Origin: a virus
DNA length: 64,000 bases
Direction: 5' to 3' (one strand)
IMG/VR virus record: IMGVR_UViG_3300031994_000101
Coordinates: 1 to 64,000 of that record
Shown here: positions 1 through 64,000 of the stretch, one piece after another
Layout: each line of letters opens with the position of its first letter
Numbering within the stretch: position 1 is the stretch's first letter
Made by a program: the position numbers and the translations under genes
Notes under the pieces: generated by a model
Databases searched by the model: none
What the model saw: the letters and a program-made list of their open reading frames with translations, nothing else
What the model was told of the DNA's origin: nothing

Positions 1-488
1 ATGGTGTTTACCACGTCGCCCATCTGTCCTTTCAGGTTGGCGATGTCCTGCTTCTGCTCTTCCTCCTCTTTGTAGCGAGGGTTGAGCGACATCAGGAACT
101 CTTTGCCTTTCACCATAACCGCATCGTCGTAGGGACGTTCCTCGATGCGCTTTCTGGCCTTCTGCATCATGGCATCCACGGCTGGCAGCATTCCTTCAGT
201 CGTGCAACTGATAGTAGTCTGACCGTTATTATATGTGGCTGTCGAAGCTGTCGGAGAGAGGTTGGAGAACGGAACGTCCTCATTGCCCATGTGGACCACA
301 ATCTCCACGACGGGCTGCATCATGTTCGTGCCGGCATAGATACCGGGCGTAGCACCAGGTGTCTGTGTCATATACATTGGCTTTGGCTCTGGCTTGTTGG
401 CCACCGTCGCAACGGTAAGTTGTGGCTCGGTGCCGCCTTCCTGAAGAATATATATGGGAGAACCTTGCTTTAGACTTTGGAAATCCAT
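1..488 (-). CDS. hypothetical protein, partial (ATG at 486-488 on minus; frame open to window edge, 3' end outside window)
   Basis: Manual translation of minus strand from 488 to 1 has no stop (MDFQSLKQGSPIYILQEGG...); no recognisable motifs. Confidence 0.5.
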   Translation of the reverse strand, partial: MDFQSLKQGSPIYILQEGGTEPQLTVATVANKPEPKPMYMTQTPGATPGIYAGTNMMQPVVEIVVHMGNEDVPFSNLSPTASTATYNNGQTTISCTTEGMLPAVDAMMQKARKRIEERPYDDAVMVKGKEFLMSLNPRYKEEEEQKQDIANLKGQMGDVVNT

Positions 489-549
489 GTTGTTTTACTT
501 TTTGTGTTAGTTAATAGCAGGCTGCGGAGTTTCCGCAGCCTGCGGAAGT

Positions 550-894
550 TTAGACGACGGTGCGGCTCATCAGTTGGAGGATGCCATTGCCAGCGTCGTT
601 AAAGACGGTGAACACACCGGTGCCGCCAATCAGCTCGGCCACTGTGACGGGCGTGCCGTCGAAGAGTGTGAGCTGGCGTGTCTGGCCGTTGCGGGTCAGC
701 GTGACGGGCAGCGTGGTCGTGGTTCCGGCAGGGATGGCATCGGTGAGCCGAACTGTGAAATAACCTACGGGCGGCAGCGGACGGCGGTTGAAGCCGAGGG
801 CAATATCTACAGCCGTTGTGCCAACGGTGGTGTTGGTGGACTGCAGGTAAGGTATGCCGCCCTGGTTAGTTGGAATATTGAAATTACATCCCAT
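550..894 (-). CDS. hypothetical protein (114 aa), C-terminus ...LQLMSRTVV
   Basis: ORF in track; followed by 12-bp-stem hairpin at 517..543. Confidence 0.5.
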   Translation of the reverse strand: MGCNFNIPTNQGGIPYLQSTNTTVGTTAVDIALGFNRRPLPPVGYFTVRLTDAIPAGTTTTLPVTLTRNGQTRQLTLFDGTPVTVAELIGGTGVFTVFNDAGNGILQLMSRTVV

Positions 895-910
895 AGCTCA
901 CCTCCTTCCG

Positions 911-1993
911 TTAGAAACCGTAGTTGCCGCCGTAGCCTCCGAACATTCCGTTAGGATAGATGCCGCCGCTCACGTAAGGCGTAGCGTTGACAGCCACCAG
1001 GTTCGGGTACTGCACGCTCACGGTGTTAGGCAGCTTGCACTTGATGTCGTCCACCTCCTTGTTCAGGGCAGCGAGCTGTGCGTTCACGGGAGCCATCGTC
1101 TGACCGACCACACCAGCGATGTACTGGTTCTGGTTAAGCTGCGAAATCTCGCCGGCCAGTTGTGTGTTCTTCTCGCGGGCAGCATCGAGCTTGTCCTGCA
1201 GCACCTGGGTCTGCATGGCGTCGAGCTTGGCCAGAACGGCCTGCGTGTTGCGGTTCGCGCCGTCGGTGAGGGTGTAGGTCTGCTGGCAGGTGGCCAGCTC
1301 GTCCTTGCCTGCGTTGAGAGCCATCTGCGTCTGGATGCCAGAGAGACCGCGCTCTACACCGTTGAAACCAGTGTTCAGACCCATCTGCACGCCGTTGAAG
1401 CCGGTGTTCATGCCCTGCTGCAGCTGGGATGTCTGTTCGGCGATAGCGAACTTGTTGTCGCAGCAGCACTGACAGAGCTGCTGGCTCAGGGCTGCGTTGC
1501 CAGCCTGGATGCTGTTGATGATCTGCAGCGGAGTCATGCCCTGCTGGGCAGCGATGCTTGACAGCGAGCTCTGGATGAGCTGGATGCCGCTGTTGACGAG
1601 GTTGAAGTCCTGGCCGAGCATGGTCGAAAGGGTCTGCGTAGCCGTGCGTGCCTGTTCGCCCTGCGAGGTGACGGCCTGCATGATGAGCTCACGCCCGTTG
1701 TCGTTGTTCAGCTGGTTGGCGAGGAACCCTACGCCGTTTGCGCCTCCCATGCCGCCGAAGCCGCCGTTACCGTTCCAACCGAACATGCTGGCGAGGATGC
1801 CCATGGCGAACAGCTCTGTGATGTTGTTCATATTCATGGCGTTCCATCCGCCATAGCCGCCGCCGAAGCCGCCGAAGCCCATGCCGCCGCTCATGCCCGC
1901 TCCGAGCATGAAGGGCACGATGCCGTTGGCAAGCGCATTACCTCCATTGCCGCCGTTCGAGTCGGGAATAGAGAAAACTTTCATGTCACTCAT
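911..1993 (-). CDS. Gly-rich / coiled-coil hypothetical protein (likely structural); start chosen at MSDMKVF
   Basis: Long ORF; GGxGG repeats at N-term, Q/N/L-rich heptad-like central region; internal ATG at 1991-1993 chosen over upstream ATG at 2065. Confidence 0.55.
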   Translation of the reverse strand: MSDMKVFSIPDSNGGNGGNALANGIVPFMLGAGMSGGMGFGGFGGGYGGWNAMNMNNITELFAMGILASMFGWNGNGGFGGMGGANGVGFLANQLNNDNGRELIMQAVTSQGEQARTATQTLSTMLGQDFNLVNSGIQLIQSSLSSIAAQQGMTPLQIINSIQAGNAALSQQLCQCCCDNKFAIAEQTSQLQQGMNTGFNGVQMGLNTGFNGVERGLSGIQTQMALNAGKDELATCQQTYTLTDGANRNTQAVLAKLDAMQTQVLQDKLDAAREKNTQLAGEISQLNQNQYIAGVVGQTMAPVNAQLAALNKEVDDIKCKLPNTVSVQYPNLVAVNATPYVSGGIYPNGMFGGYGGNYGF

Positions 1994-2146
1994 TGTTGTA
2001 AAGTGTTTGTGTTGGTGAATAATGTGAATTAACTCGCGGGTCGGGAAATCCGAACCCACGGGCAAAGTTATTCACTAATCACTTGACTATGAAGCAAATG
2101 AAAGCATATCGCCGGAAGCCTGCTGTTCATCCGTGAAGCGGTGGTT

Positions 2147-2386
2147 TCAATGTCTTCTGTTTACTGACATTTCGAGGTGGTGAAGAATGTTATAGACTTG
2201 TCTGTCGCTGATATGATGACGCTCGGCCAGCGTCAAGATGACTGCCTTGCGAGTGACCATCGTCTGAGACAATTCAAGATAGTCGCGGTATAAGTCGCAG
2301 TACTTATAATCCTCTAAGCGGATGCCCGCTTCGTTCAGCTTTTGAAGCAGTTCCTTGTTAAATTCCACTAAATCTATGCGTCTCAT
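2147..2386 (-). CDS. hypothetical protein (79 aa)
   Basis: ORF in track, no motifs. Confidence 0.45.
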   Translation of the reverse strand: MRRIDLVEFNKELLQKLNEAGIRLEDYKYCDLYRDYLELSQTMVTRKAVILTLAERHHISDRQVYNILHHLEMSVNRRH

Positions 2387-2638
2387 CGTGCAAATTTGTT
2401 AAAGATTAAAATATTCTTATTACCTTTGCACCGAACCACCAACCTTCGCGGATATAAAAACAATAGCGTTACAGGTCGAGCAGTGGGTACTATATCCCCC
2501 GACGGCGACCTGTAACGCTCGCATTCGCAAATGGTTGGTGGTTCTTCCTTTGTGGAACGTCGGGGGCTTTTTTATACTCTCGCCCCCGAGGGAAGAGTGA
2601 AAGAGATTGTTGCGATAGTATCGCAACAGACGGGACGA

Positions 2639-3187
2639 CTACTCGCCGGTGCCGCCGCTTGCGGGGAACAGGGCCTCGTAGGGAGTCCAGTCGATAGCGT
2701 CCTTCTCCTGCCAGCCGGCGGCCTGCAGACTATGGATATGGTCTGTGGCGTGCTGGTAGAAGTCCTCTGCTTCGGTCATTGTCACGAAGGTGTGGTAGAC
2801 GGGATTACCTTCTGCGTCCTCGCCCATCTTGAAGGTGACGGGCAGGTTGTCACCGCTGGTCTGTATGGCACGGGTATAGGCAGCCATGAAGTTGAGCTGC
2901 TGCTCTACGGAGAGCCACACGGGGATTTGCTCGCCATCGGCAGATGTCCACACCAGACCGGAAACGATTCTCTCGGTAGTACGGGCGTTGATGTCGGTCA
3001 AGATGGCTTTCTTCACGTCGGCAAGCGAAATGGTGGCGTGCTGACGCTTGTAGAGATACACCTCATACCAGGAGGCAAGGCCGCCTGCCTGTTCAGGCTG
3101 CTGCAGTCCATAACATACGGTGACGCGCGAACCCTCGTCGCGCAGTGGAGCGTAGTCGCTCACGGGTCCTGTGGTCTTGTTCATCAT
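2639..3187 (-). CDS. hypothetical protein (182 aa)
   Basis: ORF in track immediately downstream of DGR RT on same strand. Confidence 0.5.
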   Translation of the reverse strand: MMNKTTGPVSDYAPLRDEGSRVTVCYGLQQPEQAGGLASWYEVYLYKRQHATISLADVKKAILTDINARTTERIVSGLVWTSADGEQIPVWLSVEQQLNFMAAYTRAIQTSGDNLPVTFKMGEDAEGNPVYHTFVTMTEAEDFYQHATDHIHSLQAAGWQEKDAIDWTPYEALFPASGGTGE

Positions 3188-3273
3188 TGTGATAATTATT
3201 TAAATGGGTGAATAATGATTTTATCGTGAGGCTGCGATACCATTGCAGCATACTGGACGGAGGGAGATTTCCG

Positions 3274-4470
3274 CTATGCGGCTCGCTGCATACAGGTCAT
3301 GTCGGCGTCGAAGTGACCGATGCGCAGGTACTCGGGCCGGAAGAACAGCTCGCGGCGCAGGCGGTAGCTGGCCGTCTGGCGCAGGATGCCGAGGTAGGAG
3401 TTGACCGTGCGCACCACCTTGTCGGGACGGCTGAAGTCCATCTCGCGCAGATGGCGGTGTATGTGCCGCAGCGAGGCTGCCGACGGCGTGATGTGCCACG
3501 GACGGACGTAGGCTCCCAGGAACTCCACGCCCTGCGTCGAGCGGCAGATGCACACCTTTCCCATGTGCAGGTCGAGTGCAAGCTCCTGCTTCAGGAACCG
3601 CCGCACCTTCGGGACCAGCTGCAGCAGCCACTCGCGGTCGCACGACACGACGTAGAAGTCGTCCACGTAGCGGCCATAGCGACGGCATTTCAGCACACGC
3701 TTCATAAACTGGTCGAGCACGTTCAGGTAGACGTTCGACAGCAGCTGCGAGGTCAGGTTGCCGATGGGCAGTCCGCACCCGTCCTCCGTGCAGAAGAGCG
3801 ACTTTGCGGGATCGAGACCGTTCCACGCCTCGATGGGCATAGCCCTCTCGCAGGATGTCTTCGGGTCGAGCATGGCGATGACCTCCGTCAGCCAGCGCAC
3901 GAAGTCCATGTCGAGCACCTGCTGCCACGTGCTCCGTGGTGATACGCCGAGCACCGCTGCTGCCTCCTTCGGCAATCGGTGCGTGGCCATCCTGTCGAGC
4001 GTCGAGAGGCATATCCTGAGCAACCGCCGTCTGTCGATGTGCATAAAATAGCCGCGAATGTCGAGCTTCAGGATGTAGCACTCGCGGGTATAGCCGCGGC
4101 TCTCCTGCCGGATGTGCTGCGCCAGCCGCAGGATGCCGTCGAGCGTGCCGCGATGCTCGATGCACGAGTACGAGTCGCGTATGAACGTCGCCTCGTAGAG
4201 CCAGTGGGTATAATAGAAGTACAGATGATGCACCACCCTGTCGGGAAACTGCGCCGCGAACACCTCTCTCTGCTTGGGATGGAACACGATGAAGCACCGC
4301 GACGGCAGCGGCACGTAGCGACGCAGGATGAGCACCAGTGCCAGGCACGCCAGGTTCTGGCGCAGCTGTGAGCGGAAGTGGCGGACGTAGCTCATCTTGC
4401 CCTTGTGGCGGGCAGCACTGGCGAAGGCCACGTGCAGGTCGCGCAGCAGTTGTGGATATGTAAGCGTCAT
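3274..4470 (-). CDS. DGR reverse transcriptase
   Basis: RT motifs LDIRGYF, PIGNLTSQLLSNVYLN (DGR-specific IGxxxSQ), RYGRYVDDFYVV (YxDD), LHMGK, GVEFLGAYV; adjacent TR/VR pair. Confidence 0.92.
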   Translation of the reverse strand: MTLTYPQLLRDLHVAFASAARHKGKMSYVRHFRSQLRQNLACLALVLILRRYVPLPSRCFIVFHPKQREVFAAQFPDRVVHHLYFYYTHWLYEATFIRDSYSCIEHRGTLDGILRLAQHIRQESRGYTRECYILKLDIRGYFMHIDRRRLLRICLSTLDRMATHRLPKEAAAVLGVSPRSTWQQVLDMDFVRWLTEVIAMLDPKTSCERAMPIEAWNGLDPAKSLFCTEDGCGLPIGNLTSQLLSNVYLNVLDQFMKRVLKCRRYGRYVDDFYVVSCDREWLLQLVPKVRRFLKQELALDLHMGKVCICRSTQGVEFLGAYVRPWHITPSAASLRHIHRHLREMDFSRPDKVVRTVNSYLGILRQTASYRLRRELFFRPEYLRIGHFDADMTCMQRAA

Positions 4471-4513
4471 CAGACTGCGGCGTTAAGAAGAGAAAGAATG
4501 GCCGCTGAGATTG

Positions 4514-4700
4514 CTGGACCGGCCGAACCGGGAAACCGTTGTACCGATTGTTCGTGTTCTGCGGGTTGACACCATTCGGATTGAAGTTCAGGTTCCGGGC
4601 GTTGCGAGCCGAATTGAACGTCGACGACCAGAAGTTGCCATTGCCCGTGCGATTGTTCCACGAACGACCATTGCCGTTGCCGGACGCCGGAAGGAAAAGA
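4514..4700 (-). repeat. DGR template repeat (TR), 187 bp
   Basis: Near-identical to 5657..5843; 16 mismatches all at TR adenines (coding/minus strand); translation Asn-rich (AAC codons). Confidence 0.88.
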
Positions 4701-4851
4701 GCTTCGGTCGCCACCTTACACGACGGCAGCGAGGGGTTGCACGTGGCAAGACCAGACTGTCTCTTCACTGTTTCACACCCCCTGCGGGGGCATGACGGGC
4801 GACCTATGAAATACTTCCGGACCATTCTTTTTATGGGTTATCAGTTTTTGT

Positions 4852-5532
4852 TTAGAGATGCGCCAGCAGTTCGCGCTGCACCTCTTCAAGGAATTTGTGA
4901 GCATCTATCGGCGACGTGCGGTGAAGCGGCAGCGACATGATGCGCCCCATGATGGCGAGGATGTGGCCGGGCGTATCGCCCATCGCGCCGCCACGACCCT
5001 GACGGTCGCCGTTGGCGCTTTCTTTCTTGCCCTTCTCATTCGACAGCGGCTGTTCGCTCTTCCACTTCTGATAAGCGGCCTGCAGGCGCTCATAGGTCAG
5101 CTCGCCGTGGTCGTCGGGCATCTGGACGGGCACGTCGATGCGCCCGTCCTCCACGTCGCGCCAGTCGAGCACCAGTTCCTTGGGCAGGTACTTGTCGAAC
5201 GACTTCTCCTGGAATCCCACGAAGATGTATTCACCGTTGATGTTCTTGGCGAATTTCTTCACCGGCGTGGGCGGGTCAATCTCCATGTCGGGGTGCAGTC
5301 GCTTCATCTGCGAGGTGATGACCACGGCCACCAGCCACGCGCTCCACTCGTTGGCGTGCCAGTAGTTTCCATCGCGCAGCAAATGAACCACGTTCCACTT
5401 CTCAGGCTCCTTCCTGTCGGCCTCGATGGTCTGGATTTCCTGGTTGGTGAATCCCTTCCGCTCGCCCTGCTGCCTGAGCAGCTGGACTTTGGCAGACGGC
5501 TGGTTCTGTTGTTGTGTCTGTTCTGTTGGCAT
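4852..5532 (-). CDS. DGR accessory protein candidate (226 aa, positionally equivalent to avd but not Avd-like)
   Basis: ORF between target gene and TR on same strand; no recognisable family. Confidence 0.55.
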   Translation of the reverse strand: MPTEQTQQQNQPSAKVQLLRQQGERKGFTNQEIQTIEADRKEPEKWNVVHLLRDGNYWHANEWSAWLVAVVITSQMKRLHPDMEIDPPTPVKKFAKNINGEYIFVGFQEKSFDKYLPKELVLDWRDVEDGRIDVPVQMPDDHGELTYERLQAAYQKWKSEQPLSNEKGKKESANGDRQGRGGAMGDTPGHILAIMGRIMSLPLHRTSPIDAHKFLEEVQRELLAHL

Positions 5533-5583
5533 ATCTCTATTTGTCTGTTATTTTTTCTGTTGGTTTCCTTCGTCCGCCCCACT

Positions 5584-5620
5584 GCTGCTGTGCCGCGCTG
5601 GGACGCGGCGGTGCAGCAGT
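5584..5620 (-). promoter_or_regulatory. GC-rich stem-loop downstream of VR (candidate DGR target-recognition hairpin)
   Basis: GCTGCTGTGCCGCG-ctggga-CGCGGCGGTGCAGCAG inverted repeat ~40-70 nt 3' of VR, absent next to TR. Confidence 0.5.
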
Positions 5621-5653
5621 GAAGCGCACAAAGGAATGGTTCGGGCGGAAGTA

Positions 5654-6547
5654 TTACTGGACCGGCCGAACCGGGAAACCGAGGAACCGATTGAACGCGT
5701 CCTGCGGGTAGACACCATTCGGATAGAAGTTCAGGCTCCGGGCGTAGCGAGCCGAATGGAACGTCGACGACCAGAAGTAGCCATTGCCCGTGCGATTGCC
5801 CCACGAACGACCATAGCCGTTGCCGGACGCCGGAAGGAAAAGACGATTACCGTTGATCTTCGAGCGCAGGTAGAGACCGTTGATGCCGTTTACCGTCACG
5901 CGCTTGTCGGCAGCCGTCTTGGCGATGCTGGTCTCTGCCGTCACCACGTTGCCGTCGGCGTCGATGTAGTCGATATTGGCGAACAGTTCCGAGAAGTCCT
6001 CCATGCTTGGCATGCGCCAGGGCGCACCGAGGCAGGCGCGCGCGGCGTCCATCGAGGGCGGTATGTTGCCCGTGAGGGCGTTGCCGGGTGTCGTGCCGTA
6101 GGGCTGTCCGTCGTAGTAGGGCTCCTGCTCGTTCACGCCGCCCCAGTTGTAGTCAAAGGCGGATGTGCTGCTGGGATTGTGTCCGTCCTGGTTGCCCCAA
6201 GAGAAGAATGAGCACTCGTACTTGAAGGGCGATACTGCGCCGTCCACCTCCTGGAATTTCGACGGCGTGGTGAGGTCGATGGAGGCCTTGGCCCAGAGCG
6301 TGCCGGAGGGCAGGCCCATGTCTACGAAGAGTTCCGAGTCGACGTAGGGCTTCTGGTATTCCAGGATGTCGGAGAGTTTCTTGCCCGTCTTCAGGTCGAT
6401 GACGGCATCTGTCGAGAGGGCCGTCTTGTTGGCGGGCGTACCGTCGGCGCTGAAGAGCATCACCTGTTGGGTTTTGCCGGCGGTGATGGCTGTCGTGAGG
6501 TCGCTCTGCACGGCCTTCAGGGCGTTAAGCTGTGTGATTGTTTCCAT
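5654..6547 (-). CDS. DGR variable (target) protein, DUF1566/C-type-lectin-fold-like C-terminus (..GRSWGNRTGNGYFWSST..FLGFPVRPVQ)
   Basis: VR occupies last 187 nt incl. stop; YFWSST motif typical of DUF1566-type DGR targets. Confidence 0.85.
   Translation of the reverse strand: METITQLNALKAVQSDLTTAITAGKTQQVMLFSADGTPANKTALSTDAVIDLKTGKKLSDILEYQKPYVDSELFVDMGLPSGTLWAKASIDLTTPSKFQEVDGAVSPFKYECSFFSWGNQDGHNPSSTSAFDYNWGGVNEQEPYYDGQPYGTTPGNALTGNIPPSMDAARACLGAPWRMPSMEDFSELFANIDYIDADGNVVTAETSIAKTAADKRVTVNGINGLYLRSKINGNRLFLPASGNGYGRSWGNRTGNGYFWSSTFHSARYARSLNFYPNGVYPQDAFNRFLGFPVRPVQ
5657..5843 (-). repeat. DGR variable repeat (VR)
   Basis: Aligned to TR by eye: substitutions only where TR has A (A->T,C,G), identical GC-rich 3' 24-nt (IMH-like). 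Confidence 0.88.
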
Positions 6548-6655
6548 TGCTGTGTTGTATTGTTTCGTGTTTACTGTTTCTTTTACAAAGAAGATTGCGG
6601 CGGTGCCGTCGACGGCATCCCATCGGCTATGCGCTGACCACCACCGTGCGGCTCA

Positions 6656-7075
6656 TCAGCTCGGCCACGTTCTGCAGCAGCTGCTGGCGGGTGTACTGCT
6701 CCCGTTGGCAGTGTATGTCTCGCCCTCTAATGCCGTTATCCGTGCGTTGAGCTGGCTGATCCAGTACTCTATGCTTGCGTCGGTGAAAACCTCCCACCCC
6801 TCATTGGGCGCCGGGTCGGTGACGGTGAAGGCCATCTTGCCGTCGACGATATTCACCACGAACTTCCCGTCCTGCACCGTCAGCGTGCATGGCAGGTTCT
6901 GCGTAGCGGCGGTGGCGCGGTAGAGCACCCCGTTGATGCCTACGACGGCGTTCTTCGGGAATGTCGATGCAGGCGTGAGCGTCGAGATGTCCACGGGCAG
7001 CAATGCCCCGGCATTATAAGCCATCTGCAACTGCCTGAGGTTGACGGCCTTTTCAAGAGTTTTTTTGCTTGGCAT
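6656..7075 (-). CDS. hypothetical protein (139 aa; possible 3' frameshift, alt frame ends ..ELMSRTVVVSA)
   Basis: ORF in track; +1 frame at 3' end encodes C-terminal motif shared with 550..894 product. Confidence 0.45.
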   Translation of the reverse strand: MPSKKTLEKAVNLRQLQMAYNAGALLPVDISTLTPASTFPKNAVVGINGVLYRATAATQNLPCTLTVQDGKFVVNIVDGKMAFTVTDPAPNEGWEVFTDASIEYWISQLNARITALEGETYTANGSSTPASSCCRTWPS

Positions 7076-7148
7076 ATTCTTGTTTTGCTGTTAAGAGGTG
7101 AAGAAAGGAGAACCCGGACTTTCCGGGCTCTCCATGAGCGGAAGAGGC

Positions 7149-7715
7149 TTACTCGGCGGGCAGTCCGAGGGCTGTGCGCACCTCCGCATCGGTGGCAAAC
7201 TCGCCTACGATGTAGCCGGCCTGGGCGTGGTCGCCCCAGCCATAGGCGGTGTTGGCGTTGTCGAGGCTGGTCTGCACGGCCTGCACGAGCTTGGCCTTGG
7301 CTACGGAGCCGTCGGCCAGGTCGCCTGTGATCTTGTGGTCCTGCGAGATGGTCAGCTGCACGGGCTTGCCCGTCTGGTCGCCCAGCTCCAGATACTCCAC
7401 GAGTCCGCTGGCGTCGATGTAGTCGTAGGTCTCGGTCTCGCCGGTGGCGTTGGTCTTCACCTTCAGGAAGATACCGGTGTTGCCCTCGCCGTCCTCGCTG
7501 GCGAAGCCGACTACGCTGTTGATGTAGTCCTTGGGGATGTCGATGACCACGAGGTCCTGACCTCCCTTCTTGAAGGTGTAGCTGCGGAGCATACCAGTGG
7601 TGGTAGTCTCGGTGCTTACGGTGATGTCCTTCGCTGCGCCTGCAGCGTCGATGGCCTGCTTGATGAGAGCCAGGTGCTCCATGTTAAGAGCACTGTTTGC
7701 ATTGGTCTTTGCCAT
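7149..7715 (-). CDS. hypothetical structural-like protein (188 aa), C-term ..FATDAEVRTALGLPAE
   Basis: ORF; shares C-terminal motif with 7808..8122 product. Confidence 0.55.
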   Translation of the reverse strand: MAKTNANSALNMEHLALIKQAIDAAGAAKDITVSTETTTTGMLRSYTFKKGGQDLVVIDIPKDYINSVVGFASEDGEGNTGIFLKVKTNATGETETYDYIDASGLVEYLELGDQTGKPVQLTISQDHKITGDLADGSVAKAKLVQAVQTSLDNANTAYGWGDHAQAGYIVGEFATDAEVRTALGLPAE

Positions 7716-7807
7716 TTTGCTTTTGTGTTGTTTGGTTAAAAAAATAAAGTGAACTATATGCTGGCGGGCTACCGTGGTGCGGCAGTCTGCTGGACAGCCT
7801 TAAAGTG

Positions 7808-8122
7808 TCAGAGTCCGAGGGCGGCACGCACGTCGTCGTCGGTGGCGAAGTGGTTCTCCATAGCCTCACGGGCCTTGGGCGAGAGGTCGTGCAGCTGTAC
7901 GCTGTCATCCTCTATCGACTGGCTGTTGACTTTGCCGTCGGCTATCTTGCCGTCGGGTGTCACGATGTCTACGGTCACTCCGCCGTCGGCGGGCATCTGA
8001 AGTGTGCGCTGGTGTACGCGGATGTGCCGGAGCACGTTCGTGCCGTCCTCCAGTGTCTCATAATACAGGTGAAGCTGCTGCGCGATGACATGCTTCAGTT
8101 TGTTGATGTCTGGTACAGTCAT
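7808..8122 (-). CDS. hypothetical protein (104 aa), C-term ..FATDDDVRAALGL
   Basis: ORF; paralogous C-terminus to 7149..7715. Confidence 0.5.
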   Translation of the reverse strand: MTVPDINKLKHVIAQQLHLYYETLEDGTNVLRHIRVHQRTLQMPADGGVTVDIVTPDGKIADGKVNSQSIEDDSVQLHDLSPKAREAMENHFATDDDVRAALGL

Positions 8123-8263
8123 AATCGTTATTATGTTTTTATTGTTTTTGTTTCCAAAATATGTTGAGTAAGACTGGTGGTCAAGGGCAAAAAAATAAGA
8201 AGAACGTTGTTAATCGTTCTTCTTATACATAATATATATATAATGGGGAAAATACGTTCCTGC

Positions 8264-8773
8264 CTATGTACTCGGGTGAATCTTCTCAGCAGCTTCCGAT
8301 CGGGAAACACCAGCGGAATGAAGCCCCTTTTCCGCAGCGATTTGCGAACGCAAGTCGTCTATCTGTTGCTGAAGGGTATAGATGAGTTTGTCCTTCGTGC
8401 TGATGCTGTCGTCCTTGGCGGTGAGTTCGCGCTTCAGCGAGGCGATGGTCTCGTCCTTGGCGGCGAGGAGGGTGGCAATGGGGTCGGCAATCTGCAGGGC
8501 GGGGGAAGGCAGCTCTGTACGAACCGGTGCTAAGTCGGCTACCAGCATAACGTCGCTCTCACCACGCATCCATTCCGGATTAAACACATTTCCAAAGGCA
8601 TTGTTCAGCTTTACCATTGTTTCATACTGCACCGACTTGTTTTTTCCAGTCTTAATCTTAGTAACGTTTGCCGCGTTGATGCCAGCCTTTCGGGCCACAT
8701 CAGTAGGGTTCTTCATTTCGGTATTGTCTACAAGCCAATACACCATTTTCATAAAGATCTCAGTTGTTTTCAT
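8264..8773 (-). CDS. HTH DNA-binding regulator, repressor-like, with C-terminal coiled coil
   Basis: PTDVARKAGINAANVTKIK helix-turn-helix-like segment; divergent from downstream plus-strand block. Confidence 0.55.
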   Translation of the reverse strand: MKTTEIFMKMVYWLVDNTEMKNPTDVARKAGINAANVTKIKTGKNKSVQYETMVKLNNAFGNVFNPEWMRGESDVMLVADLAPVRTELPSPALQIADPIATLLAAKDETIASLKRELTAKDDSISTKDKLIYTLQQQIDDLRSQIAAEKGLHSAGVSRSEAAEKIHPST

Positions 8774-9028
8774 ACTTAGCCTTATTATTAAATTACGTTA
8801 ATACTTTGCTACACAACGCACGGCTTTGCTAAATTTTCCCTACCTTTGTACCCCGAGTTAGTTAGTTAACTCTCCGACGGGGGTATAAGGAAAGCCTGCA
8901 GACGCGATGAAGCGCCTTTCAGAAGGAAGCCGTGCGCCGCCTTGCGAACTTAGAACACTTGCAAAGGTAAGGCTTTTCCCTCGTTTTCAAGTTATTCATG
9001 CCTACAAATTAAGAGATTTTAAAAACTT

Positions 9029-9220
9029 ATGCAGGAAACCGTGAGCAAAGAAGAGTTAAGAAGTATACGCGTCCGGCAGTCGCGTATCTTCATTTTGACT
9101 GACAAGAAGAAGATAAAGTCGGTCAAGGTCCAGGTACATGACATGAAACTGGAGAACAAGGAGTACGAGGTGCGCACGGATTCCGGCGCATCGGCTGTAT
9201 GTATCACACGGACTAAGTAG
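9029..9220 (+). CDS. hypothetical protein (63 aa)
   Basis: ORF, first gene of plus-strand block. Confidence 0.4.
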   Translation: MQETVSKEELRSIRVRQSRIFILTDKKKIKSVKVQVHDMKLENKEYEVRTDSGASAVCITRTK

Positions 9221-9231
9221 GAGATGACGGC

Positions 9232-9525
9232 ATGAAACAATACTTCAGGAATCTTCTTCAAATTCTGCAGGGCAAAAACCCGTATCAGGCTGAGCGCGAC
9301 GATCTGGAAGAGAAGTTGCGACTGGCTGGCGAGAATGTCCGTGGCTTGAACAACCTCTATTATAAAGCGTTGGAGAAATGGGAGAACGAAAGGAAAAAGG
9401 TTGCCTCGCTTCTGCAGCTCGTGGAGAACCTGAGGGAGCGCATCTCCGACAAGGACGCCATCATTGAGAAGCAGTGGCGCGAATACGATAAATTCTTCAT
9501 TGAAGAAAAAAGTAAGATGAAATGA
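9232..9525 (+). CDS. coiled-coil hypothetical protein (97 aa)
   Basis: ORF, charged heptad-like sequence. Confidence 0.45.
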   Translation: MKQYFRNLLQILQGKNPYQAERDDLEEKLRLAGENVRGLNNLYYKALEKWENERKKVASLLQLVENLRERISDKDAIIEKQWREYDKFFIEEKSKMK

Positions 9526-10454
9526 CACATGCATCAGTATTCAGCGGCATCGGTGGTCCGGAGGTGGCGGCAAGCATGCTCGGATGGGAGAACCTCTTCC
9601 ACTGCGAGATCAATCCCTTCGGTCGCGCTGTGCTCGACTACTGGTACCCAAACGCAGAATCGTATGAAGACATCACCAAGACAGACTTCTCCAAATGGGG
9701 GGGGCAAATTAACGTACTCACAGGAGGGTTCCCTTGTCAGCCTTTCAGTTTCGCCGGGCAGCGACGAGGAGCGGACGACGACCGCTATCTCTGGCCGTTC
9801 ATGCACAGGTGTATTAACCAAGTCAGACCCGATTGGGTTGTGTGTGAGAACGTTGCTGGAATCACGACGATGGTCGAACAAGGCGACGTTACTCCGCTGG
9901 CAGACGCAGCCGACCTATTCGGAGCGGATAACCGACTACGAAGATACCGACTCAGAGAGACCTTTACCCTTGAACGCATCTGCCGTGATATCGAGGCAGA
10001 CGGATATGCAGTCCAGCCGGTGCTTATACCGGCTTGTGCCGTTGGAGCCCCGCACCGGAGAGACCGCGTGTTCATCATCGGGCGAAGGACTGCTGCCGAC
10101 ACCTGTCGTGGTAGACAATCCACATCCGAACAGCAAGGTCAACGAGCAGGGCAGGCGGTACAACCACAAGGCAGAGTCCAGTCACTCGATGGGCTTGGCA
10201 GACTTGGCACTGCATCATCTCCTGCCGACGCCGAAAGAGCTGGCTGCGGGCGTTGGGAGCTATTCCCTACTCAGTCCCCTGTACACTCAGGAAATGATGG
10301 GCTTTCCATTGGGATGGACGGAGCATCCATTCCTTTCAACAAATGGCGGAAGGAGGCCCTCAAAGCCTACGGCAACGCCATCGTCCCGCAGGTGATGTAC
10401 GAGATATTCCGCGCCATCGTGCAGGTGGAGAACAAAATCCATAATATATCGTGA
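9522..10454 (+). pseudogene. DNA (cytosine-5)-methyltransferase with apparent +1/-1 double frameshift flanking the target-recognition domain
   Basis: Frame A: FSGIGG (I), GGFPCQPFSFAG (IV), VCENVAG (VI), QPVLIPACAVGAPHRRDRVFIIG (VIII), ..AYGNAIVPQV (X); frame B (9529-frame) carries LLPTP and EMMGFPLGW motifs between ~10085 and ~10325. Confidence 0.6.
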
Positions 10455-13400
10455 ACGAGAAGGACAGAGACATACTGAACCAGATATCACTTGTCGATGT
10501 TATGCGACAAAACGGATATGAGCCTTACCATCTGCCGAAGAAGGGTAAGGCGACGTACTATTGTCCGTTCCCCGACCACAACGACAGGACACCATCGTTC
10601 AAGGTTGATCAGGCCATCAGCGGCGGTGCCGACTCGCTTGGCTGGATATGCTACGGCAAATGCGGGCGACGGGGCTACGGGGCCATCTCGCTGCAGGCCG
10701 CGCTGATGGGCTACGACCACACGGCGCTGTCCAAGAAACAAATGGGGGAGGTGCTGCAGCGGCTCGTCGATGACCACGGCATAGAGATAAGCGGTGTGGC
10801 ACCGACCGCGCCGGAGCAGCACACAAAGGCCGTCGAGCCGCAGGAGTGCGAGTTTGATCTGGCACCGTGGACGGAGCAACACCTGCGGGCGCTGGGCTTC
10901 AAGGTGGAGCTGGCAAAGCGCAAGGCCGAACAGGAGGACGTGGAGAAAATAAAGCAGGGTGGGGGAGAGGCCGACGATACCGACCGCGCCGAGATACAGA
11001 TAGGCGACATGGTGACGGAGTTCGACCCTGACAGCGGCCTGCCGCTATACCGCTGTTCGCTCGACCGCAACTACTGGCGGGGCAGGGGAGAGACCAAGAC
11101 TGCTCAGGAGTGGGGCGCAGTGCTGGAGCGCGAGTTCAGCGTGTTCCCCGTGGCAACGTTCGTTACCGGACCGGTGGAGGTCAAGCAGGGCGGCAAGTGC
11201 TCGTTGGAGGTGCATGCCCGTCCGTCATACCCCATCTTCGCCTTCACCTACGACTGGGGCGTGAAGAAATATGAGCCGAGAGCCAGCGGCCGCACGAAGT
11301 GGTACTGGGACAAGAAGGAGGGCGTGGCGACGAAGGTGTATGGCGACCGAGTGGCGGTGGCGGCCCTTAAAAGTGAAGAGTTAAGGGTGAAGAGTGAAGA
11401 ATATGCCACCGCACAGGAACGCCCATGGTATGCCGACTGGAAGCGGGAACGCAGACACCCGATAGTGGAACTGACGAGGGAGGTGAAAGGAGAGAAGAAT
11501 ACCTGCTACAAGATGAAGCGACTGGTGCTGTGCTCCGGTCCGCGCGACGCGATGCAGATGTGGGCTGCCACCGATGCCCATGTTCTGTGGCTCAACTCCG
11601 AGACATCGGGCATACATGACGGCGTGGTGGAGGAATGGCTGCAGGCGCTGCTCTGCCGCATGCAGGCGGTGGCCTGTAATATATATGTATGCTACGATGC
11701 CGACGCGACGGGCATCGGCAGTAGCAGCAGCATCGCACTGGAGAACGCCAACGTGCATTGGGTGCGGCTGCCACGCGAGATGGACCAGGTGGTCGTCAGC
11801 AAGACAGACGGCCGCATGAAAACGGCGAAGGACGTCACCGACTTCGTGACGCATTTCCCGCAGATACAGAAGCTGCTGGCCCCCGACCTGCGCAAGGCCA
11901 ACCCCAGTGCCGCGCTGATGCGCTTGCTCGACAATGCCCTGACGATGCAGTTCTGGATAGACAAAGCCACGACCAAGAAGAACCGCGACGGCGAGAGCCG
12001 CGAGACCAACGTGCGCTACGTCCTGAGCGTGGCCAACCTCCTGCAGTTCTTGGAGGCGAAGGGCATCCGCTGCTATGCCGGCAGCCAGGGGCAGCGGGTC
12101 TTCTATCAGCTGACGCACAAGAACACCTACCGTCTGCTTGACAACGGGCGCACGGGAAACCAGTTAGAGAGCGTCAGCCGCACGGCGATGCTCGACTGGC
12201 TCGATGCGCACATCAGCGAAGCCGACGCGCCCTATAAGGCCAACCTCGTGAACGCCGTCTTCACCGGCAAGGGACTTGACGGACGCACACTGAGCACCAT
12301 GCCGTCGCTGCCCGTCAACGACCACAGCTACGGCGAGGACTTCGACTACTTCTTCTTCGAGAACACCGCCGTGCTCGTCACCATGGAGAAGATTACCGCC
12401 GTTGACTATGCCTCGATGCCCTACCTGACCAACGAGGAGCTTATCATGCCGGGTGACTTCACGGTCATCCCGCAGCCGTGGCGCATCATCATCAACCCGA
12501 GATACGAGGCCGAGAAGAAACGCCACGAGGACATCAGCCGTCAATGCACCACGCCCGCCATGCGTGCGGCTGAGAACACGCGCTGGAAGGAATGGGAGAA
12601 GCTCTGGAAATACCGTCTCATTATGGATAAGCCCCTCGAACAGATGCCCATGCACTTCCGCTTCCTCTACAACCAGGGTCGCATCTTCTGGGAGAAGGAG
12701 AGTTTTGGTGAGACGCTGACAGCAACCGAGCGACAGATGCAGGACATGCACCTCATAAATAAGGTCCACGCCTTCGGCTATGTCCTGACGCGCCACCGCA
12801 GCCGCGCCGTGCAACGGGCCGTTCATATCACTGACTATAGCGTGACAGACGAGAACAAGGCCAGCGGACGTAACGGCAAGAGCGCCGATATCGATCTGCT
12901 GGCCACCGTGCGCCCCTCGTCGGCCAACATCGCGGGCAAGAGCATGAAGAACATCACCATCGAGGTGATGATGGGCAACGTCGTGCCAGGAGTCCACTCG
13001 CTCGTCTGCATCGACGAGCTGCCAGACAACTTCAAGTTCGAGGATATGTTCAACACCGGCACCACCATCGTCATCAAGACCCTCTACAAACAGCCAGTCA
13101 CCCTGCGCGGCGAGGACGTTCCCAAGATATTCATCGCCAGCAACAAGCCCTTCGACCGCTCCGGCGGCTCAGTGAAAGGGCGCATCTACCCCTGCTTCAC
13201 CAGCGACTACTACCACGCCTCCACCGATGACGGACGCTGGCTCGACTTCACTCCGACCGACGAGTTCCAGGAGCAGTACGGTGTGCAGGAGGTGGCCAAC
13301 GGCCTGCCGCCCGACCTGCTCAACGAGGCACAGAACCTCATGGTGGCCTGTGCGCAATTCTATCTGCAGCACCCCGGTGAGGTCATCCTTCCGCCGACCG

Positions 13401-13951
13401 AGACACGCAGCCTGCGCCGCGAGCTCTACGCCATGACCAAGGACGGCGCACTGACCGACTGGCTGGTGCAGTACTTTGAGGACATCCCCAACAATCCTCA
13501 CATCGGTCAGCCCATCCCGCCGCAAGAGATGGCCATCAGCCTGCTCGACAGCGAGGGCGAGGGCGTGAACTATGAAACGATCGAGAAGGCAAAGAAACGC
13601 ATCGCCAAGAGTCTGAAGCCCTGCCTGAACCGCATGGGCATCGTGATGGATCCAGACGTGGTCCTAAACACCCCCTCATACCGCCGCAACGGCGGTCGTC
13701 GTAGCCGGGCATGGCTGACTGTGCTCGACCAGCAGGGTAAACCTGTGGGTAAGAAGGTGAAGAACCTTTACCGACATGAGATTTTGACCGGTGAGCGCCT
13801 GCCGCGCGAACTGTCGGCACAGCCCGTATTCGTACATTACTTCTACCGCAATCGACCCGGCTGCATTCCCATCAAGCCTTATACTTCAGGCAAAGAATAT
13901 GAGAAAGGATATGTACAGGCTGCGAGCGAGAAAGATCCAGAAACTGAATAG
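10451..13951 (+). CDS. DNA primase/helicase (CHC2 zinc finger primase fused to D5/P4-type SF3 helicase)
   Basis: YYCPFPDHNDRTPSFKV..GWICYGKCGRRG zinc-finger; Walker-A-like KASGRNGKS; 1166 aa. Confidence 0.8.
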   Translation: MNEKDRDILNQISLVDVMRQNGYEPYHLPKKGKATYYCPFPDHNDRTPSFKVDQAISGGADSLGWICYGKCGRRGYGAISLQAALMGYDHTALSKKQMGEVLQRLVDDHGIEISGVAPTAPEQHTKAVEPQECEFDLAPWTEQHLRALGFKVELAKRKAEQEDVEKIKQGGGEADDTDRAEIQIGDMVTEFDPDSGLPLYRCSLDRNYWRGRGETKTAQEWGAVLEREFSVFPVATFVTGPVEVKQGGKCSLEVHARPSYPIFAFTYDWGVKKYEPRASGRTKWYWDKKEGVATKVYGDRVAVAALKSEELRVKSEEYATAQERPWYADWKRERRHPIVELTREVKGEKNTCYKMKRLVLCSGPRDAMQMWAATDAHVLWLNSETSGIHDGVVEEWLQALLCRMQAVACNIYVCYDADATGIGSSSSIALENANVHWVRLPREMDQVVVSKTDGRMKTAKDVTDFVTHFPQIQKLLAPDLRKANPSAALMRLLDNALTMQFWIDKATTKKNRDGESRETNVRYVLSVANLLQFLEAKGIRCYAGSQGQRVFYQLTHKNTYRLLDNGRTGNQLESVSRTAMLDWLDAHISEADAPYKANLVNAVFTGKGLDGRTLSTMPSLPVNDHSYGEDFDYFFFENTAVLVTMEKITAVDYASMPYLTNEELIMPGDFTVIPQPWRIIINPRYEAEKKRHEDISRQCTTPAMRAAENTRWKEWEKLWKYRLIMDKPLEQMPMHFRFLYNQGRIFWEKESFGETLTATERQMQDMHLINKVHAFGYVLTRHRSRAVQRAVHITDYSVTDENKASGRNGKSADIDLLATVRPSSANIAGKSMKNITIEVMMGNVVPGVHSLVCIDELPDNFKFEDMFNTGTTIVIKTLYKQPVTLRGEDVPKIFIASNKPFDRSGGSVKGRIYPCFTSDYYHASTDDGRWLDFTPTDEFQEQYGVQEVANGLPPDLLNEAQNLMVACAQFYLQHPGEVILPPTETRSLRRELYAMTKDGALTDWLVQYFEDIPNNPHIGQPIPPQEMAISLLDSEGEGVNYETIEKAKKRIAKSLKPCLNRMGIVMDPDVVLNTPSYRRNGGRRSRAWLTVLDQQGKPVGKKVKNLYRHEILTGERLPRELSAQPVFVHYFYRNRPGCIPIKPYTSGKEYEKGYVQAASEKDPETE

Positions 13952-13969
13952 TTTAAACATACAATTAAC

Positions 13970-14428
13970 ATGAGACCATCATTGAAAGCGACAATCATCC
14001 GTCACTCATGTCGCACAGGCCGTGCGGTGTGGATATACAGCGGACCGTCAAAAGAGGCAGCTAAAACCGCTTACTACCGGACAGTGAAACGCGAGCGTGA
14101 GCGTCAGCTGCGGTGGGCGGCTATACAGCGGCGGCGGGTTGAGAACATCAAACTTCTGCTTCAGGATTGTGTTGCAGCCCTGCCCATCCTTAGTGACATG
14201 ACCGGGGATCAGTGCGAAGCCATCCGCATACTGCATGAGTTGGCCGATAACCAACAGGAGTTCAGCAGCCCGTTCTTGGAGCACGACTATGAGCGACGTC
14301 ATCAGAACTATTTGGAAAAGCGGCGGCGGAAATACTGGAGAGACGCTGATTTCCGCCAGCACGAGCGGGAAAGAAGGCGTAAAAAAACTAAAACTGAAAT
14401 GCAAGATAATAGTAATTATGATAAATAA
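13970..14428 (+). CDS. basic Arg/Lys-rich hypothetical protein (152 aa)
   Basis: ORF. Confidence 0.45.
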   Translation: MRPSLKATIIRHSCRTGRAVWIYSGPSKEAAKTAYYRTVKRERERQLRWAAIQRRRVENIKLLLQDCVAALPILSDMTGDQCEAIRILHELADNQQEFSSPFLEHDYERRHQNYLEKRRRKYWRDADFRQHERERRRKKTKTEMQDNSNYDK

Positions 14429-14449
14429 AAAACCAGGACACAACGAGAT

Positions 14450-14671
14450 ATGAGCAAAAAAGACTGCATTAAAAGTGAAGGTCAGGTAACCGAGTCACTT
14501 GGCTATGATAATTACCATGTTCATCTCGACAATGGCGTCACCATCCTCGCCACACTCTCTGGCAGGATGCGTCAGAACCATATCCGCATCGTGGCGGGCG
14601 ACCGCGTGGAGGTGGAGCTCTCGCCCTACGACCTCACACGTGGACGAATCTCATTCAGATACAATAGATAA
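14450..14671 (+). CDS. infA: translation initiation factor IF-1 homologue (S1-like OB fold)
   Basis: 73 aa, collinear similarity to bacterial IF-1: ..EGQVTESLGYDNYHVHLDNG..LSGRMRQNHIRIVAGDRVEVELSPYDLTRGRISFR. Confidence 0.85.
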   Translation: MSKKDCIKSEGQVTESLGYDNYHVHLDNGVTILATLSGRMRQNHIRIVAGDRVEVELSPYDLTRGRISFRYNR

Positions 14672-14704
14672 TGATTATTAACCTAAACAACCGACTGAAG
14701 TATT

Positions 14705-14863
14705 ATGACAACAGCAAGAGTACATGGAGGCAATACCCTCGAACAACAAGTCATCCGGCTGCAGAGAGAAGGATGGCACGTAGCGAACATCGCCAGCATC
14801 GCCAAGGTGAATGCCGACACAGTGAGAGAAATCCTGAAGCGTAGAAATATTATTTCAATGTAA
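14705..14863 (+). CDS. small HTH protein (52 aa, sigma-r4/LuxR-like helix-turn-helix)
   Basis: ATG 14705, stop 14861-63; LQREGWHVANIASIAKVNADTVREIL; below ORF-track size cutoff. Confidence 0.35.
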   Translation: MTTARVHGGNTLEQQVIRLQREGWHVANIASIAKVNADTVREILKRRNIISM

Positions 14864-14867
14864 GACA

Positions 14868-15590
14868 ATGAAGCACTTAGATTTTACCATCGACTTTGAG
14901 ACCTGCGCCCTGACAGCCAACGCCGCACCGATGCAGGTGGCCATCGTGCCCTGGCGACGCGAGGCAGAGAGCGACCCGTTTGTGCTCGACGAAACCGGTG
15001 AGACCACCGAGGAACAGGCCTGTGCATGGCCAGAGCCATACGTGACATACATTGACCTCCGCTCTTGTGTGGTCGAAGGAATGGACTTCGACCCCGTCAC
15101 CATCGACTGGTGGAGCCGCCAGAGCGACGAGGCGAAGCACACCGTCTGCCAAGGACTGGCCGAGCCTATCGCCGACATCACCATAGGCGCTCTCAATTAT
15201 CTGCGCGACATTATCAAGCAGTTCCAGCTCGACAGCGTCTGTCTCTGGGCGCACGGCATGGACGTGGACTGTGCCATCCTCCGCTCGCTCTGTCGCCGCT
15301 TCGGCATCGACCTGGAGGGCATCGTGCCTCACACCTCCTTCCGCGACTGCCGCACCGTCATCCTCGAGGCAGCACTGATAGAGGCCGAGCGCAGCATGGC
15401 CGGCAAGAGCACGCGGGCCAACGGCATCGCCCTACCCCGCCAGGTACATGTCGACCCGACGCTGGCCTACAAGATCTTCGACCCCCTGCCCTCCCACTAC
15501 GCTGAGGACCGCGAGACCCATGACGCCCTCTACGACGCCCTCCGCTCTATCTGGTACACCTGGCAAGCACTTAAAACCCTACGATCATGA
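14868..15590 (+). CDS. DnaQ-like 3'-5' exonuclease (DEDDh)
   Basis: Exo I FTIDFETC, Exo II WAHGMDVDCAIL, Exo III HDALYDAL. Confidence 0.7.
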   Translation: MKHLDFTIDFETCALTANAAPMQVAIVPWRREAESDPFVLDETGETTEEQACAWPEPYVTYIDLRSCVVEGMDFDPVTIDWWSRQSDEAKHTVCQGLAEPIADITIGALNYLRDIIKQFQLDSVCLWAHGMDVDCAILRSLCRRFGIDLEGIVPHTSFRDCRTVILEAALIEAERSMAGKSTRANGIALPRQVHVDPTLAYKIFDPLPSHYAEDRETHDALYDALRSIWYTWQALKTLRS

Positions 15591-15680
15591 ACGAAGAAGA
15601 AGAACTGAGAACCCACGACACCGAGAACTCGACCACCGAGGCCGACAGCTCCATCTGGTATTCATAAAAAACGGACAGCT

Positions 15681-16067
15681 ATGGAAACAACACTGATTAT
15701 TTTCCGCATCATGGCAAGCATTGTCAATGGGTTGCTGATAGCACTGGCAATAACCGTTTACTTTTACATGCACCGACATCAGCAGAAGATGAAGGACATC
15801 ACGAATATGTTGGTGAGGCTGTTTGTCATCACGATGGGTGAACACCTGCGCCACAATTTCGATCAGCTGAAAGAAATGAAAGAGGTCCTGCAAGAACTTA
15901 TAGCCGCCGAACGCTATGAGGACGCCAAGCGTCTGAAAGCCGTCATCGACGATCATGCGCAACAAACCTTGGAGGAGCTACGCCGTTTCAAGGAGGAGTT
16001 CGGTGACAAAGTGATAAAGATGGATTTGACGAAGATATGCGAGCCGACAAACGAAGAGGAGGACTGA
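15681..16067 (+). CDS. membrane-anchored hypothetical protein (128 aa)
   Basis: ORF, N-terminal hydrophobic helix; downstream gene preceded by GGAGGACTGA. Confidence 0.5.
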   Translation: METTLIIFRIMASIVNGLLIALAITVYFYMHRHQQKMKDITNMLVRLFVITMGEHLRHNFDQLKEMKEVLQELIAAERYEDAKRLKAVIDDHAQQTLEELRRFKEEFGDKVIKMDLTKICEPTNEEED

Positions 16068-16070
16068 GGC

Positions 16071-16292
16071 ATGACCAAAGAACAGCAGATAGCTCACTGG
16101 GTTCCGTTCGTTGACATCGTACTGACCGCCGAGAACAACATATCAGACATGGAGAGGCATGCGCTCATTGCCGCTCGTGGCACGGGCGAAAGCATGGAGC
16201 GGCGAGCCATCGAGCGATATATCCGCGCCGTCGCCACTGAAATCGTGGAGCGCGGCGGCATGGCGTTCGAGGGCGGAGAACTGAGAGATTGA
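16071..16292 (+). CDS. hypothetical protein (73 aa)
   Basis: ORF preceded by GAGGAGGACTGAGGC-ATG. Confidence 0.5.
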   Translation: MTKEQQIAHWVPFVDIVLTAENNISDMERHALIAARGTGESMERRAIERYIRAVATEIVERGGMAFEGGELRD

Positions 16293-16756
16293 ACCGTATA
16301 ATGAATTTTAAAAACCTAACGACAATGCGAGTACACAGATTTATGAGCGACGCGGAATACGAGGTGCTGGTGGCTGGCGGACGGCTGATGAATGCCACCG
16401 ACCATGCCAAGGATCGCGGTCAGCTGACCGACAGCATCGGCTTCTGCTTCTTCACCGAGGATCCCGACAAGGCGATACACTGGCTCTCAGGCTGCTGCTA
16501 TCCCGACCACTGCGTGACGCTTGACATCCCTGACCACATGCTCCGCCCCAGCACCGCCACCTACCGCGACCCTGAGCGCGACGACCTGACGCGAGGCCCC
16601 ATCATGGGCGGACACCGCCCCACGATGCAGAAGCGCGAGTACTGTCTGACGAGTTACGCACTCAGCGACGGCGTGACCATCATCGCCGACACCGAAAAAT
16701 ACCGCGAATACGCCGACCTGCGCCGGGCGATGCAGGCCATCGGACTAATAAACTGA
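16289..16756 (+). CDS. hypothetical protein (155 aa)
   Basis: ORF, start overlaps upstream stop. Confidence 0.5.
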   Translation: MNRIMNFKNLTTMRVHRFMSDAEYEVLVAGGRLMNATDHAKDRGQLTDSIGFCFFTEDPDKAIHWLSGCCYPDHCVTLDIPDHMLRPSTATYRDPERDDLTRGPIMGGHRPTMQKREYCLTSYALSDGVTIIADTEKYREYADLRRAMQAIGLIN

Positions 16757-16762
16757 ACGACT

Positions 16763-16990
16763 ATGGCAGCAACAATTACCCCCCCCAAGAGCCGTTTCCT
16801 CGGCAACGGCCTTTCTCGCACGGCGATGCTTTTCAAGATTGCCACGCTGGCGGGCCATCGTCTGACCATCCCGGAGATGAACCGCTTCAAGGACGTCAAC
16901 CCCCGACAGCTGGAGCACGTATATGAAGAGGTAGTACGCATGGGCGACCCCGGCAATGCCCTCTTCGCCCTCAGACTGTTATTAAAATAA
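16763..16990 (+). CDS. hypothetical protein (75 aa)
   Basis: ORF. Confidence 0.4.
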   Translation: MAATITPPKSRFLGNGLSRTAMLFKIATLAGHRLTIPEMNRFKDVNPRQLEHVYEEVVRMGDPGNALFALRLLLK

Positions 16991-17019
16991 TTATTCACCA
17001 ATTTAAAACAAAAACGATT

Positions 17020-17871
17020 ATGGATCAGAAAACAATCAAGCGGCTCAGCGCCGTGGCAGCCTCGGTGCTGCTCGTGTTAATCATCTTCTTCGCCTGCTGC
17101 ACGGTAGTCGACTCAGGCGAAGTGGGCATCAAGTTCCACAAGTGGTCGGCCTCTGAACAGGACTACGGCGGCGTCGAAGGGACGTGCAAGGGCTGGGTGT
17201 TCTATAACCCTATCACCACCTCGGTGTTCACCTACCCCACGTTCACGCAGCGCAAGCAGTATGAGACCATCAAGGTGAACGCCAAGGATGCTTCTATCTT
17301 TGAGATGGACCCCACCATCGCCTACCACATCAACCCGGCCAAGGCGTGCGACATCTTCGTGAAGTACCGCGTCGATGTGAAGTCGCTGGAAGACGGGTAC
17401 ATCCGCACCTGCATATACGAGGCCTACCGCACCTGCGCTAACCAGTACACGTCGGACTCGCTGATGTCGAACCGTGCCAACTTCGAGCGCGACGTGCGCT
17501 CACGACTGGAGAAGTCGATGATGGCAGAGGGCTTCCTCGTCGAGGAGTTCACGTCGAAGATTACCCCACCCGCCTCGCTGACGAGTATGATAGACGCTAA
17601 GAACGCTGCCATCCAATCTGCCCTGAAGGCAGAGAACCAGGTGAAGGAAGCCGAAGCCAACGCAAAGATCGACGTGGCTAAGGCCGAGGGTGCCGCTCGT
17701 GCCATGCGCATCAAGGCCGATGCCGAGGCATACTACAACAAGACCATCGCCGCCTCTTTGAGCCCGATGATTATTCAGGAGGATATGATAGAGAAATGGG
17801 ATGGCAAGATGCCGCAGATTGTAGGCGGCAACGGCATGATGCTCGACATAAGTAAGGTAATGGGGAAGTAA
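17020..17871 (+). CDS. SPFH/band-7 (prohibitin/HflC-like) membrane protein
   Basis: N-terminal TM helix then ..VVDSGEVGIKFHKW.. and Ala/Glu/Lys-rich coiled-coil C-terminus typical of SPFH family. Confidence 0.6.
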   Translation: MDQKTIKRLSAVAASVLLVLIIFFACCTVVDSGEVGIKFHKWSASEQDYGGVEGTCKGWVFYNPITTSVFTYPTFTQRKQYETIKVNAKDASIFEMDPTIAYHINPAKACDIFVKYRVDVKSLEDGYIRTCIYEAYRTCANQYTSDSLMSNRANFERDVRSRLEKSMMAEGFLVEEFTSKITPPASLTSMIDAKNAAIQSALKAENQVKEAEANAKIDVAKAEGAARAMRIKADAEAYYNKTIAASLSPMIIQEDMIEKWDGKMPQIVGGNGMMLDISKVMGK

Positions 17872-17875
17872 GGCT

Positions 17876-18190
17876 ATGGGAACATCAACCATCGTATATA
17901 TCCTGAGTGTGGTAGCGTCGCTCTATGCGACCTACCTGCTCGCCTACCGTCTGTACGACGTGCCGGAAATCGAGGAGCTTGAGCCAGAGCGTATCGTCCT
18001 GCCGAGGATTGTCTACATCGCGGCCTTGATTATGGCATTCATTCCTTTGCTGAACATCATTGCCCTCGTATTCTTTGTCGTCATGCCGCAAGCGGGCAAA
18101 TCCTGTGGCGACTTCCAGATAAAGTCCTGGCTCTTCGAGAAGCCTGAAATGAAAACCGACAACACCGACAATAACCCTGAAAAGAAATAG
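17876..18190 (+). CDS. small membrane protein (2 TM; possible NfeD-like partner of SPFH protein)
   Basis: ORF, two hydrophobic segments, immediately downstream of SPFH gene. Confidence 0.45.
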   Translation: MGTSTIVYILSVVASLYATYLLAYRLYDVPEIEELEPERIVLPRIVYIAALIMAFIPLLNIIALVFFVVMPQAGKSCGDFQIKSWLFEKPEMKTDNTDNNPEKK

Positions 18191-18194
18191 AACT

Positions 18195-18524
18195 ATGACA
18201 ACAAAGAAGAAACCAACCGCCGCCCCAGCCGAAGCGCAGGGTGACGCAAAAGACGAGAAGAAGAAAATGCTCACCGTGAGCGACGAGCGCATGCAGACCG
18301 TGATGCGCCATGTGGACCGTGGTCTGTCGAAGGCGCACGTCACCACCGTCGAGATGCTGATAGCCGCCCGCCAGATGACCGCCTCGGCGCTGGCACAGCT
18401 CTGCACCGACAACCCGCAGGCCGACCGGCTCCAGCTTATTGATGACGTATGCGCCGATCTGCGTCAGGTGCTCATGAAGCGCATCCTGCCCGAAATGGCC
18501 ATCACACCCAAGGGCGAGGCGTAG
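18195..18524 (+). CDS. hypothetical protein (109 aa)
   Basis: ORF. Confidence 0.45.
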   Translation: MTTKKKPTAAPAEAQGDAKDEKKKMLTVSDERMQTVMRHVDRGLSKAHVTTVEMLIAARQMTASALAQLCTDNPQADRLQLIDDVCADLRQVLMKRILPEMAITPKGEA

Positions 18525-18551
18525 TCACTAACCGCAAAAAAGCTACACACA

Positions 18552-19088
18552 ATGAAATTGAAACCAGTTTATGCCGCAGGGCGGAGCGTGAGACTGTCGC
18601 CGCTGCAGCGCATCATGCAGAAGACGGGGCGCAGGCCTACGGAGTGCCGGTGCCAGTTGTGCAAGCGCCAGTGCCACACGCCGTGTCTCGCCACGCCGCA
18701 GGACATCCTGCGGCTGATGGACGCCGGCTACACCTCGCGGCTGGCACCGACGCTCTGGGCGGCGGGCATGGTGATGGGAGTGACGAACCAGCCCGTGCCG
18801 CTGATACAGGCCCGCGTCGAGGACGGCGCGTGGGGCGGACTGCTCGACGTGGGAGCCAACTCGCACTGCACGTTCTTCACCGGCGACGGCCTGTGCGAGC
18901 TGCACGCCCAGGGACTGAAACCCACCGAGGGTCGCCTGTCGCACCACTCCATACGCATCGACAACTTCCGAGCCTCGAAGTCCGTGTCATGGACCGTGGT
19001 GCAGGAATGGCTCTCGCCCGACAATGCCGACGTCGTGGCCGAGGTGACCCGCCGCTACGGGGAGTATATGAAACAGTCACAACATTAA
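18552..19088 (+). CDS. Cys-rich putative metal-binding protein (178 aa)
   Basis: CRCQLCKRQCHTPC cluster near N-terminus. Confidence 0.45.
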   Translation: MKLKPVYAAGRSVRLSPLQRIMQKTGRRPTECRCQLCKRQCHTPCLATPQDILRLMDAGYTSRLAPTLWAAGMVMGVTNQPVPLIQARVEDGAWGGLLDVGANSHCTFFTGDGLCELHAQGLKPTEGRLSHHSIRIDNFRASKSVSWTVVQEWLSPDNADVVAEVTRRYGEYMKQSQH

Positions 19089-19102
19089 CGATTAAGAGCG
19101 AT

Positions 19103-19501
19103 ATGAAATCAAATGAACTGATGATAGGAAATTGGCTGTTTAACAGGAACATTAACAAGGCTATGCAAGTATATCCTATGATGTTTTCTCAAATGTTCCG
19201 TCGGACGCCAGAATCTACTACTGAGGATTATGGATTTTATCCTATCCCACTGGATACACGGCAGCTGGAGAAGAACGGCTGGAAGCTCAACGGAGACGAT
19301 GCGAAGTCCGCCCCCGGCACATGGACGGGTGGCGGCCTGATGCTGGAGCAGGAGCCCGACGGCGATGGATTTCGGATCGTGGTCACCAGCGACTACGACG
19401 ACGAGGACACCAACCGCACTCCCTTTGTCCTGCACTACCTCCACGAGCTGCAGAACGCCCTCCGCCTCTGCGGCATCGAGAAAGAGATTATTGCGTATTA
19501 A
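19103..19501 (+). CDS. hypothetical protein (132 aa)
   Basis: ATG in AAGAGCGATATG context; in frame with 3' part of a spurious 350-aa ORF. Confidence 0.5.
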   Translation: MKSNELMIGNWLFNRNINKAMQVYPMMFSQMFRRTPESTTEDYGFYPIPLDTRQLEKNGWKLNGDDAKSAPGTWTGGGLMLEQEPDGDGFRIVVTSDYDDEDTNRTPFVLHYLHELQNALRLCGIEKEIIAY

Positions 19502-19524
19502 CAATTTAAAAGCTACACAAGATT

Positions 19525-20163
19525 ATGAAACAAGAAACCCCAAAACACCAGCCCTCGCAGCCCGGCACGCAGGACGGCGAGCGCTGCGACTCCGAGTTTA
19601 TCCGGCAGGCGCAAGCCTTTGCCAGCTATATGGCCAAGGAATACGCCGAGCCCGCAGACGGCGACATCGCCATGCTGCTCCTTGCCCTCGATGCCACCGA
19701 CGCGGAGAAGACCGCCCACCTGCACTGCACGATGGGCAACCGCATGCGCATCGCCGCCGACATCGCCGACATCATGCGCGACAAGGAGTGGGGCCGCGAC
19801 CTCTTCCGCAACGCACGCATCATGGCCGGAGGCGACGATGGAGCCACCGACGAACTCCTGCGCCGCAACCGCCGCCGGCTGCGCACCGACTACGCCGTGC
19901 TGATGCTACCATTATTTATGGTAATACTCATCACAGCCCTCGCCATCATCAGCCCCGCCTACAAGTGGACGGATGCCGTCGGCATGGCCATGCTTATGGG
20001 CTTCAACATCCTGCTTATCGTCCGCGACATCCTCGACCGCCGCCGTCAGACAGCCCGCATCTTGGCCGAGCGCCACAGCGAGGACAAGGAGCGGGCAGAG
20101 GCAGCCGCCAAGACTTTCTTCGACATGGTGCGAAACAGGATGAACGATGATGATGATGAATAA
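19525..20163 (+). CDS. membrane hypothetical protein (212 aa, C-terminal TM helices)
   Basis: ORF. Confidence 0.5.
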   Translation: MKQETPKHQPSQPGTQDGERCDSEFIRQAQAFASYMAKEYAEPADGDIAMLLLALDATDAEKTAHLHCTMGNRMRIAADIADIMRDKEWGRDLFRNARIMAGGDDGATDELLRRNRRRLRTDYAVLMLPLFMVILITALAIISPAYKWTDAVGMAMLMGFNILLIVRDILDRRRQTARILAERHSEDKERAEAAAKTFFDMVRNRMNDDDDE

Positions 20164-20183
20164 AACTACAAATTAAACGAATT

Positions 20184-20696
20184 ATGAAGATTATCGCAAA
20201 AAAGGACTCCGCACTGGAGCAGACTGTAAGAGTGATGTGCGAGAAGATGACAGAAGGCATCGTCGGCGCACGGGACATGGTGGAAAAAGCCGCTGGAGTA
20301 AAACCTATGAACATATTCCACATATTTCACTGGGGAACGATATCAAGGTTGGTGCCAGAGTTTGATATCCATCCTGATGACAGGGTAAAGATTGACCCTC
20401 ACATTCTTCGTAAGAAGAAAGGATGTGAGAGTGTCTATGTTCCTGCCCTGCGCTATAAGGAAGGCAAGGATCTTGATGCAGCCTTCCGTGAGTTTGCCAA
20501 GGAGCATGAGGTGACAGAGGAACCGCTGAATGAGTATGGCATCCACATGGTGGACTGGAAGAATGGCATGTCGTATAGCATCCAGCTGGCTCACGATACG
20601 GAGAATAACCGGTATATGCTTGTCTGTTCTGACAGCATCCCCAAAGCGTTTGATAAAAAGAAACTGGCCAAGGATCAGTTTGAGGTGGAGTATTAA
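20184..20696 (+). CDS. hypothetical protein (170 aa)
   Basis: ORF with AACGAATTATG start context. Confidence 0.5.
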   Translation: MKIIAKKDSALEQTVRVMCEKMTEGIVGARDMVEKAAGVKPMNIFHIFHWGTISRLVPEFDIHPDDRVKIDPHILRKKKGCESVYVPALRYKEGKDLDAAFREFAKEHEVTEEPLNEYGIHMVDWKNGMSYSIQLAHDTENNRYMLVCSDSIPKAFDKKKLAKDQFEVEY

Positions 20697-20750
20697 GCAG
20701 GAAGAAGCATTCCGCATCGAGATTACCGAACGGCAGAAAACGGAGAAAGT

Positions 20751-21005
20751 ATGGAATGGTTTAGCATTAACGAACGGCTTCCTGAAGTAGATGAGCGAAC
20801 GGGCGAGAGTGAATTCGTGCTGGTATATCCCGGACACAGATGCTTGCCGAGGATTGCCAGATACTCCAATGGGCTATGTTGCAAGCAAGGCTGGTGGATG
20901 CAAACCATTGGGGAACACCATCCGCTCCGCAATCATCGCGGTCATCCCGCCTTTACCCACTGGGCAGAGATAGAATATCCAGACACTACGAATCAAACGA
21001 AATAA
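20751..21005 (+). CDS. hypothetical protein (84 aa)
   Basis: ORF. Confidence 0.4.
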   Translation: MEWFSINERLPEVDERTGESEFVLVYPGHRCLPRIARYSNGLCCKQGWWMQTIGEHHPLRNHRGHPAFTHWAEIEYPDTTNQTK

Positions 21006-21017
21006 AAGATAAGGTTA

Positions 21018-21389
21018 ATGAAAAAATTCAAAGTAACAGTAACCAGAGCCTGTGAATATGAGGTGACGGTTGACGAGAAGAAATGGGGCTTCACAAAGCA
21101 ACAGTCTTTTGAGCGCTCCCTCTGGAGACTACCAGTTTACGTCGACAAGGACGGCAATCTCGACGTAGAAGCCGCAGGCGGTTTTGCCAGGGCTCTGGCC
21201 GAGCAGACATCAAAACATGGCATCGGCATATTCATCGAGGGCTTCGGCATGTGCGGCACGGACAAAGAAATTGTGGACTACTGGAACAAACTGCAAAACC
21301 ACAAGGACAACCAATTCACCGACGGCCTGTATATCAGTGAGAACTACGACGAAATTGAGTCAGAGATTGAAGAAGTGAAGGAGGACTGA
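21018..21389 (+). CDS. hypothetical protein (123 aa, ends ..EVKED)
   Basis: ORF; 3' end carries GGAGGACTGA. Confidence 0.5.
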   Translation: MKKFKVTVTRACEYEVTVDEKKWGFTKQQSFERSLWRLPVYVDKDGNLDVEAAGGFARALAEQTSKHGIGIFIEGFGMCGTDKEIVDYWNKLQNHKDNQFTDGLYISENYDEIESEIEEVKED

Positions 21390-21393
21390 CACG

Positions 21394-22251
21394 ATGAACT
21401 GGAATATCAACAGCTGCGACGGCATCTACAATTCCTTCGACGTACATTTTACGTCGAAGTGTGACAACCGCTGCCCGCACTGTATCGACGCGCAGTATAG
21501 CGGCAAGGGCATCAAGCACCCCGACGCTCACGCCATCGCCAAGGCCATCATCGACCACCAGGAGGGCTTCGACGACGTGCTGTTCCTGGGCGGCGAACCT
21601 TGTCTGTTCCTGAAGGAGCTTTGTGACTGCATATTCATGATCAAGACCAATACACGGCTGAAATGCTACGTCACCACCTCCGTTCCCCACACATGCTACC
21701 GCCTTTACCCGAAATTCCTGGAGCTGGCAGAGCTGGCAGACGGCATAAACCTCTCCGTACAGCATTACCGCGAAGACATGGCCGATAAGATACGCTGCAC
21801 CACGTCGCGCTACGACCGTCAGGCATTCTACCGCGAGCTGCCGCACAAAGAGCGGTTTCGCATTCATTTGAATCTTGTGCGCCCCTACCTCTGCGACCGC
21901 AACGACGTGTTGTCCTGTCTCCAGCACTACGACAACATGGGATTTCCTGTCATTAAGCTCTCGGAGCTTCAGCGTGCCACCAACAGCTACGCATCGTTTG
22001 AGCAGATAATGGGCATACGTCTGCCGTCGCCATTTGCCCACGGTTGCCAGACATGGTTCGACATGCGTCAGCTGCTGCCCGAGTACAAAGGCCGGCTGTT
22101 GCTGAAACGCTCCTGCTTCCTGAACGAAGAGACGCGGCGGGCAAGCCTGGCGGACGGCATCAAGGTATTGCGCAAGTGTCTGGTCAGACCGCGACCACAA
22201 CACTATGCCGTAGTCTATGAAGACGGCTCACTCAGCAACGGGTGGGTATAA
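21394..22251 (+). CDS. radical SAM enzyme (CxxxCxxC, GGEP)
   Basis: FTSKCDNRCPHCID (Cx3Cx2C) and LFLGGEPCLF; 285 aa, no SPASM extension apparent. Confidence 0.65.
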   Translation: MNWNINSCDGIYNSFDVHFTSKCDNRCPHCIDAQYSGKGIKHPDAHAIAKAIIDHQEGFDDVLFLGGEPCLFLKELCDCIFMIKTNTRLKCYVTTSVPHTCYRLYPKFLELAELADGINLSVQHYREDMADKIRCTTSRYDRQAFYRELPHKERFRIHLNLVRPYLCDRNDVLSCLQHYDNMGFPVIKLSELQRATNSYASFEQIMGIRLPSPFAHGCQTWFDMRQLLPEYKGRLLLKRSCFLNEETRRASLADGIKVLRKCLVRPRPQHYAVVYEDGSLSNGWV

Positions 22252-22283
22252 CATTTACAAACCATTTAATAACATCAACAGCT

Positions 22284-22460
22284 ATGTGGACAAAATTTCT
22301 TAGAAACATGATGGCGCAACACGCGCTGAAGATGAGCCACTGCTCAACAGGTGGCGGTGCCTGTCACTGCACAAGTGGAGAAACCCTATACCGGAAGGTA
22401 GGCTACGGGCATTGCGCCACCTACGAGCCTGTCAACCGAGGTTTCGGGCACTGCGGGTGA
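22284..22460 (+). CDS. small Cys/Gly-rich peptide (58 aa from ATG; track ORF uses GTG at 22242)
   Basis: ..HCSTGGGACHCTSGETLYRKVGYGHCATYEPVNRGFGHCG; directly downstream of radical SAM gene. Confidence 0.3.
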   Translation: MWTKFLRNMMAQHALKMSHCSTGGGACHCTSGETLYRKVGYGHCATYEPVNRGFGHCG

Positions 22461-22479
22461 AAGATAGGAGGACTGAGCA

Positions 22480-23109
22480 ATGAGCAGACAAGGCAAGACA
22501 TGGACGTTCCTGCGTCCGAGCGACCCTGCAAGGGTTATCCGTTTCGATCCGACGGGCGAGGACTTCGGGGCGATGTACCTGGCACAGGGCTGGCTCCGCG
22601 ACCACGGCTACCGCTACGGTTCTACCGACTGGAGCAACTACGTGGCTGCCATGAAGGGCGAGCAGTACACACTGCCGCAGAAGCTCTACAACTTCAACCG
22701 CGAGGACTATATGCAGGTGACGGCAGTGATGTATTCCTGCAACTACCGCGAGGGCTGGGTGGAGGTATGGGTCGTGGAACCGATGTGGGTGCTCCACCTC
22801 TTTCTCGAATACCGCTGGTACGACATGATTCTAAGCGGTGAGAAAACCGAGGAGTACCGCCGCTTCTGCAAGCGGTGGAACAAGGCATTTACCGGCATCA
22901 GTACCGACGGTGCTCCACTGTTTTCATTCCGCAACGGCTATCAGCAGCCCAACGTGAACGGCTACACCCACGTCTGCCTGCACCGTGGCTACACCTCCAC
23001 GACGGTCACCTACCGCATCAACGCCGTCACCATCGGCCAGGGGCGCACCGACTGGGGAGCGCCCGACGGCGAGGATGTGTATATCATCAAGCTGGGAGAA
23101 AGGTATTAA
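22480..23109 (+). CDS. ASCH (PUA-like) domain protein
   Basis: GxKxxExR motif: ILSGEKTEEYR; preceded by GGAGGACTGA. Confidence 0.5.
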   Translation: MSRQGKTWTFLRPSDPARVIRFDPTGEDFGAMYLAQGWLRDHGYRYGSTDWSNYVAAMKGEQYTLPQKLYNFNREDYMQVTAVMYSCNYREGWVEVWVVEPMWVLHLFLEYRWYDMILSGEKTEEYRRFCKRWNKAFTGISTDGAPLFSFRNGYQQPNVNGYTHVCLHRGYTSTTVTYRINAVTIGQGRTDWGAPDGEDVYIIKLGERY

Positions 23110-23129
23110 CAAGTTAAACAAAGAGCAAT

Positions 23130-23750
23130 ATGACAAAGAAACAACGAGACCGCAAGAACCGCAAGCGAGCTATAAAGGTGGGCGAGCTGAGTCTGAAGGA
23201 CTGCACCGTCCGCTACGTCGATGTACAGTTTCTGATGAAGGTCGGTGGCAAGGTGTTCGGCGGCAAGCGGTTCCATTACCAACGGGACCGGTCCACGTCG
23301 GCCAGCGATCTGGAGTTGCTGGCGCGAATCATTATGAGCTGGGAGAAGACCGTTGACTTCGGCACCACTCACGCCGACGAGTTTCTGCGCGAAGTGGAAG
23401 GCCGCATAGCCAACCGCAGCGGGCTGACAGCCGACGAACTTTTCCGCAAGTACTGGGTGAACTACCGAGAGACCGTGGAGCAGGAGTTTGAGCGCGACAA
23501 CAAGGGTGTCGCCGATCACCCGCTCTATCAGCACGAAAACGACTGCCTGAAGTACAGGGCCGCCATGTGGCTGCACAGCTTCTTCAACGAGCCGCTGCCC
23601 ATAAAGCTCGCCTTGCTTTACGGCATCTACCGCATAGGCTATGCCGCCGACGGCTTCGACGGCATGCGGCAGGAGATAGAGCAGATACCGCATACCATCC
23701 GTGATATCGTGGACGGGATGATAGTAAAGAGTAAAAATAAGGAGGACTGA
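23130..23750 (+). CDS. hypothetical protein (206 aa, ends ..KNKED)
   Basis: ORF. Confidence 0.5.
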   Translation: MTKKQRDRKNRKRAIKVGELSLKDCTVRYVDVQFLMKVGGKVFGGKRFHYQRDRSTSASDLELLARIIMSWEKTVDFGTTHADEFLREVEGRIANRSGLTADELFRKYWVNYRETVEQEFERDNKGVADHPLYQHENDCLKYRAAMWLHSFFNEPLPIKLALLYGIYRIGYAADGFDGMRQEIEQIPHTIRDIVDGMIVKSKNKED

Positions 23751-23753
23751 ATT

Positions 23754-24179
23754 ATGCCAATATTAAACATTGAACTGAGTGACTATGATGCGCTCAGAGA
23801 CAGAGTGAAACAACTGGAGTGTGAGAACAAGAACCTTTCGGAGGCCATCGAAGACAAAGCAGAGGATGGTCGTCTGAGGGTTATCAAGAAGACGGTGACA
23901 ATAACGCTCAACCCGTGGAAGACGGTCAACGAACACGCATTGGATTCATGCACCGAGAAGTACGAGTTCCTGAACTTCGACGATATTGAGCAGGAGGCCA
24001 AGAGCCAGTTTTATAAGGACATGGCTAACCGCATCCAGAGCCAGGAGCGGCAGGAAATCTCAGAGCTGAAAGAGCAGTTGAAGCATAGCCAGGAGCAACT
24101 TGACAGTTCGCTCGGGCGCATCGACCGGCTAATGAAGCGCAACTGGTGGAACAGACTGTGGAATAAAGGAGCGGAATAG
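23754..24179 (+). CDS. coiled-coil hypothetical protein (141 aa)
   Basis: ORF. Confidence 0.5.
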   Translation: MPILNIELSDYDALRDRVKQLECENKNLSEAIEDKAEDGRLRVIKKTVTITLNPWKTVNEHALDSCTEKYEFLNFDDIEQEAKSQFYKDMANRIQSQERQEISELKEQLKHSQEQLDSSLGRIDRLMKRNWWNRLWNKGAE

Positions 24180-24184
24180 CTAAT

Positions 24185-24592
24185 ATGGAAGCAAAAGAGT
24201 TAATGGCTGGCGACATCGTTAGGCAGAAGCACAGCGGACTGATTCTGAAAGTCTCTGAAATAGTACCGCCGTACATCAGAGCAGAAGGCGAAGACGGACA
24301 GTTTCACGAAGACACCGTAGAGCCAATACCACTCTCTGCCGAGTTCTTCGACAGCATCGGGTGGCACCGCATGGAGGGCGGCAAGTACGACAAACGCTAT
24401 TTCTGGGCAGACGACTCCTGCGAGATGACGGCACACGAGTTCAATGACGGCATGTGGCACGTGGGGCATGACTGCATCGAAATGGGCGGATTCCCCATTG
24501 AGTGCGTGAACATCGGTTGGGTACATGAGTTGCAACATTTCATAACCCACTGCTCGGTGGATATGGAGATTAAGCTAAAGAAGGGGGACTGA
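24185..24592 (+). CDS. hypothetical protein (135 aa)
   Basis: ORF. Confidence 0.5.
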   Translation: MEAKELMAGDIVRQKHSGLILKVSEIVPPYIRAEGEDGQFHEDTVEPIPLSAEFFDSIGWHRMEGGKYDKRYFWADDSCEMTAHEFNDGMWHVGHDCIEMGGFPIECVNIGWVHELQHFITHCSVDMEIKLKKGD

Positions 24593-24596
24593 GCGT

Positions 24597-24815
24597 ATGA
24601 CGAGATACACATTGATGCTATTTCAGATGGCATACCCCGAGCAGATAAAAATCGACAAGAGCAAAGTGAAAGACGGCATTCACATAGAGTGCTGGCTTCT
24701 TAATGAAGACAAAGAACCTCACATGCTTTTATTCGATGGCGGTCCGTTTCCGACGGAAGAGAAAGTTAATGATACGATCCAGAAATTACTGGCAGTACAA
24801 TTAAACGAACAGTGA
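24597..24815 (+). CDS. hypothetical protein (72 aa)
   Basis: ORF preceded by GGGGGACTGAGCGT-ATG. Confidence 0.45.
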   Translation: MTRYTLMLFQMAYPEQIKIDKSKVKDGIHIECWLLNEDKEPHMLLFDGGPFPTEEKVNDTIQKLLAVQLNEQ

Positions 24816-24941
24816 GGATATGGAATGTGGAGTAAGGAAAAAACCGCAATGGTGCAGGATAGCTTCAATCATTCGATGCGAGGAATGTCCGCACTGGCAG
24901 CTGTCTTTAGAAGAATGGATAGAATTAAAAAATAGAACGAT

Positions 24942-25319
24942 ATGATTAAGGACAACATGTTTTACAGCGACCCGACGCTGAAGGACTATCGGGAGATGGA
25001 CATTGAAAAGATTATCGAAGAGTATCTGCTGACCAAAGGCACTTGGTATAAATCTCCACTCAAAAACGAAAAGCCGAAGCAGATAAACAAAGTAGTGAGT
25101 GCAAAGAACCTTGTGTCTTCGGGGCTGTTTGTCTATGGACTGAAAGACAATCCGACGAATAAGCGGGCTGTAGAATACTACTGCGAGCGGTGGGGACATA
25201 TACACCAGATTATCGACGAGCATGACGTGATACGAATCCCTGAAGATTTATGGAACCGATGCGACGAGTACAACCGAATACACACCAACGGCAATGACCG
25301 CAAACCAATGGAGGACTGA
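24942..25319 (+). CDS. hypothetical protein (125 aa, ends ..PMED)
   Basis: ORF; start context AGAACGATATG. Confidence 0.5.
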   Translation: MIKDNMFYSDPTLKDYREMDIEKIIEEYLLTKGTWYKSPLKNEKPKQINKVVSAKNLVSSGLFVYGLKDNPTNKRAVEYYCERWGHIHQIIDEHDVIRIPEDLWNRCDEYNRIHTNGNDRKPMED

Positions 25320-25323
25320 GCGT

Positions 25324-25809
25324 ATGAATTTATCAGAAGACATCAGAAAAGAGATTTGGCAAATGGCTTCTACCCCTGAAAGCGTGTGCTATATTGAGAA
25401 GCACGACGGTGAGGGGTTCAAGGTGGAAGAGATTGACGGCGACTACTGTCATTTCTGTGCCACCGAGAAAGCGAGGGAGCTCGACAAAGAGAACGGCGGT
25501 AAGTATTATCATCAGGTATATGAAGAGACATCGCCAGAGAGCGACCATTTCAGCCATTGCGCGGAGTGCGGCTGCCTGCTCAATGCCGCGCTGATCGTCT
25601 GCAGCTGGAATGAAGATGACATCAACTGTATTGTTGAAGATTTGAAGCAGGTGAAATCTTTTGAGGACATCAAGGGCGACCTTGCGTGGAAAATTGACCA
25701 GGTACTCGACAGCGAGGATGAAGCCTGCGAGTGGTTCCCCAAACAGATGAAATATATCGGCAGGAGGTTGAGTAATCTTTATAAGAAAGAAAGGAGGACT
25801 GAACGATGA
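25324..25809 (+). CDS. Cys-rich hypothetical protein (start moved to ATG 25324 after GGAGGACTGAGCGT)
   Basis: ORF 25294..25809 in track; downstream ATG has conserved upstream motif. Confidence 0.45.
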   Translation: MNLSEDIRKEIWQMASTPESVCYIEKHDGEGFKVEEIDGDYCHFCATEKARELDKENGGKYYHQVYEETSPESDHFSHCAECGCLLNAALIVCSWNEDDINCIVEDLKQVKSFEDIKGDLAWKIDQVLDSEDEACEWFPKQMKYIGRRLSNLYKKERRTER

Positions 25810-26282
25810 AGCACGTCAGAATGACACGTCACGGGCGAGGACCGCTGCACACTTACTACCGCCTCGAATGGATGTACGACCAGATGCGCCACGGCGACTA
25901 CGGTACGTCATACGGCATGTGGTACAACATCGCCAACGCCTACGTCCAGTGCTGGGCTCGGGAGCGCAGCAGCGGCAGGAAACGCAAGGAGTACATCAAG
26001 AAGATTATCCACGTATGGGTAGAGGGCGATATCCGATGGGGTATCGAGTACAATAGCAAACATGAGTGGTATCGCGGTTGCAAACCGTGCGACTTTATCA
26101 ATCTGCCAGGCTACGGCAAGGAGGTGTATCATATCCGCGAAATCATCAAGCAGTGGAACAAGTTTGCCAAACCAAACCGCCGTTTTTATGTGGACTTCGA
26201 TGGAAAGGATGGAAAGTACAATGGCATACCCTACGACAAGTGCCTGCAGATTCTCAAAGTGTTGAATGTAAAAAGAAAATAA
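25806..26282 (+). CDS. hypothetical protein (158 aa)
   Basis: ORF, ATGA overlap with upstream gene. Confidence 0.5.
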   Translation: MKHVRMTRHGRGPLHTYYRLEWMYDQMRHGDYGTSYGMWYNIANAYVQCWARERSSGRKRKEYIKKIIHVWVEGDIRWGIEYNSKHEWYRGCKPCDFINLPGYGKEVYHIREIIKQWNKFAKPNRRFYVDFDGKDGKYNGIPYDKCLQILKVLNVKRK

Positions 26283-26288
26283 CGAATT

Positions 26289-27083
26289 ATGACAGATAAT
26301 TATTCAGCCGAAGCCCTGAAGGAACGGGGACACGGCGTTATCGAAGAATCGAAGTGGGAGAATTTCGACAAGATGGTTGACAACAACTGCAAGTCGTGGA
26401 TGGGACTGCGCTACGTGGACAGCGTGCTGCTCCTTTGCGAGATTATGCACAATGAGGCGATGCCGCTGGCGGATCGTCGCCGCCAGGCTTACGACAAGTT
26501 TCAGGAGTTCGACTGCAACGGCACGGCGGCACACATGATCTGCGGTGCCCTGCGCGACCTCTGCACCGACGGCGAGACACTGGCCGAAGAGATACTTGAC
26601 TTCAAGTACGATCCGAACGGCAGCCTGTCGGAGCGCAGGAAGTACCGTGAGCGTATGCAGCCGGTATGGGAACGGGAGAGGAAGATTCGCGAGGACTTGA
26701 AAAGTCACATGTTTATCCGTGATTTTAAGATACTGACCATCGCCCCGAAGGGGAAAGAGGAAGTCAGAGATGTCGTACCCGTCTATTCGACCCGCAGCGG
26801 CATGTTCCTTATTGAGTACCCTTACAAATACAGGTGGGAGGACTGCCTGAAGATTACACGTCACATAGGAAAAGTATTCGGAATGTGTTACGGTATCTTC
26901 AACGGTGTGCCGATGTTCTCGTTCGACACCTACGACACCTTCTTCCGCCGTCAGCACAACGGAATGACGCAGGAAGACTACGCAGAGTTTATGAACGCTC
27001 TTGGCGGCGACCACTATGACGGAGAGAAAGCAGACAGGATATTAAAAGAACGGACATGGAAACATCTGAAAAAAAGATATTAG
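26289..27083 (+). CDS. hypothetical protein (264 aa)
   Basis: ORF. Confidence 0.5.
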   Translation: MTDNYSAEALKERGHGVIEESKWENFDKMVDNNCKSWMGLRYVDSVLLLCEIMHNEAMPLADRRRQAYDKFQEFDCNGTAAHMICGALRDLCTDGETLAEEILDFKYDPNGSLSERRKYRERMQPVWERERKIREDLKSHMFIRDFKILTIAPKGKEEVRDVVPVYSTRSGMFLIEYPYKYRWEDCLKITRHIGKVFGMCYGIFNGVPMFSFDTYDTFFRRQHNGMTQEDYAEFMNALGGDHYDGEKADRILKERTWKHLKKRY

Positions 27084-27085
27084 GC

Positions 27086-27895
27086 ATGGACTGGATAAAG
27101 CGGCTTGCACGCCGCTTCACGCCAGAGCAATTCAGGCAGCAATACTTAGCAAAACCCTTAGCACAACAGCGTATGGAAGAACAAACAATACGCAGGACCG
27201 ACGAGGAACTGTTGACCGCATTCCCCGAGTGCGACCGCATCAAACGAGAGCAGGCAGCACCCATCGTGGTGCAAGTGATGAACGAGGTGGATTCGTGGCG
27301 CAAGTTGCGATACACCATACAAGCCCGACTGCAGGAGCAATATTGGCCAGAGCCTGAATACGACTCCGATGAGTATAAGGAATGGCGGGAATACTTCTAC
27401 GGATGGCACGACGACCGTTTCGAGAAGTGGACGAAACTTGTGGAATGGGAATACGTCTATCGCCACGGCCAGCGTCACACAATGGAAGAAGCCTGCCAGA
27501 TAGCAGCCGACGAGTGGACGCGCATGATATTCGGCAACCACATGCAGGACAACGGCGACCAGTCGGACGCAGGCGGACTGGCAATGGTGTTCGGCACGCT
27601 CGCCAAAGATAAGGCCAAGCGCGGCATCAGCAGCGAGGTCATTGAGAAGTTCCGCAAGCTCTGCAAGGAATACTACCTTGGTGGATGCCGCTATAATGAT
27701 GGCAAATACGGCTGGGTGAATAGTAAGCCGTACTGCGACTACGGGCCAAACGATGCGTTGAGCAGACTATTGGAGCAGGCAGGCGTACCCGACAACAGCA
27801 TTGGCAGCATCTGTCCTTGGAAGACGGGCATCACCGTTGACGAGCGCGACCATGCCGTCATCGTCCGTGGCTATCAGAAGGAAAGGTATATATAA
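27086..27895 (+). CDS. hypothetical protein (start uncertain: 27056 or 27086)
   Basis: ORF. Confidence 0.45.
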   Translation: MDWIKRLARRFTPEQFRQQYLAKPLAQQRMEEQTIRRTDEELLTAFPECDRIKREQAAPIVVQVMNEVDSWRKLRYTIQARLQEQYWPEPEYDSDEYKEWREYFYGWHDDRFEKWTKLVEWEYVYRHGQRHTMEEACQIAADEWTRMIFGNHMQDNGDQSDAGGLAMVFGTLAKDKAKRGISSEVIEKFRKLCKEYYLGGCRYNDGKYGWVNSKPYCDYGPNDALSRLLEQAGVPDNSIGSICPWKTGITVDERDHAVIVRGYQKERYI

Positions 27896-27913
27896 TACTT
27901 AACAAGACGAATT

Positions 27914-28213
27914 ATGAAAGAGAACGAAATTAAGCAAGTGTTCGATGACGTTCAGCAGCGGCTCGAAACCCTGCAGGGCAGCGACGCCTCGTTTATGTTC
28001 ATCGGCCATCAGGGCAACCATTTTGTGATTAGTGGCAAGACCAACGAGATTTCGGCGCAGATACTCTTTGCGATGATGCGCTATCCCGTCATCCGCGATA
28101 TTATCAAAGAGTGTGCCGCACGGTACGACGGCCTGAATGCCGAGTATGGCAGTAATTTTCGCAACGTGAAGATGGATCACCTGATAGAACAGAACTCCGG
28201 AAACGGGAATTAA
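27914..28213 (+). CDS. hypothetical protein (99 aa)
   Basis: ORF. Confidence 0.45.
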   Translation: MKENEIKQVFDDVQQRLETLQGSDASFMFIGHQGNHFVISGKTNEISAQILFAMMRYPVIRDIIKECAARYDGLNAEYGSNFRNVKMDHLIEQNSGNGN

Positions 28214-28225
28214 AATCGTTATGTT

Positions 28226-28762
28226 ATGGATAAAGTGTGTGATACCTGTCAATATGGTATGAGAGTCGAAGAGGGCAGGTTATGCTGCACATACGCAGGC
28301 ATCTGCCATACGCCAGACGGAGATAAAACAGCATGGACTCTGAACAAGGAACAGCAGTATGGCGAGCTGAAAGGCCGCCGGTTCCGCCCGACGTTCAGCT
28401 CTCCGATTGACTATTTCGAAATCCGGGGCTACGATGCCGAGCGCGACATGGTGCTGACAACGGCGCACCCCAAGGACGGCTCGCCCTTCGATGACGAGAT
28501 AGAGGAACGCTATCTGGTGGGAGCCTTCGAGACTGGCGCCTACAAGGCTGTCAACGACATGCCTGTGGACGAGCGGACGTTTGACATCATGGCACGGTCA
28601 TATCTCGACATGATGCCTCCTGTGGTAACGCGCAAGCAGAAGTTCAATGGTCCATGCTGCGACCGATGCCAGCACCGCTTCGGCACGACCAGCAACCACG
28701 AGTGGTGCCAGCAGCATTATCAAAACAACAGATGTTATAGATTTAAACTGGAGAAACAATGA
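28226..28762 (+). CDS. Cys-rich hypothetical protein (178 aa)
   Basis: ORF; CDTCQYG..CCTYAGICH and ..CCDRCQHRFG clusters. Confidence 0.5.
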   Translation: MDKVCDTCQYGMRVEEGRLCCTYAGICHTPDGDKTAWTLNKEQQYGELKGRRFRPTFSSPIDYFEIRGYDAERDMVLTTAHPKDGSPFDDEIEERYLVGAFETGAYKAVNDMPVDERTFDIMARSYLDMMPPVVTRKQKFNGPCCDRCQHRFGTTSNHEWCQQHYQNNRCYRFKLEKQ

Positions 28763-29154
28763 TAGAACAAAATGAAGTGGCCATGATGCCACCTGAGAAC
28801 GGACAAAAGATGCTTCAGTTGGAAGAGCGCATCAACGGCGAACTGCAAACTTATCTGCGGCATCATGCCGACAAACAGGAGGCAGAACTGATATGTCGCG
28901 CCAATATGACGCTTTACAATATGGCGCAGTGCCGTGGCGTCAGTCTATGGAAATTATGTTTTGAGGTTATGCCGCAATGGGAAGCGTCAGAACCGAAAAT
29001 TGACACAATGCAGCAAGATGGAAACGTAACTATGAATATTGACTACGACCTGCACCTCGTGCCCATCGTGATAGACTGGGAACACGGGCCAAGCTATTGG
29101 GAGAAGAAATACCGAGATCTGAAAGAGCGCGTGGCAGGACTATTAGAGGATTAA
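28759..29154 (+). CDS. hypothetical protein (131 aa)
   Basis: ORF. Confidence 0.5.
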   Translation: MIEQNEVAMMPPENGQKMLQLEERINGELQTYLRHHADKQEAELICRANMTLYNMAQCRGVSLWKLCFEVMPQWEASEPKIDTMQQDGNVTMNIDYDLHLVPIVIDWEHGPSYWEKKYRDLKERVAGLLED

Positions 29155-29167
29155 GGAGGACTGAGCG

Positions 29168-29692
29168 ATGAAAATAGAGGAAGGCAAGCAGTATTACTTC
29201 TACGACGACAGGGCAGAGGAAGATGTGTGCAAGGCTCATGTGTTGCACATTCTGCCCCACCCGGAGCGAGAAGACGACAGGTTGATTGTATATCGCTGGT
29301 ACGGCAAGCACCGGCAGCGTTGGTGGTATGGCACGACAACCGTCAGCCAGCAGGAACTATGGGCTGACTATGTTCAAAAGGTCATCGCCTGTAGGAAGAA
29401 TCGGAGGATGTGCCGGAAATGCGGACAATGCGGCTACTACATGGCCTATGTAAAGACAGACGGCACGAAAGACCACTACGGCGACTGTGCCAGCATTGGC
29501 ATGAATAAAGAATGCGACGAGAGGAACAACCACTACAAGGGTCCCGTCGAACTTCTTCTGCAAGTGGACGAAAAAGAGGATGCCTGCGGATTCTTCAAGA
29601 CGAAGCGTATCAAGCGAGTCAAGGAGTACATCAAGACGCACCCCAAAGACTACTACCAAGAAACGAACTTCAAGCCGCTGCCAGTGCGATGA
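29168..29692 (+). CDS. hypothetical protein (174 aa), Cys-rich
   Basis: ORF preceded by GGAGGACTGAGCG-ATG. Confidence 0.5.
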   Translation: MKIEEGKQYYFYDDRAEEDVCKAHVLHILPHPEREDDRLIVYRWYGKHRQRWWYGTTTVSQQELWADYVQKVIACRKNRRMCRKCGQCGYYMAYVKTDGTKDHYGDCASIGMNKECDERNNHYKGPVELLLQVDEKEDACGFFKTKRIKRVKEYIKTHPKDYYQETNFKPLPVR

Positions 29693-29744
29693 GCAAATTC
29701 TCTTTCAACAAACGAATTTAACGAATTGACACTAATAAAGAAAT

Positions 29745-30254
29745 ATGATAGAAAGATTTTTTTATGAAACATTAAGCGAAGAACTGACGATGCGCGGGTT
29801 TTTCGTTGCAACAGAACACGCGCCGGAGAACTGCATAGGCATTTGCGGTATCAATGGCACGGAGAAACGAGTCAAGTATGTGAAGTGTTTGCAGGAGAAC
29901 TACCGTCTGGCTGCAATCAAGAACATTATCTTCAACATCGGAAACGACGGTCGCGGCGATTGCGTAGGCGGATGGTATGAGGTTCTTGTCGGTTCGCGGA
30001 CCAGAGAGCCGTTCCCGATGATATTCATCAATCTGAAGTACAACGAGCGGTACTACAAGATGGCTTATCAGTGCGGAAACATCCGCGACTTCATCCGCGA
30101 CAACGACGGCAAGGAGGCCACGCGCTACGTCGTGGCGTGCATCAAGCACATGACCTCCTCGCTGATGGACGTGCTACACGAATGGATTTCAGATGGCAGA
30201 TTCCCGTTGCACATGTTTGCCGAAGGTTCGGAAGATATTATTATGGAGGACTGA
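29745..30254 (+). CDS. hypothetical protein (169 aa, ends ..IMED)
   Basis: ORF. Confidence 0.5.
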   Translation: MIERFFYETLSEELTMRGFFVATEHAPENCIGICGINGTEKRVKYVKCLQENYRLAAIKNIIFNIGNDGRGDCVGGWYEVLVGSRTREPFPMIFINLKYNERYYKMAYQCGNIRDFIRDNDGKEATRYVVACIKHMTSSLMDVLHEWISDGRFPLHMFAEGSEDIIMED

Positions 30255-30257
30255 GCA

Positions 30258-30659
30258 ATGCAAGCATTTGAAATCAAGACCAACAAGAGCGACTATCCGT
30301 TCCTGATAATCGCCAACGGATTCAAGCGGGCAATCGAGATGCTGTATCAGAAGGGCATCTACGACACTGACATCGTTTCGGTGCAGCAGCTGGAGACATA
30401 CAAGAGCGACCACATCCTAATCGAAGAGCGGCTGACCTCAAAGGAAACGCTCCGCGAGGAAGTGCGCCGCGAGTTGCAGAAGGACATGCCGCGCTGGATG
30501 CCCGAGCCAAACGGCGCGGCTGGCGGCGGCGAACGAGACCGCTATCTGATAAGGACATCAAAAGGGCATTACTTCACATCAAAGGTCATCGGTGGCAACA
30601 ACCACTACCTTGTACTCGACACGCTGGAGCAACTGCCAGGATTACCAATGGAGGACTGA
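30258..30659 (+). CDS. hypothetical protein, paralogue of 33438..33845 product
   Basis: MQAFEIKTNKSDYPFLIIANGF.. vs MKAFEIKTTNSDYPFLVLAEGF.. collinear similarity. Confidence 0.55.
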   Translation: MQAFEIKTNKSDYPFLIIANGFKRAIEMLYQKGIYDTDIVSVQQLETYKSDHILIEERLTSKETLREEVRRELQKDMPRWMPEPNGAAGGGERDRYLIRTSKGHYFTSKVIGGNNHYLVLDTLEQLPGLPMED

Positions 30660-30662
30660 ACT

Positions 30663-31004
30663 ATGGCAGAAAGACGCTACTATATCCGCTTCGGCGGCAT
30701 ACCAAGAAACGAGCAGTCTATTGCATGGACTGCCGAGAACGAAATCAAAGGCAATGAGCCGGGCGTATCAGTATATGATGCTTTGTATCTCGACGAACCA
30801 GATGGAGGCTGGAATTGGCACCTTGTCATGCCGCAGCCCATCACTGAGAAGATGCTGAACACGTTGTACGGTCTCATCAACTACCAAAAACGACAGGTGT
30901 ATATAGTCGAAGGTGAGTTTGTCGGGCGAGGCTCTGACAATGAGCCGTGCATCCGCAATGTTGTCATCGTCGAGAATGTCACTGACAAATTCAAGGTGCT
31001 GTAG
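30663..31004 (+). CDS. hypothetical protein (113 aa)
   Basis: ORF. Confidence 0.5.
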   Translation: MAERRYYIRFGGIPRNEQSIAWTAENEIKGNEPGVSVYDALYLDEPDGGWNWHLVMPQPITEKMLNTLYGLINYQKRQVYIVEGEFVGRGSDNEPCIRNVVIVENVTDKFKVL

Positions 31005-31029
31005 CCCCGCGACAGGTGCGACCACCGGC

Positions 31030-31407
31030 ATGTGGGTGTACGACAGATCTGCGAATCTCTGCTACGTCGAGATAGCGGAGGACGAGGACGTAAAGCACTA
31101 CCGCCTGCACAGCTACGGCATCGAGACTACGTGCCCTGCCGACACGGTGGTATATCCGCTGACGTTCACCACCCAGCGCATAGCCGAGACGGTGCGCAAC
31201 TACTACGACCACTACTTCTACGCCAACATCATGAATGCCGACTTCCGGCGCGAACTGGAAGATGACTTCCATGAACTCATGCACATCGACCTGGTCAGCG
31301 ACGACTACGAAGACCAGTACCACAAAATCATAGAGCGCATGGAAGACCATCTGCAGGAAATGCTCAGACACGCCGAAGCACTGCACATCAGACCAAGGCG
31401 GAAATAA
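31030..31407 (+). CDS. hypothetical protein (ATG 31030 in frame of track ORF 30913..31407)
   Basis: ORF. Confidence 0.4.
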   Translation: MWVYDRSANLCYVEIAEDEDVKHYRLHSYGIETTCPADTVVYPLTFTTQRIAETVRNYYDHYFYANIMNADFRRELEDDFHELMHIDLVSDDYEDQYHKIIERMEDHLQEMLRHAEALHIRPRRK

Positions 31408-31472
31408 TTTTTAACCCAAATTTTTAAATAATTTCCCCGACCGCAAGGGAGGGCTGAAAGACATCAACGACA

Positions 31473-32198
31473 ATGAAGAAAAGAAACTACAAGCGCATCT
31501 TCCGCCCAGGCACGCTGTTCCGCGTGGCGGGCAGCAACGCCGTGTTCATGTCGCTCGGACTGAACCCGAAGGACAACCGGCAAATATTCTCATTCAACGG
31601 TATGGACATCGTGCGCCGCTGTGCCGTGAAGCGTGCCGACGGTCGCGCCGTGCCCGCCACCATGCGCGAGCAGCAGACCTACTGGGCCGTGATGCGCGAG
31701 GTGATAGCACGGCGCGAGGAAGTACCGAAATTCTCGCCGGGCCAATGGATTACTGAAATCAGCACCGGGCGCTACGACCTGGTTGAGAACTACAGCAACG
31801 GCTACTACACCTGCGAGAATAGCGGATTCCCGAAGATCTACGAAGTGTGCTACCGCCGCTGGAACATCAACGACGCACGCCCCGGCGACATCCTCTTCTA
31901 TTACCCCACGCAGATGGCCTTCATCTTTAAGGGTATCGAGGGCGACGACCGCAAGCTGAAGCTCTTCTGCAGCTGCGACACCGAGGAACCCGAACAGCCA
32001 GGAGCCTTCCAGCTCTACGACGAAGACGAGTATTTTGGACGAGTCGACGACCTCGGCATCACCCCCGCCGACAACAAGCAGCGCCGAACGATGCTTGCCA
32101 AGATGTCCAGAGAAGGCTACGACTTAGGCTCTGGCAAGGACGGGCGGCTGGTACTGGTGAAAATACGGAATAACGACAAGGAGGACCCGCAGCCATGA
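31473..32198 (+). CDS. hypothetical protein (241 aa)
   Basis: ORF downstream of A/T-box+hairpin element. Confidence 0.5.
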   Translation: MKKRNYKRIFRPGTLFRVAGSNAVFMSLGLNPKDNRQIFSFNGMDIVRRCAVKRADGRAVPATMREQQTYWAVMREVIARREEVPKFSPGQWITEISTGRYDLVENYSNGYYTCENSGFPKIYEVCYRRWNINDARPGDILFYYPTQMAFIFKGIEGDDRKLKLFCSCDTEEPEQPGAFQLYDEDEYFGRVDDLGITPADNKQRRTMLAKMSREGYDLGSGKDGRLVLVKIRNNDKEDPQP

Positions 32199-32368
32199 CC
32201 CGACAGGAATTTGAGCAGCGTCTCGACGACCTCATTGACGAGTATATCTGCGAAAACGACGACTACGAAGACGTCTGCATCTGCCACACCACATCGTGGC
32301 GGCAACTGCCCGACGAGTGGATGATTGACGTGGCAATCGAGAAACAGAAGAAGCGAAAAATTTTTTAA
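32195..32368 (+). CDS. small acidic hypothetical protein (57 aa)
   Basis: ATGA overlap with upstream stop; manually traced to TAA 32366-68. Confidence 0.3.
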   Translation: MTRQEFEQRLDDLIDEYICENDDYEDVCICHTTSWRQLPDEWMIDVAIEKQKKRKIF

Positions 32369-32423
32369 CCCCAATTTTTTAACCAATTTCCCTGCGCAAG
32401 CAGGCTATAAAACAAACAAGATT

Positions 32424-32906
32424 ATGGAACAGCAGAATCATGACCAGATGGCCGAGCAGTACATCTCGGCAGTAGAGAAACAGAAACAGGAGGAGGGCTA
32501 CACTCCCGACCAGTCATTCACACGCGGCGACATGGAGACGTGCTTCGTCAGCGGCGCACAGTCGATGGAGCGGCTGCAGGTGGGTTGCCAGGGCACGTTC
32601 GGGCAGGCCATCGGCTCGCTCAGGGGCGGTTTCCTCGTGCGCCGCGAGGGATGGAACGGCAAGGGGATGTTCCTCTTTATGCGACCGTTCGACACGCTGC
32701 CCGACAAGATGATCACCGAGCAGGTGAAGTCGCTGCCCTGGAACTTCAAGGAGTGGGTACGCAACCACCCCAACGAGACTCGTCAGCGCTTTTTCGGGTC
32801 GTACATCTGCCTGAAGGCCGCCGACGGCACGATAGCCAACGGATGGCAGCCCTCGCAGACCGACATGCTCACCGACGACTGGGAACTGGTGAGCCCGGAG
32901 GAGTAG
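32424..32906 (+). CDS. DUF2829-like protein (Tad2-like, candidate anti-Thoeris sponge)
   Basis: ..LVRREGWNGKGMFLF.. and C-terminal ..ANGWQPSQTDMLTDDWELV resemble DUF2829 pattern as I recall it. Confidence 0.45.
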   Translation: MEQQNHDQMAEQYISAVEKQKQEEGYTPDQSFTRGDMETCFVSGAQSMERLQVGCQGTFGQAIGSLRGGFLVRREGWNGKGMFLFMRPFDTLPDKMITEQVKSLPWNFKEWVRNHPNETRQRFFGSYICLKAADGTIANGWQPSQTDMLTDDWELVSPEE

Positions 32907-33157
32907 TCCCGCAGCCCTTGACCTGCGCCCGCCTCCGGACGTATCATAGAGACAGCCGCCGGAAAGCCTACTGCGCAGTAGACTTCCGGCGACACCGACG
33001 GCGGTGGCTCGACGAACCCCAACGAGTAATCTCACGCGAAAGGCGGGCGGTGTGGGCAAGCGTGAGGCCCACGGTCCTTTTCATACCGTGCCAGCACCGC
33101 CCGCCAACTTTTAAAAAACGACCACGAATTGAACGAATTTTACGAATTAAGAGCGAT
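32907..33157 (+). other. GC-rich non-coding region dense in inverted repeats (candidate structured RNA / cis site)
   Basis: CTACTGCGCAGTAG perfect palindrome flanked by CCGGAA/TTCCGG; CGCCCGCC / GGCGGGCG / CGCCCGCC alternative pairings. Confidence 0.35.
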
Positions 33158-33409
33158 ATGACAAGACAAGACATTGAGAAGAAAGTCACCGACATACTGG
33201 TGGACAAGCTGGGCGTAGAGCCCGAAGAAGTGAAGAGCGACGCGAACTTTGAGGACGACCTCGGAGGCGACTCCCTCGACTGCGTGGATGTGCTGATGTG
33301 GATAGATCACGAGTTTAATATCCACGTCAGCGATGCCGATGCCTATCAGGCGAAGACCGTCGGCGACATCTGCGACATGGTGGAGCGATACGTAGGAAGT
33401 GAAAAGTGA
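33158..33409 (+). CDS. acpP: acyl carrier protein
   Basis: 84 aa, ..DDLGGDSLDCVDVLMWIDHEFNI.. phosphopantetheine-attachment DSL motif. Confidence 0.8.
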   Translation: MTRQDIEKKVTDILVDKLGVEPEEVKSDANFEDDLGGDSLDCVDVLMWIDHEFNIHVSDADAYQAKTVGDICDMVERYVGSEK

Positions 33410-33437
33410 AACGAAAAACGAAACGATTAAGAGCGAT

Positions 33438-33845
33438 ATGAAAGCATTTGAAATCAAAACCACGAATAGCGACTACCCCTTTCTGGTGTTAGCCGAGGGA
33501 TTCATGGAGGCCGTCGGAATACTGCAGCGCCAGAAGAACGTATGGGACGGCGACATCATAAACGTGCGATTGCTGGATACCTACAATAGCAATCAGATAT
33601 TGGTGAAGGACTTGATTGTTGCCAAAGAATCACTGGAAGAGAAAGTGCGTCACGAACTTCAGAAGAAGATGCCAAAATGGAAGCCCGGACCTAACGGGAT
33701 TTCTGGCAGCGCTCACGGCAACGATCTCTATCTGATACGCTCAGCGCGTGGCTACTACTTCACAGCCAAATGCGTCGGCGGCGCCAACTATTATCTGGAA
33801 CTCGAATCACTGGAACAGTTGGCAGGCCTGCCAAAAAATCAGTAA
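33438..33845 (+). CDS. hypothetical protein, paralogue of 30258..30659 product
   Basis: ATG in AAGAGCGATATG context; similarity along whole length. Confidence 0.55.
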   Translation: MKAFEIKTTNSDYPFLVLAEGFMEAVGILQRQKNVWDGDIINVRLLDTYNSNQILVKDLIVAKESLEEKVRHELQKKMPKWKPGPNGISGSAHGNDLYLIRSARGYYFTAKCVGGANYYLELESLEQLAGLPKNQ

Positions 33846-33860
33846 AATACTAAGAGCGAT

Positions 33861-34643
33861 ATGAAAGCAAAGTGTATCAGGGAGCTGACGATTGACGGCT
33901 ACAGGTTTGAGCCGGGCAAGGAGTACGATATCGAGTGGCGGGCGTTCACCCGCAATGCCGATGAGTGCGACCCCGTGCTGGCTCGCGGCTGCAAGGTGAG
34001 GCATATACGGTATGCCGTGAAGTACGACATGCTCGTGCCACTCCCATTCAGGCAGGGGCTGGAGAAAACGCCCGCCACGCTCTTCCTCTACGACCGCCAG
34101 TACTGCAAGCATGAGCGTTACACCGCCCCGGCCATCGAACCGTTTGGCTGGACTGCGGGCGGCCCGCTGCTCTGCTTCGACGAATTCTTCGAGGAGGTGA
34201 GCGAAGGCATGGACAACAAACCTCTCTTTACCCCCGACATCCTCGGCATGGCGACACACCAACCCGACTGGCCTCGCGGCACCGAGGTCGTGGTGTACGC
34301 CCGCAAGGAGGACCGTGAGAAGGTTCTGATGGTGACATCGAAGAAGGGCTATGTCGTCACTAAGTTCGTAGAGGTCAGCGGGCTGCAGGCCGAACTCATG
34401 GGCGAGGGTCGCTTCATCGCCGCCATGGCCGACTTCTTGCGCCCGAAGCCCGTGCGGTGGGAGCCCTCTCCCTACCCAGTCGTAAAGGCATGGCAAGACC
34501 GTATGCAGAACAACGTCATCTACCCGTCAAGCGAACTCCTCGACCAAATGAAAGCCTTCTTTCCTATGTGGCGCCACCGGATGCTCGGCGGCACACGCCC
34601 GTCGGACGGGCCAAGCCTGAGCAAGGAGCAAGAGACTGAATAA
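33861..34643 (+). CDS. hypothetical protein (260 aa)
   Basis: ORF; AAGAGCGATATG. Confidence 0.5.
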   Translation: MKAKCIRELTIDGYRFEPGKEYDIEWRAFTRNADECDPVLARGCKVRHIRYAVKYDMLVPLPFRQGLEKTPATLFLYDRQYCKHERYTAPAIEPFGWTAGGPLLCFDEFFEEVSEGMDNKPLFTPDILGMATHQPDWPRGTEVVVYARKEDREKVLMVTSKKGYVVTKFVEVSGLQAELMGEGRFIAAMADFLRPKPVRWEPSPYPVVKAWQDRMQNNVIYPSSELLDQMKAFFPMWRHRMLGGTRPSDGPSLSKEQETE

Positions 34644-34705
34644 TTTTTAATCTAATTTTTAATCAATTTCTCGCCGACAGGCGATGATAAAAAACAAAGA
34701 GCGAT

Positions 34706-34867
34706 ATGAAAATAGTAAGATTTGACAGCAAAGGAAACTGCCAGTTCGTTTATTTCAACTGGCGCAAGTTTAAGTTCATGACATCCTGCTGGGCCAACAG
34801 CCTTCAGGGACTGCTCGGCAAGACGAGTGAGAAGAAACATCTGGTAATCGGCTTGTGGAATCATTAA
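34706..34867 (+). CDS. small hypothetical protein (53 aa)
   Basis: AAAAAACAAAGAGCGATATG start context. Confidence 0.35.
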   Translation: MKIVRFDSKGNCQFVYFNWRKFKFMTSCWANSLQGLLGKTSEKKHLVIGLWNH

Positions 34868-34881
34868 AGGAGGACTGAGCC

Positions 34882-35022
34882 ATGGGAGAAATGAAATGGA
34901 AATTTAACCTGTTCGGCATCCGTATCGGGTGGCACAAATACTTTTCAGCCGTTTGTTACGACCGCAGGAACCGTCTCCTGCAAATCGGCAAACTGGAACT
35001 CTGGTTTTATGGATTGAATTAA
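34882..35022 (+). CDS. small hypothetical protein (46 aa)
   Basis: preceded by AAGGAGGACTGAGCC-ATG. Confidence 0.3.
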   Translation: MGEMKWKFNLFGIRIGWHKYFSAVCYDRRNRLLQIGKLELWFYGLN

Positions 35023-35058
35023 ACGGCAGAAGATAACAACAAAAAACAAAAGAGCGAT

Positions 35059-35535
35059 ATGAGAACAATCAAATTCAGAGGGCAAAGGATTAATAACGGG
35101 GAATGGGAATATGGCGACCTTGTTCATGATGACATTGGCGGATGCTACGTATTCCCGACTGAATGCAAAGGTTTATATCGAAACAACAAGGTTGTCTCGC
35201 AGTCTGTTGGCCAGTTCACTGGCTTGAAGGACAAGAACGGAAACGACATCTACGAGGGCGACATACTGCGCTCCGACGACTACCCGTTCTGCGACGACGG
35301 CAACGACAACTACATGGGCGTCGTGTTCTGCGACACAGACGATGCCGTCGGCATGTTTCAAGTCATGCTGTTCGTACTCAAATCATCGGAGAAAAGGGGC
35401 ATCAGCAACTTCATCAACAAGTGCTTCTACGACCTTGACCTGACCAAGGTGGAAGTAATCGGCAACATCTTCGACAATAAAGGACTCTTCCGCGACAGCG
35501 ACGAGGAAATCCTGAAATGGTATCTGGATGACTAA
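35059..35535 (+). CDS. YopX-family phage protein
   Basis: MRTIKFRGQ.., ..VGQFTGLKDKNGNDIYEGDIL.., ..EVIGNIFDNKGLF resemble YopX conserved blocks. Confidence 0.6.
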   Translation: MRTIKFRGQRINNGEWEYGDLVHDDIGGCYVFPTECKGLYRNNKVVSQSVGQFTGLKDKNGNDIYEGDILRSDDYPFCDDGNDNYMGVVFCDTDDAVGMFQVMLFVLKSSEKRGISNFINKCFYDLDLTKVEVIGNIFDNKGLFRDSDEEILKWYLDD

Positions 35536-35551
35536 CTCTCAACTCTGAACT

Positions 35552-36634
35552 ATGAACTATGAACTGAAGTCCATTCCCCAAACCTGGAGCGAGCTCTCGT
35601 GGCAGCAGCTCACGGACTGCTGGCAGGCCAAGATGCGTTACGGCGGCAATGCCGACGTGGCACGCGCCGCCGCCCTGCTGGCCGTCTGCGGACTGACCGT
35701 GGAAGGCCGCGAGCCCGCCGACACCCGGACGGGCGAGACCGTCTACCGCCTGAAGGACCAGAACGGGCAGACGTGGATGACGACGGCCCGCGAACTCGCA
35801 CACCTCGCACGGCAGACAATGCCGTGGTTCGACTGGCCCTACGGCGACCATGGCGACAAGGAAGAGCGCGACGAGCAGGGCGAGGTGATCCGTGAGCGCC
35901 GCGAGGGACATCCGGGCTACGTCAACCAGAACCAGCAGGACTGGCGGGACGCCATGGTGCTGACGGAAGAGACGGTCGAGGTGGCGGGCGTCACCTTTGC
36001 CCTGCCCCAGGGCGCGTGCTCCAACATCACATGGCACCAGTACCGCAGTCTGCAGGCCATCGCGCCGCAGCTGTGGCAGGACGGCCTCACGGACGACGAG
36101 GCACGCTCGCTTCACGCGCAGTTCCTGGCATACATCCTCGTGCCCGCCCCTGCGACGGCAGACACCGGCGACCGCTTCCACACCAAGCCCTCGTTCCGCT
36201 ACGATGCCGAGCGGGCCGAAGCCAGCGTGGCGTTCTGGGAAAACCAGTTATCCATTGAACATGGAACATGGAACATTGAACATTCCCATGCGGCGGGCAG
36301 TGCGCCAGCCAATAATGTTCAATCCTCCATGTTCAATGTTCAATCACCCCTCGTCCTCTTCCACATCTGCTTCCAGGTATGGCAGACTGCGGTGGCCAAC
36401 TTCTACCCCTCCGTGTTCCCCCTCCTCTTCGGCGGCGGCAAGTCCGACCCGCTGCACACCGCCCTCACCGGAGAGACCGACACCATCAATGCCGTAATGA
36501 AGTACCAGGGCTACAGCTCGCCAGAGCAGGTGTATAACACCGAACTGCCCATCATCCTCGGCACGCTCAACACCATGAGCAAAGAGGCCAAGGAGATTGA
36601 GAAGATGAATGCGAAGATAAAGCGCAAGGGCTAA
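35552..36634 (+). CDS. hypothetical protein (360 aa) with internal iteron-like repeat block (candidate replication initiator)
   Basis: ORF; GAACATG/GAACATT x4 and inverted AATGTTC x3 at 36252..36348. Confidence 0.45.
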   Translation: MNYELKSIPQTWSELSWQQLTDCWQAKMRYGGNADVARAAALLAVCGLTVEGREPADTRTGETVYRLKDQNGQTWMTTARELAHLARQTMPWFDWPYGDHGDKEERDEQGEVIRERREGHPGYVNQNQQDWRDAMVLTEETVEVAGVTFALPQGACSNITWHQYRSLQAIAPQLWQDGLTDDEARSLHAQFLAYILVPAPATADTGDRFHTKPSFRYDAERAEASVAFWENQLSIEHGTWNIEHSHAAGSAPANNVQSSMFNVQSPLVLFHICFQVWQTAVANFYPSVFPLLFGGGKSDPLHTALTGETDTINAVMKYQGYSSPEQVYNTELPIILGTLNTMSKEAKEIEKMNAKIKRKG

Positions 36635-36677
36635 GGAAAGAAATTATCAGAAATTACCATTTAATATTTAAGGAGAT

Positions 36678-37223
36678 ATGAAACAAGAGACATTGAAAAA
36701 AGCGAAAGACCTTGAAAATAAAATCAGTGAATACGGAGATTTGCTGCTGAGCAGAGGTGCCAATTATCACACGATGCTCATCAGCATCTCCTGTGCCTAT
36801 TCCAACGACCGGGATATATACCACGGGAGGGTAAGCAAGGAGGTATGGAACAAGATGCTCGACGTGGTGGCAGAGGATGGACTGAAGACTAAGCAGGAGT
36901 TGGAAGCCCTCACCGACGACACGACAGACGCAGACCCGGAGATAATAACCGACGTGCCAGAGGCCGACATGACAGGCGGCAAGTCCAAGCCTGCTGACAA
37001 GCCGCAGAAGGACTCGTGTACGGACAAGTTCATTAGGTCGATGGAACGGCTGGCGAGTTGGATGCTATACTCTATGATCTTCTGCTTCCTGCTCGGAGTG
37101 GCAGGGCTGGAGCTTTCAATACGCGAAGCCGTAGCCTACTCGCTGATGCTCGGCCTGATTACAGGCTCCATCAACAATCTGGAACGGGTAATAAGGGAAC
37201 TTTTCGGAAAGAAGGAGGGCTGA
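36678..37223 (+). CDS. hypothetical protein (181 aa) with C-terminal TM segment
   Basis: ORF, AAGGAGATATG start. Confidence 0.5.
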   Translation: MKQETLKKAKDLENKISEYGDLLLSRGANYHTMLISISCAYSNDRDIYHGRVSKEVWNKMLDVVAEDGLKTKQELEALTDDTTDADPEIITDVPEADMTGGKSKPADKPQKDSCTDKFIRSMERLASWMLYSMIFCFLLGVAGLELSIREAVAYSLMLGLITGSINNLERVIRELFGKKEG

Positions 37224-37226
37224 GAC

Positions 37227-37571
37227 ATGACGAAAATCAGCGAACTACGCAAGCGACTTGGCATGGATAGCCGCGTTGGGCAAGTGAAATGTCACAAGTG
37301 CGGCAAGACACTTGACATACCCAACATGTATTCAGAGAAAGAGCGAAACGCCGTGCTGAAACCCTACTGCTGCGCCACGACTGTGCTCATCGTACAGTGG
37401 CTCATCCATCACGGGTGGCACGTCACGACGCACGATGCCAACCCCGCCGGGGCGTACTTCTGCCCCGACTGCTTCCCCAAGGGGCAACCAGAGTACAGCC
37501 GCAGTGCAGCAGGCAAGGAGTGGTGCAAGCAGGCTGAGCAATGGATGAAAGAGAATAATGGTAAACGATAA
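37227..37571 (+). CDS. zinc-finger hypothetical protein (114 aa)
   Basis: CHKCGK..CPDCF. Confidence 0.5.
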   Translation: MTKISELRKRLGMDSRVGQVKCHKCGKTLDIPNMYSEKERNAVLKPYCCATTVLIVQWLIHHGWHVTTHDANPAGAYFCPDCFPKGQPEYSRSAAGKEWCKQAEQWMKENNGKR

Positions 37572-37604
37572 AAAACGACCACATGACTAAATCAAAAGAG
37601 CGAT

Positions 37605-38423
37605 ATGAAAGAAGAACTAATGTATTGGATCCGTAAATGGGAACTGGACGAAAATCTCATTTACAAGAAAGCCGGAGAGAAGCAAGCCGCTTTTGTCCGC
37701 AGTCAGATTTGCGGCAACCTGCTGCACACCCACGGCTTCGTGGTGAGCACACACTATTCCAAGTCGTGCGAGCTGCCAGTGTATTTCCTGAAGCTGCGCA
37801 ACGGCATCAAGCTGATTATGCGCTGCAACTTCTACGACTGGAAGGTGAGCGTAGAGATACCCGACGACTACGAGCCGCTACCCAAGGACTACCTGCCCAC
37901 CGACTGCCTCAGTCACAGCATGGTGGAGAACAAGGGCGAGAGGATAGCGCCCTGCTACATGGAGGGATTCCGCAAGGAGTGGTGCTACGATGCTTACATC
38001 CCCGAGCAGCCCGGCAAGAAATTCTCCATCGAGATACCCGACGACTGCCGCCTCTATGTCATCATCCACCGACTGAAGCACGCCTATCCCGACGTGGCAT
38101 TCGACCCATCGACCGACCATCGGACGGTGGAACAGATAAAAGAGTCTATCGACAAGATACTGGCCGACAACGGATTCCTCGACATGCGCGATGACGAGAG
38201 CTGGGGCAAACCCGTGAAGCAGAGCGTGATGAGCGCTTGGGAAATCATCTGGCAGACCTACCAGAAGATGGACGATTTGTATTACGCCGGAAAGATGACC
38301 GGCAAGGAGATGCCGACGGTTTCAGAGGATTCGCAGGAGTACGCCAAGGTCATCATGCGCTTCCCAGAAGTACACGAGGAGTTCCTGCGTGAGGAATGTA
38401 TGTATAACGATAAGATAGACTGA
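37605..38423 (+). CDS. hypothetical protein (272 aa)
   Basis: ORF; AAAAGAGCGATATG. Confidence 0.5.
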   Translation: MKEELMYWIRKWELDENLIYKKAGEKQAAFVRSQICGNLLHTHGFVVSTHYSKSCELPVYFLKLRNGIKLIMRCNFYDWKVSVEIPDDYEPLPKDYLPTDCLSHSMVENKGERIAPCYMEGFRKEWCYDAYIPEQPGKKFSIEIPDDCRLYVIIHRLKHAYPDVAFDPSTDHRTVEQIKESIDKILADNGFLDMRDDESWGKPVKQSVMSAWEIIWQTYQKMDDLYYAGKMTGKEMPTVSEDSQEYAKVIMRFPEVHEEFLREECMYNDKID

Positions 38424-38429
38424 CACCGT

Positions 38430-39053
38430 ATGAAACTACTGCGCAAGACACTCGACTTCTTCAATATCCACCCCGACCACAACCAGCGGTGGACGCTGAC
38501 GACGCTGTTCCTGACGGGGTTGCTCTACACTTATGTTGAGCCAGCCATCACCAAGGCGTGGATTTCGGAGTTGCCCGCCGAGTGGCTGGCATTCCAGTCG
38601 CTCACCTACAGCGTTGTGGGTCTCGTGATTGGCATGATATGGAAGGGCCGGCTGCGCCGCTGGGCTGTCCGGTGGTTTACGGTGCTCTGCATCATCGAGT
38701 CGGCGGCAGGCTTCCTCGTCGGCATGTGGCTCTGCTTCGTGGACTACAACGTGTGGGTACTCGCCATCGCCTGCCTGCTCTACGGCACGTTGGTGTCGGA
38801 GTTCATCGGAAAGTGTCTGATGACCTTCCGCCCCAAGCTGTGGAACGAGAAGGAGCGCGAGGTGTACGACAACAACAACGACGTGGTGTGCGGCATCTAC
38901 TGCATCGTGGGCTACGTCTGCGCCCTCGTCTGCATGCCATCGCTGCAGGTGGCCATGTTCGTGTTTGGACTGACCTGCGGGCTCGACAACATCGGTTGGC
39001 TTGTGGTGTACCACAAGAACCGCGACCGCTTCCGGGAGTTAGATAACGAGTAA
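38430..39053 (+). CDS. integral membrane protein (207 aa, multi-TM)
   Basis: ORF, hydrophobic stretches. Confidence 0.5.
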   Translation: MKLLRKTLDFFNIHPDHNQRWTLTTLFLTGLLYTYVEPAITKAWISELPAEWLAFQSLTYSVVGLVIGMIWKGRLRRWAVRWFTVLCIIESAAGFLVGMWLCFVDYNVWVLAIACLLYGTLVSEFIGKCLMTFRPKLWNEKEREVYDNNNDVVCGIYCIVGYVCALVCMPSLQVAMFVFGLTCGLDNIGWLVVYHKNRDRFRELDNE

Positions 39054-39079
39054 AACATTTAATTATTTATAAGAACGAT

Positions 39080-39571
39080 ATGAAACAGACAGACAACAAC
39101 GCAATTAAGTTTGAACCCGGCGACATCGTGGAGGTGACCGCCGACATGACACTTAGCACTGACGACGGCGGTACGACTCTTTTAATGTTTGGCCGCGAGG
39201 GAGAGGTAGTAGCACAATACACCGACTGGGGAGGCAACGAGGCAGTACTCGTCAAGTTCGACGGGTTCACCCGCCCCATCCTCGCCTCCGACCTCGCCCT
39301 GAAGCAGAAGGCCGAGAAGTCGCTCCGCCAGATAGCCGAGGAGAAGGTGGAGCCGATGAAGCGCGAGAACGACCCCGCCGCCTGCACCATCGACCCCGCC
39401 CTCTACTGCCAACTGAGCCGCCTGGGCATCCTCGACACATCGGTACGCTCGCACAACGTCGGCGAGAGCGACTACTCGCAACGCATCATCCAGCCGTGGA
39501 GCATCATCCAGGAGTACCGGCTTAACTACTGGGACGGCGACATCATCAAGCGCGTGCTGCGCCACAAGTAG
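39080..39571 (+). CDS. hypothetical protein (163 aa)
   Basis: ORF; AAGAACGATATG. Confidence 0.5.
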   Translation: MKQTDNNAIKFEPGDIVEVTADMTLSTDDGGTTLLMFGREGEVVAQYTDWGGNEAVLVKFDGFTRPILASDLALKQKAEKSLRQIAEEKVEPMKRENDPAACTIDPALYCQLSRLGILDTSVRSHNVGESDYSQRIIQPWSIIQEYRLNYWDGDIIKRVLRHK

Positions 39572-39655
39572 AGCGACCCCCGCCGACTGGACTACGAGAA
39601 AATCATTCACATCTGCGAGGAGCGCATCCGGCAGATAGAGAAGGAGGACTGACCG

Positions 39656-40009
39656 ATGAAAGCAAAGAAGCCTAACGAAATACGCGAAGAGGTGCGAAAG
39701 CAGGTGGCCGCGAAATATAAAGAAGAAATCGAGCGGCTGAAGAAACTCGCCAAAGACCGCTGGGACAACTACATCGACGCGACCAAACGACTGTCGGATC
39801 TCTATGACGAGAATGCCCTGCTGAAAGAAAAGGTTGCCGCTCAGCAGGAATGGATAGAGCGACTGATGGAGTTTATCAACATGCCCGACGAGAAACGCGG
39901 CGCGGCTGTCAAGGAGTACGTAGAGAACCGCAAGATATCCGAACAGTTCCGCGAACTGTTCAGCCCCTACTTCGATGCGCTCAACCGCCTCAATATTCTT
40001 AGTCTGTAA
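39656..40009 (+). CDS. coiled-coil hypothetical protein (117 aa)
   Basis: ORF preceded by GGAGGACTGACCG-ATG. Confidence 0.5.
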   Translation: MKAKKPNEIREEVRKQVAAKYKEEIERLKKLAKDRWDNYIDATKRLSDLYDENALLKEKVAAQQEWIERLMEFINMPDEKRGAAVKEYVENRKISEQFRELFSPYFDALNRLNILSL

Positions 40010-40029
40010 TCACACATTTAATTATTTCT

Positions 40030-40875
40030 ATGAGCAATTTGTTAAAGATGAACTATGATTTTCCAGAGGCCGAGGGGCTGGTGGTGTGCGGCGACATTCA
40101 CGGCAAGTTTGACGAGCTGGTGTATCGCATGACGGTGCTGTGCCAGATGGAGCACACGGTGGTCATCGTGGCTGGCGACTGCGGTTTCGGGTTCCACCGG
40201 CGCAGGTACTACGACGAAGTGTATAGGCGCGTGCTGCCGAAGCTGGAGCGTGCCGACTGCCATGTGGTCTTTGTGCGCGGCAACCATGACAATCCAGCCT
40301 ACTTCGACGGTGAGGAAATCAGCATGAAGCGCTGGGTGGCCGTCAGCGACTATTCGACCGTCACCGTCGCAGGCCACCGCGTGCTGTGTGTCGGCGGGGC
40401 GACGAGTGTTGACAGGAAGAACCGGGATAGTTTTATTCCTCTTGAAAGAAGAGTTCAGCGGCTTTATGAGACTGCCGAGATGCGGCGCTCAAACGAACAC
40501 ATGGAATATATATGCCGCTTTGAACCTGCAGACTACTGGACGAAGGAACAACCCTATATCGACGATTCAGCACTGGCACGGCTGCACCGTGAGGGCAAGA
40601 CGGTGGACTCGGTAGTGACCCACGTCGCCCCCTCGATGTGTGAGGACGTGGTGCCGCCTTCATGGCTGGAGTACCTGATAGAGAACGACCCGACCCTGCC
40701 CGACGACATGCGTCACGACCGGGAAGTGATGGACGCCATTTTGGAGCGGCTGCGCAAGCACTGCCACCCCGTGCGTCACTGGCTTTACGGTCACTATCAC
40801 CACTCCTGGCAAGCCGAAATCGACGGCATCCGCTACACGATGCTGAAGGAAATGGAAATGAAGGAACTGAGGTAA
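40030..40875 (+). CDS. metallophosphoesterase (calcineurin-like Ser/Thr phosphatase family)
   Basis: VVCGDIHG, VAGDCGFG, VRGNHDNP motifs. Confidence 0.7.
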   Translation: MSNLLKMNYDFPEAEGLVVCGDIHGKFDELVYRMTVLCQMEHTVVIVAGDCGFGFHRRRYYDEVYRRVLPKLERADCHVVFVRGNHDNPAYFDGEEISMKRWVAVSDYSTVTVAGHRVLCVGGATSVDRKNRDSFIPLERRVQRLYETAEMRRSNEHMEYICRFEPADYWTKEQPYIDDSALARLHREGKTVDSVVTHVAPSMCEDVVPPSWLEYLIENDPTLPDDMRHDREVMDAILERLRKHCHPVRHWLYGHYHHSWQAEIDGIRYTMLKEMEMKELR

Positions 40876-40920
40876 TCAGCGAAAATAGTACTAACATTTT
40901 AAGCAACATTAGAAAGAAAT

Positions 40921-41220
40921 ATGGCAAGAACAATTATTTCAAGAAAACAGGCAATCTCTGACCTCAGAGAAATGTTTGAGTTACCCGCCGAAGGTAAGCG
41001 ACAGGACGATGACGGGTGTTCTTTCTGTAGCGAGAAAGAGAACGATACGGCGGCTTTCTGCATCGACAAAAAACATTTTGAACGCTATGAAGTGTTACAG
41101 AAACTAAGCGAGTATTTTGACGACAAAGTGATAGACGGCGGATGGTGCAGGGTTGATAACATTACATTCGTATGGACTCAGTTTTGGATTGAGCTGGTCA
41201 AGAAGGAGGGTGCAGAATGA
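40921..41220 (+). CDS. hypothetical protein (99 aa)
   Basis: ORF. Confidence 0.45.
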   Translation: MARTIISRKQAISDLREMFELPAEGKRQDDDGCSFCSEKENDTAAFCIDKKHFERYEVLQKLSEYFDDKVIDGGWCRVDNITFVWTQFWIELVKKEGAE

Positions 41221-41846
41221 CTAAGGAAGAAATTAAGGAACTGAAAGTCGGCACAAGCGTTATGCACAAACGTTACGGAGAGTGTGTCGTAAAGGACATA
41301 CTTAATGTCGGAGTAGTGCTGATACCAAAGACTGCAAGAGGAAGAACCATGATCCTTATCGACTACGGAAAGGAAGCTCCCGTACTGGAAGATAATATCG
41401 GTAATATAAAACACCTGCAAGAACGTATGACCAATGAAAGACCAATGACCGCTGCCGAGCACAATGCGCAGGTGGAAGCTGAACGCAGGGCCTATCACGA
41501 GCGGCGGTGCCGCGAGAGCGAGGGCTACAAGCGGGTGTACGAGTATATCACCGGAGCATTCCAGAGGGTGCGCGAGCAAGTGAGCCAGGGACTTACGATG
41601 ACGCAGCAGACCATGCAGCAATGCAATGCGGACGCGACGGGCGCAACGATACCCTGCGAAGGCACCGCCCCGAAGGTGGACTCCCTCTCCAGTCTCTTTG
41701 CCGTCGGCATCCTCGGCTGGATGCTTGGCATCCCCATCGGCGACCCTGACTTCCAGCTCGACTTGGAGGCCGACAAGGAATACATCGAAGAATATGTCAA
41801 GGCCGAGACCGAGTTCATCCACCGTCTCGTGCCGGAGGTAAGGTAA
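41217..41846 (+). CDS. hypothetical protein (209 aa)
   Basis: ORF. Confidence 0.5.
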   Translation: MTKEEIKELKVGTSVMHKRYGECVVKDILNVGVVLIPKTARGRTMILIDYGKEAPVLEDNIGNIKHLQERMTNERPMTAAEHNAQVEAERRAYHERRCRESEGYKRVYEYITGAFQRVREQVSQGLTMTQQTMQQCNADATGATIPCEGTAPKVDSLSSLFAVGILGWMLGIPIGDPDFQLDLEADKEYIEEYVKAETEFIHRLVPEVR

Positions 41847-41867
41847 CAAACAAAAGACATTACAACA

Positions 41868-42830
41868 ATGATTGATCCCGACAATATCTACAACATGGAC
41901 TGCCTCGAAGGACTGCGGCAGATGGAGGACGCGACGGTGGACTGCTGCGTCACGTCGCCGCCCTACTTCGCCCTGCGCGACTACGGCTGCGAGGGACAGA
42001 TAGGACTGGAGCAGTCGCCGGAGGAGTACATCGCCCGGCTCTGCGACGTGTTCCGCGAGGTGCTGCGCGTGATGAAGCCCGAGGCGACGTGCTGGGTGGT
42101 AATCGGCGACACCTACGCCGGCAGCAACAAGGGTGCGGCCTGCTACCCCGACAACGCCAAACTCTATCTGCAGGGCACCAACGCGGGGACGCTCGACCGC
42201 GCCACCTCCTACCGCTTCGACACCGTGGCTAAGGATCGCGACCTGATAGGCATACCCTGGATGCTGGCCTTTGCCCTGCGCGACATGGGCTTCTATTTGC
42301 GGCAGGATATCATCTGGCAGAAGCCTAACCCGATGCCGGAGAGCGTGAAGAACCGCTGCACCAAGTCACACGAGCACATCTTCCTGCTTACCAAGCAGCC
42401 ACGCTACTACTTCAGCGTCGATGCGCTGCGCGAGCCTGCCAACACCGGCATCCGTGCCCATGAGTATAACCACCGCAAGGTGAAATTTACCGTCCAAGGG
42501 CACCGGAATGTGCAGTTTCGTGGCGGCAACCAGAGCGACAGTTTCCGCAATAAGCGCGACGTGTGGCCGATACTGGTCAAGCCCGGCTACGAGGGCCACC
42601 ACGCCACCTTCCCCGTGGAGCTGCCTCTGCAGTGCATTGCCCTCGGCTGCCCAGTGGGGGGGGTAGTTCTCGATCCTTTTATGGGCACGGCCACCACTGC
42701 CGTCGCCGCATACCGCATCAGACGCCACTATGTGGGTTTCGAGCTGTCGCCCGACTATCACGCTATCTGTCTGGAGCGCCTGCGCCAGGAGCGACAGCAG
42801 CAGCGGTTGGAGTTTGAGGAGGAAGAATGA
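41868..42830 (+). CDS. DNA methyltransferase, beta-class (N6-adenine or N4-cytosine; SPPY)
   Basis: N-terminal CVTSPPY (motif IV) and C-terminal VLDPFMGTATTAVAA (motif I). Confidence 0.8.
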   Translation: MIDPDNIYNMDCLEGLRQMEDATVDCCVTSPPYFALRDYGCEGQIGLEQSPEEYIARLCDVFREVLRVMKPEATCWVVIGDTYAGSNKGAACYPDNAKLYLQGTNAGTLDRATSYRFDTVAKDRDLIGIPWMLAFALRDMGFYLRQDIIWQKPNPMPESVKNRCTKSHEHIFLLTKQPRYYFSVDALREPANTGIRAHEYNHRKVKFTVQGHRNVQFRGGNQSDSFRNKRDVWPILVKPGYEGHHATFPVELPLQCIALGCPVGGVVLDPFMGTATTAVAAYRIRRHYVGFELSPDYHAICLERLRQERQQQRLEFEEEE

Positions 42831-42883
42831 CAGACAATTTATAACAAGAGATTACAACCCTTTAATATTAAACTAACAAAATT

Positions 42884-43324
42884 ATGGAAAATTGGATTTT
42901 AGTTAAAAACCTGGATGGCGAAGATATAAAAGTTCGCCAGAACCGTGCTTACGGTGACATCTTTGTTGACGAGCAAGGTAGGGAATACGTGGCGAGTGTT
43001 CTTGACTTTACCGGCGCACGTCTTGAGATACCCGACTTCAACGAGCAGAACAAAGAGGACCTGAATACGCTGAAGGATATGATGAAGTCGATGGACGCCA
43101 AGGCCATTGCCGACCATAAGGCCGTGATTGACGAGTTTGAGTATTGGAGAAAGTTGCGTGGTGAAATTTTCATGGAAATGTATCGCGACCACTTGGTCAA
43201 GAACGACGGCAGAAAGTCTGAGGACGATCTGCTGAACAAGACAAAGTACCTTGTCAATCAGCTGTGGCAACAAGACCAGGATTTCACATCTGACAAAAAG
43301 GTGTTTCATATTCCTGTCAAATGA
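42884..43324 (+). CDS. hypothetical protein (146 aa)
   Basis: ORF. Confidence 0.5.
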   Translation: MENWILVKNLDGEDIKVRQNRAYGDIFVDEQGREYVASVLDFTGARLEIPDFNEQNKEDLNTLKDMMKSMDAKAIADHKAVIDEFEYWRKLRGEIFMEMYRDHLVKNDGRKSEDDLLNKTKYLVNQLWQQDQDFTSDKKVFHIPVK

Positions 43325-44946
43325 ATAAAACATTAACGCGCATGAAACAAATAACAGCATTATACATCGACCTGTTCTGCGGGGCAGGCGGCACGTCGAG
43401 CGGCGTGGAGTATGCGCGACTGGACGGGAGGAAGTGTGCCGAGGTGGTGGCGTGCGTCAACCATGACGCGAATGCCATCAGGTCGCACAAGGCAAACCAC
43501 CCGCACACGCTCCACTTCACCGAGGACATCCGCACGCTGGAGCTGTCGCCGATGGTGAAGCATCTGGAGAAGAAGCGGCGTCAGTACCCCAAGGCAAAGG
43601 TGGTGCTGTGGGCGAGCCTTGAATGTACGAACTTCTCGAAGGCGAAGGGCGGACAGCCGCGCGATGCCGACAGCCGGACGCTGGCCGACCACCTGTTCCG
43701 CTACATCGAGGCGCTGCAGCCCGACTATATCCAGATTGAGAACGTGGAGGAGTTTATGTGCTGGGGTGCGCTCGACGAGAACGGCAAGCCCGTGAGCCGT
43801 GACCAGGGCAGCGACTACCTGCGGTGGGTGAGACAGGTACAGGCCTACGGCTACGACTTCGACTGGCACGTGCTGAACGCTGCCGACTTCGGGGCCTACA
43901 CCTCACGCAAGCGCTTCTTCGGGCTGTTCGCCCGCAAGGGACTGCCGATAGCGTTCCCCGAACAGACCTTCGCCAAGAACGGCGACGAGGGCGGCATGTT
44001 CCATCAGTACCGGCGGTGGCGGGCCGTGCGCGACGTGCTTGACCTCGACGACGACGGCGAGAGCATCTTTGTGCGCCGCAAGCCGCTATGCGAGAAGACA
44101 CTGGAGCGCATCTATGCCGGACTGGTGAAGTTCGTGGCGGGAGGCAAGAAGCGGCACGAGGCGTGGATATTGAAGTACAACTCGATGAACCGGCAGAACC
44201 ATCACAATGCACCGTCCATCGACGAGCCGTGCCCCACGGTGGCCTGCCAGAACAGGCTCGGACTGGTGAAGTGCCAGTTCCTCTCGAAGCAGTTCAGCGG
44301 CGACCCCGACAGCAAGAACATAGACATCGAGCAGCCCGCCGGCACCGTGACAACCATCGACCACCATGCCTTCGTGACGGCATACTACGGCAACGGATTC
44401 AATTCGTCGATTGACAGTCCGGCGCCCACCGTCACCACCAAGGACAGAATTTCGCTGGTGACGACAAAGTTCATGGATAACCAGTACGGCAAGAGCAAGC
44501 CGTCATCTATCGACGGGCCAGCGCCGACGCTTGTCAACAATCCCAAGCAGAAGATTGTGTCGGCGCAATACCTGATGAACCCTCAGTATCAGAGCGACGG
44601 CGGCAGCATCGACAACCCTTGCTTCACGCTGATAGCCCGGATGGATAAGATGCCGCCATACCTGATTACCACTAAGGAGGGCATGGTGGGTATCGCCATC
44701 TATGAGAGCGACAGCCCCTGGACGCGCAAGGTGAAGGAGTTCATGGCCGCATACGGCATTGTTGACATTTGCATGCGCATGCTTAACATCGGTGAGCTGA
44801 AGCGCATCATGGGCTTCCCCACCGACTACGTGCTTATCGGCACGCAGGCCGAACAGAAGAAATACATCGGCAATGCGGTCGAGGTGAACATGAGCCGCGT
44901 GCTCTGCGAAGCCCTGTGCAGGAAGATTAAGAGTATGAATCAATAA
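43321..44946 (+). CDS. DNA (cytosine-5)-methyltransferase (541 aa)
   Basis: LFCGAGG (I), IENVEEF (VI), ..RIMGFPTDY..GNAVEV (IX/X). Confidence 0.75.
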   Translation: MNKTLTRMKQITALYIDLFCGAGGTSSGVEYARLDGRKCAEVVACVNHDANAIRSHKANHPHTLHFTEDIRTLELSPMVKHLEKKRRQYPKAKVVLWASLECTNFSKAKGGQPRDADSRTLADHLFRYIEALQPDYIQIENVEEFMCWGALDENGKPVSRDQGSDYLRWVRQVQAYGYDFDWHVLNAADFGAYTSRKRFFGLFARKGLPIAFPEQTFAKNGDEGGMFHQYRRWRAVRDVLDLDDDGESIFVRRKPLCEKTLERIYAGLVKFVAGGKKRHEAWILKYNSMNRQNHHNAPSIDEPCPTVACQNRLGLVKCQFLSKQFSGDPDSKNIDIEQPAGTVTTIDHHAFVTAYYGNGFNSSIDSPAPTVTTKDRISLVTTKFMDNQYGKSKPSSIDGPAPTLVNNPKQKIVSAQYLMNPQYQSDGGSIDNPCFTLIARMDKMPPYLITTKEGMVGIAIYESDSPWTRKVKEFMAAYGIVDICMRMLNIGELKRIMGFPTDYVLIGTQAEQKKYIGNAVEVNMSRVLCEALCRKIKSMNQ

Positions 44947-44962
44947 AAAACAAAAGAGCGAT

Positions 44963-45910
44963 ATGAAAATCTTATCAAGACCTAAGAAGAATGCCGAGGA
45001 ATATGGCAAGTGGGCGGTGAACCCGTATGTCGGATGCAGCAACCAGTGTGAGTACTGCTATCTGCGGAAAGGTCCGTCGGGCAAATACCTCGGGCAAGAC
45101 CAACCCGTGCTGAAGAAAGGTGTGGTGAATGAGGAACATGCCTATCACCTGGCGATGGCCGAAATCATCGAACACAAGGACGAAATCATCCGCGACGGCG
45201 GACTGTTCTTCACCTTCACCAGTGACCCGTGCCTGCCGACAACGTGTGGCCTAACATTCCCAATAGCGGCTGATGCCATGAACTACGGAATACCCGTGAC
45301 GCTGTTGACAAAAAACGCTGACTTTTGCGGAATGGAAAATCCGTCAGTGCAGCTATTCACAGTGGCCTATCAGGTCAATTCATGGCTGACGCACATCGTC
45401 ATATTCAAAAACACCTACCAAGAACGTCTCGCCATCGGTTTTACGCTAACGGGACGCGACGATTTGGAACCATTGGCATCGTCAAACCAAAAACGTATTA
45501 ACGCTTTGGAATACCTGAACGGCGAAGGATGGCTCACCTGGGCCAGCATCGAGCCGGTCATTGACTTCGACTCCAGCCTGCGCATGATACAGCAGGCGCT
45601 CGACGCGGGCTGTCAGCACTTCAAGATTGGGCTGATGACTGAGCACACGAAGGTATGCCGACGGGGCTTCACGCTGGGCGGCAAGACATTCGAGCCCTAC
45701 GACCCCGCCCGTTGCCTGGCCTTCGTGCAGGACGTGATGCAGCAGACGCGAGACCGCGCCACGGTGTACTGGAAGCAATCTTTCCGCGACTTCATTGGCG
45801 GCACCGGCAAGCACCGTCTCTTTACCGACGACGAGCTGCACAAGATCTTCGACGACTATTCCAATGCCGTCGGCAAGGACTGGAGTATGTTCAACCCTCA
45901 AAACAGATAG
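44963..45910 (+). CDS. radical SAM protein, SplB/DNA-photolyase-like family
   Basis: VNPYVGCSNQCEYCY signature (NPYxGCxxxCxYCY). Confidence 0.65.
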   Translation: MKILSRPKKNAEEYGKWAVNPYVGCSNQCEYCYLRKGPSGKYLGQDQPVLKKGVVNEEHAYHLAMAEIIEHKDEIIRDGGLFFTFTSDPCLPTTCGLTFPIAADAMNYGIPVTLLTKNADFCGMENPSVQLFTVAYQVNSWLTHIVIFKNTYQERLAIGFTLTGRDDLEPLASSNQKRINALEYLNGEGWLTWASIEPVIDFDSSLRMIQQALDAGCQHFKIGLMTEHTKVCRRGFTLGGKTFEPYDPARCLAFVQDVMQQTRDRATVYWKQSFRDFIGGTGKHRLFTDDELHKIFDDYSNAVGKDWSMFNPQNR

Positions 45911-45914
45911 CACT

Positions 45915-46100
45915 ATGGTACATTTTGGTAAAACGCAGGACGACGAACTGCAGATTATCGTCACCGGCGAGGACATCGAGTCGCTGCGCTGCATGATTGT
46001 CTCGTCATCGCTCATGGAGCGCCGCACGTTCTATGGGCTGAAAGAGTATATCGAGACAGAGTATAAGAACATTATCACCGGCAAGGTGAAGAATAAATAA
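45915..46100 (+). CDS. small hypothetical protein (61 aa)
   Basis: ATG 45915 in frame. Confidence 0.35.
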   Translation: MVHFGKTQDDELQIIVTGEDIESLRCMIVSSSLMERRTFYGLKEYIETEYKNIITGKVKNK

Positions 46101-46153
46101 TTTTTAATAACAATTTCCCCGACCGGAAGGGAGGGCTTAAAAAATTTAAAACA

Positions 46154-46618
46154 ATGAGATCAAAAACAGCAACATGGTTTGAGTGCAAGATTCGTTACGA
46201 GAAGACAATGGAAGACGGCTTGCAGAAGAAAGTGACAGAACAGTATGTCGTGGATGCCCTCAGTTTCAGCGAGGCCGAGCAGCGCATCATCGAGGAAATG
46301 TCCGCATACATCAGCGACGAGTATGAAATCACCGACGTGAAGAAGGCACCCTACAAGGAGGTGTTCTTCAGCGATGCAGACCTGGAGGACCGCTACTACA
46401 AGGCCAAGCTCCAGTTCATCACCATCGACGAGAAGACCAACAAGGAGAAGCGCAGCAACGTCACCTACCTGGTGCAGGCCGCCACGCTCGACGGCGCAGT
46501 CAAGAACATCAACGAAGTGATGGACGGCACGATGATAGACTACGAGAAGTCGAACATCGCCGAGACGAAGGTGATGGATGTTTTCGAGTACAAGAAGGAG
46601 GAGGACAGCGAAGAATAA
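46154..46618 (+). CDS. hypothetical protein (154 aa)
   Basis: ORF after A/T-box+GGAA hairpin element; followed by GC hairpin. Confidence 0.5.
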   Translation: MRSKTATWFECKIRYEKTMEDGLQKKVTEQYVVDALSFSEAEQRIIEEMSAYISDEYEITDVKKAPYKEVFFSDADLEDRYYKAKLQFITIDEKTNKEKRSNVTYLVQAATLDGAVKNINEVMDGTMIDYEKSNIAETKVMDVFEYKKEEDSEE

Positions 46619-46625
46619 AGAATGA

Positions 46626-46674
46626 GACCCCACCCTTGCCCCTCCCCCTGTATGGGAGGAGCAGGGGTGGGGTC
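46626..46674 (+). terminator. GC-rich hairpin (GACCCCACCC...GGGTGGGGTC) after stop of 46154..46618
   Basis: 10-bp outer stem plus inner CCCCTCCCCC/GGGAGG pairing; no clear U-tract. Confidence 0.4.
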
Positions 46675-46699
46675 AGTAACTTGTAAAAATGAAAGCGTT

Positions 46700-47029
46700 A
46701 TGAACGAACAAGTAGACATTCTGAACCTGCTGAAGGACAAGTCGGAACTGCTGAAGTACATCCTCGACATGATAGCATCGAGCGACAAGTTCGCCCGCAA
46801 TCTGCCCGAACTGCGCCAGCGCGGCTGGTCGGAACAGGGAATGCTCGACAAGGTGCTGGAAATCTCAGCCATCCAGTCGCAGCAGATCAAACACCTCGCA
46901 CTGATAGCCCTGCTGCTGGTGCAGTCGGACGACTTCAACACGATGGTGGTAAAGATGATGGTCAATATGGGGCGCGGCGACGAAGCCCTCAGCGCCATGT
47001 TCGATGCAAAACTAAAAGGAAAGGACTGA
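46700..47029 (+). CDS. hypothetical protein (109 aa)
   Basis: ATG 46700 after hairpin; track ORF starts inside hairpin. Confidence 0.45.
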   Translation: MNEQVDILNLLKDKSELLKYILDMIASSDKFARNLPELRQRGWSEQGMLDKVLEISAIQSQQIKHLALIALLLVQSDDFNTMVVKMMVNMGRGDEALSAMFDAKLKGKD

Positions 47030-47033
47030 GCGT

Positions 47034-47219
47034 ATGGCAACAATCAAGGATATGGCTTTCGACTATTCTTTGCAGCGAGGCCACGGCAAGAAATCGTATG
47101 AGCACTACATGGCTGGTGCCCGTGCCGTCATCCGCAAGATACAGGAAGCCTACAACATCAGGGGCATCGACACGATGGTTGACCAGATTAACAGCCTCAT
47201 TGAAGAGTTGAAAGAATAA
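47034..47219 (+). CDS. hypothetical protein (61 aa)
   Basis: ORF preceded by AAGGACTGAGCGT-ATG. Confidence 0.4.
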   Translation: MATIKDMAFDYSLQRGHGKKSYEHYMAGARAVIRKIQEAYNIRGIDTMVDQINSLIEELKE

Positions 47220-47276
47220 TTTTAATCTAATTTTAACTAATTTCTCGGCGACAGCCGATAATAAAACAAAACGACA

Positions 47277-47489
47277 ATGGCAACAATCAGAACAGAACTA
47301 TACCGAGACGACCAAAAGCACCCATGGGTCACGGTGCAGGTATTGAACCGTAACGAAATGAATATCATCTTCGCCAACAGCAAGGGCGAGAAAGTCACCA
47401 TCGACGACCTCTCGAAGAAAGACGCTGAGCAGCTGGGTGACATCATCCGCAATGTAAGTATCGACTATATGGAGGACAGCGAGGCATGA
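47277..47489 (+). CDS. hypothetical protein (70 aa)
   Basis: ORF after A/T-box+GACA hairpin element. Confidence 0.45.
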   Translation: MATIRTELYRDDQKHPWVTVQVLNRNEMNIIFANSKGEKVTIDDLSKKDAEQLGDIIRNVSIDYMEDSEA

Positions 47490-48004
47490 AGAAGCAACGT
47501 ATCTATATCTCTGGCCCGATGACTTCGAGCGACAGCGAGGAGCAGGCGCGGAACGTGCAGGCGTTCCACGACTGCGCCACGCTTATCAACAGTCACGCGG
47601 GACTTCGCGCCGTCAACCCGGCCAACGCCTGGCCCTGCAAATACGCATGGCTGTACCGCCTCATGGAGCGCGTGCTGGGCGAGGACGGTGCCTACCGCAC
47701 GGTGCTCGTCTACGACCTCTGGCTGCTCTCCCGCTCGGACAACATCTGCATGATAGACGGCTGGCAGCTGTCGAGGGGCGCGAAGATAGAGGAGGGCTTT
47801 GCCTTCCGCCTGGGCATCGTCCGCTCGCAAACCTACAACCCGAAGCAGCAGAAGCTCATGCCCTTTCTGAAGGACAAGAAAAAACGTAAATTAGACGAGC
47901 AGCAGCCCATCAGCGAGGTCGCCGCTGCCGTCACCGCCCTCGGCAAGGCCATGAGTCGTATGGACGGCTGTAATAAAAAAAATGAACCCAAACGAAACAA
48001 ATAG
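47486..48004 (+). CDS. DUF4406 / nucleoside 2-deoxyribosyltransferase-like protein
   Basis: N-terminal RIYISGPMT motif. Confidence 0.4.
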   Translation: MKKQRIYISGPMTSSDSEEQARNVQAFHDCATLINSHAGLRAVNPANAWPCKYAWLYRLMERVLGEDGAYRTVLVYDLWLLSRSDNICMIDGWQLSRGAKIEEGFAFRLGIVRSQTYNPKQQKLMPFLKDKKKRKLDEQQPISEVAAAVTALGKAMSRMDGCNKKNEPKRNK

Positions 48005-48010
48005 CATTTT

Positions 48011-48403
48011 ATGGATCTTACAGGAACAATCATTCAAGTGATGCCCGCACAGTCGGGCACATCAAGTCGCACGGGCAACCCGTGGATGTCGCAGGATTAT
48101 GTATTGGAAGTGCCGGCGCAGTATCCGAAGCGCATGGTATTCCGCATCTTCGGTGAAGACCGCATCAAGCAGTTCAACATTCAGCAGGGCGAGCAGAACG
48201 TCACCATACAGTTCGACATCGACGCCCACGAGTACAACGGGCGCTGGTTCAATGAGGTCCGCTGCTACAACGTGCTCCGCTCCGTCGGACAGCCATATCA
48301 GCAGCAGGCTCAGCCGTCTGCCGTCAGCCCTCAGACATCGCAGTCTCCTTTCCCGCCCACTCAGCAGCCCGCACAGGAGAAACCAGACGACCTGCCATTC
48401 TAA
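48011..48403 (+). CDS. DUF3127-like protein
   Basis: MDLTGTIIQVMPAQSGTS..GNPWMSQDYVLE..YPKRMVFRIFGE..NGRWFNEV pattern recalled for DUF3127. Confidence 0.5.
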   Translation: MDLTGTIIQVMPAQSGTSSRTGNPWMSQDYVLEVPAQYPKRMVFRIFGEDRIKQFNIQQGEQNVTIQFDIDAHEYNGRWFNEVRCYNVLRSVGQPYQQQAQPSAVSPQTSQSPFPPTQQPAQEKPDDLPF

Positions 48404-48426
48404 AAGTGAACATTCTAAAGAGCGAT

Positions 48427-49230
48427 ATGACTATGGCAAATCCATTACTATACCAGAAGCGGTACTCCACCGAGATGATGATGGCGAACCCGAAGATGAC
48501 GCAGCAGCTCTACATGGAGGGCTACGACCGGGCGAACTCGCTCGTGAACACGATGATCGGCATTGCCAACGAGGTGGCACGCCTCGCCATCAGCGACGGC
48601 ATCGACGCCATCAAGCAGGCCGGGCTGTACCGCCAGAAGACGAAGCAGCTCTGCCGCGAGACGTTCCGCCGCCAGGAGCACTACGAGGCTATCCACAACA
48701 GCAACTTCGGCGACCGCCTGAAGATGTGGCTCGACTATCTCGACGGCACCGAGGACGAGTACCGCCGCCATATCTTCAACGTGTATATGGCCGTGAAGAT
48801 GGTCCTCGACCGCCACAAGCAGAAGGACACCGAACTGAAGGCACGGCTGGAGTGCGGCAGGATATGCGCCGAGCTGGCCGTGGGTCAGTACGACGCGCTG
48901 ATGCAGGACCTGAAGGAGAAGTTCGGGGCCGACTACTCGCCGCTCTTCGCCGAGGGCCGCTACGATAAGCCGCTGCACACATGGCGGCAGCTCTGCGACC
49001 TCTACGTGAAGACCGACGACCCGAACGACTTCATCGACCTGAACGACGACCCCAACCTGCGCCTCGCCGCCGACGTGCTGGCCCGCAAGCTCTCCGACAG
49101 CGACGTGCTCAACCGCATCGGCAAGCACGCCATCGAGATAAACCTCGACACCGCCCGCAAGTATGCCTCCGAGGAGGACATGCAGGCCCTTGGCATCGAC
49201 GACAGCGGACACATCACGGCGGCGGACTGA
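48427..49230 (+). CDS. hypothetical protein (268 aa)
   Basis: ORF; AAAGAGCGATATG. Confidence 0.5.
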   Translation: MTMANPLLYQKRYSTEMMMANPKMTQQLYMEGYDRANSLVNTMIGIANEVARLAISDGIDAIKQAGLYRQKTKQLCRETFRRQEHYEAIHNSNFGDRLKMWLDYLDGTEDEYRRHIFNVYMAVKMVLDRHKQKDTELKARLECGRICAELAVGQYDALMQDLKEKFGADYSPLFAEGRYDKPLHTWRQLCDLYVKTDDPNDFIDLNDDPNLRLAADVLARKLSDSDVLNRIGKHAIEINLDTARKYASEEDMQALGIDDSGHITAAD

Positions 49231-49271
49231 CCGCGCCGCGTATTCACACATATATTATTATATATAAGCGA

Positions 49272-49616
49272 ATGACAAAGAAAACATCAACACCCATTGA
49301 CCCGGAGTTCCAGAAGTTCTGGGACGCATACGGACTGAAGCGCGACCGAGTGGCCGCCGAGCGTGCGTGGCGGAAGCTCTCGAAGGGCGACCGTCGCGCC
49401 GCCCTCGCCGGCATCGCCCGCTACCGCGACGACTGCGAGGCACGGGGCATCCAGCGCATGTACGCCCAAGGCTACCTGAACCACCGGCGGTGGGAGGATG
49501 AAAGCCCCACCCCCGACCCCTCCCCCGTAGGGAGGGGAGGGACAGCCGCCAATAAAAACCTCCCCCTACAGGGGGAACAGAAATGGGCTGACCTCCCCGA
49601 CATGGCCATCTGGTAA
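49272..49616 (+). CDS. hypothetical protein (114 aa) whose 3' end runs through GC-rich hairpin repeats
   Basis: ATG 49272 in frame with track ORF; C-terminal Pro/Gly low-complexity encoded by CCCCTCCCCC..GGGAGG repeats. Confidence 0.4.
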   Translation: MTKKTSTPIDPEFQKFWDAYGLKRDRVAAERAWRKLSKGDRRAALAGIARYRDDCEARGIQRMYAQGYLNHRRWEDESPTPDPSPVGRGGTAANKNLPLQGEQKWADLPDMAIW

Positions 49617-49636
49617 CACCTAACGAAAGCACAATT

Positions 49637-50128
49637 ATGGACACAAGACAGCAACATAATCCTACTACATCCACCGACGACTGGTACACGCCACGGTGGC
49701 TTATCGACACGCTCGGCCCCTTCGACCTCGACCCTTGCGCCGCACCGGAGAGCGTGCGCCCGTTCCCCACCGCCACGACTATGCTGACCCGGCAGGACGA
49801 CGGACTCGCCCACGAGTGGCACGGCACCGTCTGGATGAACCCGCCCTACAGCCGCGCCCTGCTCCGCCAGTTCTGCGAGCGGATGGCACGGCACGGCGAC
49901 GGCATCGCCCTGCTCGTCAACCGGCAGGACAACCTGCTCTGGCAGGAGGTCATCTTCCCCACCGCCGCGTCGATGATCTTCATGCGGCACCGCGTCCGCT
50001 TCCTCCGACCCGACGGCACCACCGGCTCGCCCTTCTTCGGCTCCTGCCTCGTGGCATGGGGCGCGACGTGCGACCGCCGCCTGCGCCAGTCGGGCATCGA
50101 GGGAAAGTATGTGGTGCTGAATGTTTAA
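49637..50128 (+). CDS. phage Dam-type DNA N6-adenine methyltransferase
   Basis: WYTPRWLIDTLGPFDLDPCA and WMNPPYS motifs. Confidence 0.75.
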   Translation: MDTRQQHNPTTSTDDWYTPRWLIDTLGPFDLDPCAAPESVRPFPTATTMLTRQDDGLAHEWHGTVWMNPPYSRALLRQFCERMARHGDGIALLVNRQDNLLWQEVIFPTAASMIFMRHRVRFLRPDGTTGSPFFGSCLVAWGATCDRRLRQSGIEGKYVVLNV

Positions 50129-50145
50129 TCAAATACGTTAGAAAT

Positions 50146-50400
50146 ATGGAAATCAAAACTATTGAAATCAAAACTATTGAAACAATGGCAAGAGAGTATG
50201 CCGCCGTCAAACGAGGCGATGATACTCCAGATACCGCAGGCATCGACCTACAGAGAGTAGACGACTTCCGCGCTGGGGCCTACGCTGTGCTTGACGAAAT
50301 ATCACAGAGCGTTTTTACTGGTAATTGGGTTGCGTTCCCAAACAGGAACATCAAGGCATTGAGAGAGAAAATCACCCTTCTAAAACGTCCAACCACATGA
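50146..50400 (+). CDS. hypothetical protein (84 aa), 5' end contains 15-bp tandem duplication
   Basis: ATG 50146; AAATCAAAACTATTG x2. Confidence 0.4.
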   Translation: MEIKTIEIKTIETMAREYAAVKRGDDTPDTAGIDLQRVDDFRAGAYAVLDEISQSVFTGNWVAFPNRNIKALREKITLLKRPTT

Positions 50401-50532
50401 CACAGACCTCCGGCAACTGCATGCAACCCGACCTCTACTGCGAGGCTTACCGCGGCCTCACGCTGCGCCGCGACTGCAACAATCGCGGCTGCGTACTCAA
50501 CAAGAATTTTAATCAGAAATAACAAGAATACA

Positions 50533-50724
50533 ATGACTCAGAAAATCATCAATTACTTAGTCCTGGCGCTGCTGCTCATAGCCGTGCCGATGGCCCTTGC
50601 CTGGCTGCTGCCCGTCCGTCTGATGGTGGGCATCCTGGCAGTTACCCAACTGCTCACGCTCATCATCGTGGGCGCAGTGATCCAAGACCTCAAACCCCGC
50701 AATCATGACAAAGAAGAGAACTAA
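50533..50724 (+). CDS. small membrane protein (63 aa)
   Basis: ORF, two hydrophobic helices. Confidence 0.45.
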   Translation: MTQKIINYLVLALLLIAVPMALAWLLPVRLMVGILAVTQLLTLIIVGAVIQDLKPRNHDKEEN

Positions 50725-51193
50725 CCTCCAGCCCTGGCTCGACTATTTCAAGATGCTGCAGCAGTACGAGGCCAAGGGATTCCTGGAGATAAAGCCGCAG
50801 GAGCACGAGGCATACGTGACCCGCGCCGCGCTGATGACCCTCGTCGGCATCGACGCGGAGGATGTTCAGTCTGCTGCGACATCATCGCAGCCCGAAGCCC
50901 TCGCCGACACCCTCTCCCGCATCCGTGCCTACGCCGCCTACCGCTCAGCTCCTGCCGTCGGCCAGCAGCACCCCGCCGACATGAACGACCCCGCCGCCCC
51001 CCTGCCCGCCATCCCGGAGGCAGAGCTGACAGCCTACCTCTCGCAGCCCTTTGCCGTCCACATCGTCAAGGAGGACTACCCCCACGACCTGCTGCTCACG
51101 CTGCTGCTCCAGCAGAAGCGCCCATGGTACGGACGGCAGAAAGAGACTATCAAAGTTTTTGACTATACAAACAAAGCTAATAGCGAGGAATGA
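50705..51193 (+). CDS. hypothetical protein (162 aa)
   Basis: ORF. Confidence 0.5.
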   Translation: MTKKRTNLQPWLDYFKMLQQYEAKGFLEIKPQEHEAYVTRAALMTLVGIDAEDVQSAATSSQPEALADTLSRIRAYAAYRSAPAVGQQHPADMNDPAAPLPAIPEAELTAYLSQPFAVHIVKEDYPHDLLLTLLLQQKRPWYGRQKETIKVFDYTNKANSEE

Positions 51194-51711
51194 AGAGTGA
51201 AGAATTTTCTACCGCACAGCATCGCCACCCCAAATTCACCTATGGCGACCGCATCCGCCGCAAGATTGGCGGACCTATAGAGACCATCCACGACCTAAAC
51301 GAGACGGTATATTACTTTAAGAGCGGGGGCTTCTGCCTGAGAGACGACGAGGAATGTTACCTGTTGGAGGAGAAACACAACGGCTACTTCCTCGTGGGAA
51401 AAAACCTCGACGGTGCTCCTCTCTCCGACTACGTGAGCCACGGCTACGAGAACCGCAGCGACTTCCGCGACGCCCTGCGCCGGCTCATTGAACTCTGGGG
51501 AGGACGCATCGGCGAATATGTGGGCGACCGCCATGGCTTCCTGCGCCTGAAATTCCGAGATATACCCGGCGGGCGCAGCGAAGAAGCATGGCTGCCTCCC
51601 TACCTGCTGCAGCCAACCACTATTCCTGCACATCTTCAACAGAGTGAGTCAGATTCTATTACCAGGGAACTTGACGAGGCTTTCGGTTTTGACGGAGCGG
51701 TTATCGAATAA
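51190..51711 (+). CDS. hypothetical protein (173 aa)
   Basis: ORF. Confidence 0.5.
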   Translation: MKSEEFSTAQHRHPKFTYGDRIRRKIGGPIETIHDLNETVYYFKSGGFCLRDDEECYLLEEKHNGYFLVGKNLDGAPLSDYVSHGYENRSDFRDALRRLIELWGGRIGEYVGDRHGFLRLKFRDIPGGRSEEAWLPPYLLQPTTIPAHLQQSESDSITRELDEAFGFDGAVIE

Positions 51712-51714
51712 AAA

Positions 51715-52224
51715 TCACACTATCATTTGGATGCCCATCAGACACTCTATGCGGAACTGTACGGATATCTTTGCGCCGTCACGGTCAACGGTACAAAGGT
51801 AGGTATCCTTGCTTCCTTGCACGAAGGCGCGACTCTGATCGCGGAAGGTCAAGAGCAAATGACTGGGTGTACGCTCCAATGTGAGCAAACTCAGCCATAC
51901 CTGCGGATTGCGTTCGTCAACCTGGCAGTTTACCGTCACCTTGTGCAGACGACCAGCCGCCTGATCCGTCTCATCATCCTTTGCCTTACCCGTTAGCCGT
52001 ATGATAGGTATTAGTTTGCCGGCAGCCTCAATCGGTTGCTGACCAATAGTGATGCTGTTGGTCAGCACAGGCAGGAACTGCGCTTTAGGGATAACGGGAG
52101 CAAGCATCCATGTGACAACGTCCGTCGATGATATTCCCGACACTGCACCCGGGTCGTAGTCGGTAACTGGAATGGCGGTGATAGACATCATGTCATCCAG
52201 TGAAAATTCTTTACAGCTGAGCAT
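51715..52224 (-). CDS. hypothetical protein (169 aa), lone minus-strand gene
   Basis: ORF. Confidence 0.45.
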   Translation of the reverse strand: MLSCKEFSLDDMMSITAIPVTDYDPGAVSGISSTDVVTWMLAPVIPKAQFLPVLTNSITIGQQPIEAAGKLIPIIRLTGKAKDDETDQAAGRLHKVTVNCQVDERNPQVWLSLLTLERTPSHLLLTFRDQSRAFVQGSKDTYLCTVDRDGAKISVQFRIECLMGIQMIV

Positions 52225-52372
52225 GTACTTTGTCGTTATTATGTAATTTCGCTATGCCGGAATATCATTAAAACGACAAATGATGTCAAGGGCAGAGCAT
52301 CCATGTCTGCCCTTGATTTCTACTCAGTTATGGTGTAATATCCGCATAACGGACAAAAGGCGATAAATTATT

Positions 52373-55300
52373 ATGGAACATCTTGCACTCGAAGTCTTCA
52401 ATCTCGGCGACAGCACCGGCAGCCAGTATGCCGTGCTACCGGAGAACACGACCATCACCATCACTGACACGTCGGAGATATTCGCTGACGGTGACGTATG
52501 GAGCTTTCCCTTCACGCTGAACGTCATGGCCAACAATCACCTCTTCGGCACAGCGGGAGAGACGCACGGATCACGGCTACACGAACAGATCGACAAGCGG
52601 AAGGCACGCCTTTGGGTGGAAGGCATGCCACTGTATCTCGGATATCTCCGACTCAGCAACGAGGCAGAGATTGACTCGGAAGGAAATGTGGATGTCACCT
52701 TTGAAAGCGGACAGAAGTCTTTCAAGGACATGACCGAAGGGGCGAAGGCCAATCAGGTTCCGATGATGGATGACGTGCTGATTGGTATGGCATTGTGGCG
52801 AAAGAGATGGACCAGTGTAGAGGTGAAATTGAGGGCTTATCTGACACTTACTAACGAGGGTGTTCCATATACTCTTGAACATGATTTCACCTTAAATGGT
52901 TCTGACATAATTGAGATCGAATGTGACGGAGAGATTGACGGCAATGCAGTCCAGCAATATCCACGCATGGTATTCCCGAGAGGAAAATTCCGTAACCGAG
53001 ACGGCGGTAACGACTGGGACGAGAACTGCTTAAATACAGACTATCCATACGATGACGCACACCCTTTCTGCAATATAGCGTTATGCTATCAGAAGTACGA
53101 CTACCTGAAGATGGACGAGAACGGAGCAGTCATGCCAGATTACAGCGCCGAGCCAGAGGCACAACGTGACTACGAGTACATGCCTGCCGACCGTGTCAAC
53201 TCAGCCCCCAACTTCTATGTGATATACTGGCTGCGCTGCCTGATGAAGCACCTGGGCATTGACGTTGAAGAAAATCAGATGATGGACGTGGAGGATCTGC
53301 GCCGGCTGTTCTTCGTCAATACGAACTGCGCTTATAAGGAGCCGGGCAAATTACGGACAGCTGAGACGGGAAGTGACGACCTACGCTTCGGAAGATATGA
53401 ATATGTCGCAGAAAGAGCCGGTGATCACTCGTTTGACCACATCATTCCGGAGTATTTCGAGTCAATGAAGCAAGAAATCATTGACAATAGCAAATTAACA
53501 GCTGAGAATCTGAAAGTGACGGTCAAAAAGACAAGCGACAACATCACTATAAGAAGCATCGGCCTGAAAGTTCGCGAGGTTATCAGCAGGACACACCATA
53601 AATACCCAAATAAATATAGAGAGAAAAACAATTTTTTTCACCAGGCATACGCCACCAGCGACTGCTTTCCGAATGTGGACATCTCGGAGGTCATCAGTGC
53701 CATAGAGAGCGGTTTTGGTATACGCTTCCTTTTCAGCAGCGACTACAAGCGTGTACGTATTGTGCTTCTCCGCAACATTTTCAGATGTTCTGATATACAG
53801 AACATAAACTGCGAGATTATCGGTGATGGTGAGAAGGTGGAGAACAATATACGCGGCTTCCGGATGACTTACGGTGATTCGGACGACACCCACTTCTATT
53901 ATAAGGGATTTGCCGATTTGCTTCCACACATTAAGACCCTATGGCCGGATACCAGCGACACGCACGACTACTCTAAATGGAAGCTCAATGCCGTCTATGG
54001 GGATATCATCAAGAGGATTTCAGCCTTCGACAAGACATGCTACGTTACACCCAACACCGGCAACGCATACGGAATCAAGATAGATAAGAATGCAAAGAGG
54101 TATAACGAACTGCGACCTTCTCTTTTTGGCTTTGCCGACTTCATGGATGCCGAGGACGGCGACTGTACGGGAGAGGAAGAAACTATCAAGACCATCAACG
54201 CCGGCTTCACGCCAGCAATCATGAACGACCTTAATATGGAACAGGAGCGTGCCGGAGACCCTACACAGAGGTTCGCACTGTTTGTCGATGAATCCATGCG
54301 CGTGCGGAGACTGGATTTCGGGGATCTTCCGAACCAGTCACAGCCAGGCGTCAAGTCGTACAATGATCCGACAGCATTCTACGATGTCAATCGGCTGTAC
54401 GAGAACGACTCCCCTGCCAGTCAGATGAAGTCTGGCGGAATTGTCAAGCCTGGCGAGTTCGCCATCACCTCTGACATGTACGCCTCGTTGAGGAATGTTT
54501 CAATTGCCACTGGCGACATTGCCTTATACGGTGGAACTGCTGAAGGCGGATGGTGGACTTTCAACGCCAATGCCACTTTTGACGCGGAGGGTGCAATCAA
54601 CGAGGGCTACCGTCTTTACCTGCAGGACAACTATGAGCCTAACGAAGACGGAATATCGCCTATCGAAAAGCACGATTGGGGATTGATGCTGGGCATCATG
54701 CGCGGCAGCGGTGACGATGCTTACGTGAATTATACCTACGATCCAGATGACGGTGAAGGAAATGACACGTGGGACATAATACCTGGCAGCAGTGCGACAG
54801 CACACCCCGACACTTGCGACTCGTATGGCAATGAGTGGGACTATGTGGGTACCAGGCGTGCTGGACGTGAGAATGCCGCAGAAATCTTCGCTGAACAGTT
54901 CCCGGATAGCAACGCCTCATTCCAGACTATAACGAATAATGGAGTTGACCTGTTTACCGTCACTGACGACAGCGGTAACCAGTACAAGGCGCTGTTCATG
55001 ACCCCTTTCCCCCCTAACAACAGCTGGCATCGCGGACGCTTCCTAAAATACATTTCTTATCTCAGCGGTCACTCTTTGGCTGAGATAAGAAATCTCGACG
55101 CCGCAGGGTATATGGATTACAAGAATACACTTGTAGAGACAAGAAGCAGTCAGGAACGGTGTGACACCCTCCGACAGCTCTCACTTCTGGCGCTTGGCTA
55201 TGACAGTGACATCATCATTGACCATGGCGTGGGCTCTCGCTTCGGGCGTTTCTCGCTGAAACTGAGGGCGGAGAAGCCTAACCCTTATTTTGATCCGAAA

Positions 55301-55582
55301 CAGCCGGAAAGCGACAACAACCGGCGCTACCTGCAGATTAGCAATCCTAACCTGCGAGGACGTGGACTAAGCGGCCAGTTTTACAAGGAATACTCGTATT
55401 GGATCCTTAATGCCCGAATCAAAAAATTTCCTGTACGTATGGAACTGGCACAGCTGCGTGTTCTTGACAAGACAAAACGTGTGCAGATCGGTGACATAAT
55501 GGGATTCATCCGTAAGATGCAGTTCACAGTAAGCAACGATACAGGATTGGGGATTGTCACACTGGAGATTATGTATATTTAG
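52373..55582 (+). CDS. large structural protein candidate (1069 aa; tail/baseplate-like)
   Basis: Uninterrupted 3.2-kb ORF, no enzymatic motifs. Confidence 0.6.
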   Translation: MEHLALEVFNLGDSTGSQYAVLPENTTITITDTSEIFADGDVWSFPFTLNVMANNHLFGTAGETHGSRLHEQIDKRKARLWVEGMPLYLGYLRLSNEAEIDSEGNVDVTFESGQKSFKDMTEGAKANQVPMMDDVLIGMALWRKRWTSVEVKLRAYLTLTNEGVPYTLEHDFTLNGSDIIEIECDGEIDGNAVQQYPRMVFPRGKFRNRDGGNDWDENCLNTDYPYDDAHPFCNIALCYQKYDYLKMDENGAVMPDYSAEPEAQRDYEYMPADRVNSAPNFYVIYWLRCLMKHLGIDVEENQMMDVEDLRRLFFVNTNCAYKEPGKLRTAETGSDDLRFGRYEYVAERAGDHSFDHIIPEYFESMKQEIIDNSKLTAENLKVTVKKTSDNITIRSIGLKVREVISRTHHKYPNKYREKNNFFHQAYATSDCFPNVDISEVISAIESGFGIRFLFSSDYKRVRIVLLRNIFRCSDIQNINCEIIGDGEKVENNIRGFRMTYGDSDDTHFYYKGFADLLPHIKTLWPDTSDTHDYSKWKLNAVYGDIIKRISAFDKTCYVTPNTGNAYGIKIDKNAKRYNELRPSLFGFADFMDAEDGDCTGEEETIKTINAGFTPAIMNDLNMEQERAGDPTQRFALFVDESMRVRRLDFGDLPNQSQPGVKSYNDPTAFYDVNRLYENDSPASQMKSGGIVKPGEFAITSDMYASLRNVSIATGDIALYGGTAEGGWWTFNANATFDAEGAINEGYRLYLQDNYEPNEDGISPIEKHDWGLMLGIMRGSGDDAYVNYTYDPDDGEGNDTWDIIPGSSATAHPDTCDSYGNEWDYVGTRRAGRENAAEIFAEQFPDSNASFQTITNNGVDLFTVTDDSGNQYKALFMTPFPPNNSWHRGRFLKYISYLSGHSLAEIRNLDAAGYMDYKNTLVETRSSQERCDTLRQLSLLALGYDSDIIIDHGVGSRFGRFSLKLRAEKPNPYFDPKQPESDNNRRYLQISNPNLRGRGLSGQFYKEYSYWILNARIKKFPVRMELAQLRVLDKTKRVQIGDIMGFIRKMQFTVSNDTGLGIVTLEIMYI

Positions 55583-55594
55583 ACTTTCAGGCTT

Positions 55595-56758
55595 ATGGAA
55601 GATATAGTAACAATCAGCGGTATGTTCGGCAAGGTGAACGGACAAGTGCATACATACTTCTCGGACAGTCCTGTGGTGATAGACATCAGCGGACTGTACT
55701 GGGGGCACACCGTGACGAGTCCGTTTACCATCGTCCGCGTGGAGGTGATTTACAACGGGAAAATTGTAGGCGAGTTCAAGGCGGACACAGGCGGGCAGTC
55801 TAACATTTCGTTCGACATTTCGTCAGCACTCAAGGCAATATGGAGCGATTTTAGCTTCGACAACGAGGTAGCGGCAGCAAAGAGCGCCGCGGCATCGGAA
55901 GGAAGCGGAGCATTTGCCCCGACGGGCGACGGTTACCAAACAGGCGTTCGTCTGTATCGCGAATATTTCCTCCGTGTATATACCGAATACCTTGCGAGCG
56001 ATGACGGAGGCGTATTCACCACGACAAGATACACCGACGAAGATGGGAATACGGACATTCCTGGCGGAAGGTGCTGCATAGGCAGCATGACGGAGTGGGA
56101 ACGCATGAAAGCCGTAGAGGAGCGTGGCGGTGCGGCCAATGCCGATGTATCGTATCATGAGCATGAGAACAGGCGCAATGGTGACGCGAGCAACAAACCG
56201 ACAAGCACACCAGAGCGCGTGGGCATCATCAGCCCGACATCATGGGTAGATGTGCAGGGGGGCGGTACACAATGCTTTTATTATCCCGCCGGGGCTCAGC
56301 CTGACGGCGACCAGCAAGAACATCACGCCCCGCTCGTGCTGCGAGACAGTGTGCCGTATGTTGATTTCCTTTTCATCAACCGACGAGGGGCTGTTGAAAC
56401 GTGTAGCGGCCAGACTCTGGAGTCGATGGGCATCAACGTCAAGGTGACGCAGTACAGCCGCACTGAGCGTCCTTCGTTCGCGCCTACACGCTCACTGATG
56501 GCCATCGGTCAGGACGGACGGCGCTCTTGGCAGATGTCCAGTGGGTTCGTCAGTCGTGAGTGGGCAGAATGGTGGGCTATGGAATTTCTGGGCGGCAAGC
56601 GGAAGCAGTGGTGGATGCGCTACCCCATCGGAGATGCGAACGGCACGTATGTCCCCGTCATCGTGGAGCCGGCGAAACAGAACATCATCATCTACGACCG
56701 GGCGAAGCAGCAGATGCCGCATGTCGACTTCACCGTGACGCTGGCACTGGAAGGGTGA
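55595..56758 (+). CDS. hypothetical structural protein candidate (387 aa)
   Basis: ORF. Confidence 0.55.
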   Translation: MEDIVTISGMFGKVNGQVHTYFSDSPVVIDISGLYWGHTVTSPFTIVRVEVIYNGKIVGEFKADTGGQSNISFDISSALKAIWSDFSFDNEVAAAKSAAASEGSGAFAPTGDGYQTGVRLYREYFLRVYTEYLASDDGGVFTTTRYTDEDGNTDIPGGRCCIGSMTEWERMKAVEERGGAANADVSYHEHENRRNGDASNKPTSTPERVGIISPTSWVDVQGGGTQCFYYPAGAQPDGDQQEHHAPLVLRDSVPYVDFLFINRRGAVETCSGQTLESMGINVKVTQYSRTERPSFAPTRSLMAIGQDGRRSWQMSSGFVSREWAEWWAMEFLGGKRKQWWMRYPIGDANGTYVPVIVEPAKQNIIIYDRAKQQMPHVDFTVTLALEG

Positions 56759-56826
56759 TCAAGAATTGAAGACTTACACTGCCCTTGATTCGGTCGCGTC
56801 GCCCTGTATATTGAGAGAAAAAAGAA

Positions 56827-57201
56827 ATGAATACACTGACAATAACGCTTGTCTCCGTCCTGCTGACGTCTTTCCTTGGTGTCATCATTGGCTATGCCCG
56901 CTACGTACACAACCTGAAGGAGCGCGTGTCGGTACTGGAAAGCAAGATCGACGACCTGAAGCAGGAACTCGACTCGCTGAAGGAGAACATCTACAAAGAC
57001 ATCAGCCGCATGCAAGACAGACTCGACAGTCACTCAAAGAAACAGGATGCAATCCTCGACCGTATCGGTGCGATGGAGAAGGAAGTACTGAAAGAGATGG
57101 GCGCGATGGGTGCCAACATCTCGTCGCTGGCATCCGACCTCAAAGGACTGAACAAGCTGATATCCGTCTCGGATTACGGCATAAAGATTAATCGCAACTA
57201 A
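56827..57201 (+). CDS. membrane-anchored coiled-coil protein (holin/spanin-like candidate)
   Basis: N-terminal TM then heptad coiled coil. Confidence 0.4.
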   Translation: MNTLTITLVSVLLTSFLGVIIGYARYVHNLKERVSVLESKIDDLKQELDSLKENIYKDISRMQDRLDSHSKKQDAILDRIGAMEKEVLKEMGAMGANISSLASDLKGLNKLISVSDYGIKINRN

Positions 57202-57205
57202 CGAT

Positions 57206-57565
57206 ATGGGAGAAATTATAAAACATACAGGCAACGAACTGCGCGAGCGGTGGATGAAGCGGATGCCGCCGTTCTTCAGGGCTCTTGTGAGGATTTGCGT
57301 CGGCATCGTGGCCACCGCCACCACCGTCAACTTCGCCGTGCCCGCCCTTGGCGGTTCGCTCTACGACTGGTGGCCGGGCGTATATACGCATATCCTCGTG
57401 GGCAGCATCTGCATCGTGATGGTGTGCAAGCTCACCGTTGCGGGCGGATACAAGGAGCTGGACCCGGAGGAGCTGCTGCGCGGCAAGATGGGAAGGCATA
57501 TACAGATGGAGCACGACATTGACGAGCAGATAGACAGCGAACAGCCGGGGGACTTACAGGGATAG
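57206..57565 (+). CDS. small membrane protein (holin-like candidate)
   Basis: 2-3 hydrophobic helices, charged C-terminus. Confidence 0.4.
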   Translation: MGEIIKHTGNELRERWMKRMPPFFRALVRICVGIVATATTVNFAVPALGGSLYDWWPGVYTHILVGSICIVMVCKLTVAGGYKELDPEELLRGKMGRHIQMEHDIDEQIDSEQPGDLQG

Positions 57566-57685
57566 ACTTAAACAAGTAATCATATTGTTCATAAATTTAT
57601 TTTTACATTCGGCGTGGCGACGCCATAGTTTGTTTTTAAGGTTAGCATTTTTTTATAGTTTTAGGTTTTTAGTTATTGAAGAATA

Positions 57686-57722
57686 AGAGACCGCAGTCCG
57701 TGACGGATAGCGGTCTCTTTCT
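57686..57722. terminator. intrinsic terminator (bidirectional candidate)
   Basis: AGAGACCGC..(inner TCCG/CGGA)..GCGGTCTCT followed by TTTCTTC; sits at the plus/minus strand convergence. Confidence 0.6.
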
Positions 57723-57819
57723 TCATTCCTCATTTAGAAGTCATGCACATCCTCACCGTCCCACTCGCCGTTGACCGAGAATCCGAAGGTGCTCTGGGTG
57801 AGGATGTATGCGTGCTTCT

Positions 57820-58029
57820 TCATCGTTTTGTCTCCACAATTATCAGGTTCGACATGCTGGGGTTGACAGAGATAGATCCGTCGGATGCAAGGATTTCTAT
57901 GCCGCCAAAATTATCTGGTTTGATTTCATACCTGTTTCCGTCGTTGTCAGTTATCTCTACCCTTTGGTGTGGCGGGATTTCCATCTCTTGCCACTCCCTG
58001 TTTTCGTTTCTGAATCTTAATTTTCCCAT
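57820..58029 (-). CDS. hypothetical protein (69 aa)
   Basis: ORF. Confidence 0.4.
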   Translation of the reverse strand: MGKLRFRNENREWQEMEIPPHQRVEITDNDGNRYEIKPDNFGGIEILASDGSISVNPSMSNLIIVETKR

Positions 58030-58042
58030 AATTCGTTTTGAT

Positions 58043-58255
58043 TTAAACTGAAAAATAATCCTGCCTCTTTGCAGATTTTCTCTCTTTTACGCTGAAGCGT
58101 TTGCAGCGGACAATAATCCTGCCAAGATCCATGTCCACTTCACAGTCTGTAGCCTTGAACACAAGTTCAAGCCCTTTATCGGCTCTCATGCTCACAGAGC
58201 CCTTTGCTTCAATCTTTTCTTTATCAACAACAATTTTCATGTTTCTGTCCTCCAA
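58043..58255 (-). CDS. hypothetical protein (70 aa)
   Basis: ORF. Confidence 0.4.
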   Translation of the reverse strand: MEDRNMKIVVDKEKIEAKGSVSMRADKGLELVFKATDCEVDMDLGRIIVRCKRFSVKERKSAKRQDYFSV

Positions 58256-58281
58256 CTTCCGTTCTTTCCGTTTTTTAATTA

Positions 58282-58467
58282 TTACTTGCTATAGTCATTG
58301 CGTATCTTCGTCAGTATGCAGCCCACCATGTATGCCTGCTTGTCGCGCGGGTTATCTCGCAGGTTCTCACGGGTCTGCTCCAGGAGCACGTTGGCAAACT
58401 TCACCACGGCTTCGGGCGTGATGTCGTCCATATCGACGGCGACAGTGCCGCGTCGGATGCGTCCCAT
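58282..58467 (-). CDS. hypothetical protein (61 aa)
   Basis: ORF. Confidence 0.35.
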   Translation of the reverse strand: MGRIRRGTVAVDMDDITPEAVVKFANVLLEQTRENLRDNPRDKQAYMVGCILTKIRNDYSK

Positions 58468-58878
58468 ACATGATTAGCCAGTACGAATAATTTTCTTGTT
58501 GCCATAGTTGTATCGTTTTGATTTTTTTGTTTCGTTGTAGCGGTTGCAAAGATACGAATAATTCCTGATACTGCGCTCGCATTAAGATTTATTTATTTTC
58601 TGTTACGGCCAGGCCGCGCTTGGCGGCCTTGGCGTAGAAATCTCGGCGGCACTCCTCGGTTGGGAGCCACGCGAGGGTGCGCAGTTCCCTGCCGTCGGGT
58701 GCCGTGAGGGTGAGGGGATATACATTCGGTGTCATAGACTCAGATGCTTAATACAGGCCATACTGCCCTACCCTTTCTTCTTTATTCCAGTCGTGCTCGT
58801 AGTAGCTGCCACGATAGCACTTGCTGCAGCGCTCGCCATCATGCTTGCAGGTGTCGCAATAGCCAAACTTTCCCATAG

Positions 58879-59223
58879 TTATGCTGCCTTTAATTTTTCC
58901 ATTAAGAGTTGCTTTAAGCCAAGGTCATTGCCGAAGAGTTTCGTGATTGTGCAAAGGGTGTTTATGACGTCATCCACATAGCCCGTTCCGATGTACGGGT
59001 GTTCAGGAGCCAGTTTCTTAACCAGTCCTTTGGCGGTATAGGTTCCGTGCAACCGTCCTACTTCCTCGGCGTGCCGCAGGTCTATCTTGTAGAGAAACAC
59101 GCTCTTGCCGTCGCTCTTTCTCACACCGTCATACACACTGTCGTAGCAGTATTTCACACAGAAGAAGCGTTCGATGATTTCCCACTCGCCTCTCGTTGCC
59201 TTCACTTTGATTGTTGATTCCAT
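58879..59223 (-). CDS. hypothetical protein (114 aa)
   Basis: ORF. Confidence 0.45.
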   Translation of the reverse strand: MESTIKVKATRGEWEIIERFFCVKYCYDSVYDGVRKSDGKSVFLYKIDLRHAEEVGRLHGTYTAKGLVKKLAPEHPYIGTGYVDDVINTLCTITKLFGNDLGLKQLLMEKLKAA

Positions 59224-59228
59224 AGCCG

Positions 59229-59459
59229 TTACTTATTTATGTTTCCTTTGTCTATTAGCTTTCCGTCCTCCCAGAGTTCTATTTCCCCGTATGTGAGCTT
59301 GGGAAAATCGTGGAACATCATGGCGAGATACGCCTGTTGTTCTCTCTTGCCCTGTATGCTCACTCCTGTAAGGTTGTTGAAGATGATGGCGCAGGTGGGA
59401 TTTCCCTCGCCTGGCGCATTCATCACCGTTTGTCCGTTTTGTATGATTTTCTGTGCCAT
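59229..59459 (-). CDS. hypothetical protein (76 aa)
   Basis: ORF. Confidence 0.4.
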   Translation of the reverse strand: MAQKIIQNGQTVMNAPGEGNPTCAIIFNNLTGVSIQGKREQQAYLAMMFHDFPKLTYGEIELWEDGKLIDKGNINK

Positions 59460-59474
59460 AGTCTGTTTGATGTT

Positions 59475-59780
59475 TTAATGTTTGACAACGGTAAAATACT
59501 GCGAGTCGTCAACTATGCTACGGTCTTCACCAACCCATGTCACGGCTCTGTCAGGCTCCAGTGTCCTGACGTGATCCTTCATTTTGAAGTGAAGCTCATA
59601 GTCGGCTTTGTCTCCCGCGAAGACGATGCACCACGTTTTGCCGTCGTTCCATTCCTCGTCAACGATGTCGGTCGCTTGGTTCCTCTTCGACTTACTGAGT
59701 TTTGTCAGATCGTCACTGACGATGGCCGTCACCTTGACGACCTCGCCGTTTGATTTGAATGTACATTTGATAGTTCTCAT
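59475..59780 (-). CDS. hypothetical protein (101 aa)
   Basis: ORF. Confidence 0.45.
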   Translation of the reverse strand: MRTIKCTFKSNGEVVKVTAIVSDDLTKLSKSKRNQATDIVDEEWNDGKTWCIVFAGDKADYELHFKMKDHVRTLEPDRAVTWVGEDRSIVDDSQYFTVVKH

Positions 59781-59795
59781 AGTTCGCTTGATGTT

Positions 59796-59990
59796 CTAAT
59801 GATTACCTTCCACTTCGATTACCTCATGCGCTATGCCGATGAAGGTCAGCCATTCGCTTGCTCGCTTTGCTTCTGCTTCGTCCATCTTCAGACATAGCGT
59901 CTTGTCGTCAATGAACCGTGTCGGGCGGAGCCTATGCAGGTACTCCGTGCAGTTCTTCCTGTCGTTCCAGATTTTGATTGTCTTTGCCAT
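59796..59990 (-). CDS. hypothetical protein (64 aa)
   Basis: ORF. Confidence 0.4.
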   Translation of the reverse strand: MAKTIKIWNDRKNCTEYLHRLRPTRFIDDKTLCLKMDEAEAKRASEWLTFIGIAHEVIEVEGNH

Positions 59991-60005
59991 GGTCGTTTAC
60001 TTATT

Positions 60006-60548
60006 TTAATAGTTTATCGTCTTGTAAATCCAGTCGATGATTGCCTGCAGCGTCTCGTCCTTCAGTTGATCAGGGCGAACGTAGAGCTGCTGCGTGTCAT
60101 AGAAATATCGGAACTTGAAGGCCAGCGGCATCTGCTCATTGTCAGGATTGTAAATCATAGCTTCGCAAAGCTCGGTCATATAGGCTCTGCCCCAGTCCAC
60201 CAGGCATCCGTTGAGATCGTGGAGCGGCTTGTCAACCCAGAAATCCACCACGAGCTTTCCATCCTCGTCGTCGTACATGCTATTGTAGAGCCTACCCAGG
60301 TTACGGGAGTGTTCGCGGGCATCCCAGATGTCGGCCATCAACTCCCTCAACTGCTCTACCTTGGCACGTTTCAAGTCACCGAAGCGGTAGGTGTTGCCGC
60401 TCCGCACGTCCTTGATATACTCGATATCCTCGATGCAGCCTGTGTAAGTATTGAGATACCACTGCTTCACATCCTCCAGGGTAGAAAACCCGGGGTCAAT
60501 CACGGCCGAGAACTGTCCGTCGGTCTTGTCAAAAATCTGTACTAACAT
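60006..60548 (-). CDS. hypothetical protein (180 aa)
   Basis: ORF. Confidence 0.5.
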   Translation of the reverse strand: MLVQIFDKTDGQFSAVIDPGFSTLEDVKQWYLNTYTGCIEDIEYIKDVRSGNTYRFGDLKRAKVEQLRELMADIWDAREHSRNLGRLYNSMYDDEDGKLVVDFWVDKPLHDLNGCLVDWGRAYMTELCEAMIYNPDNEQMPLAFKFRYFYDTQQLYVRPDQLKDETLQAIIDWIYKTINY

Positions 60549-60558
60549 AGTCGTTTAC

Positions 60559-61845
60559 GATTTTAGTGCGGGAATGCCCTTTCCTTCAGGTAAGGGATGA
60601 AAGCACCCCGTATGTTAATAATTTAGATATCTATCTCAAATATTCGACACTCTCCAAAATATTTCATACCTTTGCCGCATGATTGCCTACAAATACAAGC
60701 TGTATCGTACCGATAGGACGAAGCACCTGGATAAGATGCTCCGCGAGGCTTGCTTTGTGTGGAACCATGCTCTGGTCATGCAGAAGCGGTACTACCGTCT
60801 GTATGGCAAGTACATCAATACGAACAGGATGCAGAAACATTTCGCCAAACGTATATCGAGAAACCTGCTGCATTCGCAGACCGTTCAGGAGATTCTTCAG
60901 CGGCTCGATACCGCCTATCAGCGATTCTTCAGCCGTCTGGCCAAGCGTCCCCCGAAATTCCGCAAGGCAAAGGATTTCTCTTCCATCCTGTTCAAACAGG
61001 GCGGCTATTCCCTGAATGGCAACGTCCTGACAATAAACAGCATCAAGAAACGCTTCAAGTTCTCGTTGAGCCGTCCGTATGCAGGAAAGGTCAAGACCCT
61101 CACCGTCAAACGGAACCACATCGGAGAGTTCTTCATCGTCATGGTGCTCGATCAGTCCCCTCAGTCCATCGGAAAGTCACATAATGGTGCATCCGTCGGT
61201 ATCGACTTCGGACTGAAGAAGTACATGACGATGAGCGACGGCACGACTGTTGACAATCCGCAGTTCCTGAAGAGCGGACTGCGCCAGTTGCAGCGTAAGT
61301 CTCGGAACCTCTCGAAATGTGTGCCTGGCTCCCATAACCGGGAACGGAAGCGTCTGGATCTTGACAGACACTATGAGAAGGTGGTCAATCAGCGCAATGC
61401 CTTCCAGTGGCATCTCGCCCATCAGCTGTGCCAGAAGTACGATAGGATATTCATTGAAGACCTGCAACTCACTGGCATGTCTGCCCTCTGGGGCAGGAAG
61501 ATGGCCGACCTGGCACACGGGGAGTTTGTGCTGAAGCTCCAGTACGTGGCCACCAAGTATGGTGTCACCGTCCACAAGATCGACCGCTACTACCCGTCAT
61601 CCAAGAGGTGTACGTGCGGCTACGTGAATCATGGCCTGCAACTCCATGAGCGTACATGGGTATGTCCTGAGTGCGGCACAGTCCACAAGCGGGACTTGCT
61701 TGCAGCCAACAATATTCTTCGGCAGGGCATTGCCGAATTGGAGAGTGTCAGTAAGTCAAAGAACGCCGTTGGCGCTTCTTCGCGGTCACGCCTGCATCCA
61801 AGAATCTCATTCCTTCAGGGGTGAGAGTATGTCAAAAAAACGACA
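60559..61845 (+). mobile_element. IS200/IS605-family TnpB-only element (IS1341-like); ends approximate
   Basis: tnpB ORF flanked by subterminal hairpins sharing CCTTCAGG core (60577..60596 and 61805..61826); TTAC at 60555-58 just outside putative LE. Confidence 0.55.
60679..61824 (+). CDS. tnpB: TnpB (OrfB) RNA-guided nuclease-family transposase accessory protein
   Basis: N-term IAYKYKLYRT..; GIDFGLK (RuvC-I); zinc finger CTCG..CPECG; RuvC-III ..DLLAANNI. Confidence 0.85.
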   Translation: MIAYKYKLYRTDRTKHLDKMLREACFVWNHALVMQKRYYRLYGKYINTNRMQKHFAKRISRNLLHSQTVQEILQRLDTAYQRFFSRLAKRPPKFRKAKDFSSILFKQGGYSLNGNVLTINSIKKRFKFSLSRPYAGKVKTLTVKRNHIGEFFIVMVLDQSPQSIGKSHNGASVGIDFGLKKYMTMSDGTTVDNPQFLKSGLRQLQRKSRNLSKCVPGSHNRERKRLDLDRHYEKVVNQRNAFQWHLAHQLCQKYDRIFIEDLQLTGMSALWGRKMADLAHGEFVLKLQYVATKYGVTVHKIDRYYPSSKRCTCGYVNHGLQLHERTWVCPECGTVHKRDLLAANNILRQGIAELESVSKSKNAVGASSRSRLHPRISFLQG

Positions 61846-61850
61846 TTGGC
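61650..61850 (+). ncRNA. candidate omega (re)RNA overlapping tnpB 3' end and right-end hairpin
   Basis: By analogy with IS605-family architecture; boundaries not determinable from sequence alone. Confidence 0.3.
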
Positions 61851-61854
61851 ACAG

Positions 61855-62130
61855 ATGCTGCAATTCTTTGTAGCCGACGGCAAGAAACATCACATCGTCT
61901 ATATGAAGGCGGAAGAGAACCCTAAGCTGACGAAGGAAGAGAACATCTACGTGAATATCACGTTTGCTTCAGGTGCTGCCTGCACGAAGATTATTAAGGG
62001 CACGCTGGAGTTCGGCTGCGAGTACCTTGTGTCCCGTGGTGAGGAGCTGGGCTTCGGCTTAAAGCCTGACGTGGTATGCGAATACAGCAGCCACTGGCCC
62101 TGGGAATATTGCTATCTCTATAAACTTTAA
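61855..62130 (+). CDS. hypothetical protein (start at ATG 61855; track ORF uses TTG 61846)
   Basis: ORF. Confidence 0.4.
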   Translation: MLQFFVADGKKHHIVYMKAEENPKLTKEENIYVNITFASGAACTKIIKGTLEFGCEYLVSRGEELGFGLKPDVVCEYSSHWPWEYCYLYKL

Positions 62131-62143
62131 AACGAACACGACT

Positions 62144-62344
62144 ATGGCATACATGAGTTATTGCAGATTTGAAGGCACCGTCTTCGACTTCGGCGAGTGT
62201 ATCGAAGACCTGAAGAAAGGCAAAGTGTTGAACCAGTATGAAGAGCCCTACCGCCACACGCTCTACAAGATGGCGAAGGAATACATCACGGCATACGAGA
62301 ACTATACTCCCAAGCCCGACGATGACGACGAGGAAGAGGACTAA
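62144..62344 (+). CDS. acidic hypothetical protein (66 aa), followed by hairpin 62376..62404
   Basis: ORF; CCTCATATC..GATATGAGG inverted repeat after stop. Confidence 0.45.
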   Translation: MAYMSYCRFEGTVFDFGECIEDLKKGKVLNQYEEPYRHTLYKMAKEYITAYENYTPKPDDDDEEED

Positions 62345-62453
62345 ACCCCTTACCTCGGTCGGCCTCTGAACCGTTACCTCATATCGATCACAAACGGATA
62401 TGAGGTATCGGCTTCCACACAAGATTATTAACCCCCAAAAAACATTTCAAGTT

Positions 62454-62876
62454 ATGAGCAAGACAAAGAACCAGGTCATCGACCAGAAAGACTGGACGAA
62501 GTACGTCATCAGTCACAATCTCGACAAGGATGGCTTCGGAGCCTATATCCCTGGCCTCGGATGTCGCAACGTGACACTGCAAGAACTCTCCGACTACTAC
62601 TATTGGCCGGGCGACGTGCGAGGCTTCTTCTTCGACATGTGCCAGCACGCCCTGCCAGATACCGTTACGTTCAAGCAGAGTCTCGGCAGCGTAAAGATAA
62701 CCGCAAAGATGACGTTCCACGGAGGCCGCGAGTGGATAGACTTCCGCCCCGTGAGCGAGGACTTCGCCAAGCAGGAAGGCAAGATTGAGATGTGCCACAG
62801 CGACTGGATAGACCTGCTGCGCAGCGACCTGAAGAACGGTACCCGAAAACTCCTGAACGGACAGACAACAGAGTAA
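62454..62876 (+). CDS. hypothetical protein, N-terminus MSKTKNQVIDQ duplicated in next gene
   Basis: ATG 62454; identical 55-bp upstream+5' block as 62877..62935. Confidence 0.5.
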   Translation: MSKTKNQVIDQKDWTKYVISHNLDKDGFGAYIPGLGCRNVTLQELSDYYYWPGDVRGFFFDMCQHALPDTVTFKQSLGSVKITAKMTFHGGREWIDFRPVSEDFAKQEGKIEMCHSDWIDLLRSDLKNGTRKLLNGQTTE

Positions 62877-62901
62877 TAACCCCCAAAAAACAATTCAAGT
62901 T

Positions 62902-63609
62902 ATGAGCAAGACAAAGAACCAGGTCATCGACCAACAGAACGAGAACAAGAACCAGAGTATCAACCCCCGCCAGCGAGACCAGCGCCGCCTGAGCATCGAG
63001 ACGCTGACGGCACTCAACACCGCCGCCCACGCCGCCATGAAGGAGATACAGGGAGACCGCACCACGGCAGAGGTAGTCGGCGACAGCGAACTCTACTGCG
63101 ACCTCATGCAGATATCGCTGCTCGGCTATAACCGCTGGCTCGACTACGAGCGCAAGCAGCAACAGTACCGCGACATGGATATGGACGCCCTGCTGAAAGA
63201 ACTCTACCAGCGCATGCAGATGTATCACCACTACCAGGAGTGCAAGGGCCGCGAACTGCCCGGCATCCAGTGCCGAATGGAGAAGAACGGCGTGTTCGCC
63301 CTCGTGCTCGGAGAGTGCGCCCTCAATCTGGAGCACACCTTCGAGGACGACAGTACCACCAGCGGAAAGGAAGGCCGCCTGTTCTGCATCGGCCTGAACA
63401 TCCCTCTGCTCGACAGCGTGGACCCCGAAGACCCGCAAAGCCACCTCTATGGCGAGTACGACGAGTTCCTTTCGTTCTGCTGCGAGTTCACCGACGGCGA
63501 CGACCGCGAGTGCCGCGACGTCTATCCCAGCGAGTACAGTCACGAGCGGGTCATCCGCTCCATCCTCGCACAGCTCGACCAGATAGGTGAGTTGGCTAAC
63601 GAGCAGTAA
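62902..63609 (+). CDS. hypothetical protein (235 aa), N-terminus MSKTKNQVIDQ
   Basis: ORF. Confidence 0.5.
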   Translation: MSKTKNQVIDQQNENKNQSINPRQRDQRRLSIETLTALNTAAHAAMKEIQGDRTTAEVVGDSELYCDLMQISLLGYNRWLDYERKQQQYRDMDMDALLKELYQRMQMYHHYQECKGRELPGIQCRMEKNGVFALVLGECALNLEHTFEDDSTTSGKEGRLFCIGLNIPLLDSVDPEDPQSHLYGEYDEFLSFCCEFTDGDDRECRDVYPSEYSHERVIRSILAQLDQIGELANEQ

Positions 63610-64000
63610 GCACGAGAGAGAAATAATTAACATTTTTAACCCCCTAAAAAACAAGTAACGAATTATGATTGAGAACTGGTTTATTGGCGCCTTTGCATGG
63701 CTGTGGTTTATTCAATGGTGCTATAAGAAGTAAGCGACCTTATGCAGAACTATATTGACCCCGATATGCGGGAACTGATTGACGCACTGAGCAAGTGCAT
63801 CGTGCCTAATCACAAGGCGGTGTGGCGGGTGAACAGCCACGTGCCTTACTACTCACGGGGCCGCTACAAACGGGTGGCCTGAAAAATTTTTCCGCGAAAA
63901 GTTTGCAGGGATGGAATAAAGTTCTTATCATGTGCCGCCGTCCAAGCGGCTATTTTTGTGCCCACAACTTTAGCGGAATATTAACGTCTAATCAATTGAC

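Follow-up and report, generated by a model that had tools for sequence, protein, structure and literature searches.

Insertion sequence (IS) IS608 of Helicobacter pylori inserts 3' of the tetranucleotide TTAC, ends in TCAA and is bounded by subterminal imperfect hairpins on one strand. According to the rule described for IS608, four nucleotides preceding the hairpin foot on its 5' side pair with the cleavage/target site and thereby recognise it (PMC3201880). IS1341-type elements carry tnpB alone between IS605-type ends and need TnpA in trans (PMC13565253). For TnpB of ISDra2 from Deinococcus radiodurans (PDB 8EXA, 8H1J and 8BF8), published accounts describe an ωRNA composed of the tnpB 3' end and the right end of the element, a guide derived from the flank, and a transposon-associated motif (TAM) corresponding to the transposon target site (PMC8612924, PMC10055086, PMC10278001). 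Among phages, free-standing homing endonucleases of T-even members cleave the allele that lacks the nuclease gene in a co-infecting sibling, which then receives the nuclease locus through repair (PMC13565253). Furthermore, cyanophages A-1(L), Elbi and relatives harbor a segment between inverted repeats of 0.5–1.3 kb that occurs in opposite orientations across assemblies, and the isomers coexist within one stock (bioRxiv 10.64898/2026.02.14.705889).

The locus analyzed here is located in a window of 64,000 nucleotides representing positions 1 to 64,000 of IMG/VR virus record IMGVR_UViG_3300031994_000101, which originates from a large phage of rumen/hindgut (gut) Bacteroidales. At 60559..61835, this phage very probably carries a complete tnpA-less IS200/IS605 IS with IS608-like ends, representing one of two inverted copies. 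The distance from TTAC to the left hairpin foot is 18 nt compared to 19 nt in IS608, and the TCAA cleavage point is located 9 nt instead of 10 nt 3' of the right hairpin (PMC3201880). The left guide sequence reads AATG, allowing four canonical pairs, whereas that of IS608 is AAAG. The encoded TnpB is 36–37% identical to TnpB of IS608-like elements in H. pylori phages. In contrast to IS608, the element is devoid of tnpA, its autonomous relatives carry tnpA divergent from tnpB (IS605-like) and not co-directional, and its hosts are Bacteroidales and their phages. ISDra2 TnpB was matched by phmmer with E = 1.9e-35 over residues 6–366, with the catalytic D/E/D residues and the zinc finger in register; the predicted TAM is TTAC instead of TTGAT, and the first zinc knuckle is of the CxC type. 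As in the cyanophages, a segment between inverted repeats occurs in opposite orientations in different assemblies; here, the repeats are two IS copies, the segment measures 2.2 kb, and the orientations were deduced from assemblies. The behavior predicted for the element equals that of T-even intronless homing/marker exclusion, except that recognition would be mediated by an RNA guide and TAM and not by a protein. Tests of such homing for any phage-borne TnpB were not found in the literature searched.

Boundaries, ends and coding capacity of the element

The element was delimited to 60559..61835 on the plus strand (1,277 bp) by the homology limits of contig L001, by contig L048 and by empty sites in relatives. 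The identity of L001, 99.5%, is confined to 60554..61835, and its copy is embedded in an unrelated DNA context; L048, originating from another sample, is a separately assembled repeat contig of 1,243 bp that comprises the shared IS part and ends at 61835. Homology to L001 and to the IS-free relatives breaks at TTAC (60555..60558, plus strand), the target tetranucleotide and left cleavage site, which is located outside the element and is also the putative TAM of TnpB. On the right, the element terminates with the cleavage tetranucleotide TCAA (61832..61835, plus strand), since this terminus (...GAGTATGTCAA) is conserved in 26 loci and is followed by unrelated flanks, at least 20 of them different. 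The sequence-only reading had set the span to 60559–61845 and had suspected a target motif in the TTAC just outside. Its left end and the target motif were corroborated, whereas the right end had to be moved to 61835, the last 10 nt belonging to the flank (guide). Insertion proceeded without target-site duplication: empty sites read TTAC and then the flank, with zero bases gained or lost. All insertions of the clade are located 3' of TTAC or TTAT, including five further left-end junctions that each follow TTAC.

Both ends bear subterminal imperfect hairpins on the same strand, without terminal inverted repeats, as is characteristic of the IS200/IS605 family. The left-end hairpin CCCTTTCC-TTCA-GGTAAGGG (60577..60596, plus strand) comprises a T.T mismatch in its stem and an A/G polymorphism at 60592. 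Based on alignment and pair counts, it is 89% paired across relatives, with a covariation of 0.461 compared to 0.183 in shuffles. The right-end hairpin TCTCATTCC-TTCA-GGGGTGAGA (61805..61826, plus strand; helix 7) has 9 pairs, 7 of which are changed on both sides, and is 97.8% paired; the tnpB stop codon TGA (61822–24) lies within its 3' arm, as had been noticed before. Both hairpins are thus substantiated by compensatory changes in relatives. In front of the left hairpin foot, AATG (60573..60576, plus strand) represents an IS608-type left guide sequence (GL) pairing with TTAC. The fourth bases of target and GL covary (C-G in 8 cases, T-A in 7, other in 1).

The shared core CCTTCAGG emphasized in the sequence-only reading is present at both ends, where it forms the hairpin apex (CC/GG pairs plus the TTCA loop). 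As a repeat alone, it is roughly at chance level: the region contains 23 short direct-repeat families including this one, and by our rough estimate about one 10-nt direct repeat is expected in 1.6 kb. Its significance derives from the comparative data. Further copies of the right end were not detected in the window, where two matches with 2 mismatches were at chance level. In several relatives, an outer stem (GTGC..GCAC / CGGG..CCCG) seems by eye to enclose the left hairpin; it was out of register in the alignment and is not claimed here.

The gene tnpB (60679..61824, plus strand) encodes a protein of 381 aa with the RuvC residues D176 (61204–06), E260 (61456–58) and D339 (61693–95). In Pfam, it matched OrfB_IS605 (3e-21, 76.3 bits, cutoff 30.5) and Cas12f1-like_TNB (2.3e-19, 69.7 bits, cutoff 26.3), whereas the match to HTH_OrfB_IS605 was just under cutoff. 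Among NCBIfam models, guided_TnpB scored 246.1 bits (cutoff 100), and the narrower 'exception' model IS200_TnpB scored 222.7, under its cutoff of 425. The motifs GIDFGLK (D176), IFIEDL (E260) and HKRD (D339) align with the catalytic motifs of ISDra2 TnpB and are invariant in 22 relatives, as are the four zinc ligands C311, C313, C329 and C332. Accordingly, the earlier identification of TnpB by its RuvC-I and RuvC-III motifs holds. Of the proposed CxxC...CxxC zinc finger, all four cysteines were found; the first knuckle (C311, C313) is CxC, a trait of the clade. The anatomy observed is that of an RNA-guided nuclease, and TnpB would act as such.

Upstream of tnpB, TACCTTTG (60667..60674, plus strand) corresponds to TAnnTTTG, which we take to be the consensus of the Bacteroidota-type -7 promoter box, as known for Bacteroides promoters. 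The box abuts the start codon as previously observed, at a distance to ATG of 4 nt and not about 6 nt, and recurs with the same spacing of 3–4 nt in 13 of 27 loci whose TnpB identity ranges from 59 to 99%. The tnpB mRNA is therefore probably leaderless.

With IS608-type TnpA as query, tblastn detected no tnpA in the viral loci or in the window, where the best E was 2.8; this agrees with the assumption of a TnpB-only insertion. Lacking a Y1 TnpA, the element belongs to the non-autonomous members of the IS200/IS605 family, and its tnpB-only organization is IS1341-like. In the Bacteroidales metagenome-assembled genome (MAG) loci L061, L054 and L063, the same left end is followed by a Y1 tnpA and then by tnpB; these autonomous relatives originate from rumen and horse Bacteroidales MAGs. 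No tnpA-bearing copy with ends at least 95% identical was recovered, the best being L061 with a TnpB identity of 89% over a truncated contig. The TnpA donor is presumably host-encoded and acts in trans. A global alignment of the spacer between left end and ATG with tnpA-bearing relatives was confined to the left end, the region of the ATG and a short stretch of CGACACTCTCCA, the latter tentatively representing a tnpA remnant of 12–17 nt. The close autonomous relatives sharing the left end, together with this possible remnant, distinguish the element from IS1341-type members and suggest that it lost tnpA by recent deletion and does not descend from an old lineage with tnpB only.

Putative ωRNA, guides and empty sites

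An ωRNA overlapping the 3' end of tnpB had been expected, and structure analysis with RNAalifold yielded a covarying scaffold whose structurally supported part spans 61718..61835 on the plus strand and ends with the tail GTATGTCAA. In total, 36 pairs were predicted, 21 of them with compensatory changes. Four helices (61718–25/61730–37, 61738–42/61797–801, 61745–49/61785–89 and 61805–13/61818–26, plus strand), extending from 61718 to 61826, account for 20 covarying pairs. In the alignment, 96.1% of cells were paired, and covariation reached 0.522 compared to 0.213 when shuffled (0/500) and at most 0.147 when slid. Rfam searches, run at gathering thresholds for the complete window and with E up to 10 for 60300–62200, revealed no ωRNA family and only two matches at chance level (snoRNA and Ms_IGR-2). 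Since Rfam offered no matching family, the ωRNA is deduced from covariation. The last stem of this scaffold is the right hairpin, which would thus double as TnpA recognition hairpin in single-stranded DNA.

Comparison with uninterrupted homologous phages, an approach already suggested by the sequence-only reading, defined both the empty sites and the guide flanks. Site 1 is empty in L033, L068, L069 and L071, which show CATAGTCGTTTAC directly followed by TTGATTAGACGTTAATATTCCGC, i.e., an intact joint of TTAC and flank. Site 2 is empty in L049 and L069 (GATTAC followed by AAAAACGACATTGGCACAGATGCTGC). The flanks of these IS-free sibling phages are 98–99% identical. A megablast search of 60400–62000 against GenBank phages returned no match. 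Since the PHROGs scan of ten large ORFs of the window, which recovered only DNA methyltransferases and unknowns, added no direct support, the viral identity is based on the IMG/VR relatives.

The guide part of the copy-1 ωRNA transcript (AAAAACGACATTGGCACAGA..., 61836..61855, plus strand) equals the right flank of insertion site 2, and the copy-2 guide (TTGATTAGACGTTAATATTC, 63976..63995, minus-strand reading) equals the right flank of insertion site 1. For both guides, the match to an empty site next to TTAC in sibling phages covers at least 34 nt (35/36 and 36/36 compared), and matches to the natural siblings L033, L068, L069, L071 and L049 extend over at least 25 nt. In sibling L034, originating from the same sample, the flank of site 1 has diverged and would escape the guide. 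Within the window, the only guide matches are preceded by TCAA and not by TTAC. Because TCAA fills the TAM position at the occupied site, the element's own locus would not be a target; guide and TAM are thus predicted to specify the IS-free allele and to leave their own locus protected.

Second inverted copy and the strand switch

The last nucleotides of the window, 63996..64000, read TTGAC, the reverse complement of GTCAA, and represent the first 5 nt of an inverted second copy (minus strand) running off the window. Contig L046 is 100% identical to 61710..64000 and then passes directly into the complete IS in reverse complement. The sequence past 64000 is accessible via this identical contig only, and completeness of copy 2 is deduced from other assemblies; this copy may be full length and joined to ...ACGACTATGATTAC. 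The terminal junction of the window had no match in IMG/VR. Both L046 and L047 provide evidence for the second copy and the inversion, L073 carries the predicted left junction of site 2 (CACGACTATGATTAC joined to GATTTTAGTGCGGG), and L077 is a third assembly in which the right end is joined to site 2.

Between the two inverted copies lies a five-gene segment of 2,160 bp (61836..63995), whose orientation differs between two assemblies. In the window, it runs opposite to its orientation in all IS-free relatives and in contig Ga0247608_10004878. The sequence-only reading had placed the element at a junction between gene blocks of opposite strand. This strand switch is visible in the window and absent from every IS-free relative, in which all these genes are located on one strand. 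It is a product of the IS pair, by real inversion or by the assembler's choice, and not an ancestral junction.

That a single IS hit a pre-existing divergent intergenic region by chance, as the earlier reading implied, would fit the minus-strand gene to the left of the element and the plus-strand genes to its right, and is nevertheless most improbable. The hypothetical joint of left and right flank (...GTCGTTTAC with AAAAACGACATTGG...), searched as the naive empty site GTCGTTTACAAAAACGAC, has no related match: ten exact 18-mer matches in viral contigs are all unrelated to the window, an initial indication that the flanks do not constitute one site. The empty intergenic space would measure only about 20–30 nt. 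Each flank belongs to an empty site of its own; in L069, these two sites are located about 3.3 kb apart on opposite strands, and IS-free relatives show no strand switch here. A further reading accepts the IS pair as real and regards the flipped segment 61836..63995 as the assembler's arbitrary path through the 1.3-kb inverted repeat. The true order would then be A – IS(+) – reverse complement of the segment – IS(-) – helicase region, and the strand switch at 61835/61836 would be absent from virion DNA. This has a probability not far below even. It agrees with Ga0247608_10004878, where the corresponding sequences (100% and 99.99% identical) have the ancestral orientation and the contig stops 126 nt inside the repeat, and with L048, a separate IS contig in another sample as is typical of an unresolved repeat. 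Moreover, no difference between the two copies is apparent from 60593 to 61835, which prevents short reads from phasing the segment, and the ancestral order leaves the operon intact, whereas the order of the window parts the minus-strand genes from their upstream operon. On the other hand, neither orientation is quantitatively favored by the available data, and both may really exist, since phage replication is recombination-rich and both isomers of inverted-repeat-flanked segments coexist in cyanophage stocks (bioRxiv 10.64898/2026.02.14.705889).

Regarding the nature of the element itself, tnpB could represent a domesticated, immobile phage gene encoding a TldR-like regulator or a fixed anti-competitor nuclease. 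Such a fate is suggested by relatives L002 and L050, which kept promoter, tnpB and right end while the left end is undetectable, and by the L003-group insertion, which occupies a single fixed position across 12 viral contigs and shows a GL/target mismatch. For the element described here it is very unlikely, given that both ends are intact, that near-identical copies reside at no fewer than three TTAC sites and that the RuvC triad is preserved, unlike in TldR. Homologous phages carrying the same tnpB at the same position without recognisable ends had been named in advance as an argument for domestication; instead, L033, L068, L069 and L071 are devoid of the element, and L001 carries a copy elsewhere. 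An assignment to IS607, with a serine-recombinase partner, or of tnpB to type V CRISPR effectors would rely on partial NCBIfam matches (IS607_TnpB, 139.7 bits; V_cas_c2c8, 62.7 bits) that are both far under their 350-bit cutoffs. Given the IS608-type hairpin ends with TTAC and TCAA and the pairing of autonomous relatives with Y1 TnpA, the probability of this assignment is negligible; a CRISPR-like repeat array was not found in the window.

Proposed mode of action and significance

For the element interpreted as a complete IS608-like IS, mobilization is proposed to start with a host Y1 (HUH) TnpA that would bind both imperfect hairpins in trans on the top strand of single-stranded DNA. Cleavage at the left end 3' of TTAC and at the right end 3' of TCAA would release a single-stranded circle, which would be re-inserted 3' of another TTAC without target duplication. 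Near-identical copies at several TTAC sites are consistent with such peel-and-paste transposition. Transcription of tnpB would start from the TAnnTTTG box abutting the ATG and probably yield a leaderless mRNA, the 3' part of which (approximately 61718..61835) would fold as ωRNA scaffold and continue into the flank as guide. The TnpB–ωRNA complex would cut TTAC-adjacent DNA matching the guide, i.e., the IS-free allele. Cutting would restore the element after excision or lead to its copying into a co-infecting IS-free sibling by recombinational repair. The two inverted copies were established at TTAC sites 2–3 kb apart in a formerly single co-directional gene block. As 1.3-kb inverted repeats, they allow the enclosed 2,160 bp to flip, the window representing the flipped form with its apparent strand switch.

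A more far-reaching reading, proposed here as a tentative possibility, is that TnpB–ωRNA acts between phages and not solely inside one genome, by cutting IS-free siblings at the two TTAC sites during co-infection, and that the IS pair makes the five-gene segment a flip-flop module. If true, cutting would copy the IS together with neighboring genes into the sibling, corresponding to RNA-guided 'intronless homing', or would exclude the sibling. The element is suitable for testing inter-phage TnpB homing, as its exact ends, both empty sites, matching guides and autonomous tnpA-bearing relatives in the presumed hosts are available.

For the reading of phage genomes, the locus calls for caution, since an apparent strand-switch boundary arises here from an inverted IS pair, possibly in the assembler only, and does not reflect phage architecture. 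The current understanding of TnpB remains unchanged by an element that is ordinary but well preserved. Being a tnpB-only IS605-type element whose movement within a phage lineage is recent, it provides a clean example from nature, and its clade adds a compact (381 aa) Bacteroidales TnpB with a predicted TTAC TAM and a probably leaderless mRNA.

TnpB protein and limits of the element

The 381-aa product of the ORF at 60679..61824 (+) matches Pfam OrfB_IS605 (3e-21) and Cas12f1-like_TNB (2.3e-19), scores 246 bits for NCBIfam guided_TnpB (cutoff 100) and aligns over residues 6-366 with the TnpB structures 8EXA, 8H1J and 8BF8 of ISDra2 from Deinococcus radiodurans (phmmer E = 1.9e-35). It is a TnpB with an intact RuvC triad, namely D176 (GIDFGLK), E260 (IFIEDL) and D339 (HKRD), and the sequence-only reading, which had described a 381-aa TnpB containing GIDFGLK, was thereby borne out. 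The triad and the zinc ligands C311, C313, C329 and C332 (seven residues) were unchanged in 22/22 relatives. The zinc finger described in the same reading is present; its first knuckle had been given as CxxC and is in fact CxC (C311, C313). Since relatives of at most 60% identity have CxxC, CxC represents a clade trait. At 55-66% identity, TnpB relatives are known from gut phages, cultured or assembled, e.g., Parabacteroides phage PF672P2, and relatives were also found in Bacteroidales MAGs from rumen, sheep and horse. Moreover, 409 GenBank phage records contain a TnpB match, and phage-borne IS elements with TnpB are common. Two long antisense ORFs, at most putative genes, lie within tnpB (60664-61119 (-), 151 aa; 61177-61575 (-), 132 aa); for a cyanobacterial tnpB, a translated reverse-strand ORF was reported in a preprint.

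Comparison with the viral contig L001, which is 99.5% identical to the window across 60554..61835 and unrelated on both sides, fixes the IS element at 60559..61835 (+; 1,277 bp), with the terminus ...GAGAGTATGTCAA. The TTAC at 60555-58 is common to both sequences because it represents the target. Across 26 relatives the right terminus AGTATG(T/C)CA(A/T/C) is kept and followed by unrelated flanks. All left junctions of relatives show insertion 3' of TTAC or TTAT, and scanning metagenomes for left ends revealed four further junctions, each 3' of TTAC.

Terminal hairpins, ωRNA and promoter

Hairpins are present at the left end (CCCTTTCC-TTCA-GGTAAGGG; 60577-96, +) and at the right end (TCTCATTCC-TTCA-GGGGTGAGA; 61805-26, +), both with covariation among relatives. 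From both sequences it follows that the CCTTCAGG core, previously noticed at both ends, is the hairpin apex, comprising two C-G pairs and the loop. The shared core is real; as a bare repeat it is at about chance level (by estimate, 1.6 kb of sequence would yield a 10-nt direct repeat about as often as seen, and many other short repeats lie nearby), and its support comes from covariation. The right hairpin shows both-sided changes at 7/9 pairs, with 97.8% of cells paired, and the left hairpin together with the target pair is 89% paired, with a covariation of 0.461 vs. 0.183 in shuffles (0/500) and at most 0.102 when slid.

The geometry of the ends matches that of IS608 from Helicobacter pylori: TTAC and the left hairpin foot are 18 nt apart (19 in IS608), and 9 nt separate the right foot from the TCAA cleavage point (10 in IS608; PMC3201880). 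IS608 reads its target through pairing with the tetranucleotide that lies 5' of the hairpin foot. Here, the fourth target base covaries with the fourth base of this tetranucleotide (C-G in 8 elements, T-A in 7), the sole exception being the L003 group. This group (L003-L013 and L018, about 12 viral contigs) represents one insertion with an 82% identical TnpB, fixed at a single site of another phage lineage, and its left guide base mismatches its own TTAC target. Near 5950 of L011, TTAC and the adjoining flank are gone through a 12-bp deletion. Two further loci, L002 (5989-7157) and L050 (1919-3094), with TnpB 86-87% identical, have kept promoter, tnpB and right end; their homology sets in at 60663-67 of the window, with no left hairpin detected further upstream. 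They look like left-end-less tnpB/ωRNA units and are probably immobile. Three related copies (L024, L025, L027; TnpB 59-60% identical, TTAT target) reside in the 116-kb record IMGVR_UViG_3300028888_000074, so multi-copy carriage extends to phages beyond the window.

A structure search near the 3' end of tnpB yielded a covariation-supported ωRNA fold. Based on an alignment of 21 elements over the 200 nt up to the right end, the consensus comprises 36 pairs, 21 of which show compensatory changes; 96.1% of cells are paired, and covariation amounts to 0.522 vs. 0.213 in shuffles (0/500) and at most 0.147 for slid partners. Well-supported helices are located at 61718-25/61730-37, 61738-42/61797-801, 61745-49/61785-89 and 61805-13/61818-26 (all +); downstream of them come the tail GTATGTCAA and the flank. 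Since this last helix is the right hairpin, the latter has a double role as TnpA site in DNA and as final ωRNA stem. No family matching the ωRNA was retrieved from Rfam. Furthermore, a perfect 12-nt inverted repeat (GACACTCTCCAA at 60646-60657, TTGGAGAGTGTC at 61738-61749; estimated chance expectation ~0.08) was observed. In ωRNA helices 5 and 6, the 5' strands are formed by its second arm; the first arm, which precedes the tnpB promoter, is similar to the tnpA 3' region of the MAG locus L061.

Bacteroides promoters feature the -7 consensus TAnnTTTG. The candidate -7 box TACCTTTG (60667-74, +), which matches this consensus, ends 4 nt before the tnpB ATG, and a box at the same 3-4 nt spacing occurs in 13/27 loci (TnpB identity 59-99%). 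We infer that the tnpB mRNA is leaderless.

Empty sites and a second, inverted copy

Uninterrupted homologous phages define two TTAC insertion sites. Site 1 is empty in L033, L068, L069 and L071 (CATAGTCGTTTAC/TTGATTAGACGTTAATATTCCGC; the slash marks the insertion point), IS-free siblings that are 98-99% identical to the window's left flank. What comes after TTAC in these siblings corresponds to the minus strand of the window from 63995 downward rather than to 61836 onward. Site 2 is empty in L049 and L069 (ACGACTATGATTAC/AAAAACGACATTGGCACAGATGCTGC), and window homology begins exactly at 61836. The right flank of the window belongs to a different empty site than the left flank. The distance between the two empty sites, which lie on opposite strands, is about 3.3 kb in L069; every gene in between is co-directional with the small-gene island.

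The window ends with ...TCAA/TTGAC. Contig Ga0247608_10004878 (L046/L047), with 100% identity to window 61710..64000, runs on beyond 64000 into the whole IS and the left flank, both as reverse complement (99.99%); 63996-64000 is thus where a second, inverted copy begins. The strand switch at which the element had been placed exists in the window; with two inverted IS copies present, it is not an ancestral junction. The predicted fourth junction, joining the site-2 left flank to the left end, was found in another sample (L073, CACGACTATGATTAC/GATTTTAGTGCGGG; flank 99.3% identical to the L069 helicase region), and the junction of right end and site 2 is also present in a third assembly (L077). 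Base 60592 is A where the IS adjoins the flank of site 1 (window, L047), and its equivalent at the site-2 left junction in L073 is G. The stand-alone 1,243-bp contig L048 corresponds to window 60593..61835, the part common to both copies; it breaks just past 60592, ends exactly at 61835 and looks like an unresolved repeat. These data fit two copies without differences from 60593 on.

The five-gene segment of 2,160 bp between the copies (61836..63995) has the ancestral orientation in Ga0247608_10004878, which breaks 126 nt into the repeat, and is flipped in the window. We give slightly less than an even chance to the explanation that this flip is the assembler's path through the repeat. Inverted repeats of 1.3 kb place the intervening segment beyond phasing by short reads. 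An artefact is favoured by the flipped order, in which the minus-strand genes would be separated from their operon; however, isomers flanked by inverted repeats do coexist in cyanophage stocks (bioRxiv 10.64898/2026.02.14.705889). Within the segment, a 64-bp direct repeat (62422-62485 and 62870-62933, 95% identical) provides the adjacent genes 62400-62876 and 62902-63609 with the common N-terminus MSKTKNQVIDQ.

Transposase, guide targets and phage context

Applying tblastn with an IS608-type Helicobacter phage query, no tnpA was detected in the 64-kb window (best E = 2.8) or in the viral loci. A Y1 tnpA, divergent from tnpB, is located between tnpB and the same left end (TTAC/..GCGGGAATGCCC-hairpin-GGGATGAAAGC) in three Bacteroidales MAG loci, namely L061 (sheep omasum; TnpB 89% identical across residues 1-214), L054 (horse faeces) and L063. 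Because tnpA is missing from the phage copy and present in these relatives, the phage copy is a non-autonomous member. We infer that it relies on TnpA in trans. It probably arose through deletion of tnpA; a short CGACACTCTCCA stretch that matches the 3' region of tnpA in L061 is suggestive at most.

The flanks following copy 1 (AAAAACGACATTGGCA...) and copy 2 (TTGATTAGACGTTAAT...) are each located 3' of TTAC in IS-free siblings, and the guides match the sibling empty sites over at least 34 nt (35/36 and 36/36 compared). Within the window, guide matches are limited to the occupied junctions, which feature TCAA at the position of the transposon-associated motif. Homing and retention of TnpB in bacteria were described with the same arrangement (PMC8612924, PMC10055086, PMC10278001). 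Here, the predicted natural targets are visible in sibling phages. At about 4991, site 1 of L034 and L035 reads TTAC/TTGTTTTGTTG in place of TTAC/TTGATTAGACG; this allele would not be matched by the copy-2 guide, and either escape from the guide or mere mosaic divergence may account for it. L034 and the IS-bearing contig L046 derive from one sample.

Site 2 falls into a 100-aa gene, at codons 2-3 (ATGATTAC/AAAAACG in L049 and L069). Insertion takes away its ATG, and the tnpB stop TGA is in frame with this downstream gene (window 61822-61857). Its expression would have to start at the candidate codons TTG 61846 or ATG 61855, or depend on tnpB read-out transcripts. Site 1 is located 10 nt upstream of the ATG of a 180-aa minus-strand gene. 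The 9-mer ACGACTATG, ending with a start codon, occurs five times in the window (14283, 16757, 49775, 60546 (-) and 62138; 0.54 expected) and is also located ahead of small genes of relatives (GTAAACGACTATG; three occurrences in L034). It is a conserved gene-start context in this phage group, and both IS target sites lie within or beside it.

Relatives of the window are contigs of 112-141 kb (IMG/VR viral L033, L035 and L049; ENA metagenome scaffolds L068 and L069). A PHROG scan of ten large ORFs revealed three DNA methyltransferases (9522-10454, 41868-42830, 43321-44946) and no informative match for the two largest (1166 and 1069 aa); neither tRNAs nor CRISPR-like arrays were found in the window.

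In summary, the proposed TnpB-only IS200/IS605 insertion proved to be a member of the IS605 family that lacks tnpA and comprises TnpB and ωRNA, a kind of element that is already known. Added here are its exact ends, an ωRNA and a target-recognition pair backed by covariation, a second inverted copy with the consequent ambiguity between inversion and assembly, and natural empty-site targets among sibling phages.
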